Part shown: piece after piece, positions 1 through 64,000 of the stretch | Layout: each line of letters begins with the position of its first letter | How positions within the stretch are numbered: position 1 is the first letter of the stretch | Assembly: GCA_000934665.2 (NCBI GenBank) | Contig: JYFJ02001034.1 | Location: 1 to 64,000 of the forward strand | Source: Catajapyx aquilonaris | Lineage: Eukaryota | DNA: 64,000 nt | Direction of reading: 5' to 3' | Notes under the pieces: model-generated | The model's database searches: none | The model's input: only the letters and a program-made list of their open reading frames with translations | What the model was told of the DNA's origin: nothing | Translations under genes and position numbers: made by a program

Positions 1-134
1 TTGTAGGTCATACGAGGGGGACAGGGGCAACCTGTACTCCGCTGGCTACCCCTCTATGGGATTATTTTGCCGTGAAGTAAATGATGATGATGATGATATG
101 TTTCAAATTAGCCCGCGAAAATGCAAATTAATTA

Positions 135-226
135 AGGACACATTAATTGTTCTAATAAACATATTTATTCATTAGCTTCCGAGGACACATTAATTGTTCT
201 AATAAACATATTTATTCATTAGCTTC
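135..226. repeat. Tandem direct duplication of 45 bp (135-179 and 182-226) spanning the stop codon and AATAAA of the kringle gene
   Basis: aggacacattaattgttctaataaacatatttattcattagcttc occurs twice with a period of 47 bp. Confidence 0.9.
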
Positions 227-3200
227 AGGATTGAGGGTGGATGATGGCTCGTGGCCAGACGTTGCCTCGTAGCTTCCAGGGTTCAGGTCCTGGCTGGACA
301 GCAGAGGCGACAGGACGGACATCTCCTCCAGTCGCTCCTTGTGACTCCAGGTCCATAGTTTGTAAAATGTACTCACGATCCTGCAAATTAATCGGCATCA
401 ATATTATAATTATTAGCTGTTTAAAATAAATAAATTTGGTTACGTTTTTGCATGGCAGGCGATGAACGTGATTAGTACCAAGCCAACTATGCAGATTATG
501 ATGGCGGCTTTTGCCGGTTCGGAGAGATTCTGAAGGGTGTGGAAGATGGTGGGTGATGGCTGGACTGTGCGGATAATTGTTTCAGTTGGCGTAACGGTCA
601 TGGGGATTGTGCAGATAATAAGTTACCTTGAAGTCTGATCCAACTGGTCACCCACTTCAACTGCAGGTCTACCTGGGTGACCTCGCATGTCCAAACGCCA
701 GCCATGTCTTTGGCGACGGGGTCCAAAGTTTCAGTGTCCAGCTGAAAACATTGCGACGTTAGACTCCGGATGTACGAGCATTGGCTAGCTACATACCACG
801 TGGGGTAGCACAATCCCGTAGTCCACGTGCAGATTGTCATTTAGGAACCACCGCAGCTGCAGTTCGTTGTAAATCAAACCCAATATTTCTCCGTTGCACT
901 TGAGGTCAAAACTATCTCCCTCTATTGCGGAGTGGGTTTCATTCGTGGTTCTTACTACCACAGCAATCACTTCTACGGCAGTCCGTTTGTGCCTCGCGCT
1001 CTCAAATGTGCAGACGTACAAGCCAGTGTCTTCTGGTTCGGCAGGCCAAATTTCTGAAATGCACAGAGATTACTTCAGACATGTTCAGTGGATCAACCTT
1101 CCATACTTACTAAGTTCGCTGTGGTCTTCAGCCATAGTCAACCTACTGTTTGCCTTGATGTCCTCTTCGGACAAGTGGACAGCGTTTTTCATCCAGAATA
1201 TTTTGGATTCAGGCGACTGGGACTTTAAAGTAGCGATAATGTCAGACGGGCAGGTGAGGGTAACCGGGTTTCCTACATCCACATCCTTATTTCTGGCCTG
1301 TTCCGTCAACCTCTTCCGCAACTCCTTCATAACCTCTGCAGGCAGGAAATATGCAGTTGTAACAGACGCTTAGCATGGAAGCAGCAGCATTATTACCCCT
1401 AGAGGCATCGCCGCACTGGAATTCATTGCACCGTCCAACCATCTCATCCTTCCCCATGCAAGGAGCGCCAAACAGCTGGCCCGGCGTGGGATTGGTGCAG
1501 TTTCGAGTGCGGACGCCTGTTCCTCCACCGCAGGTCACTGAGCACCGCCACTCGGACCAGTCGGACCATCCCCCATCTCGAGGCTCCTCATCCAAATCTG
1601 CGCAAAATTTTCCAGAAAGGAAAGACGCGACATCACAACAAACATGGGCAGTAGCATTTACCTGGAGGGTCCGGACAACTAAAGGCCCAATACAAGGAAA
1701 CTTTTGGCTCCGAAGCAAGGCTGACCCACCAAACCGGAAAGTAACTTCCTGTCCACTTTGCCAGTTCCTCACCGAAGGACTGGATAACCAAGGATTCCCC
1801 TGTGTACCTTAAATTTGTGAGACAGAAAAATGTAAATGTGCGTATGATGACAAACGAAGGTGTGCACATTACCTAATATCAATCTGCTTCCATCTCTTCG
1901 TGTCCAATATATTCGATGAAAGCGACCTCTCGTCTACCACGGACGTTCCATTTTTATCGTAAAGTCTCAAGAACGTCTTACTCTCACCCCCTGCGTCTAT
2001 TGTGAGTTCAAGATAATCTCCATCGGGTGACTGGTAAAAAGCTATTTTGGCACCCTGCTTCCCTCTGACGTACAATTGAATGACATGATTCGTGGCATCA
2101 TCAGCCATTCCCGACCACATGTGAATGGGGAAATACGTGGTGTATTCCGGATCCCTCGTTATCATCACAATGCAAGCTGCAATAAGAAATATGACCCTTG
2201 CTAATCCGATTCGCCAACGCATTTTGTAAGAATCTCGGAAACGTACTGTCGCAACTCCCCAAGTTCCAAGCCAGCGGGTTGTTTCTTCCCGACGAGAAGG
2301 TGATGAAATTTGCCACAAATTTACTGTTTGTATGATCCCAGTGCTCCAGCAACGGTAAAACGTTGCCCAAACGTCCTAACTACGAATTTAAAATGTGGTT
2401 CAGTGCAGAACGACAATGACAAAATCAGCTAATTATTTGGCTCGTCAAACCTGGATTCTTCCTCCGATTGCTTGCACCCAGAATCCACTCCAGGCACCCG
2501 TAGAAATGTAGCGTGTCACCAACTTCTCCTTTAGCATAGTTTTGACTCCTTTAAAGCAAAATGCATGGCCGTTATTGTGAACAAATAGATTAACCATGTT
2601 GTATGAACATGAGCGATTCGCATTGCTCGATTGTGACTTTCGCTCGAAACAATTGGATTCATTGCTCAGCGATGCTCATTGCTGATCGAATCGCTCACAT
2701 GTAAACGTGGCCGGAGTTTCCGAAGAAAGACAGTGATTTACCTTCTTGCACAGAATAAATGGCAGACCTTGCCTCCTGGAGGCCTGCCGCTCCGATCTCG
2801 ATTTCATACATCTTGTTTTCGTTCCACTTCATGTAATGGCTATCTCTGAGTTGGATCACTGCCCCGCCGTCGTTGTCCCAGTCCCAGCTCCTCAACCAGA
2901 AGACTGACCTGGTCTGTCTCCACTCCAGAGGAATCGCCATAATGTCGGATGACTTATTGTGAGTGAATATGACGCACTCTCTCTCTCTATCTATGGGAGG
3001 ATCATACTTGTCATACTGGCGTCCCCCTCTGTCGCTGCACTCGGGGATCAGGCAGACTTCACCAGTCGACACATTTGCGGTGACGCACCATGGCCCGCCT
3101 AAACGGTTGTCGGGATTTCGACAGAATGAACCCGCCTTTTCCAGATCCATCTCACCAGTGTTCTGCAATAACGTGGACTTTAATAATTGTGTAGTTAGAT

Positions 3201-6174
3201 CCATGGTAATTTTATGCACTTGCCACATTGCCTTGGACATCTGCCCATGATAAACAAGCGAAACCGGATCGGCTTGTTGCTATGTTTCCCTCGTACATGT
3301 CACCAATCAGAGACGTGAGGCACTCTGAAACGAGAACCAAATGAAGCAAACCTGACACCAGAATGACCTGTGCTGTGATCCAACCTGACACAGCGACACA
3401 CAATTTGCAATCTACACAAATTATTACAATCAGGTGATGGCCAAACCAAATAAACCGACAATGTCACCTCCTGGGAATCGAATACCCACCATCTTGGTCG
3501 CACTTTTTTGACTGGCACGATTCCTTCATGTAACCTTTTACGATCGTATAGCACCACAGTCCACCTTTAGTGGCATCTGGATTTCGGCAATAGTTCCTGT
3601 TTTCTTCCGCAGATGTACTTTCAGGAAATTTCTAGAAACAAAATTTAAGATATTTGCATTTAAAACTCTAATGCCAATAAAGCAGGACAATTCATGTGCC
3701 GCACAGTTTTACTTATTGCGCCAAGAAGGTGACTTACGTAGTCTTTATCAGGATCTCGTGCATTCGTTGGTGCTATACTGTTCCAAGGTTCACACATTTT
3801 GCCTGTCTGTGTAACGTACAAGCGGCCCTCATAGTCCGTTCCAAGTCCACTGCCGCACTCGTCTTCATCTGAGAACATGTATTGGCCTGCACCTGAAGTA
3901 CAGTAGGACAATGCATACACTGAACAATTCTACATAATGCATCTTCAGTACACCTACAGTTAGGTGAGCACTGGAATATCCAATGCACAACCGCATGCCT
4001 GAAGGAATGGACTCCAAACCATACAACGCTTTTGAAAAAGTCATGCTTTGCTCTAAAAATCTCTGTCGCCCTTAGCATGGTGTGATGAACTAGCTTCATG
4101 CGTCCGGATGAAGAAATCCTGCAACACAACTTCTGTTTAATACCAACATTACAAAAGGGCTCCACATGACTGAAGACCAGCCTACTCACGTAAGAATATA
4201 TTTACTCCACTCAAAGTAATGAAACATCCGCGTCAGATTTCTTTTATCGACAGCAAATTTTTGTGGAACCTTACCATCGGTGCAGCTAACAGTCACAGAG
4301 TTCAGCTCCAGAAGTATCTGCAAAAGACAACTCGAGTCACGACTCCCACTTCAATCCCTCGTAGTAAAAAACACGTTGAAACACTTCTAAAGCATGCTAC
4401 CTGGCAGCTCCTGAAAGACTCATCTATTCTTCTCCGCAAAAGGATCTTGCCACCTTCCGCCATTGCTCGGACATGAAATTCCAGAACCCTCGTCTCATCT
4501 CTCTGCTGCAGCCGCCGAAAGAATCCCTCTTTGTCGTCAATTGTGGTCAGAACTTGGCACGGCTGAGGTTGATCTTCATTGCAATTTACCCTCCACAGAA
4601 ATGGAGCTGCCTGCTCCGTGTAGACAGAAATAAAACTGAAGGGCAAAGTAACTTGATGCGGAACTTCGTAGGTCGCAAAATTTACTGGGTCGCCTCGTTC
4701 TCGAACAGAGACGAACATTGACTCACTGTTAGGCACACTGTGAAGAGTAATGTGAAGGTGGAGCCATTTCAGGTGGCTAATACGCCTTCGTGTAAGGTCG
4801 TAGGTCTATATGAAACGGAAATGGCCAATTATTTACCAACTATTTACAACATGAGATTGCATCGCTATACTTACACCCCTCGTCAAGGTGGAAGGGAATA
4901 TATCCAACGAGATATTCCTGATGCCATTAAGTATCCCATCTTTTTTTCCGATCACAATTTCAATGACATTTTCTTTTGGGCTGGGAATAGCCATGGCTCT
5001 CAAAGCAACAACAGCAGTCGCTGTGACGCCTTTGAATGTCCAGGCTCGGATTGAAACATTCCAGTTATTTTTAGTCTCATCTACGTCGATAAAAAACTGT
5101 CCGGGTTGATTATCTTTCATAACTCCCGACGTGGCGATTGTGCAACCTTCTGGAATAATAATTGAATATGGTTGAACAACATATCTCACCAAATTTAACA
5201 CAATTAATCTATTACCATCATCTCGATTGCAGAAAGGAATGTTGCATGGCTCCCAGTCCTCTGCATTTTCACCAATGTAGCAAAACGGACCTTGAGGCTG
5301 TGCCTCAGGGTTGCGGCAGTGTGACCCTGCCTGCTTCGCAGAGCCATCAGGAAATTCTTTATCCTGCCAGTTCAATGGAGGAATCATGAAGTGTTAAGTA
5401 TTGTCACAAACATAAGCAATTATTTTTGACGCACCGGCGGAGGTCGTGGTAGAGTACTCCAAGGAATGCAGGATGCACCACTCACAGTGCGACTCACATC
5501 TCCTGCATATTCCTGGCCAGTGCCGGTCACCCGACAAGCTGCGGAAGAAAGGCTTTAAAATGAACTGCCGACATAATCAGCAAGATCATGTTTTAATGGT
5601 CCGTGCACTTATTTTGCAAACAGAATATTTACAAAGTGCGTCACACTGAAGCAAGCAAGATGCGTTACCTCTGAACTCACAAAACGGGACGTCACAATCC
5701 TCCCGGCCTACTGGATGCAACGTGTAACACCACGGAGACTTATCCTCTCCGATATTTGGTTGGCGGCAGTAATTTTTAGCTCTACTCAACGACACATCGG
5801 GGAAGTTGGCGACGTCCTGCTCCCCTGTCTGTAACAGGTTAGTTCATACAAATGTGCTCCACAACAATATTCTCCGAAGGAAAAGTTTAGAAAATGGCGA
5901 TATTCATTACCGGTATTTGATTAGGCGTGTTTCTTTCCCAATGTTGGCATAACCTTCCCGACTTTGTCCGCCGAATAATCCCATTGTAATCTAGAGCTCC
6001 AGCAGTCACTTTACAATGAAGGAGATCCTCTTCTTTAGTCGCTAGGGAATAAAGGTACGAAGCATTAAGCACAATACTCCTCACGAGAACAACTACTGGC
6101 TCACCTACAAGGCCGCATGTAAGTGGCGGCAGAGCGAATAGTATAAATACAGTGATTAATGTAAAATCCAGCAT
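212..6174 (-). CDS. Multi-exon type I membrane protein: signal peptide, (kringle-kringle-FAMeT-like-FAMeT-like)x2, TSP1, two Ig-like domains, TM, short cytoplasmic tail
   Basis: Signal peptide MLDFTLITVFILFALPPLTCG (ATG 6174). Four kringles with NYCRQP..SPWCY, HCRNPE..GPFCY, NYCRNPD..GLWCY, FCRNPD..GPWCV. Methyltransf_FA-like segments (YEIEIGAAG, WSGFWVQAIGGRIQLGRLG, NILDTKRWKQIDIR). TSP1 DGGWSDWSEWRCSVTCGGG..RTRNC. Ig motifs VTLTC..W..DTGLYVC and DLKC..W..AGVWTC. TM AIIICIVGLVLITFIAC. Last exon ends ..LNPEANE, TAA at 214-212. Junctions I checked are GT-AG; not every internal exon was resolved. Confidence 0.8.
2606..2713. mobile_element. Degenerate short MITE (Harbinger-like GGCCACGTTTACATG end), related copies at ~58690-58830 and ~60984-61090
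   Basis: Imperfect inverted repeat gagcgattcg / cgaatcgctc, terminus catgtaaacgtggcc. The core aaacaattgg..cat(t/c)gctcagc is shared with the GST intron copy. Confidence 0.45.
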
Positions 6175-6380
6175 TCTTCCGTCGAGCAGTAAATAACTCA
6201 CAGGCTAATCAACAAAGAGGGTAGCAACGGTCGATGTTTACACAACTGGAAATATTGTTACGTTCAGTCAATATCCATACAAATGACACTCAAAACAAAC
6301 TTTATTGGCCCACAATACAATGTTCTCACTATTATTCTTCAAATAGGCGGTCAAGTCGTGGTGGGGGGAAAAAAAATGGA

Positions 6381-7173
6381 TCACCGTATGCAAGTGAACT
6401 GCTGGAATTGCACTGTCACAAAGTTCCCCATTTTCAACACGGACACTGGCTGGTCGCAGGCTGGGGCGTGAACTTTGACCTGCCTCAGGTGGGTGTCCCT
6501 TCCGTTCTGGTGATTGGTCACCACCGCCAGTTGGAGCATGAAAGTCCTCAGAGGCTTATCGTGCAGATTCTTCAGTGCAACCTGAGTAATAATAAAAAGG
6601 CGGTTACGAATCGTAAAAGGCGGGGCAACATGTGCCACGAACCTGCACCCATCCCGAGGGCTCATTGAGCTCCACGACTTCAATCTCCTGCAGATCGTTG
6701 AAATGGGTTCCGGCCCTGATGGATATCCTGCTGGGCGTGTAGCTCTCATCCAGCTTGTAGTCCGTGTAGATACAAACGTCCTGAATTGTAGTCTTGCGCC
6801 TGAACTGGATGTTCACCAGGTGCGGAAGCTGCCCGTCCGACTGCCAGTATGTGTCCAGGCAATCGTCTCTCAGCTGATCCACTCCGAAGCCTGTGAATAC
6901 GTTTATTTAGAACAATGCGGTATGCTCTCAATGTATTGCTACGCCCTGTAAATCAACGTTACTGTACCATGCGGACCGCATCCAAACCATTACGAGCGCA
7001 ACAATGTTTATCCTAACCAAATAAACTTTAAGGTCTGGCTCTGCGGCCAGTGCCAAACATTCCAAACCTGGCTTGCACGAGGACAGGCTCCAAATGGCCT
7101 GCGATCCGACCTCCCTGACCTTCCCTGACCTGACCTCCCGAATCGGGTCAACTTCGTCCTTCACGCCGCTCAT
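6381..7173 (-). CDS. ANAPC10: Anaphase-promoting complex subunit 10 (APC10/DOC1); exons 7173-7068, 6890-6643, 6581-6381
   Basis: [76 protein letters not shown] and the C-terminal IR tail. Confidence 0.97.
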
Positions 7174-7952
7174 TGTTCCAAATGACTCCTGCAAGTACAA
7201 CAAGTGTTAATGACGCACAAACGCTTGGCATAACCAACCGACCTTAACAACATTTAACTAGAAGTAAAGCTGGAAATTATAATTAAATATTTTTCTTTAC
7301 AAAATATTTTTCCCTCACTTTTCCTGGTTATCAGGCGCCGCCATATTGGATTGTCAATATTCCTGATTAATCTGCCTGACATTATTTAAATACGTGAATG
7401 GCTTTAAAATTATTAGCTAGCATATATTTACGTTAAATTGTTTTTAAAATATTGCAATATAATTCGGCGGCTCCTATTGGCCCCGGCGGTGCCACGAGCT
7501 CCAAGATGGCTGCCCCCATCGACAGCTTCAATGGCAATGACGGCGCCAAATGCGAACGTCGCAAATTGTCTCTCTCTGAAACACCCATTAAACTCCGCTA
7601 GTCCATCAACAACGATTTTTAAAAAAAAACCCCCGGCGGTAGTTGACGACTACAGAAATAGCCTGCTGATAACAGCTGATAATGGTCGGTGGCTTTTAGA
7701 TTAATCTCTGTCTGTTTATTTCGGTGCATTGTATGGGCAATGTTTCGATGTACATAAACCACGTACATCGGGCTACGTGTACACATGCCTTCCCCCTCCT
7801 CCACCTCCTCCTCCTCTTTCCTACGACCACCCAATCGGTCCAGCTGCAGGTGGCCCTGAACCGCACGTGACGCCGTTTAATCCCACCCTCCCTTTCGCAG
7901 TGTCTGGTGTTGCCCTAATCTGCGGTTTGTTTGTTGACCCGACTAGATAAAA

Positions 7953-9390
7953 ATGCAGAGGCACCGCAGGCTGAGCGAGGAGAACGTCGAAGGAGTGGTG
8001 GTGGCAGAGGCAGCAGTGGACATGGGAGGAGAGGGTAGCAAGCATCAGCAGGGGATGAGGAATAATAAGAAGGACATGGCCACCAGCAGGAGGAGGACTG
8101 CAGCTGAAGAGGAGGACGAGGACGAGGACGACGACTCGTGCGAGTCCGACATGGAAGGCTCCTCCGTTGAGGTTGGACCGGTGCGGGATGACACCATCAA
8201 GAGCATGGGGTTCAGAGGGAAGGCCAAAGCCGTGCTGGAGGCGCACCGGTTTCATGTAAGCGTAACGATACTTATGGGACAGTACGGTCACCAGCCATAC
8301 AGACACCTACTGGTGCGGTCACCCTCTAGCCCCGGGCCCACCGAGAGGGCTCCAATACATACGGACTTTCTTACCGTTGCGTTCAGCTAGGTGGCCTGGA
8401 TGAGCAGGGGGCGTTAACGGTGCGGTGTAGGGTGACCAAAGTTGGGTAATTCAGAAGTAAAACACGGACATGGATCAGTAATAAGTTTGGCAGACTGGAC
8501 GTAGCATGTATGCAACACAATGCGTCACATCCTCTTATTTCAGAACCGCCCCTTTTCCATACTGATTACATTGTCAGCTTGTGATACATCGGAATACTTT
8601 AGCGTACACTTTCGTTCATCACTGGAGCTTGATTATTATCAAGGTGTTTCATAACCGGTACATTTGCGAAGGGGTTGCGCATACAACGGACTTCGCGCCT
8701 TATACGCCGTACAACAAACTTGACTTTACTGGGTTTTGTGTTGCAGTTTCAGTAGTAATGTGCTGCTTGTTTTATGGCCACAGCTAGCGGTTCTGTTCCT
8801 GGTGCTTCTGGATTGCCTCATGGTGATAGGTCAGATCCTGCTTGACCTGGAGAGGGTCGACCACAACCACCCGTCCCAGCAGGCCCTTCACTGGGCCTCC
8901 CTCATCATCCTCTGCGTCTTCACACTTGAGTTTTGGCTCAAGGTGTATGTCTACCACATGGAACTGTTTCGAGACAAGCGGCATCGGATGGAGCTCTTTG
9001 ACGGTGCCATCGTCATGATCAGCCTGGCGCTGGACATCATCTTCTACAAGCATCACGGTGCCGCTTCTGCACTCGGCTTGCTCGTAGTGCTCAGGTGAGA
9101 TGTGCTGGACCAAGTTCTGTTGTTCCCAAACTTATGTAAAATGTTATTGCAGGTTCTGGCGAGTGGCTCGCATCCTCAACGCTGCCGTGATGGCAGTGCA
9201 GACAACCGCACAGTCCCAACTGGAGATCGAGAGGAAAAAGTATGCGACGTTAAGACTCAAGTACACAGAGGTTCATGAGGAACTCAGGAATCTCAAACTC
9301 GTACTGGAGATGTCAGGAATCGTTTTGCCTTCCACAAACAATCAGGGGAATCACAATCCGCAAGAGGCGGCCCCAGAGCAGAGCAGGTGA
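7953..9390 (+). CDS. HVCN1: Voltage-gated proton channel Hv1; exons 7953-8255, 8784-9094, 9153-9390
   Basis: S1 LVLLDCLMVIGQILLD (selectivity Asp), S2 LHWAS..VFTLE, S3 ELFDGAIVMISLALD, S4 LRFWRVARILN (RxWRxxR signature), C-terminal coiled coil, no pore domain. Confidence 0.93.
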
Positions 9391-10683
9391 GAGACCTAGT
9401 TAGCACCGCTCTACCGGAACGGGCATTGTTACAGCACAATTCATGTGCTAATGTATCCTAATTACCAGCATTAACCCTGCTGCTGACTCATTGTACGCAT
9501 GATTGGCATTTCCATTTGTTCTCCCGATGCGACGAGATATTGCTATCTCACGCCATCTGAACGTAGAAAATGTACTGCAAGTTACGTTACAACCTTGTTC
9601 CAGATAAACGTGAATGAAAGCAGCACGACTGATTCGTGACTTTCTTTTCAGTGGCGTTACCAGTGAATGAATCTCCATATCTACTGTACACAACGACAAG
9701 TGCCAAAAACTATATGTATCTCATTACTGTTACCGAACAAGAATATTTGTATGTTGCAAAAAAATAGTTTTATTTTGCAGCAGGTGTCCCTAGTTACTTA
9801 TGCGTGAGGGAAGTAGCATATTTGGGCATTGCGGTGTAATTAGCGGTAGGTTGAATTTTTACTGCCTTGCCTAAGTGACGATTAGTCGAGGGCAACAAAT
9901 CAATCCTTTGCAATCACCATTCAGCACTATGAAATTGATTACTTGGCAATTCAACACGAGCCTACAGGAAGCAATTAGTCCTCGGACGCTACTAGGCGTA
10001 ACGGCCGTAACAAATGGAAACTGGAAATACATAATACAGTGTCGATTCGCTAGAAAACCCAAACATTCCTCAATGACTTTTCCGCTTGTTGTACGGTTCC
10101 CTCTGAAAATTGGCACGTACTTACCTTGTACGTTGCAAAACAAGGCCGGCCACGAATTCGAGGCAAACATGGCGTACGGAGAGAAGAAAATAAGCAAGTT
10201 ACCTTACAACTGGTTTTATTCTAGGAATGGACAGTACACAATCCTGATGCACAATTAACCTACGATTTTAAAAAACCTTGGTCACACATTGGTAGAGAAT
10301 TAACATCGGAATCTACCCAAGCTTCTCCCACCCCACCCTCACTGGTCCGTCCCTCAAAAAATGTAAATCTGTCGAAACATATCAAACTGCAAAAAAAATC
10401 AAAAAAATTGGCTCAGAGAGTTCCGGCGGGACATCCGAAAAATGGTGTGCTTGCTTCTACTTTTCTTTATAAGCACACACTGTCTTGCTTCATCATCATC
10501 GTTGTACTGAGTAGGTGGGGTCAGCTTCTCCCTCTAAATGAGTAAGACTGTGGTGGTAGCACGGCAGGGTGGTGGTGGTGGAAAAGGAAGTAATTCTGCA
10601 GTGAAATCCCCCTTGGTGCTGCTGCTGTAGCATCAAAGGTTGCCTGCTGGTCCACCCTCCGCTGGTCGTCATCCTCTGCCTCC

Positions 10684-24934
<14,251 letters not shown>

Positions 24935-25614
24935 GTCGGGGGGACGGGGGACCTGTGGGCGGTACAGGGTCGGCGTCCTGCTTGTTCCTTTATAAGCCGA
25001 ACCCCAAACCTCCTTCTCCTCCTCCTCCTCCTCTCTTGCAGGTCAAGGCGGGAGGGCGCGGCAAACCGTGGGCCGCCCCTGGGTGTCTCTGAGTACGGGC
25101 TAGATCGCGAGGGAAGGAACCTGGGGGAGGCGAAAAAAAGCGAGGCGAGCGGGAGGGGAAAAGGAGGCACAATGGAAGCCAAACCACGCCAATCGCAACA
25201 TACTCCAGAAGAGGAGGGAAGAAAGTAGCACAGCAGCTGCAAATAGCAGCTACAGAACAAACCGCTACTTCCGCCATGTTGAGTCCGGTCTACAGCATAT
25301 GTCCATAGCCTCGTTGCCATAAAAATTTAAATAATGTGTGAACAAAATGTGGGCAGTTCATACTGGCTGGAACACCCCCCCATTGTTGGTTCAACAATCG
25401 GATTTGTGTAGCTGCTACTCTTAGCTAATATGAATCATAACGGGGAGGTAGGGGATGCGGTGGGTTGAGGAGGGGGAGAGGGGGGTGGACGCCGGCTGAA
25501 AGTAGTTCCTAACATTCCCGCGACGAACCGGATGGCGCTAGGGCATGGGCACTGCGCATATATAACATAGCGGCTATAGAAGTAGCAGGTTGTAATCAAA
25601 AGGGTCGCCTCCCT

Positions 25615-26027
25615 GACACAGCCAAAAGCCCAAAAACCCTGACAGCCAGACTTTTTACCGCCAATTCCCTGACAGTCCATTGCCTTTACAGCCAACACCC
25701 CTGATAGCGAAATTCTTTTACCGCCAATTCCCTGGCAGCCTAAAGCCCTGACAGGCAAATTCTTTTACCGCCAATTCCCTGACAGCCCATTCCATTTACA
25801 GCCAAATTCTTTTGCCGCCAATTCCCTGGCAGCCAAAAGCCCTGACACCCTAAAGCCCTGACAGCCAAATTCTTTTACCGCCAATTCCCTGGCAGCCAAA
25901 AGCCCTGGCAGCCAAAATCTTTTACCGCCAATTCCCTGACAGCCCATTCCCTTTACAGCCCATTCCCTTTACAGCCAACACCCCTGACAGCCAAATTCTT
26001 TTACCGCCAATTCCCTGGCAGCCAAAA
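25615..26027. repeat. Hierarchical minisatellite of ~15-bp units ending in CAGCC/CCGCC (core ttttaccgccaattccctg(g/a)cagcc, ~8 copies)
   Basis: Direct tandem repeats; the intervening units are themselves variants of the repeat. Confidence 0.9.
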
Positions 26028-26225
26028 CAAAATTTACTTGATTGGCAAATCACGTGTGTGATTAGAGTATACTTTTTCATGTTTACGGCTATTGTCCCCA
26101 ACGTCAGTCACGGGACTGGGAGGGAGAAAGAGTGCTGATCTGTGGGAGGGGGCGGTGGGGGGACTGGGAGGTCAGGGGGAAGGGGCGGATCGGGGCGGAT
26201 AGAGTGAACCCGGACCGCGAAAATC

Positions 26226-26521
26226 GAAAAAGTCTTATAGCACGGCTCTGTCTGTCTGGTCTGGGGGGAATGGGCGGTCAGGGGTCGAGGGTGGTTGGGG
26301 GAGAGGGCAGCCAGGGGGCTCGGAAAAAGTCTTGTAGCACAGCTCTGTCTGTCTAGTCTGGGGGGAATGGGAGGTCAGGGGTCGGGAGGGGGGAGGGCAG
26401 CCAGGGGGCTCCGAAAAAATCTATTATAGCACGGCTCTGTCTGCCTGTCTGTATCTGTCTGTGGACAGGTATCAGACAGACAGACAGAGCCGTGCTATAA
26501 GACTTTTTCCTTCGAAAAAGT
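26226..26521. mobile_element. Element with three direct copies and one inverted copy of gaaaaagtcttatagcacggctctgtctgtct, a (GTCT)n microsatellite and a 3' hairpin; DINE-1/Helentron-like
   Basis: Copies at ~26226, ~26323 and ~26413, inverted copy ending at 26509, hairpin actttttc-cttc-gaaaaagt. Confidence 0.55.
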
Positions 26522-26558
26522 TAGCAGTTCGTTCAAAATGGCGGCAATAAAAGTAAAG

Positions 26559-26691
26559 TTCCTTACGCATGAGGCGAAGAAATTAGCCTCCAACAGAGGT
26601 GCTAAGCTATAGAGGGGAGTGCGAGTCATTGCATCAGGGGGAAACAGCACCTCTGTTCGAGGCTAATTTCTTCGCCTCATGTAGTAAGGAA
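26559..26691. mobile_element. Palindromic MITE-like element
   Basis: ~45-bp arms ttccttacgcatgaggcgaagaaattagcctccaacagaggtgct / agcacctctgttcgaggctaatttcttcgcctcatgtagtaaggaa. Confidence 0.75.
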
Positions 26692-26747
26692 ATCCTTTAA
26701 CCGACTGTACTTTTATTGGCAACTCGAAGTGATTGAGTGTGAGGTGT

Positions 26748-26871
26748 GAGCCGTGCAAGTAAGAAAAGGTAGGCCTTGAGTGACGTCACCGGCTGGGGGG
26801 CAATGGAGAAAAGGCTTGTCCCCCAGCCAGTGACGTCACCCAAGGGCTACCATTTCTTACTCGCACGGCTC
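26748..26871. mobile_element. Palindromic MITE-like element with two TGACGTCA sites
   Basis: Arms gagccgtgcaagtaagaaa..gtgacgtcaccggctgggg / ccccagccagtgacgtcac..tttcttactcgcacggctc. Confidence 0.7.
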
Positions 26872-27225
26872 GCATCATTTCGATTTGAAATTATGCCGCA
26901 GCGGGAAATGTCGCTAGCAGTATGCAGCACTACTGTATACACCAGTTCCTTCTAGTTCAAACGGACGTGCATTGTTACAGTGTTGCAGTCCTGGCAACAA
27001 TGGGTGACGTCAACCCTGCTGGTTGCACTGTTCAACTCTGGGTGGTTATTGCGATGTTAATCCAGCGCTTAACACAACAAATGACAGGTACACACTACGC
27101 CACATCTGCGACTTCACGACAACAATGAGCTACCACCCGGAGACAACAATGTGCTGGCGGGTATTGTACTGTGTTTCAATACTATCCAGATGTGTGTCAA
27201 TACAGATGAGTTAGATAACACCCAG

Positions 27226-27270
27226 GGTATCACGTAACGCATCTCTTTCTAGACAGTATATAACACCAGG
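27226..27270 (+). promoter_or_regulatory. Promoter of secreted gene A: GGTATCACGTAA motif plus TATA box (TATATAACACCAG)
   Basis: The same two motifs recur upstream of gene C (31931 GGTATCGCGTAA; ~31998 TATATAACACCAG). Gene B has TATATAAG at ~29082. Confidence 0.6.
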
Positions 27271-27307
27271 GGACCAAGGTGATAGTCCAGAAGACTTGTT
27301 GGCAGCC

Positions 27308-28548
27308 ATGAAAGTCTTCCTCATACTCGTGCTGTTGGCCACTGTCGCCACTGCAGACCTCGTCAACAAACGGGTAAGTCTAAGTGGAAGGTATGCGTAC
27401 CATTTCAATGACTATCATTGTTACAGAGCGATGTTGGACAAGAGGACGATGGCTCAGGCGGTGAGGAACAGTTCGGTAAGTACCGGTACGGCCAGAGAGT
27501 ACTCCGAAGACATGGTACATGACCATATTTGCAGATGAAGCAGTGGAAGCAGAAGTAGAAGAAGAGTTGGAACAGGAGGCTGAACAGGAGGCTGAACAGG
27601 AAGCTGAACAGGAGGCTGAACAGGAGGCTGAACAGGAAGCTGAACAGGAGGCTGAACAGGAGGCTGAACAGGAGGCTGAACAGGAGGCTGAACAGGAGGC
27701 TGAACAGGATGCTGGACGTGCCCGTCGACAAATTTACAGTAAGTTGACCCACATGTTCCACTAATGGTCATCTATTCCTTCGACATTACCTTGCAGTGGG
27801 GGACACTGACCCGGACAGCAACAAGCAGTATGCGGAGGACTTCAATCCGGGTATGCAGGACGATGGGACAATCGGGGATGGCCATGAGGGACATGGGGCC
27901 GATCCAAGTATGGCTGATGGCGTGCTGGAAGGAGGAGGAGGAGGAGACGGTGGTAATGGGTCATCAGGTGGATTGACGCCAGACCTTGGCCTTGGTGGAG
28001 GTGAAGGAGGGTCAGGAAGCGACGGAGGGTCAGGGAATGACGGAGGTTCTGGCGGATCAGGAGGGATGGTACCAGAGTTACCAGACCTTGGTGGTGGCGA
28101 TGGAGGTGACGGAGGTGGAAATGACGGAGGTGGAAATGACGGAGGGTCCGGAGGGATGGTACCAGAGTTACCAGACCTTGGTGGTGGCGATGGAGGTGAC
28201 GGAGGTGACCAAGGTTCATCTGGGAGTGACAGCGGGTCAGGAAATGACAACACCAACACTAACGATGGCCACAACGACAACAACAACAACAACAACAACA
28301 ACAACGGCGGACACAACGACAACCATCATCACAGTGGAGAACACAACAACAACAACAATCATCACAGTGGAGAACAACACAACAGTGGACACAGCCATGG
28401 ACAACCCCAAGGTCATGGCCAGCAGGCTCATGGAGGGTCACACCGAGGTGGTGGATTTCGTGGAGGTCATGGTCGTCCTAGAGGACATGGCCGTGTAGGA
28501 TTAATTGGTTTTAGGATGGGCCATGGTGGAGGCAGAAGGGGTCATTAA
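27308..28548 (+). CDS. Secreted low-complexity protein A; exons 27308-27373, 27427-27475, 27535-27738, 27797-28548
   Basis: Signal MKVFLILVLLATVATA, KR site, acidic prosegment with ~12 EQEA-type repeats, RARR-QIY, GDGHEGH, Gly/Asp repeats (GGMVPELPDLGGGDGGDGG x2), Asn/His run, Arg/Gly/His tail. Canonical splice sites, upstream TATA, downstream AATAAA. Confidence 0.85.
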
Positions 28549-29138
28549 TTAGGTGTCCCTTAATTAACTGGTACATGATGTGAATTCGAAACAGTAAATG
28601 TACAAGTACAATAAATGTTTATGCATAGAACCATGAAGTAGTGTCATTGGCTGTTAACATGTTTTTCTCCCCATCCCTTCAATGACTCCCTTGTAACGAT
28701 CCTACATACAAGATAACAGACAATAGAAATCATCTGAGCAATGCTAATTACTTTTACTCATTACAAAATATTCTGCATCACTATACTTATTGCGCCACAT
28801 ATAACAATGAAACATCGAACTGAATTAAATTGTTGCCACGTACGTCTCAGGTATTGAAAACTCACTTTTCCAATGCCAACACCGCATCTGGTTGTAACAA
28901 TACTTCATTTATAAAACCTTCATGTAAACCACATTACATTTTACAAGCCCGCATGTTACGCAAGTGCTGCGTAAGTGTGGTAGCTGCGTACATGACAACA
29001 ATGTCAGCATCAATCAACACACAATAAGTGACTAACACCTGTTGGCAAATGGTACTTCCAAGATTGGTATCTTCAGCACCATATATAAGGACCTGATCTC
29101 CGCCGTACCCTACACACTGTACACTGTACGACACCACC

Positions 29139-30132
29139 ATGAAGTTCTTGGTACTATTCGCCTCCCTGATGGTGGTCACCTCCGGCCAGCTTGGGGTAAG
29201 TCCACCATCCGATTGTTTGATATATAGTGGTTCATTGTTTGACCTCTACTTCCAGATGTACGTCCCTCCTATGTTCTGGCAGTACTTCCAAATGATGCAG
29301 GGTATGATGATGAATGGTAAGACCTTCCATATGTCGTTTTGGGACAATATGTAAGCCATTTAATTGCAGGAGGACTAAACGGCGGAGGCCGTTATTACTA
29401 CCCTGGTTATCCAGGACAGTACGCTGGAATGGGACAGTATGACGGACCTGGAATGGGACAGTATGACGGACCTGGTATGGCACCATCTGACGAACCTGAT
29501 TACGAGTCGTACACCACAAGCCAATATGAAGATATGCCGGGATACACCACTGATGGGCAGACCTTTCAGCGAAGGCAAATTGGTAAACACTCTGAGCGGC
29601 AAATGAGACAGTCCACTACTAATTAGTGTCATTGTTCATTTCAGGATTGGGCGGAGGTGGATTGGGTGGAGGTGGTGGTGGATTGGGCGGAGGCGGATTG
29701 GGCGGAGGCGGAGGTGGTGCTGGTGATGGTGCTGGTGGCGGTGCTGGTGATGGTGCTGGTGGTGCTGGTGACGCGTTAGGAGGGGGTGGGGGTTTGGGAG
29801 GAGCAGGAGACATGTTAGGAGGTGATGGTGGGTCAGGCGGGTCTGGTGGGTCTGGTGGGTCAGGTGGGTCATCGGGAACGGGTGGAGGCGACAGTCACGA
29901 CGATAACGACAGTCATCACAGTAGTGACAACAGTCATGACGACCATGATGACGGTCATGGTAATGGTGGTAACAGTCATGACGACAATCATGATGACGGT
30001 CATAGTAGTGGTGGCAACAATCATGGTGGCAATCATCATGGTGGCAGAATAATTCATGGTCGCGGCAGAAGTCATGGCGGCGGCGGCGTTCGTGGTGGAC
30101 ACGGAGGTCGTAACGGCGGACATCATGGTTAA
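29139..30132 (+). CDS. Secreted low-complexity protein B; exons 29139-29195, 29256-29316, 29370-29582, 29645-30132
   Basis: Signal MKFLVLFASLMVVTSG, Met/Tyr/Gln-rich exon 2, Tyr/Gly repeats (GMGQYDGP), FQRR-QIG, poly-Gly, His/Asp block, Arg/Gly/His tail. Confidence 0.85.
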
Positions 30133-30478
30133 ACCGATGGACATGAAATGGATGGATATGACGTCGACTCGGAATGTTAAAATTAAGCGTATACCACATG
30201 GTACTGTACTGTACCACATTGCATTACCGCAGCACTGTTTCAGTAAAGTGACCAACACCTTACATGACAGTCATGTGTACAATGTATCAGCAAATTAATA
30301 AAAATTCAATGGCTTAATAAATCAATTTCATTTACCTAAAAAATCCTATGATGATGATGGTGAAGATGATGATGATGTCTCCATGAGAAATATTACAACT
30401 CATCAGGTGGACTGATGGATACAGGCTTCTAGTACTTAATTATTACTAGAACAATGCATGATGATCACTGAAACTGTA

Positions 30479-30771
30479 TGCTTATAATAAATAAGCACAA
30501 AGTTTGTTGGTATGTTTGTCCGGGCTACCTAATCCCCTTTCGGACTACTGAGAGTACTGAAACCTGGCACACTGACGTCTTGCGTGCGGATAATTGAAGG
30601 GAAAGTCCGAAAATTGCAGTTTTTTAGGGTTTATTTTTATTTCTTTCTTTTTTATTATCTTAGGGGGGGGTGGGAATACCACCATACAGATTTTAAAGTT
30701 TAAACACCCAGATGATTTTTAAAAAAATTTGGTTTTATGAATCACCGTGCGAAGAACGGATTCCCTGCTAG
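30479..30771 (+). mobile_element. Non-autonomous Helitron-like element
   Basis: 5' TATAATAAAT..TTTGTTGGTATGTTTGT, 3' hairpin ccgt-gcgaaga-acgg followed by CTAG|T. The 5' boundary is approximate. Confidence 0.55.
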
Positions 30772-30990
30772 TTTACTAATGTAGACCTATAGCATTTTCT
30801 TATATAAAGAACTACACGTGTCAACTCAAGATCATACAACACGGCAAAGTCACAGTGTTCTGCTTGTAAAGTCCAGCCCTACCTTACCAGATGGCCATTT
30901 CCGCAAGAACTTGTGTACCTTTATGAACCCATAAATTGGGCTTTCAATGCTCAAGATTGCAACTCTAAAATTTTTGAAAATAAAGTTTAC

Positions 30991-31679
30991 AATGGGGAAG
31001 TAGCCTTCATTTTGGAAACTACACAACAAATTCGCCCATATTTTTTGGATTTTTTTGGCGTATTCCGTTTTAAGATATCAGTTTCAGTTCCGGAGATATT
31101 GGCCTTTTTTCGTAGGCAAATGGTGACGTCACTGTTTGCCTCGAAAATGTTGACGTCACGCAAAGTGAAATGAACGCAAAAATGATGTTATAGAACGCGC
31201 CCTGGCAGGGTCGTAAAATAATTCGTTGTACTGTGCTGGACACGGCTGGACATTTGAGCACTCCAAGTGTTGACTTAGTTGCCAGGTAACGGGCGTGTTT
31301 TTACTCTAAGCCGCTCAAAACGCTTTGTACGTGGCAGTGATGCCACCAGCTCGGAAATATCTGTCTCCCGAATTAGGCACATGAAGGCCCCTTTTCTCCA
31401 CCTCGATGGCCTACAGCTTCCTTGCGAATGCTTTCCGTCGTGTCCGCGGTTAATTCAAAGTCAAATTCCTCATATCTCGCAGTCAACCAGGCATTTCAGT
31501 GTACCCTTTCGATTGGCACCACCCGGCTGCCCCGTTTTTCCCGCCAATTTTGAAGGCACTTTTAAATGTGCCGTAATTTATCCAGTAATGTCATTTTGAT
31601 GCAACAGAGTGATGGAATGTATGTTTACAGGCATGGGCTAGCTAGTTATGAACAACCAGACCAAGGCTACTTCCCCATT
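30991..31679. mobile_element. Non-autonomous DNA transposon remnant with 17-bp TIRs (possibly Kolobok-like)
   Basis: aatggggaagtagcctt (30991-31007) / aaggctacttccccatt (31663-31679), with TTAA overlapping the right end. Confidence 0.6.
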
Positions 31680-32084
31680 TAACCATGTTGCTTACTATGC
31701 ATTTACGTACGTAGTTTGAGTCGTGCGATAAGACTTATTCAGTACAGCAAACATATTTTTTATAATATTTTTTTTGTATGCAATTTTTAAAAGGTACGGT
31801 TATGACACAATATACTTTCCCATGCAGTCATTGCATTGTACATTTTGTACTTGTCTTGTAAGTATCCAGATGCTTATGATAGACACAAAAAACATTGTGT
31901 AACAAGTGCCTGGTGCTGCACCTGTAAGTTGGTATCGCGTAATACCCCCGTTATTCCATCCTTTTGAAGCGCAAATATGATATGAATCGTACCAATGTTA
32001 TATAACACCAGATCAGAAGAGGTACCAAGACCAGTCAAGTCGTCTCAAGACCATCGGTACGGTGTCCCTGTCCTGAGCACAACC

Positions 32085-34658
32085 ATGAAGCTGGTCGTGT
32101 CTGTCCTTCTTGCTGTTGCGACGTTGGGATCCAGTATGCACATACCGGTATGTCAATCAAGTACCGTGTGTTTCATAATTTTCTGTACGATGTTCAATGA
32201 AACACTGACCACAATATTTACAGGATGATGTCTGGGTGCCTGATTTCCTCAGAATGATTCAAGACACGCTGATATCAGGTAAGTCCAACAATGAACGTCT
32301 GTGACAGCTGATTGTTGGTGTCCATTTTCCAGAAGGGTTTGTCCAGTCTGAGAAGGACAATGCCAACAGTACAACAGTACCACAAGAAGAAATTCGTGAA
32401 CGACGACAACAGGGTACGTCAACTGTATTGTTATTAATTGGTGACAATGGATGTGCATGGCTCATAATTTGTCACTGTTTTCCGGAGCAGTTGGCGACGG
32501 TCATCCTGGACACACTGCCAATGCAGACGACGCCAACAATGCTGGAGGTGACGGAGGAGCGGACACGTCGGCTGGCAACAATGCAGGGGTCGATGGCAAC
32601 AAAGATGTCAATACCGACGTGGGCGCAGACAAAAATTTGGAGGCTGGAAATGGCGTAGACGCAGGCGCCAGTCCGGATGTTAACAATGACGTTGGAGTTA
32701 ACAAAGATGTAGGTCTAGACAACGGCGTAGACGCAGGCGCCAGTCCGGATGTTAACAATGACGTTGGCGCCAGTAAGGATGTAGGTCTGGACAACGGCGT
32801 AGACGCAGGCGCCAGTCCGGATGTTAACAATGACGTTGGCGCCAGTAAGGATGTAGGTCTAGACAACGGCATAGACGCAGGCGCCAGTCCGGATGTTAAC
32901 AATGACGTTGGCGCCAGTAAGGATGTAGGTCTGGACAACGGCGTAGACGCAGGCGCCAGTCCAGATGTTAACAATGACGTTGGCGCCAGTAAGAATGTAG
33001 GTCTAGACAACGGCGTAGACGCAGGCGCCAGTCCAGATGTTAACAATGACGTTGGAGTCAGCAAAGATGTAGGTTTGGATAATGGCGTTGACGCAGGTGT
33101 TAATCCTGATGTTAACAATGACGTTGGCGCCAGCAAGGATGTGGGAGTAGACAATAACGCAGACGTAGGAGCCAGTCCGGATGTTAACAATGACGTTGGG
33201 GCCAGCAAAGATGTCGAGCTTGATAATGGCGTGGATGTCAGTGACAGCAAGGACATTAACAATGACGTTGGGGCCAGCAAAAATGTCGAGCTTGATAATG
33301 GCGTGGATGTCAGTGACAGCAAGGACATTAACAATGACGTTGGGGCCAGCAAAGATGTCGAGCTTGATAATGGCGTGGATGTCAGTGACAGTAAGGACAT
33401 TAACAATGACGTAAAAGCCAGCAAAGATGTTGGATTGGATAACGACGTGGACGTCAGTGACAGCAAGGACATTAACAATGACGTAAAAGCCAACAAAGAT
33501 GTTGGACTGGATAACGACGTGGACGTCAGCGACAGCAAGGATATTAACAATGACGTCAAAGCCAACAAAGATGTTGGACTGGATAACGACGTGGACGTCA
33601 GCGACAGCAAGGACATTAATAATGACGTCAAAGCCAATAAAGATGTCGGACTAGACAATAACGTAGACGCAGGTGTTAATCCAGATATTAACAATGACGT
33701 CAAAGTCAACAAAGATGTTGGATTGGACAACAACGTGGACTTAGGAGATGACCAAGAGTCTGGCACATCTGACGATGATTCCAACACCGGCAGTGATGGT
33801 GGTTCTGCAGGGAACAGCAATTCCAACAGCAACGATGGTAAAGATGGCGGTACAGGCAATACAGGAAATGACAACGGCAACGGAGGTTCTACGAGCAATG
33901 GTGGCGATGAAGGTTCTGGCAATCAAGGCGGTAATACGGGAGGATCCAACAATGATGGCAGCAATGGAGGTTCCAACGACAGTGGGAATACTGGAGGTTC
34001 CAACAATGATGGGAGCAACGGTGGTTCCAATGATGGTGGAAATAACGGAGGTTCTAATAGTGGTGGAAATAATGGAGGTTCCAACAGCGGTGGAAATAAT
34101 GGAGGTTCTAATAGTGGTGGAAATAATGGAGGTTCCAACAGCGGTGGAAATAATGCCGGGTCTAACAATGGCAATAACAATAATAACAATCACAATGACT
34201 ATCATAACAATCACAATGACAATCATAACAATCATAATTCCAACAGCGCACAGCACGGATCTGGTCAACATGGCAACAACCACCGTGGCCATAACCAGGC
34301 CCAAAACCACGGCTACAATTCCCACAACACTGCGCAAAATAACAGAGGCCATGGAAGGGGAAGTGGTTCCAGTTATGGAGAAAACAGGGGAGGTGGACGC
34401 AACAACGGTCATGGGAGGCAAACTGTAGGAAATGGGCACAAGAATAATAATGGTGGTCGTGGAGGTCAGAATGGAAACCGTGGCAATGGTGGGCATCGGA
34501 ATAATGTCGGTGCATCAAGCAACGTTGGCGTTAATCATGGCAACGGCCGTGGTCATGGAAATAATGGAGGCAATTACCGAGGAAACACAGGTGTGCATGG
34601 CAGAAACCAAGTCCGTGCCCACGGAAACGGAGGAAGAACGAACGTACGAGGACATTAA
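32085..34658 (+). CDS. Secreted low-complexity protein C; exons 32085-32147, 32224-32278, 32333-32413, 32491-34658
   Basis: Signal MKLVVSVLLAVATLGSS, RERR-QQ, GDGHPGH, ~15 tandem 24-aa Asp/Asn/Val repeats (NGVDAGASPDVNNDVGASKDVGLD), GGSNSGGNN repeats, Asn/His block, Arg/Gly/His/Asn tail, downstream AATAAA. Confidence 0.88.
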
Positions 34659-35459
34659 AATATTCACGCATAATACCAACCTGTAAAATGAATGTTAATA
34701 TCATTTGCATATATGTACTTATTATGCAAATTTAAGACTGTCAAACCTCTCCCTGGAAGTCATGTGAATAATAAATAAATTACTGGAGTAAGCATAGCCA
34801 AATATGATGCCTACATATTTATTACCTGCATTGTGTACAATAACTGACGTGTATAAAATCTCGTAACACAGTCAACAAGCCACTCTTATTCCTTTTAGAG
34901 GGGATATAATATTGTTTTGTACAAGAAGGGTTAGATACACTCTGCAAACCCTTGTTCCGTAACACGACTACATAACACCTCTTAGTAATTGCATGACTTC
35001 TGCTTCACTGAGAATATCAACTGGACTCACAAACAACCAAACAAAAAAACAGGAAAGGAACAAGAAAAAAATTACAAGTACTCTTGATTGCAGATACGAT
35101 ATTGTCTCTCATTAATTGCCCTCTGTGACCATTAACATTTGGATGCCCTCGGCATCGTGTACAGTTACATACAGTACATTTACGCACCTTGTGCCAAAAA
35201 ATGGAGCTGGGCACAAAATAAAAACTCTCATACTCCGAACATCCTTTCACCCCTAAAGCAAGAAGCTGCAGCTCTCGGGAATGCTGCACCGACGAATTAA
35301 GATGATTAGAAAAAGGAACTGAAGGTGGTGGATATGGAAAGCATAGGAATGTGCATTTGTAAAGAATAACTTGAGGAACACTCTGATTGCTTATTAACAA
35401 AGGCCCAATTTGGCACCGGATAATTACATTTGCAACCAAAAGCGAGAGTTGTTGTGTCT

Positions 35460-38400
35460 TCATGCAATAGCTTTGGCTTCTGGAAGAAACGCTTCCCAGT
35501 ACTTAATGAGCTGTGAACAGACGTAAAGGTAAGGTTAGCTTGTAATGGGAACATGGTTATTGTGTAAACAGTAAAAAACATATGCTTCCTATGCTGTTCA
35601 ATTGGCAAACTGAAATCTACAGAAACATTTTCTGATTAGAGAAGACGTCATAGGAACCAACCTGCTGTTGCTGATTCATTAGGGTTTCCAGGTAAGTAAC
35701 AATGAGGATCTTGAAGTCTCTCACTCGCGTCAGATCAAACTGCTCCACCTCTTTTTTAATCATCTTGGAGATGTTCTCAAACTCCTCTTGGCCCCTTTCA
35801 ACCTTGGATTCCCACTAAAGATGACAAAAACAGAAGTTTTCAGAGTAATCGCAAATGCTAACATGAGCGAAATACAGGTGCATGTCAAACAATGTAGTGG
35901 CAATTTAAGTCAACAATAATAAAATCCCTCTTTAGTTGCTCTGGTTGGTGCAAGATGGGTGCCACTAAAATTCGTGGACTTAACGTGACTGGAAATCATG
36001 AATGGAAGTGTCTCTGACCTCAATAACCTCCTCTCTCGCTTGTCCAACTTTGTCCATCTTTCCTGCCAGCTCAAGTTTCGTCTTCTGCTCCCTCTTTTTA
36101 GTCAACATCTGCTGGGCATGCTGCCATGTCTGGAACACCTTTACTCGCTCATGGAACACATCCTGAAAAGTTGGTCATAAAATTACAAGTCATACAATCC
36201 CTACAAATTCCTTACCTTGATGGCGCCAATGAGCGCAATGTAATCTTTCAAAAGTTCCGACATCAAGAAGAAGTCCGCATTGCCTTGTTCATTGTGCACT
36301 TGTTCCACCTGACAATAATAAGTACAAAATTAGGTTGCAGTTTCGTCTTTCCCATTGCACCCTGTTCAGGAACACCGCAAAACAATGCAAAACTGCATTT
36401 CCAATGTTCCTGGACAGACCTATTCACAGTGCAACCCCAGTTACCTTTTCCTCAACTTCCGCAAGCTGCGAGAGTGCCCTAGAGAGTGAGGTGTGCTCTT
36501 CACAGTTGCTGAGCATAGCAGCACTCCTGGCAAAAGATGCTGTAGAAGTGGAGAGCTCCTTCCTCTGCATGATCAAAGCCTCCACACTGGCATGTAGCTT
36601 GCGGAGCTGCAGGTCCATGTTCTCCACTTGTTGCACTTTCTCTTCGAACCACTCGATAGAACAAGACGGAATGCAATTATTGACCTGCACATAAGTCACG
36701 CCATATGTGATTCTACAGGGCAATCCAAAAATTTAGACAATCTCTTACATAAATATACAACAAGAAACATTTGAAGGGCACACTAAAAGCTGTGAGATAT
36801 TCCCATCAACTGCAGGATCTGTTACGAAATCATTCCAGACATATGTAGCAGGAAAAATTATAAGTGTATGAATTGAAATGAAAGTGTTTCTAAGACTCCC
36901 TGCTATAGATTTTGAACCGTTTCATTCTGAAAAAACCGTTCAAGGTGCAGCTCTACATTTGGGTATCATAATCTGTGATGGCCGACATAACACAAGTTCA
37001 TGCCACAGAGTAGAACCTGTTTAAAACAAATTGAACAGTGCCACGAGATCGACATCGAATGTGTCTCGCTCTCAGTTGCCAACAACACTTTGTTATAAAA
37101 ATTTGAATAAAATTCGTACACTTTCCAGACACATCCTGGGACAGAACCTTTGTGGCACTGTACGGCCATAGGCATGGCTGTAATACACAAAATGTTCTCT
37201 CATGTGCTGCTAAAGGGTCTTTCACCATCAGCACCTAGGCCTGCAATTATTTATTATTCATTTCATTGCAATATGCACAATTTGTACCATAGAACCAATT
37301 AGAATTACAAGAAAATTTTCTTGGCGCAGTCTAGCCATTGCTGCTGTTGCGCCAATAAACCATCCCTCAATCAATCAATCAACAAGAAATTTTACTGCAG
37401 TTAATATAACTATACCTTATGCTCCTTAATTGCCACATAAAAAGAAAAGAAAACGAGAATTAGTTCAGGACAATTTTTCACACTTACACCAAACTATATC
37501 CAATTAGTTAACGACTGACATTTGGATTAATCCTCCTCATACTTCCATAAGGAATGTGCATGCGGAACAGGAAATAATTTTGTGAAGACAGAACAAACAG
37601 CTTTGAGCCCATAAATCAAGCAGAAACAGTCAACTTTAATCACATTGGGTGGAATATGCATCCCACTGCTAGTTACTGCTAACTTAGCAGTAACTAGTAA
37701 TGGGACGAACGACCCATTTCGTTTTGCAATTTGTTCGAGGTTAATGCAAGCTTACAAGCACAAAATGGGTAAAAGCAAGTACTGTAGCCCATATCTTCCT
37801 TCATGTCCCCATTGCAAAAGATTATATTTAACCTTCAATAGGAGATATGAATTTTATCCATATGTTTATACTTAAGTTACAGGAGGGCTAGATATGACAA
37901 CATAATGCCACATTTTTATGAAAATGTTAATACCATATAAACTTGTATCTTTAAAAAAAGACAAAAAACAAAACAAAAGTTTGAAGCCAAGCAATAGCCG
38001 GGTCTACTATGATTTTTGGTGGTTAGTAAAAGCCTGTTTAAAACAGATTCTACTGCAATGGCAGCTGAAAGCATGATTGTTTATATCAGACAGTGATATC
38101 TGCACAAAATTACACGTTTGTTTCAATTATTATCAGTGGGAAATAATTTCTATTTTTAAACTGTCATACGTAGCACTGCCGTCCCAAGGAAAAAGCCGTA
38201 CCTGCAAAACCGTTAGTCGACTTGCTAGTGCTCGAGAGCGGGAAAGTCGACTCTAACGGTTTTGCAGATACTGGTTTTTTCCATGGGACGGCAGAGCAGG
38301 CAGCTTTATAGCCCAAACAGAAACACTTGACTTTACGGTACACTGCAAATGTTGCCAATTGTAAGAAGGACAATGTACCTGTAGGTTTTCACATGTTTAA

Positions 38401-41400
38401 CCACTCACAGGACTTCTACTCCATATGTGTTTGGAGTAGAACTTGACAAATGCCCCCCACAAAACTATGCATAAAATTCAGCCTCAGAGTAACTCACGGG
38501 ATCAGTTTCATCCATTTTGTAGGTGATTTTGTTGACAGTTTCTCCAACTTTGTTGAAAAGTCTCAGCATCCCAGCACCACTCAAAGCAGATGTGTTTGTA
38601 GCCTTTGGAAGCTCAATATCTAAAAAAACGAAAAACTTGCAATTATTAGCAAACTGTGATATGACAAAAGTAGTGTGACTAATAGCAATGTTAATCTTGA
38701 GAATGTACAGTACATGTGGCAATGCATGTGCGACTCACCCTCCTCCAAAAATTCACGGAAATCAGGGTCAACCCTCAACACTGGATGAGCAGCTGTGCGG
38801 TTTAAGTACCTCTCAAGAGCAGCTCTTCGTTTCTCCACAAACTCACTTGGAGAACCTTGCTCCGCCTGACCAGACATCTTGATCTTGGTCATGCCTGAAG
38901 AAAAGAGGGAACCGTGGATTGTTTCCTTCACACACCTTTCCCTCACAAAATACTTTCCACACCCAACTGACCAATGACGCTCTTCTCTGGTGCTGGCGGG
39001 ATGATTCTCCCCGTGTGCAAGTACTTGGCCACGAGCTTCTCATGCAATCCCAGGAAGTCGCTGAACCTCCGGGTGACTATGAAGTTCTTCTGCTTGAAGA
39101 TGAGCATGTTGGTGGTGGTGCACACCTTGTATGCCATGTAGGCCGACATCCCCTCTCCAACTTTCTGGGGTTCAGTGACCGTGACCTGGAGAACCACATC
39201 TGTCACCTGGCTCTTGTCGCCACTCTGAAAATGTTCAAGAGTCAGTAACTGCAAACCAAATGCCATCTAGATCTCATGATTACTTGTTGAGACGTACTGC
39301 TAACATTAGCAAAATGATAAAAACACCAATCCCATGCGTAGAGCAAAAAAAAAAAAATGCAGTGACATGCCACTGTATGCATGTTTTTTTATGATGAAAT
39401 TGCCAAGGACCAAATAAGGCTTGTTGTTATGAAAGTGCTCATCGCACGCACATCAGGTCTGCCAGAGTGACCTTCGTTTCATTTATCACTAGTGGGCTTG
39501 ATCTAATTTTTTCCCAACTTTCCTCCTACCACAGGCAATAACATTTTCATCAACATAAATTCTATTTATAAAATTTGCAGCGTCACTCACATTTGATTAG
39601 CTATAAATATGCGGTACTATTAATGTGTAGTACCCTTGCTTTCTCAGCCTTCAGTAGCTTCTCCAAACAAATTACAGAAAATGTGTGGCACGTAATAAAT
39701 GCACAATAACTAGCCTTTGAAAACAACCACTTTGTCCGAGCCTCGGTTGAGTAAGTAAAAAAATATGCAAAGCATAAGCTGATGAGCCAAATGAGCAGAG
39801 TGCCAATTAACACCACTTATTAAGAAATAGCTATGGTTTCCTTCCAGTTTTTAAAAAGCACACAAAAATTCACATCAATCACTGCCAAAATATTCGCAGC
39901 TTCCCTTTCCTCAGAACCATGCAAAAAAAAAAAAAGTCACCGAAATGATCACATGCTAAGGGCGTTGACACAAACTGATAAGATGTTTGACCTATGCCAT
40001 GCAACTTTACGCTAATTTACCACCACTGCATGCAAATTGCAATAAACACCGCTCAAGTAACTAATTACCTCCTCTACAGACATGGTCAAAGTAGGCCTCT
40101 CGTGAGGGAATAGCTCTGGTGGTTGTTCCTGGAAAAATCGTGACAGCCACAATGACTAGAATACTGCACCACCCCTCACTGATAATCAAATCTGGTACAG
40201 ATAACCCACCAGCCAGACAAACATGGGGTACAAGAACAGTTCCATGTAACAGGATGCTAATCACTGAATTACTTTTCTTCCCATCCGTGTGTGAACCAAC
40301 TAACGCAACACAACAATGGATACTGGTTAATACCAGGCAGTATTGTAGACCTCTTACCTGAGAGATCTGCAGCTTTGGTGCTTGAGAAGACTCGCCAAAG
40401 GGAAGCTTTTCGTCATCTTCCAAAGCTGATATATCCTGTTAATAAAATGCAGCATGTTAATATTTAGACAATAGCAACTATGGTCAACCGAAGCTGTTTC
40501 AAATAGTGTGCATTCCAAAGCATTATTTATGTGAATAGAAAAAGGCCATTTTTGATTAATTTCGTATGGGCGTATCTACTTTTACATGCTATGCTTGTTA
40601 TGTCATGTTTTGAGTCATAAAATGTCATTACAGGACTTCACAGAGTGTCAGCCATATCAATAAATGCGACCTTGAAGTGACCCTGCCAACTGGAAAAAAT
40701 ACCCGCATTCTGATATGCATGAATCGTCAAAATTACAACCACCTTACCACAGCAAACTTCAAGCTGTCATCATGATTAATTTGAAATCTCCAAAAAAGTC
40801 AAAATTTGATAGCAAATCCATACGTGCTAAAACATTTGACTTCAGCAGATGTTCAGTGGTGCTAATTAGGTGGAGTGCCACCATTTCAAGCTGCAGCATT
40901 ACAATGAAAATCTCATCAAGGTCACAACTTTCTGAACATAAAAATTGAAATGCAAAAATCAGAATTTCATTATTTCGTTAACTAACATTTAAGAAACCAA
41001 GAGCATTGCCAAAGACATCAATATTTTTCATGACACATGCTAGAGTAAAATCTTACGCCTCCACTAGTTGGCACAGTGTAAACGAGCAGACATGATAACT
41101 ATCAATGATAATGGCGATAACCAGTTTATTGGTTGTTATCTGCTTCGGTCTGAGAATATCCAGTTTTGTAAGATGTGCTTATCGGTTCAAAGATTAGCCG
41201 ATCCTTGCGGCAGAAGAAAATACCAGAGTTCGTAATAACTTTGCAAAAGCAATGCATTACTTGAAATGCCTGCCATTTTTTTCCTTTAACAGTAGTTACC
41301 TTCACCTGAAGTAAAACAAATGTTACAAGTTACACAACATTATGACTTTTCAATTATCACCATGGCCATAAAGTTGGATTTAAAAAAATAGATGAAGTCA

Positions 41401-43411
41401 TTAAACACCAAAATTGGCCTCAGCATATCTCCTTTAAAGCTATTCGGACAATAAAACAGGGCACAAAATCCTGCCTTTCTGATGTTAGCATTAGTAACAC
41501 ATCACACACAATTTTCAGGGCAAGTTAATCTGCTGTAGTTTCCAACGTGACAAAAATTTAACCTGTTTTTCTGGCTCAGTTTTCTCCTCAATTTCGGCAC
41601 TATCAGCAGAGGCATTAACCGGGTCAGCATCGCCATCGTTTAAATCCACCTCATCCCCATCAAACAAGTCATCGGCAGGAGGATGAGAATTATGTTCAGG
41701 CTCCGAATTATGTTCAGGCTCCTCTACAGAAGGTGACTGCAAATCCAAGGAGAAAAGAAAACAACTAAGCAAAAACCAAAAAAGAAATCCAGGAGCATAA
41801 TTAAATGCACCTGGAATAACGTGCATTAAACAGAAATAATTCCAACATAAAACTGCGAATAGTCTACAAAGTAAGCTAAAAGAGCAAATGGCACTATGTT
41901 TCCACCCCAAATGAAGTAAAACATACAAAAGAGTAATCGCATGCAAAATGTTCGCATTGCAAGAAAATAGGGATAAACTATTGTTTTTCCGCACCTTAAC
42001 AACGTGGTCGGGATTGGGCGGACGGGGGGGCCTCCCAACGGTTGGAAACGTTGTGTCGCAAACAATCGGGTGCCTTGATACTGCTGCCAGCCAAATTCGA
42101 ATGCCATCACGGTTGCTTGACGAAGTGTTGTTCTTTGGGTTAACGGACTGCAGCAACCATCATGGCTTTCATATTTCCCACCTCCTTCATTAAAGGCCCA
42201 TTCACACAGGCCATCGACGGTTTTGGTTTTGGTCTCGTCGACACTGCGGACCAATCAGAACGGGCCCTCATGTAAACAACGCGTCATGGTTAACGTGAGG
42301 GCCTGCTCTGATTGGTCCAAAACCAAAACTGTCGACGGCCTGTGTGAATGGGCCTTAATACTGTGGTCCTAGCACTCGTCTGATCGGTTCGCGTGGCAGG
42401 GGTAACAAGACGCCCTTTGTTGTGCTCTCCCGGCAACCGATTGTTTGCGCCCCGTAGCCAACATGTTTGGAGCCCACCACGCCTTCCCAACCCCGCTGCG
42501 CCGCTAGGTGCGGATAAAGGATAGACTTTCCGAAAATAGCATATGTCACACATCATAATAACGACATCGTCTAAAAAGAGAGGCAAGGCAATAAACCAAT
42601 TTATTTCCACAGAAGATTTAAAGCATGCAACTATGCAGATGACCACAGCCCTGGTCATCCACTACAAATGCAAATCTCCTTTTCATAACATAAGAAATGC
42701 TGATTTCACTATTAAAAATGTAAGAGTGTCCTCTGCAGAAAAGGACAAGAGCATTCATGAATCCCCGTCCACACGTTATGGGGGCGACACGTAGCCTTTC
42801 CTTCCTTTCCTTCTGCGCATTAAAATGCAACGAACTTGCACATCTGTCACATAAATTGCAGCTGCAGTGACTCATACTATTTTCACCCAGCTCATTAAAA
42901 ATACTCCACCCGACCAACCGCACAGACACTCTGCAATTCAACGCTCAATAGGCATGAGCTAATCCAGACCTCCCTGTCAGCATATCAAGTGACAAAACAT
43001 GATTGGTTAGTGTTGCACCGCTGTCACCCTGCCTATAAATACGCACAGGGCACAACAAAATAAAAGAGTTTGCTATTAAAACCTGCACCCCATGTAATGA
43101 CATCCAATTGAACAAATTGGTGCCGACAACTCCACTCAATTGAACCCTTTACAACGGCTTTGACTCTTTACAATGGGAGCAAACTCCTGCCGTACCGCAT
43201 CGTACCCCGCCATGCATTATTTCCAATGTCATGTCCACCGACCAGGCGACGACGACGGGTGGGATAACGTTACCTCCATGGCGGAGACGAAGAGATTGCA
43301 GCTGTCGCTGTTGTTGTCCTGCTGAGTGGTTGGCACCGGCGAGGACTCCCCTCCCGCCCCGCCGCTGCTGGTGTCGAACAGAAGCGGAGGAGGCTCCCGG
43401 TCGGACGACAT
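35460..43411 (-). CDS. SNX2: Sorting nexin 1/2 (PX-BAR retromer component), ~12 exons
   Basis: N-terminal REPPPL, PX domain [57 protein letters not shown] domain [20 protein letters not shown]-terminus [14 protein letters not shown]. Confidence 0.95.
38173..38297. mobile_element. Palindromic MITE-like element in an SNX intron
   Basis: ctgccgtccc..ctgcaaaaccgttag / ctaacggttttgcag..gggacggcag. Confidence 0.7.
41984..42518. mobile_element. Old degenerate inverted-repeat element hosting a younger MITE
   Basis: ~90-bp imperfect arms tccgcacct..cgcaaacaatcgggtgcc / ggcaaccgattgtttgcg..aggtgcgga. Confidence 0.55.
42194..42355. mobile_element. PIF/Harbinger-type MITE with TAA target-site duplication
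   Basis: TAA-aggcccattcacacaggcc...ggcctgtgtgaatgggcct-TAA. Confidence 0.85.
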
Positions 43412-44450
43412 GTCGGAGGGTGGTGGCTGGCAGGGGCAGTCGGAAGCAAGACGACGACGACACGGCCAGAGACAGAGGCACACCGGACGAGGAGGGCTCG
43501 TCAAGTCAAGATCTGGTGACGAAGGGTGGGGGGGAGGGACCAGGGACGGGAGGGGGGCGGATCGGGAAAGAGGGGGGGGGGGGGNCTCGTCAAGTCAAGA
43601 TCTGGTGACGAAGGGTGGGGGCGGATCGGGAAAGAGGGGGGGGTGCTGAAGGGCTGGTTGTAGCACAGCTGTTGTTGAGATGGGGTCACAAGTGGGGGTG
43701 CTTACTAATATAACAGTTAGTGGCAGTCGCGGGAAGGGAAAGCGGGGCCGGAAGAAGCCGCGAGGGAAGGTGAGTGACAAGTGACAGATGGGAAAATGAT
43801 TTATTGGTGATCATCACTGGTGATCCTGTGTGTGATGGGGTGCCGTCATCAAGGGTGCCTTGCTGCCAAATGACGCCGGGTGTAATCAAAATCAGCGTGT
43901 TTTCCCGCCGATGGTGCCGGTCTGCTACAGCCGAGGCGAGGTTCACACAGCAGAGTCTGCTATATCCGGAGTCAACTACAGTACATATTAATATTGCAAG
44001 TGGGTTTAATTTAAAACAATTGCGTTTAATTGAGATGGGGGGATGGCGCTTCCACGTGGCGCTTTGGTGAAGGGGATATCCATCCGCTGGCGACACTAGC
44101 GCCTCCTGTCGGCAGCGTCTCTATATTAGCGGAGGAAGAGTCGTCGAGTTTCTTGCTTGCCCGTGAGTGAGACTGAATCCGCTCCAATCCTTGCCCGATC
44201 CTTCCAGATCGGTCCAGTGCAACTGGTGTGTGGTACATCGCATTGTCTTCCCGTCAACAAAACACCCAACCCGACATATTTGCAGGTGAGGCACGCGCCC
44301 TGCGAAAGGGGGATATCCATCCGGGGCTGGGGGTATCTGCTGTGCCCCAACTTGGCCCCAATAAGCCAATTCCATGTGCCACCAGCTATTGGGCACTAAC
44401 TGTAAGTGAGACTAGGTGTAATAATAATAATTGCAGTGCGTGGCAGCAGA

Positions 44451-47400
44451 ATGGCCAGTTGGGATGGTAGCAGTGGTGGTGGGCCACTGCAGAAGCTGTG
44501 GAGCGTGCCTCGGAGGGCCCCCCAAGTGAACCAACGAGACAGAACAAGCCCATTCGAGTCATCCAAGGACTTCCAGTCTCTCCTGTAAGTTGGAGTTTGT
44601 GGAAACATTTTTATGTTCGTAACGCTGCTCACACTTTTCAAAGGCCTCGAAGCGTTCTGGGAGGTGTGCTGGAGATGGGATTGAGCAAGCCGTCCCAGAT
44701 ACAGGCTGATGTCCTTATTGCTCTGCGCGAAGAGTAAGTTCGTCTTCAAAAGACACACATATTACATTTATTCTTTGAAATTATAATTATTGTCATTATT
44801 TCTCCTCGTTATCTGCTGGGAATAGGCTGTGATGTATGATGATGTATTTTCGTCATGGTATAGTAGTTGTAGCTGGTTACAGTTACCAGGAGTAGATTGC
44901 GGTTAAACTGGTAGGGATGAATTGCATGTCCTGGTATGCTTAAATTACTTTTCAAAGGAACACGACCAGTTCCTGACATTAAATGAAACACAGCAGCAGG
45001 ATGTATGTTACAGATCCATTTCAAATCATGCAGCATGTGCTGGCTGATCAGGATTTTTTTTTTTCAACAGTATGTGACATCACACTGCAAAAAAATTATA
45101 ATCAGCTGACAAGCTCCTGTCCTGTTCATTTAGCTGCTAAAATTAAGCCATCTGGAAAATAATTCATACCAAAATGACATGGTACAGAAAATAAGCACTT
45201 CCTAGATTTTTTTTGCCTAGTCTGAAGAAGGTAAATACAGAATTTTCAAAACCTGGCATGCAACTGTAAAATAGTGAAGCTCTAGCAGTGATTGCTGTGA
45301 TTCTCATTGTGATTACGGTTGCAGTCCCCAGAGCACGCTAATAGCTCAGTCTCAATCAGGAACTGGAAAAACCACAGCTGGTGTGATGGCCCTCCTGAGT
45401 AGGGTGGATGGGTGGAAGAGAGGCCCGCAGGTAAAGGAGTTCAGAAACGGAATATTGCTCTTGGGGTCCTAAAAATTCAATATTGCCTCAGGTTATCTGC
45501 GTGTCACCAACTTATGAAGTGGCGAAGCAAACAATGCTTGTCGCTAGGAAAATGGGCACGTATTGCATGGGTATAACGATGAGGATTGCTGTCAGTCAAG
45601 AAGAAGGTAAGTACTTGTAATTGTCTCCCTATCATTTAATGTTACCAGTCGATGTGGTAAAGTAAGGGATGTTCAAAAAGTTTCTTACCTGACCATGAAG
45701 CATGAACCTACACATTTCTGCATTAAAATTACTATCATAGGATAATCCGGAGCAATGGCACATCATCAGTCTGTCAAGTGGGTAGTAATGCCATTGATGC
45801 TCAGGTTCTAATGCCCCAGATAACATAGACTGTAGTGTTTCATACTAGCTAATGCATCCAATGATATTTTCTCTTTATCAAGTCCTTCCTGAGCAGACCA
45901 TTGATGAGCAGATCATAATTGGGACGATCGGCAAACTTACGTCCTGGAGTTTATTCATGGACATGACACATGTTCGCATGTGCATCCTGGACGAAGGAGA
46001 TGCAATGTTTGCATCTCCAACCCTACTGATGCAAATCACAGAGTTTATGAGGTCAGTAATAATTCATGTCATACGCTGTAGTTTTAATTTTAATTTTTTT
46101 CTAGCTATATTATTGGTGGGTTAGTCTTTATTAATTTATTATTGCTTCTAATTACTTCAAGTCCAGACTAGTGGGGTTGGAACTTTAGAAAAAGTTACAG
46201 AATATTTCACTTCTGGCAGAGAAGATGCCCTTTACTGTGCTGATACTACATCCCTTCCTGAACGTAAAACGCCCTAGACCCCAAGTTTTAAGGGTCTAAT
46301 TAGCCCGTAATTAATTCAACAAAATGGCGGTCATCAGGAAAATTATATTTAGGAATCCCACTCTTATTTACAGCTATTTATCATGTACGTCATGTTATTT
46401 TCACACAAGTTGGAGTTTAAGACTCCAGTGAAATATTAAATAATTTTAAAAGCCCACTTTATCATCTTCTATAATATTAAAATGTTTGCAGTGTGTGTAT
46501 AAGCCCTCTCATTGGTCCGCCCCCATATTGTTGTTACCTCCCCGTTCCGATTGGCCCGCGTCCATTGTTACCTGGACGCATTGTTACCATGACGCCTCAG
46601 ATTGACCCCCCTTCCGAGCATGCGCAATGGGTGGAAGAACACCACAGTCGCTTGCTGGACGTCAACGAGGACGCATCATTCTCCTCTCCCGTGAAGACCT
46701 CTCTATCCTTCCACCATCCTGGAGCACGTCTTCGGGGTGACCTCCCAACAGGGGAGGGGGAGAGGAGGGGGGAAGGAGGAATGGTCGAATTGGAACGTCG
46801 TAAACAAACCGAACATAGGCTAGGTCAGGATGTTAGTTTATCAGTTGTGCCAGCTACATGGACACTGAACCCAGCGGTTGGCCAAGAACGTCAAAAGAAA
46901 GTGTCGGGGAGAATGAAACCAGTGATTTGATCATCTTATACAAACACTGCAGAGTTCCATGGACGTTTATAATAGGGTGGAGTTATATGCAGTTAGAAAA
47001 ACATGGTCGGAAAATGTGCATATAATTTAGACACGTGTGCGAGTGCATGCGAGTAGAAGCGGTAGAGGCTGTGAATTTCCGTTCATACAATAATTGGGGT
47101 TTTTTAAAAATTCAAAAGGTATTGGTATGTTGAAGTGGGCGCTCCTGCACCATAGAAAAATGCGAGCGTAGCGAGGGTTTTTCTAGTTATGACATTAATG
47201 TGGATGACAAAAGTCAGAAGATAACCTTTTCAGCTACTTGGTCATGTTTAGTATGAAATAATATGTTTTTGAGGGTACAGAGTTCAGTGGTGTCACCGAA
47301 AATTTTACCTGGCAATCCCAGAATTTATACAGTGTAACATGTCTATAACAGACCCTGCATATAGCAGAAACTTGTCCATTACCGGGATTTTTTATGTGGT

Positions 47401-49589
47401 CTCGATTCTGCTATAGCCTACACATGTTTCATTGTAATAAACACTTTGAAAATAGGTATGTTTTCATTTTACACAGACACTTGACGTGGAATTAATTATA
47501 CAGCTAATGTGCATTTCGGAAAGTTAAGGTGTGAGTTCACTGGGTCAACAGTGTCAATGACTGTTGTAGACGTGCTCTGTTTTCAGTGGGCGGTATATTC
47601 GTACACTACGCAGGAATGTGAAATAAGCTTTATAAGCCCACCCCACAAACTCTGATATGGAAGCATTTTCAATAGATCAAGACTTCAAACCTCCACCACT
47701 GGCTATACTTGGGGATGTAAAAAATCTAGACGGCTATTTGTTGCTGTGGCAAACCAGGGTCAACCATTCCAGATGTCACCAAACCCTCAAAAAAATTGAT
47801 CGCTGGTGGACCTTGCAAGAAACAGTGCTCTTTATGCAAATTTGCAAGAAACCAATTGAAGTGTACTGTTACGCTCATGTGAAGGTCAATGTTCATGAAA
47901 TGATGTTTACGAATAGTTCTGATTGCATTACCCAGTGGTTCGATAAGGTCCTCAGGCTAAGTTTATAAAAACTAAACAGCATCTTTTGGAGAAACCCGGT
48001 GAATTCACACCCTAGCTTTCCGAAATGCACATTAGCGGTAATTAATTCAATTTTTAGTGTGCCTGTGTAAAATTACAACATAGGTTACCACTTTTCAAAG
48101 AGTTTTATAACAATGAAACATGTAGGCTATAGCAGAGTTGAGACCATATAAAAATTCCCCGTAATGGACAAGTTTCCGCTATACGCAGGGTCTGTTATAG
48201 ACAGGTTTCACTGTATTAATTCTGGGATTGCCTGGTACTATTTTCGGTGCCACCACTCAATTCTGCCCCCTCTAAAACATATGATTTCATACCAAACATG
48301 ACCATGTAGCTGGAAAGTTTATTTTCAGACTTTTGCCAGCCATATTTAACGTTACAATGATAAAATGGCCTTTAAAACTATTTAATATTTCACTGGATTC
48401 TTAAACGCCAACTTGTGTGAAAATAACATGACATACATGATAAACAGCTATAAATAAGAGCGGGATTCCGAAATATATTTTACCTGATGACCCCCATTTT
48501 GATGAATTAATTACGGGCTAATTAGACCCAGGTCTGGGGTTTTTTACGTTCAGGAATAATTCAGGAGACAATAGAAACTTCCCACCTCTATTTTGTGCTC
48601 ATGCATGTGTCTTTACAGTTTAATACGCTTCTACCTCTCACGCAAGTATTTTGTAAAGCTAATTAATATGACAAGCCTGCAATGCAAATAATGTGCTTCA
48701 CATTACACTGCACATAAGTCATTGGTAGAATCGTAATATTGAATCTCCTCACCCTTCATGCCAGTCGCCTTCCCGACACTTGCCAGTTGATGCTCCTGTC
48801 AACGACATTTGACAATGCAGTGATAGAAAAAGTGGGTGAGATGGCCAAAAAACCACTGAAGAAGATTGTCATGGATCCAGGAGACCTGAGTCTGCCCAAC
48901 ATTAGGCAACTATATGTTGACTGTGAGATGATGACTGAGAGGGAAGTCATCAGGAAGATCTTCAGCATGGGGTGGGATGGCAAAGCCATAATATTTTGTG
49001 AAAGCCTGGCCCGAGCGAGAGACCTGAAGCATTACATCATGCAATCAGTCCAGGGCTTGCGCGTGGATACGCTTCATGGGCGCCATTCTCGTCGTGAGAG
49101 AGACGCTACGCTGGCCAAGTTTAAAAATGGGTTCATCAAGGTTCTCATCACCACCAACATGCTTGCCCGCGGTATGGTCAATTGTAGGACTCTTTCTTGT
49201 AGTTCTGAGATCACCGGAGAAATTAATTGCAATTGCTTTTGGTTTTGGGCAGGGTTTGATGACATGGATGTCGGACTGGTCATCAACTACGACCTGCCCA
49301 CACTGAAAGGTGATAAACCAGACTGTAATTCCTACATGCATCGCATAGGGCGCACTGGAAGATATGGCAAGCCAGGGCTGGCAATTAACCTAGTGGGAAA
49401 GAACACTTCATCTGTGCTCAACGAAATCAAGGAGTACTGGGGTAAGTTATTGTTTTTAATTTGGTACAGGCCAGTCCTGCGGTTCAGTTGATATGTAAAT
49501 GTCCCTCTCTTTTCTCTGCAGGGCTCGAACTGGAAGTCCTCGATGTAAGCCATCAAGCGGAATTACTGAGTCTGTTTCAAAACAACTAG
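44451..49589 (+). CDS. Divergent DDX19/DDX25 (Dbp5)-like DEAD-box RNA helicase; exons 44451-44584, 44644-44733, 45325-45430, 45492-45606, 45883-46051, 48765-49171, 49253-49441, 49522-49589
   Basis: QRDRTSPFESSKDF, Q motif MGLSKPSQIQ, IAQSQSGTGKT, SPTYEVA, DEGD, STT, IIFC, VLITTNMLARG, VINYDLP, YMHRIGRTGRYGKPGLAINLV. Confidence 0.88.
46255..48556. mobile_element. Large foldback element with ~560-bp arms (left 46255-46464 plus 47187-47545; right ~47993-48556)
   Basis: The arms align as reverse complements over their length; the left arm is split by a Helitron. Confidence 0.8.
46465..47186 (+). mobile_element. Non-autonomous Helitron inserted at an A|T site
   Basis: 5' TC, 3' hairpin and CTAG end. 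Removing it gives gcccactttatca|ttatgacattaa, which matches the intact opposite arm (ggccattttatcattgtaacgttaa) with no TSD. Confidence 0.85.
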
Positions 49590-50253
49590 TATGCAGTGGG
49601 GTGTTTCATGGCTATGGTAACTAGCTGCGTATTTCAGTTGCTGTACGGTATTAATCGCATTTTACTAACATCACCTCTTCAGGAATTTTTGTTTTTTCCA
49701 TTTATATGCTGCTGTTGTTAAGTTAGAGTAGGATTTTTTACTTTTCGACGGAATAATCATGAAAACCGAATTCTCCTTGCGTCATTACTGATGGTATGAG
49801 TCTTCGGAGAGAAAGAAAAAGGCTAAATCTTTGAGGGCCGCAATGTTACATTGTACTTAGCTCAAAGACCAAGTTTGTATCAGACTTCAACAGCTAATAA
49901 ATCATTACAGTACTGACTATGTTTATATTGAATGGCAGGGACCACCGAACTCAATAAGACGGTTGGACTGCTTTTATATTATGAGTAATTAATAACAACT
50001 TTTGGTTAGTATTGACCTAAAATATTAAAGGCAATCCAGCTGGATTTGTTTTACAGAGTTCAGCGTTCCCCGACTTGAGGCCTGATTTCAATTATTCCAA
50101 TAACGTCGAGGAATGGTAAAATCCCGATCCGTTTCAGTTTCATGCGTCCCAAGAGAGTGTTTACTGCGCAAAAAAAAAAAGATGCATTGCGAGTAATGCA
50201 ATAATTTATTAACATAACAGGATGGAAGTACAAGCACAAATCAAGGCAGATAT

Positions 50254-50922
50254 TCACCTGTGACATTGCGGCTTGTGGCACGAGGCGTACTGGAGGTTAC
50301 GTTGCCTTCCCTCGGGATGGTGTCCAGATGCGTCGCTATTTGTTCTGACTTGATGGACTGTCCCCCGCATGTTAGGTCTCATTTGACCTACAGATAACTG
50401 AGAGCTGGCCGGCCCATCTTCCATGGCATGACTAGGCACACTGCTGATCTGAAACTCCGGCTTGGAATCCTTGGCCATGTTCCGCAGCTTCTCCTCGATA
50501 GCCCGGATGCAGGTCTTCCTGGTGAACTTTGACTTCTTCTGGTTAGCCCCAGCCAGCGCAGGAATGTGCTGGAACTGCTGCTTATTTGGCCGCTCCAACT
50601 CTTCCGTCGCCACGACTGAGGCCCACCGTGCGGCGACTCTTCTCCCCATGAGGCACGCCCCATCCAGAGCCTGCAAGGCGGACAGTGCGCTCTTCCTGTG
50701 TCCGTACGTGACGAATGCGTACCCGCGTGGCTGCCCTGCCAGTGGCCCAATGCGGTGGTAGATGAAGTCCAGCTTGCTGATGGCCCCGTGCTGCTGCAGC
50801 ATCTTCAGGAGGTTGTACTCGGTGATCCTCAGGTCCAGGTTACCTATCCACAAGCGCTTCTCCGTGACTGACGAAAGCGGCTGCGGCGGAACAGGAATCA
50901 CCGGCTGGCTGGTGCTCATCAT
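50254..50922 (-). CDS. RBM18: RNA-binding motif protein 18 (single RRM)
   Basis: RLWIGNLDLRITEYNLLKML, FIYHRIGPLAGQPRGYAFVTY, IRAIEEKLRNM. The exact 3' end is uncertain. Confidence 0.9.
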   Translation of the reverse strand: MMSTSQPVIPVPPQPLSSVTEKRLWIGNLDLRITEYNLLKMLQQHGAISKLDFIYHRIGPLAGQPRGYAFVTYGHRKSALSALQALDGACLMGRRVAARWASVVATEELERPNKQQFQHIPALAGANQKKSKFTRKTCIRAIEEKLRNMAKDSKPEFQISSVPSHAMEDGPASSQLSVGQMRPNMRGTVHQVRTNSDASGHHPEGRQRNLQYASCHKPQCHR

Positions 50923-51414
50923 GCGGCCAGCTGTTCCTTTATATAAGAACACCTCACATTAATATTTGTGTTCTACGCACAACCCATGTCAGTTACGTAC
51001 CCGGTAGCGGTATGCCCACAGTACCTGCCCTGGACCTGGTGCTGGATGCCTTTCCCGTCCCATCCACCGGTCCTCCAGCAGCTGCCCGAACGACAGCTGA
51101 GAATAAAACCGGTTTCAAAGCTTCAAGTTTTAAAATGGAACCAATCAGACACCAGGCATTTACACTGCTCTACACTGCGCCGCCATCAACACGGCGGTGC
51201 ACTGTAAATGCCATCAACCACAATTTAAATACAGTACCATACTTAAAAATTATTGCGCTCCAACTATGTTTCATTCAAATATTAAATTTGGTATAATGTT
51301 GTACTAAACTGGTTGCATGTGCTGTTCAAGGTCACTGCAGTTACTTCCTGGTATGTATACAGTACAAGGTACATGGTACAATGTAATGGTCTAATTACAA
51401 CATTTGCAGGTCAT

Positions 51415-51749
51415 ATGGCTGCACAAATGCAAAGTGTAGAGATCCGTGTACTGTTCTTTGCGTCAGCTCGTGACCGGGCCAAGTGCAGTGAGACCACTTT
51501 AACCCTCACAAGTGCGGACCACTCCGGGGAGAGCCTTCTGTCCGCAGTGGTGGACACCTTCCCTGCCCTGGAGTCGCTCCGGGGCTGCGTGTTGCTGGCG
51601 CTGAACCAGGAGTACCTGCAGGGAGACCAGAGGGTCACCGTCAACAGCGGGGACGAGCTGGCCGTCATCCCGCCCATCAGCGGCGGTACGCACCGTTGTA
51701 ACTCATGCGCCTGACGTATGACTCACATTTGGATCTATTTACAGGTTAA
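51415..51749 (+). CDS. MOCS2: Molybdopterin synthase sulfur-carrier small subunit MOCS2A; exons 51415-51685, 51745-51749
   Basis: VLFFASARD..LALNQEY..GDELAVIPPISGG*; the last Gly codon is split by the intron. Confidence 0.93.
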
Positions 51750-51751
51750 CT

Positions 51752-52300
51752 ATGGATGTGATTGAGCTGGTGGATGAACCGTTGAGCGTGGAGGAAGCCA
51801 GCTCCACTGTTGGTTCACAGACGGCCGGAGCCATTTCCCTCTTCGTTGGGACTACTCGTAACCATTGCGATGGAAAGAAGGTCCGCACTTAGCATATGTT
51901 GCGCTATTACGTGTTTAGAATCAAAATATCCCGCAGGTTGTCAAGCTGGAGTACGAGGCATACCGGCCCATGGCCAAGCAGGAGATGAAACGTATCTGCC
52001 AGCAAATTAGGGACAAATGGAGCGTCAAAAACATATCTATATTTCATCGGTAAGTGGGCACCCATGTCATCTGGAATTACTGAAGCAGCCTGTGCTCATT
52101 ACAGGTTGGGAGAAGTCCCTGTAAAAGAAGCCAGCGTGATAATCGCAGTGTCGTCTGAGCATCGCAAGGAGTCGCTTGAAGCAGTTGCGTTTGCAATCGA
52201 CACTTTAAAAGCCACGGTTCCCATTTGGAAAAAGGAAGTTTACGAGGGAGCGGAGCCCAAATGGAAGGAAAATCAAGAGTGCGCCTGGAAAGCAAAGTGA
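51752..52300 (+). CDS. MOCS2: Molybdopterin synthase catalytic large subunit MOCS2B; exons 51752-51880, 51937-52049, 52105-52300
   Basis: [64 protein letters not shown]. Confidence 0.95.
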
Positions 52301-52568
52301 TTGTGATACTCGCGCTGAACATTTATTTTCAGCCGTAGCGGTTAGTGCGCAACCATGTTAAAATGTACCGAGATATTTTTATTATTATATTATGATCAAA
52401 ATATGCCCTGATATTTTATGTTACATACAGTTAACTATGTGAAATATATTTGTTATGAAGTTGAAATGGTGTTGGAAGGTTGATGACAATTTATTTCTTA
52501 AAATGTGTACCAAGGTTGCCAGATGGCACAGTGGCCTTGAAGTTTCATCTGGCCACCTTGGCTTCAAA

Positions 52569-53360
52569 ATGGCAGCTTCATCAGTTGATCATCAAGCAAT
52601 GGAAGGTAAAATTGTTACTTATAATTTGACAGGTACAAACCTGTAAATGTTGCACCATTTTTCTAGCTCCAGCGATGCCCAGCCAGAAGGCTTGCAGGCA
52701 GCGAGGGACAGCGCCTAGAATAGACCCATCGCTGGTTCAAGACTCCACCAGCACCATGGACCAGGTACTGGCGTCACCATGCGACGGACAGGTCTGATGC
52801 GACTTCCATTTCCAGATTAGGGCAGAAATCCGGAAGATGAAGAGGAGGAAGAGGGCGGAGTTGGACATGATGAACCGGTTTGAATTCTGCCTTCCGGAGG
52901 AGGGAATAACGTGCGCCAGGACCAGAGCCGTCTTCAGGCGGACGCAAGGAATGACCAGCCACATGAAAGGCAAGCATGCCCTGCCTTTTTTTATATATAT
53001 ATATAATCAATTAATTAATGTATTTGTGCAGTCGTGCGAGTCCAGAACGCTTGGGGACCTCAAACCCACCGAGAAGAAGTTGCTGCTCCTGCGCCTCCAG
53101 TGGACAGTTCGCCTACGAAAGAGCCGGACGGACCCCGGCCGCTCTCGCCTGTGCCGATTTCCCTCTCGCCTGAACCGCAAGGCAGCGACGGCCAAGCAAC
53201 CAAAGTAACGGAAAGGAGGCTGCAGAAAATGGAAAAGCTGCTTGGACTCACCCCAAGTAGCGGACAGCAGCAACCCGAGGACGTGTCACTAAGGCTGGAG
53301 AGACTCGAAGCCAAGTTGGCCCTCATGCGAAAACAAGTGTCGAAGCAATCGAAGCATTAA
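52569..53360 (+). CDS. MBIP: MAP3K12-binding inhibitory protein 1 homologue (ATAC complex subunit); exons 52569-52605, 52667-52764, 52816-52969, 53032-53360
   Basis: RKRAELDMMNRFEFC..CARTRAVF..SHMKVVRVQNAWGPQT and ERRLQKMEKLLGL..DVSLRLERLE match the recalled MBIP blocks. The model needs a GC-AG intron. Confidence 0.78.
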
Positions 53361-53877
53361 AATTACGCGTATCTGAAATCACATTTTATTCTCGTAATAG
53401 ACCAATCATCATAGAAAAATGAAATCAAGCTACAACCATCATGGAAAGACAGGATTGAACGTCCTTATCAAAAAAGAACTAGGAATCACTAATGCATATC
53501 AAACCCTAGGAAGCCTCGGAAAGTTTCTTTCTTTTTAAAGCGGTTCAGGGGGAAATGTCAGGTCAGTCCGTACCTGTATAACAGGTAAGCTGGGAATCGT
53601 TTGCAAAGAGAATGAAAACCGTTTCCCCTCAAGCCGTGAAGTGCACCCCCAGAAACAGGCTCCGTACAAAGAAAAGTCGTCGGTAATCATAAATGTTTGT
53701 TGACTGTCACTCTCACTTGCTCACCTACGGAATGGTTGCTCTACTTGCTTCAAATTCTCTCGGGGAAAAACTCACTCACGCTTTGGTTTGGGTCGGATTA
53801 ATTTAACGGGGGGGAAAAAAATGCACTGCGAGAGGCGGAAAAATTCAGTGCACTTTGGTTCGACTCTCCTATCCGCC

Positions 53878-56800
53878 TTAGAGCTCGACTTTCTTGGGCT
53901 TTCCGCTCCTGTCCCATCCGTTGAGCTCGTCAGTTGCATGCTTGGCAATGTACTGGATGAAGTCGTCCACCTCCCGTCCGCCCTGGAGAAAAATTGGGAG
54001 TCAGTTTACTCTCATCCGAGATTGGCCTGGACGTGCGTAGTTACCTCGTAGCGCCTGGGGTTGCTCTTGTCGCTCTTTGGAACCCAGTAAAGGGTAGGGA
54101 ATCCCCGGACGTCAAACAATCCTGGAACGTCGTTGGCAGTTGCATCCATCTTCACAATGTCCACGTTCTCATCCTTCAGCTGCAAATGGACCGAACAATG
54201 CAATGATGAAACTCTTACTTCCAACGGTGTGTTATGCCGACCTTACCTTTTCTCCAAGGATGTCGTACACAGGGCCCAGCTTCTTGCAGTGTCCGCACCA
54301 GGGGGCATAGAACTCCACCAGGGTGTCCCTGCCACTGTTGATCACCAAATCGTCCAGGTTGAGACCCACGGCCACCTTCACGCCGCCAGTGTTGTCCTCT
54401 GGGATTGGCTCCGACTTCAGGTAAGGCTCCAGCCTCTCCGCCTTCAGGTCTTCCAAGAACTTCTCAAAGGTCTCCATCCTGTAATTTGAGCATGTATTGC
54501 AAATTTAACATTTAGAGGACGTTAAAAGGAATGGTACAACCCAAAGCGATTCTTACGAGAACTCGTCCTTCATGATGAACTTCTTGCTCGCCGCATCCTT
54601 AGCGCAAACGACGGGCTTGTCTCCTGGAGTGAAGTCGATGCCGTATTCGTTCAGTTCGTGCTGGAAGTCATCCTTGGCACAGATGCAGAAAGTGTACGAG
54701 TCCTTGTACTTCTGAGCCACCTTCAGGATGCGATTGCGCCAATAGTTGGTGCCTAAAATTGAGGCAAATTACGTATATGATGAAATGTGACATCTCCCGT
54801 GTTTTTCATGCTTACCCTTAGGATTCTTGACGTAATCGACATTGTAGTATGCAACAATCAGAGGCTCTTTGAAGTCCTGTGCATTGTCTCGGTCACGAAC
54901 GCCAACCAAACCATGGCTGAAAATATTGTTTCTAATCAAGACCAATCCAAAACAATCCAGCAACTTTGCAAATACAATGCCACCCACCAATTGCTCTTGA
55001 TCCACTTCTCGATGGCATCCTTGTTCTTTGGTCCGTCAAACTTGACCGTTGGTTCCTCGAACTTGGAGTGCAACTTCTTTGGCCTGAACAGTACGATCTG
55101 GTCGCCTTCCTTAGCATAATCCCCGCCGGCATTCTTGGCCTCGATGTGGGCAAACCTGGTGGACTCCCTCATCTTGTCGGCTGTCTTCATGAAAGCAGTT
55201 CTGAACTCGCTGTTTGCGCCTGACTCGAAGAACCCAACCACGCCCACGTCGTCCTTCCCAGTGAAGTCTTTCAGGCACTCGGCTCCCTTCAGCTCCTTGG
55301 CGCTTGGCCCTACCTGGGCCTTCATGTACTTGGCAATCCCCTGGGCTTCCCTGGGGCCATTGTACTCCTGGCTGACCTCACCATCACGGAAGATCTTCAG
55401 TGTTGGGTAGCCTGTGACGCCATGCTTCCCGCAGGTCTCCTTCCCGCCCTCCGTGCAGTCCACCTTCGCCAGGTATATGGGAGGGTCGTAGCTCTTAAGC
55501 AGGGAAGCAGCCTGCTCAAATTCAGGCTTCAGGCGCTTGCAATGACCACACCTGCAAAATGTTAAGTGTTACCATGTAGATAATGTAAGTTGCCAGATCA
55601 AACCAATAATGGAACGTAAGTGTCACATCATTTTTGTTCCATCACAGGTTGATTGACTACACGAGTATGTAGCAAGTTATTTTTTGCCGCAGTGTGCATT
55701 ATGTGAAGTGAACCGGCAATTTTCCCATCTTCATGGAAGGTTGCCTGCGCAATTATTCACACTTGAATGCTCATTCATGCTCCACAGAAATGATCCGATT
55801 TGGATACCATGAAATTTGGGTCGTGAACATTTATTAGACACTTGTCTTATGTTCCAGTGATTATTACGAGAACCAACAAGTGCTATTGTGCATACCCTGT
55901 GGATACGTGTACCACAGGCTGATAATCACATCTTGAAGAACACATGTGCACATACTGTACATCTATGGCCAGGTTTTAGGGTGCCACGATTACTACAGTA
56001 CACCTGCCTCACAGCCACACATTTGCACAGCTGCAGACACGTGTAACAAATGATACAATGAGCACCTGCGCATAACAATACTTCAGCAGAGAACACCTTT
56101 ATTACAGGTCTCAAAGGCAATTCATAAAAGATCTTCATACATTTTTCAATGCTTATATCTCGAGATGCTTTTATAACTAGAATAGTTTCATTGTGATAAT
56201 ATACCACAAATAAAAAATTTAACGGCTTTTATTCTGCTTGCCTCATCTGCATACATGCCTATCACGTCAATTCATGAATGACAAGTACACGTGTGGTAGG
56301 CCCTTGGGTAGGCCTACACGCATATTAACATAGCAAAAATGGCAATTGGTTTTTCAGATCTTCCCGTTAGATTTTAATGGAAATTGCGACTAATAATTAC
56401 AGAAATTGGGAAGGTGCGGTGGCTTGCTGTGCGAAAGGTCCCAGGTTATAATCCCCACCCGGGAGTTACCTTTCGCCCCCTTTCTCCAGTCCGTTGATAA
56501 TTCCCATAAGGTAAATTTTCCCGGATACAGGGTGTTAACGATAACTCTGGCAAAAATGACCGGGTCAGTAGAGGCCCCATATGCAAGTATTTTGCGCTTA
56601 GGTAACCATCTCTGGAAATGCCCCGTACTGGGGTACGGCTGTTTCCACCATTGGTCTGTTGTGCCTCTGTGAAACAGCGTAGGCTGACCTTGATCTAATG
56701 AAATCCTTTGTTTTGCACTTCACGCTCTCATTTGTTTTCACCTTCGCGTCCTCCACACATAACACACCTGATGAACGCAAGCTTCAAGTACGATGGGTTG

Positions 56801-57537
56801 CCTCCTCACCAGGCTCAACCGACCAAAGGTGGAAACGGCCGTAACCCCATATTTCCGGACATGGGAACCTACGCTCAAAATACTTGCCTATGGGCCCACC
56901 CTGTGATTTTCGCTCAAGTGACCATGACCAACCTGTACAACGCCATCCCGCTTGTAACTCGGCTTTTGGCTGTTCCCCTGAAGAGCGTTACATCCAGGTT
57001 TTACTGTATGTGATTCTAAAAAATTTGGCATTTTTTTCTGTAAAGCCCTTCGCCTCTTAAGTTCTTTTGAAGCCACCCAAATTTGCTCCTTTGCCACATA
57101 CGTACTGCCACAATACTCGCAATCGCTAACTCCAGTACTCTGCACCCAAAAGGTCAACGACCTGTTCCTTCTAACTTCCCATTACAAATTCTTTTCGCTC
57201 TCCCCTGCCTGCGCGAGGCACTAAATGTCAACGGAACAACTAGACCGCATCCCTGCGAGTGCCCCCGTCTCCGCCACATCGCCTTAAGCTGCAACTTGGT
57301 TTGAACACGGTGCATCGGTCCTGCGCATGTGGCAATGTACATGCACCTGACCGAAGTGTTCTGCAACATTCCCAAATATGATTAGTAGATTTACCAAGGA
57401 GCGTAGAACATGACAAGCACGGTGTCATGCTGCTCCACATTGGACTGGAAGTTGTCATCAGTGAAGAGCAGCACGTCCGCCTCCCCCGCCAGGCAAGCCC
57501 CGGCCAGCAGCACCACCAGCAGCGTACACGACCACAT
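53878..57537 (-). CDS. PDIA3: Protein disulfide-isomerase A3 (ERp57/ERp60)
   Basis: Signal peptide, two [10 protein letters not shown] active sites, [32 protein letters not shown]-retention-like KVEL C-terminus. Confidence 0.96.
56528..56935. mobile_element. Tc1/mariner-type MITE in PDIA3 intron 1
   Basis: TA-CAGGGTG...ACCTG-TA with long imperfect arms (gcaagtattttg..tttccacc.ttggtc / gaccaaaggtggaaa..caaaatacttgc). Confidence 0.7.
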
Positions 57538-57889
57538 GACTGTCTGTTGTACCGGTCCGAACGGAGACCTCGAAGGGAATGGAATAGAACTGGTACGGAT
57601 GGAACACCGACCGGCGAACGAACGTGTCAATGGGGAAGGCTGCTCGAAGTGCTGGCCGATCCTGATTGGCCCAGCGCACGACGTCACGTGACATGTTCCA
57701 GGGGGGTGAATCCGCCGAGTGGAACAGCCCCGGCATTAATCACGCCCGTAATTAGTAATTAAAACTTATAATTAAAAACAATAATTATGGAGCAATCACC
57801 ACCCACCGGGATTGACATGCAGTGTACCTTGTACAGGGTGTACCGTACTGTACTGAGGTCATTGGGTTCAGCACCACTGCAGGTACAAC

Positions 57890-59282
57890 ATGTCTGCTGC
57901 TTCCAAGCTCCGCGTGTACTTCGACTTGATGTCCCAGCCTGCCAGAGCGGTGGTGCTGCTCCTGAGGGCCAACAATGTCCCGCACACGCCCTGCCCGGTT
58001 GCGCTCAGGAGGCTGGAGCACATGACGGATGAGTACCGGAACCAGGTGCACCGCTTTGGGAAGGTGCCCGCCATAGAGCACAAGGGGTTCAAGCTCATCG
58101 AGAGGTAACGGATGAGCGGGTTGGATGTGCCGCAGCCTGGGGGGATTCATTGCGGCCCCCCTTTATTCGTTGCAGCATTGCCATCATGCGCTACCTGTGC
58201 AGGGAGATCCCGGAGATTGCTGACCACTGGTACCCCAAGGACAGCAGGGAGCAGGCCAAGGTGGACGAGTACCTGGAGTGGCAGCATCTCAACACCAGGA
58301 CCTACCTCAGCCTGTACTTCCTCTACCAGGTATTCACCATATTTCACATTCGATGAGTATGTGGCTTAACGATGATTGTACGCAGGTGATAGTCCCGTTG
58401 CAAACTCAGAAGCCTCCGAAGGAAGAGACGGTCCGCAAGCGCATAGAGGAGATGGAGAAGATCCTGGACCTGATTGAGAATGTGTGGCTGGAAGGGGACA
58501 AGCCTTTCCTCACCGGGGATAAGATCACCATCGCCGACCTGCTGGGGGTCTGCGAATGCGAGCAGCCAGGTTGGTATCAACAGGATTTAAATGGGGGCGG
58601 CTCAAGCGTCAAATGTTGCAGAAAACATTTTTGAGTCTGAAAAACCTGGGCGGCCATTCAAGGAAAGCGCTAATTAGATCAACATGATCATGCAAGCGAT
58701 TTGATCGGCAATGTACAATGTACGTTGTGTCATGGTAACAATGTATTTTTGCCCCAAACAATTGGTCTCATCGCTCAGCAGCGTACGTCGCTACAACATC
58801 GCTGATCAAATTGTTCGCATGTAAATGAAGCTTAACGTGTCCTACTCTGCGAATTTAAAGATGGAAAATATTAATCAGTTGAATGCACACGGAGTAAATA
58901 TTTCTGTTGGGTCAGACGTTCACCCTAGTTGCATTTTGATGCTGACATTCTGTTTGAGGAATTGGGATAAAGGTGATAGTGAGTACTCTATGATAACATA
59001 CTTGTGGACAAAGTTTTGTTGGCACCTTTGTGATAACCGAAAGAGGTCAAGAAACGAAAATGTGGAGAAATGTGAGTGTAACTAATTAATCTGGGATTAA
59101 TGAAAAACGTTATCTTTCCAGTGATGGCGGGCTACAATCCGTTTGAGAAGTACCCGAAGATTGGCGCCTGGAGGGAGAGGATCCGCAAGGAGCTTAACCC
59201 TCACTACGATGAAGTTCATGCCGTGGCAAGGAATTTTGCCAAGAAGTTTAATGCTGGAGAATTAAATTTTGCAAAGCTTTAA
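57890..59282 (+). CDS. GSTT1: Theta-class glutathione S-transferase; exons 57890-58104, 58176-58329, 58386-58569, 59122-59282
   Basis: YFDLMSQPARAV, FGKVPAI, ESIAIMRYL, DHWYPKD..AKVDEYLEWQHLN, FLTGDKITIADL. Confidence 0.93.
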
Positions 59283-60466
59283 AACGAAGCTTGGTACATG
59301 GTATGTCGGATAGATGACCGGGATTACGGGATATGTTTCGTAAAGTCATGGGGTAAAATGGGTTCTTTTTTGGTTTACAGTTATTTACAGTTGATCTAGA
59401 AAATTATTTGGAATATGTTGATTTTGTAAATTTTTACAAATAGTGTAGGTTAATTAGTGAGGAAGGGTTCCAATTTTAAGCATGTTGTTTGTGAAGCAGC
59501 TCACGGCTTGATGGCAATGAAGCATGGCAGCACTTTATGTTGCGGTTCTACTGAATGGAGCACTGCAGGGTGTATTGACATCGGATCTCGGGGGGAAATG
59601 ACTCGGCTTTGACTCAATCATATTTGCTTCCGACATGTTCGGCATTGTTCTTCCTGACTAGTTCGTTAATTGGCAGCTGACATCAGCGCAGGTGCTCAAC
59701 CGAGATAATGAATCCCATACTCTAGTCCTGTTTGGCATGTTTCACATGTGCTCGTAGCAGCTTTGGTGAAGTCCATTAGTCATAAAGATAATGAGCCAGG
59801 AAGCCAGGATTTTCTGGCTTCACCAGCACGTAAGCAAGGTCAAATCTTTGCCTTCGATTGCTCGAAGCTGTTTTTTTTTTTGGATGTCTGAATTTCTTAT
59901 TTGGGAGGAGCCTGAGTGGCCTACTTTACACGACACATGACACCTGCCATGTCCATGTGTCACTGATGTCACATCAAGAGCTGATAGGTCATTTGCCTCT
60001 GATAAGATAAGTGCCTTCTCATCCCCTCAAGATTTGCCCTTGAGTTGCTCAAGTAATTCAGTGGAATAAATGCATAGCCAAGTGCATAGCAATGTAACTA
60101 ATGGCGACGTGCAAAGTGCTTTTCCAATGTGATTTAGTGCCACGCTGTACGTGCGACTGAATAATTCACAAAATGCGTACGATTTTGTAAAAAATGCGTT
60201 CAATAAATATGTCTACGTATCCAAACTTTCTGCCGCTTGATTCAATCCTGGTAGCGTCTTTAAAATGTCTCTTGGAAAGTGCCTGAACACATGGCAGGAA
60301 GTAGGCCGCAATATCTGGCAACATGAAATGACCTTGGACAGGTGGAAGTCAAGCTTTTTTTCCCTGGCAACTGGCCAGCAGGTCAAGGCAGCTGCCTCTA
60401 TCACTCACAACTTCTTTTTTTCCCTTCTAGTCTGGCTGTTGACTTGGATCCTGTCAGACGCTCGAC

Positions 60467-62091
60467 ATGTCGACTCCGGCTGCCCTGGATCTGTCCGCTC
60501 TCCCGTCCCAGGTGCTGGACCTCAGATGTCCCCAGTTGGAGGAAGTGGCCAAGGTGCTTGAGGAAGGGCTGAAGGTCAACTTCGAGAGAGCCAGCGTGAA
60601 GGTGGTCGACTGCCCGGATTTGTCGCAGCATCCGTTTGGGCTGGCCGCACCAGGTGAGTCCAGATCGCAGTTTTTGACGATGGACAAATTATATGTTAAC
60701 ATTGTCAGTACAAAATGTGATTTCCAAAAGGTGAATAAATATTTATCATTTCCTAACGAGGCGGGTAAAATTCTTTTCGAAGGGAGCCAGTGGAGTGGGG
60801 ATAAAAACTGACCTGCGCAAGGTCATTACGGATAAGGCTGATACGGCCAGATAACTACTTCCACTTTACTAATCTCTGTTTGAGTGACTCTTTTGACATT
60901 GGTGGTTATATTAACTTATCAATAACTTCTAGAAATTTTAATGTCTTGAAGAATTTCAAGACGTGCAGAGTCACCAGTAATAAAGCCACGTTTACATCGA
61001 TTTGACCAGCAATGTTGCAGCAATGACATTGGCGAGTGAAAGTGACGATATACATTCGCCCCAAACAACATCGTTGATTAAAAGCGGCTTAAAATTATTT
61101 TATCGTAGCGAAATACGTCACTGCGTTTGTCTTAAAATTAATGAACCTTTCCGTCCTGAAGGCCTTGGTGGCGAGGCGGAGCCATGCATCCTGGACATTG
61201 GCGGTGTGCCGTACCTGGAGCCAGTCCCAGACCGAAGGCGGATCTACAACCTGCGGAACCTCCCTGGGCTGCTGCCCGGATTCGGAGGGGAGGCAGGGAG
61301 GACCCTGGTGCTTGGCGCTGGTGCTGGGCCGTGGCCCTCTCTGGGCACCAACTGCGAGATGGCAGCCAACATTCTGATGGAAGGACCAGGCGCTAAGGTG
61401 GCCTGCAATAAGACCAGGTTTGCCCTGGTTGGACCAGGAGGCGAATGCGTCGTGAAGGACGCAGCGGATGAGACCTCCTTCTGCCTGATGGCCAACCTGA
61501 TTGCCACGAAAGGGAAGCAACAGGGGAAAGTGTTGGAGGTGAGTTCCCGTCACTCGCTGGGTCGACCCAATAACCAAATGCGTGTTTACAGGTGGCGGCT
61601 GAAGGGCGGAAGGGGAAGGATGACTTTGTGGGGTGCATGCGCAAGGCCCTGCAGAGGAAGTACCCTGCCCCTGGAGCACCTGTGGGTCTTGGCGGTGCGT
61701 TTGTGGTGGCCAAGGGGAAGAGCCACGTCCACGTCATGCCAGACTTCCCCAGCAAGCCGTTTGGAGACGGGGACGTTGGAAGGTGGCTCAAGTTTTACGA
61801 CTTTGACGGCCCCATGGCCTTCATGAGCGTGTTTGTCTCGCACGATCCAGTGAGTATATTTGTCCGCTGCACCTGGGAGTATGACCTGGTAATTTGCGCT
61901 TCTAGGGACTGTCCCTGAGAGTGGAGCACAGCCATGGTTGGAGCAGTGAATCGCCCTCTGACGGGGCTGGTCACTACCACTACGACGTCACCCCAGAGTC
62001 CGTCAAATACGTGGGGTACTACACAATGGCGCCCAAACTGATGCGGCTGGACAGGCCACAGGCTCCGTGGACAGATCCGGTCCTCGACTAA
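60467..62091 (+). CDS. C11orf54: C11orf54/PTD012 zinc-dependent ester hydrolase-like protein; exons 60467-60653, 61162-61538, 61592-61849, 61906-62091
   Basis: VVDCPDLSQHPFGLAAPGLGG, IGGVPYL, GAGAGPW, GLGGAF, HVMPDF, LRVEHSHG..GHYHYDVTP zinc-binding His motif. Confidence 0.93.
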
Positions 62092-62722
62092 TTACACACA
62101 TTTGAATCAATGCAACGTGCGCTCTTCCGGCAAATGAGTTAGCTTGTATGAAATGTACTAAGTACACAGCGGCCGGATGTCTGCTTGGGACGGTGGACAT
62201 TGCATGATGGCGCAATTGGGTTAATTAAATGTGGTTCGACACTAATTGTTCAATTATTGCCAATCCACCCAATCATGATACACCCCGTGGTTCATTCCTC
62301 CTGCAATTTCGACAGTTTGTCCCAGTTACTTGAGCCCCCTGCCGCCGTCCATTGGGCAGTGGCGCTGCCGTCACTGTCCACTGCTGCCATCTGGTCCCTG
62401 GCGGCCCATTCACATGCCATGCACAGTAATCCTTCAGCTTCAGAGCGGTTTAGTTCCGCCTCTTGCCACTTCCCTGCATCAACTGGCGTTGGCGGCGCGT
62501 GACTGTTGCCCCGTCTGGCGGTCGGCGGCGGAATTATTCAACTGCCCGTTTGTGACTGTTTCCTAGGCATGTACCGGTCGTGTGTGGATGGAACAATCGA
62601 ACGTTCCATCACTGACGACGGATCACCTTTCGTGTCACTCCAGGATCACCAATTGTTCCAAGTAAGTGTGCGGTGCATCACCTCGATGGGTGCCGTGGTG
62701 ACACTGTTCCGTTTATGCAGAC

Positions 62723-64000
62723 ATGCCGAGGAGGAGGAAGCCGAAGAGTCTGGAGTCGCTGAGCTGGGTAGGGGTTGCCACCAACGTGGTTCGAGGCTGC
62801 CCACAACCAGAGGAGGTTGAGTCCTACAGGAGGAAGATCCCTCCAGTGATGGCCAACCGGTACACGGAGGAGCTTCTCAAGGCTGCCTCAGCCACACCCG
62901 TGGATCCCGCAGGGTCCCTCCGAAGCGCCTTCCATCCCGACTGCAGCGTGGTGCAACTGAGCTCGCCAAAGCTGTTCAAACTGTCCTGTTACGCTTGGTG
63001 CCAGCTCTTCACCAACTTGGACACAATGCCTGGTCTGATAATGCTCAAAATTTGCCAGGTCGTTCCAACACGGGAGTGTCGTCAGGTGGTAGTCGACATG
63101 CTGGTGAGGCATCTCCCGGTGCTTCAGGAACTTATGACTCTCTCAATGGACGCTATGGTTGGAGTAGGCGTCATGTGTAAAACGGCTCGTTTGGAGCAGG
63201 AGACTGATCTGCCACCTCAAGTGCAAGTATATGCAAATTGTGCCAACTTACAGATGCTGGACATGGGCGTTAGTGCCCTTAGGCATGAGGACATCATTTG
63301 CCTCCTGGACAACCTGCCGCAACTCAAGTCCTTGCCGATTCCCGACATAGAGAAGGTACTGGCATTATTAGGCGGACGTTCCTATGGCCTGGCTGATTTC
63401 TCCGATACTGTACAAGACACGAAGAATTTGAACAAAATAGGGGATTATTTCCCGCAATTGGAGACACTTCGACTGGATGTGTCTAGTTCTTCTCTGACAT
63501 CCATAAGCAATCTGCCACGCTTGGAGACTCTGCATATCCATTACGCAACCCGCAGACCTCTCCATGCCATGATGACCCCTTGCATCTCGCGCCTACGCCA
63601 TCTATATCTTCGACGTGTCACCAAGATCGATTCTGTGTTCAGGAGAGACCTGGACACGACCTATCCGCTGACCGCTCTGTCGTTACATTATTGCACAGAC
63701 ATAGACATGGTTGGAATTGCGAAATCCTTACCGAAGCTCAAGGAGCTTAGAATTATTTGCAGTTCTGTCACCAGGCTGACTGGAACTGCACTGATGCCTT
63801 ACCCTTTCCAACGCATGACTCATTTTGAGATGCTGGGCAGCTGCGAAGGTTGGACCAAAAGCCACGATCGTTACCTCCTGTCTTCTTGCACCAAACTCCA
63901 GAATCTGGTTTTCATCGGAAATAGTACCATGAAGGACGCTGATTTTTGCGAATCAATTGCGTCCAATCCTATGAAAGAGTTACGCGCATTTTCTCTGCTC
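62723..64000 (+). CDS. Leucine-rich-repeat protein with N-terminal BC-box-like motif, truncated by the window end
   Basis: Uninterrupted 426-codon frame MPRRRKPKSLESLSWVGVA...CANLQMLDM..LPQLKSL..FPQLETLRL..LPRLETLHI..LPKLKELRI..CTKLQNLVF. Not in the ORF track because it has no stop in the window. Confidence 0.8.
   Translation, partial: MPRRRKPKSLESLSWVGVATNVVRGCPQPEEVESYRRKIPPVMANRYTEELLKAASATPVDPAGSLRSAFHPDCSVVQLSSPKLFKLSCYAWCQLFTNLDTMPGLIMLKICQVVPTRECRQVVVDMLVRHLPVLQELMTLSMDAMVGVGVMCKTARLEQETDLPPQVQVYANCANLQMLDMGVSALRHEDIICLLDNLPQLKSLPIPDIEKVLALLGGRSYGLADFSDTVQDTKNLNKIGDYFPQLETLRLDVSSSSLTSISNLPRLETLHIHYATRRPLHAMMTPCISRLRHLYLRRVTKIDSVFRRDLDTTYPLTALSLHYCTDIDMVGIAKSLPKLKELRIICSSVTRLTGTALMPYPFQRMTHFEMLGSCEGWTKSHDRYLLSSCTKLQNLVFIGNSTMKDADFCESIASNPMKELRAFSLL

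Follow-up and report, generated by a model that had tools for sequence, protein, structure and literature searches.

Three neighboring genes in a 64,000-nucleotide (nt) stretch of Catajapyx aquilonaris DNA (termed the window herein) constitute a new family of a general kind that is already known, and the evidence supports them as transcribed, spliced, and polyadenylated paralogues. The genes g1, g2, and g3 lie on the same strand at 27308-28548, 29139-30132, and 32085-34658, respectively (models built from sequence), each with four exons, and encode proteins of 356, 272, and 788 amino acids. All nine introns run from GT to AG, are 53 to 77 nt long, and have phases 0/1/1, and the models contain no internal stops, in agreement with the original prediction of three same-strand genes with a single blueprint. 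Exon 1 (19 to 22 codons), which had been proposed to encode a signal peptide, specifies in all three genes a hydrophobic N terminus with small residues at positions -3 and -1 and, read by eye, is signal-peptide-like. Each of the three genes has a TATA box, a Kozak-like start, and one or more poly(A) signals (Table 1), and the 13-mer around the TATA box is an exact match between g1 and g3. Each gene also contains tandem DNA repeats, and the interval from g2 to g3 holds a high-copy element.

TABLE 1 Features of g1, g2, and g3 (positions within the window)
Feature	Position	Strand	Remarks
g1 core promoter, TATA box and flank	27257..27269	+	51 nt before ATG; exact 13-mer recurs at g3
g1 exon 1, 22 codons	27308..27373	+	Signal-peptide-like by eye; ends KR, phase 0
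g1 exon 2	27427..27475	+	Acidic; ends phase 1
g1 exon 3	27535..27738	+	Glu/Ala/Gln putative propeptide; joint 27738>27797 in X5
g1 exon 3 repeat	27570-27714	+	12-nt unit, 12 copies
g1 exon 3 RARR	27717-27728	+	
g1 exon 3 Gln	27729-27731	+	
g1 exon 4 including stop	27797..28548	+	Gly/Asp acidic block, then Asn/His block, Arg/Gly/His tail
g1 exon 4 Asn/His block	28264-28443	+	
g1 exon 4 Arg/Gly/His tail	28444-28545	+	
g1 AATAAA signal	28610..28615	+	X5 contig end at 28633
g2 TATA box	29082..29088	+	57 nt before ATG
g2 exon 1, 19 codons	29139..29195	+	Signal-peptide-like, phase 0
g2 exon 2	29256..29316	+	Met/Gln/aromatic-rich; ends phase 1
g2 exon 3	29370..29582	+	Gly/Tyr/Met/Pro-rich putative propeptide; joint 29582>29645 in X5
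g2 exon 3 FQRR	29564-29575	+	Gln next
g2 exon 4 including stop	29645..30132	+	Gly/Leu/Ala/Asp block first
g2 exon 4 Asp/His/Ser/Asn block	29884-30045	+	
g2 exon 4 Arg/Gly/His tail	30046-30129	+	
g2 AATAAA signals and observed poly(A) addition	30297..30321	+	21-A loose end behind 30321
g3 core promoter	31999..32011	+	13-mer of g1, 86 nt before ATG; X5 contig start 32039
g3 exon 1, 21 codons	32085..32147	+	Signal-peptide-like, phase 0; joint in X5
g3 exon 2	32224..32278	+	Amphipathic/hydrophobic; ends phase 1
g3 exon 3	32333..32413	+	RERR at 32395-32406, Gln-Gln next
g3 exon 4 including stop	32491..34658	+	Short N-terminal stretch, 24-residue repeats, Gly/Asn/Ser block
g3 24-residue repeats, 15 units	32682..33761	+	9 invariant positions; pN/pS 0.24; predicted beta-solenoid
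g3 exon 4 Asn/His block	34167-34283	+	
g3 exon 4 Arg/Gly/Asn/His tail	34284-34655	+	
g3 AATAAA signal	34770..34775	+	

Transcription was followed in X5, an RNA-like run whose kind is not on record, with the DNA run X1 used as contrast. The predicted joints of five of the nine introns (g1 intron 3, g2 intron 3, and g3 introns 1 to 3) are carried by X5 contigs, all as GT..AG joints, the other four introns being without X5 coverage; none of these joints was found in X1. One X5 contig has a 21-A loose end that marks the poly(A) end of g2, and exon 4 of g1 is covered at 27797-28089 and 28315-28633. The five joints and the poly(A) end confirm that the genes are real and spliced. A putative co-regulation is suggested by two observations, the 13-mer common to g1 and g3 and the joint presence of the genes in X5.

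No Pfam-A family matched the three exon-4 translations at E ≤ 0.01, and no relatives were detected in the ESM Atlas, large protein databases, or metagenomes, in line with the initial failure to recognize a named family; cross-species conservation is therefore unusable as evidence. Searches also returned no matches to Gly/His-rich antimicrobial peptides, a kind of match that may be concealed by low-complexity filters and by word crowding. Among the three proteins themselves, local alignments of the mature parts scored above 200 shuffles, with z values of 7.7 for g1/g2, 7.9 for the g1/g3 tail, and 2.8 for the g2/g3 tail, and alignments with reversed sequences scored below the shuffle mean; the collinear order of blocks thus goes beyond what composition or chance would yield. 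The N-terminal pieces before the Arg-Arg pair are not conserved among the three, and the peptides encoded by exon 2 in g2 and in g3 have a weak hydrophobic motif in common (E = 0.002 with composition correction). The window holds no further Gly/His/Asn/Asp-rich frames.

The RR-Q sites that had been predicted near the end of exon 3 are present in all three genes (RARR-QIY in g1, FQRR-QI in g2, and RERR-QQ in g3). Each is followed by a split codon, so that exon 3 ends 10, 7, and 7 nt, respectively, past the second Arg codon. Outside the C-terminal tails, Arg occurs only 4, 3, and 4 times, and RR-Q is the sole Arg pair there (residues 102-103 of 356 in g1 and 107-108 of 272 in g2). The furin consensus originally assigned to these sites holds for two of them, as R-X-[K/R]-R fits RARR and RERR, whereas FQRR of g2 is merely dibasic. 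To judge from the sequence, a convertase cut probably follows the conserved Arg-Arg, behind which lie 253, 164, and 724 residues. No Gly-Lys/Arg amidation signal is present at the Arg-Arg pair, and none of the three proteins has a dibasic or R-X-X-R site separating the acidic part from the tail.

Exon 4 has the same order of blocks throughout, acidic, then Asn/His, then Arg/Gly/His. The predicted order is thus kept, but not every predicted composition: the acidic part of g3 is mostly an Asp/Val/Asn 24-residue repeat and not Gly/Asp, and the middle block of g2 is rich in Asp, His, Ser, Asn, and Gly rather than in Asn and His alone. Gly makes up 26 to 36% of g1 and g2, hydrophobic residues make up 7 to 14%, and Cys is absent. 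His is found at 20 of 356, 17 of 272, and 23 of 788 positions (3 to 6% overall) and reaches 21 to 23% inside the Asn/His blocks. The mature parts contain 2, 0, and 4 Tyr residues; with no Cys and almost no Tyr, the proteins lack the usual means of covalent cross-linking. The acidic parts of g1 and g2 look disordered, and for g1 exon 4 AlphaFold2 predicted disorder (pLDDT of 44.5, without structure). Charge calculated per segment bore out the proposed polyampholyte layout, with net charges of −3.7 (g1) and +4.8 (g2) at pH 5 and of −25.5 and −12.6 at pH ∼8; for g3, the change is from about −40 to about −70 (−69.6).

These charges also bear on an alternative in which the proteins are granin-like helpers or prohormones of the regulated secretory path, acidic disordered chains that would aggregate at low pH and so promote granule formation, with the variable pieces before the Arg-Arg pair released as bioactive peptides. 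Near-neutral charge at pH 5, acidic and disordered chains, and one conserved dibasic site would suit such a role, as would the KR after the predicted signal peptide of g1 and the weak motif in the peptides that exon 2 encodes in g2 and g3. We nevertheless consider it quite unlikely, since the N-terminal pieces are unconserved, the Arg-Arg pair lacks an amidation signal, and the conserved layout sits in exon 4, which encodes the greater part of each protein.

The tails carry charges of +8, +5, and +15 at pH 8.1 over 34, 28, and 124 residues in g1, g2, and g3, respectively, with 30 to 46% Gly, 12 to 24% Arg, and 10 to 18% His, and the last residue of g2 is Gly, which could serve as amidation donor. 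A cationic tail of this composition behind an anionic region could also mark precursors of cationic Gly/His/Arg-rich antimicrobial peptides, in which the anionic region would neutralize the C-terminal tail until its release. Immune effectors typically form clusters of paralogues that diverge fast, and insects have antifungal peptides rich in Gly and His. This explanation is unlikely, because the sole Arg pair before the tail lies far upstream and no dibasic or R-X-X-R site precedes the tail itself; in addition, the predicted products after Arg-Arg are unusually large for precursors of this kind, the 360 constrained repeat residues of g3 would be superfluous in a mere pro-piece, and the database searches found no protein similar to the three. 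The predicted products are not small net-cationic peptides, having 164 to 724 residues and charges of −12.6 to −69.6 at pH 8.1. Were the proteins immune effectors or granule helpers, they would still form an undescribed family.

The reading that we favor, which we hold tentatively and at a little under an even chance, is that g1 to g3 are lineage-restricted paralogues encoding secreted, Cys-free proteins whose role is to build or condense some material outside the cell, such as a matrix, a coat, a glue, or a hardened part; our best guess is that they are pH- or metal-switched matrix proteins. The functions originally listed (glue, cement, egg coat, cuticle, mineral matrix, and immune effector) cover too wide a range to be borne out or rejected as a set. 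The signal peptide would direct the chain into the secretory path, and a cut after Arg-Arg would expose an N-terminal Gln and leave essentially the exon-4 product, a charge-graded chain with a long anionic part, a His/Asn part, and a cationic tail. At a granule-like pH of 5, protonated His and the tail would nearly cancel the acidic part, so that the chains could pack by self-association. At pH ∼8, His would lose its charge, the chains would turn strongly anionic, and His and Asp would then be free for a divalent metal, mineral, or partner polymer. A chain that is strongly anionic at neutral pH would be soluble unless counter-ions or partners are present. Further counterpoints to this reading are the His content, which is far below that of Nvjp-1, the lack of Cys together with the scarcity of Tyr in the mature proteins, the missing relatives, and the FQRR site of g2, which falls outside the furin consensus.

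[quoted passage not shown] The three proteins resemble it in being putatively secreted and disordered and rich in Gly, His, and acidic residues, but Nvjp-1 is Tyr-rich and contains >25 mol% His and 35 mol% Gly along its whole length (PMC9465683). In g1 to g3, His is confined to one block, Asn is abundant, mature Tyr is nearly absent, and the charges lie in blocks; measured against >25 mol% His, only the Asn/His blocks come near. Protein searches found no sequence relationship with Nvjp-1. Spinalin of Hydra nematocyst spines is likewise described as a taxon-restricted, Gly/His-rich structural protein of the secretory path, although it is cnidarian and encoded by a complex, alternatively spliced 50-kb locus (PMC2687796); the likeness is one of description, and no similarity was detected in database searches. 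The Artemia cyst-shell protein SGEG2 is an orphan gene product in which a signal peptide of 20 residues precedes a pre-peptide of 255, and two matrix peptides arise from it at a kexin-type site (residues 110-113) (PMC3108945). This position is near that of the Arg-Arg pairs of g1 and g2, but the site is RYKR and not RR-Q (PMC3108945). No SGEG2-like protein was returned among the database matches. Repetitive low-complexity matrix proteins of mollusc shells, such as shematrins, form clustered families whose secreted, Gly-rich members keep their signal peptides, vary in their repeats, and end in a short basic C terminus; there is no homology to these proteins, g1 to g3 add the His/Asn block and the conserved internal RR-Q, and the host animal is not known to mineralize. 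If correct, the material reading would provide a compact, self-contained example of an animal lineage inventing extracellular material proteins, with a blueprint that runs from signal peptide and propeptide through RR-Q and the acidic part to the His switch and basic tail and that is kept by gene structure although the sequence drifts beyond recognition. The charge layout presents a directly testable pH/metal switch that is relevant to bio-inspired materials.

The acidic part of g3 adds a strictly periodic, constrained, and possibly folded element that the original prediction did not contain. All 15 units have exactly 24 residues with unchanged length and 9 invariant positions, and with pS of 0.62 and pN of 0.15 (pN/pS of 0.24), the repeats are under purifying selection. 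This constraint bears on whether the genes are young, fast-evolving, low-complexity sequences without specific function, transcribed as by-products of repeat expansion. The lack of homologues in the databases searched, the tandem repeats in all three genes, and the neighboring high-copy element would accord with such an origin. It is very unlikely, given the low pN/pS and constant length of 15 units at this synonymous divergence, the intron phases, RR-Q, and block order kept in three copies otherwise diverged beyond recognition, the spliced transcripts, and the TATA box, Kozak-like start, and poly(A) signaling sequence that every one of the genes has.

From the single sequence, AlphaFold2 modeled the g3 repeats as a beta-solenoid with three strands per 24 residues (pLDDT of 72 and pTM of 0.72), with pLDDT exceeding 70 in only two of five models; over-prediction of beta-solenoids for repeats by AlphaFold2 is documented (PMC11795689). 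The best structural matches of the model in VIA-align were curli CsgA (8c50; Z of 35.6 and rmsd of 8.5 over 355 residues) and 3p4g, a beta-helical, Ca2+-dependent antifreeze protein from an Antarctic bacterium (Z of 20.4, rmsd of 3.4 over 263 residues, and 15% identity); both are bacterial, with other repeat lengths and motifs, and the g3 model may be an artifact. Foldseek found no match to it at E ≤ 0.001. The anionic segment of g3 might be a rigid, Asp-studded rod rather than a coil. A further-reaching version, which we regard as speculative and improbable, is that the repeats truly form a secreted, Cys-free, Asp-studded solenoid rod of ∼15 coils joined to a His/Arg pH-switch tail, and that the cluster is a toolkit in which g3 would serve as rigid anionic template and g1 and g2 as disordered, charge-graded fillers, all three jointly nucleating or hardening a mineral or metal-reinforced structure peculiar to the lineage. 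It would be unusual for an animal protein to be a true beta-solenoid with an acidic face. In our reading of the register, the predicted strands place Val, Leu, Ala, and Asn inward and Asp outward or at turns, and the periodicity and conserved Val, Leu, and Asn positions are compatible with a solenoid coil.

The genes g1, g2, and g3, three same-strand genes of charge-graded, Cys-free, and predicted secreted proteins, were modeled by script after the window had been read from 26500 to 35500, and the models reproduce the predicted arrangement of three plus-strand genes with four exons each and intron phases of 0/1/1 in every gene. All nine introns are GT..AG introns of 53 to 77 nt. A TATA box lies upstream of the CCATGA start by 51 (g1), 57 (g2), and 86 nt (g3), an AATAAA signal is found 3' of each stop codon, and an exact 13-mer spanning the TATA box is common to g1 and g3 and absent elsewhere in the window. 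The motif TAACACC, which occurs near the promoters, was not enriched (13 observed versus 8.4 expected), and a six-frame scan of the 64 kb returned no frames rich in Gly, His, Asn, and Asp besides these three genes.

Coordinates of the three genes and of other features in the window. Net charges refer to the chains after Arg-Arg and are calculated sums of textbook pKa values, not measured.
Feature	Coordinates	Strand	Product	Basis	Net charge, pH 5.0	Net charge, pH 8.1
g1	exons 27308-27373, 27427-27475, 27535-27738, 27797-28548	+	356 aa	sequence read and scripted models	-3.7	-25.5
g2	exons 29139-29195, 29256-29316, 29370-29582, 29645-30132	+	272 aa	sequence read and scripted models	+4.8	-12.6
g3	exons 32085-32147, 32224-32278, 32333-32413, 32491-34658	+	788 aa	sequence read and scripted models	-40	-70
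g3 24-residue repeats	32682-33761					
Kringle/TSP1 gene	1287-5393	-				
A homopolymer	13520-14104					
Pair of overlapping ORFs	21363-21924	both				
Hairpin-like inverted repeats	26322-26874					
CRE-like palindrome GTGACGTCAC	26780, 26830, 27004, 31123, 31150; also 21484, 21794					
High-copy repeat, g2/g3 interval	30400-31700					
Only N in the window	43585					
Helicase C-terminal domain ORF	48718-49491					

The original prediction counted a lack of transcripts with the predicted splice junctions as a refutation. Such junctions are present in contigs of X5 (an RNA-like sequencing run whose kind is unrecorded), in which GT..AG joints fall precisely on intron 3 of g1, intron 3 of g2, and introns 1, 2, and 3 of g3. 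None of these five joints occurs in X1, a DNA run from the same organism. Because X5 carries the exact joints and X1 does not, five of the nine introns are confirmed, with X5 coverage excluding introns 1 and 2 of both g1 and g2. One X5 contig terminates in 21 A behind position 30321, just past the g2 AATAAA; an expression ranking is not derivable from the contig depths.

As predicted, exon 1 encodes an N-terminus that by eye resembles a signal peptide in all three genes, and an Arg-Arg followed by Gln, a candidate convertase cut that would release little more than the exon 4 product, sits 10, 7, and 7 nt before the end of exon 3 (RARR-QIY, FQRR-QI, and RERR-QQ in g1, g2, and g3, respectively). 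That the three proteins are granin-like proteins or prohormones is judged less likely, and we regard it as distinctly improbable.

The claim of one blueprint with little linear similarity also held. Pairwise BLASTP with composition correction detected no similarity among the three proteins except a weak N-terminal match between g2 and g3 (E value of 0.002), whose exon 2 alignment is likewise weak. Without composition correction, the alignments were long and collinear, and the alignment scores of the mature parts exceeded those of 200 shuffles (z of 7.7, 7.9, and 2.8), with reversed sequences scoring below the shuffle mean, so that the three share an order of blocks beyond mere composition. This shared order, together with the tandem position and the identical phases, argues for common descent followed by divergence past recognition.

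The predicted order of an acidic part, a His-rich block, and an Arg/Gly/His tail was found in all three chains following Arg-Arg, which comprise 253 (g1), 164 (g2), and 724 (g3) residues, contain no Cys, and are 7 to 14% hydrophobic. The first, anionic part is 38% Gly and 15% Asp in g1 and 65% Gly, along with Leu, Ala, and Asp, in g2; in g3, Asp accounts for 22% of it, Val for 16%, and Asn for 15%, and a Gly/Asn/Ser stretch follows. The second part contains 21 to 23% His in every chain, accompanied by 30 to 46% Asn in g1 and g3 and by 24% Asp and 24% Gly in g2. The tail has a calculated charge of +5 to +15 at pH 8.1, and only 4, 3, and 4 Arg residues precede it in g1, g2, and g3, respectively. 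Were these proteins antimicrobial precursors, the cationic tail would be the part to be released, but no release site lies between it and the acidic part, and the large size and constraint of g3 also speak against this explanation, which we consider unlikely. We tentatively prefer to read the three as secreted matrix or material proteins, in which a His switch and counter-ions would control the packing and setting of the chains. Nvjp-1 (PMC9465683), spinalin (PMC2687796), and, from the Artemia cyst shell, the precursor SGEG2 (PMC3108945), whose kexin site is placed similarly to the Arg-Arg-Gln site, are no more than analogues, and membership was established for none of the three. Overall, the observation behind the original prediction is confirmed and made more precise, and its interpretation is partly supported.

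The acidic part of g3 consists of 15 units of exactly 24 residues each, 9 positions of which are invariant. Among the units, pS is 0.62 and pN 0.15 (ratio of 0.24), and no unit has changed in length; given this excess of synonymous change and the constant length, the repeats are, on sequence evidence, old, with constraint acting on the protein. That g1, g2, and g3 are functionless young genes is judged less likely, and very improbable. From the single g3 repeat sequence, AlphaFold2 predicted a beta-solenoid with three strands per unit (mean pLDDT of 72 and pTM of 0.72; the five models scored 72, 71, 59, 46, and 38), a fold that this method is documented to predict too often for repeat sequences (PMC11795689). 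Matching the predicted strand register to the repeat columns, we infer that Val, Leu, Ala, and one Asn would face inward and Asp outward or at turns, an arrangement that is physically plausible. The best VIA-align matches of the model were curli CsgA (Z of 35.6 and rmsd of 8.5 over 355 aligned residues) and a Ca2+-dependent beta-helical antifreeze protein (Z of 20.4 and rmsd of 3.4 over 263 aligned residues); Foldseek returned no match at an E value of ≤0.001. For g1 exon 4, no structure was predicted (pLDDT of 44.5 and pTM of 0.13).

Every blank search for relatives carries less weight because of the low complexity of these sequences and, possibly, the absence of records of the source organism from the collections searched: Pfam assigned no family to the three exon 4 products, the ESM Atlas gave nothing usable for g1 exon 4 and residues 1 to 430 of g3 exon 4, phmmer found no match to g2 exon 4 among 1.84 billion representatives, and two metagenome scans matched a pattern 594 and 123 times, with tblastn confirming none of these matches. 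In a word-indexed search of 5.8 billion proteins, 0 of 8,000 scored candidates for g1 exon 4 and 1 of 7,998 for g3 residues 1 to 430 reached an E value of ≤0.001. This single protein (P0121; 478 residues, PF03781, E value of 2e-4) was set aside as probably a chance match. The blank Pfam, ESM Atlas, protein, and metagenome searches agree with the earlier impression that no named family is involved, and the literature search found no description of a similar Gly/His/Asp-rich, furin-processed family. The family is new; its general type, that of lineage-restricted, clustered, secreted low-complexity proteins, is known.

The three genes are flanked by hnRNP-like and PX-domain genes. Elsewhere in the window, Pfam recognized at least 11 genes, encoding kringle/TSP1, ion channel, two RRM, PX, DEAD-box helicase, ThiS/MOCS2A, PDIA3, GST, DUF1907, and LRR proteins, and Rfam had no matches within it. 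The genome is that of an animal, gene dense, and with short introns. An RBM18-like ORF had no exact counterpart in the collection searched. A PDIA3 exon matched 640 proteins at an E value of ≤1e-20 among 1,010 candidates, and human PDIA3 scored 190 bits against it. The best 120 of the 640 matches share 52 to 62% identity, and the 56 of these that carry organism names are all arthropods save one sponge. In a sponge-rooted FastTree phylogeny built from 69 of the 120 matches (the first 60 and another 9 with organism names; 51 were left out), the query fell outside the arthropod clade. A chaetognath origin, considered in the light of PMC12460157, finds no support in the window and was rejected. 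The product of the minus-strand kringle gene has two or more kringle domains plus a TSP1 domain, with unassigned beta-rich stretches between them. In the helicase ORF, about 26 in-frame residues break a conserved motif region and look like a short, stop-free intron, matching the short introns of this genome.

In the g2/g3 interval, the summed X1 contig depth reaches ~2,700 to ~96,000 compared to ~30 in the flanks, with abundant variant letters and loose ends; this repeat is probably a transposable element family of thousands of copies. Four hairpin-like inverted repeats (arms of 33 to 59 nt, 88 to 97% complementary) lie 430 to 990 nt upstream of g1 and resemble miniature inverted-repeat elements. 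Enrichment was seen for the CRE-like palindrome GTGACGTCAC, with 9 matches at ≤1 mismatch versus 1.4 expected and none of 100 shuffles reaching 9. Its matches are concentrated upstream of g1 and within the repeat that precedes g3, and they could be regulatory sites or mere parts of the mobile elements. Two ORFs of 114 residues overlap on opposite strands and encode nearly the same peptide, indicating a palindromic element or one duplicated in inverted orientation. A stretch of 585 consecutive A is either an assembly artifact or an extreme homopolymer, and the only N of the window falls in a GC-rich stretch.
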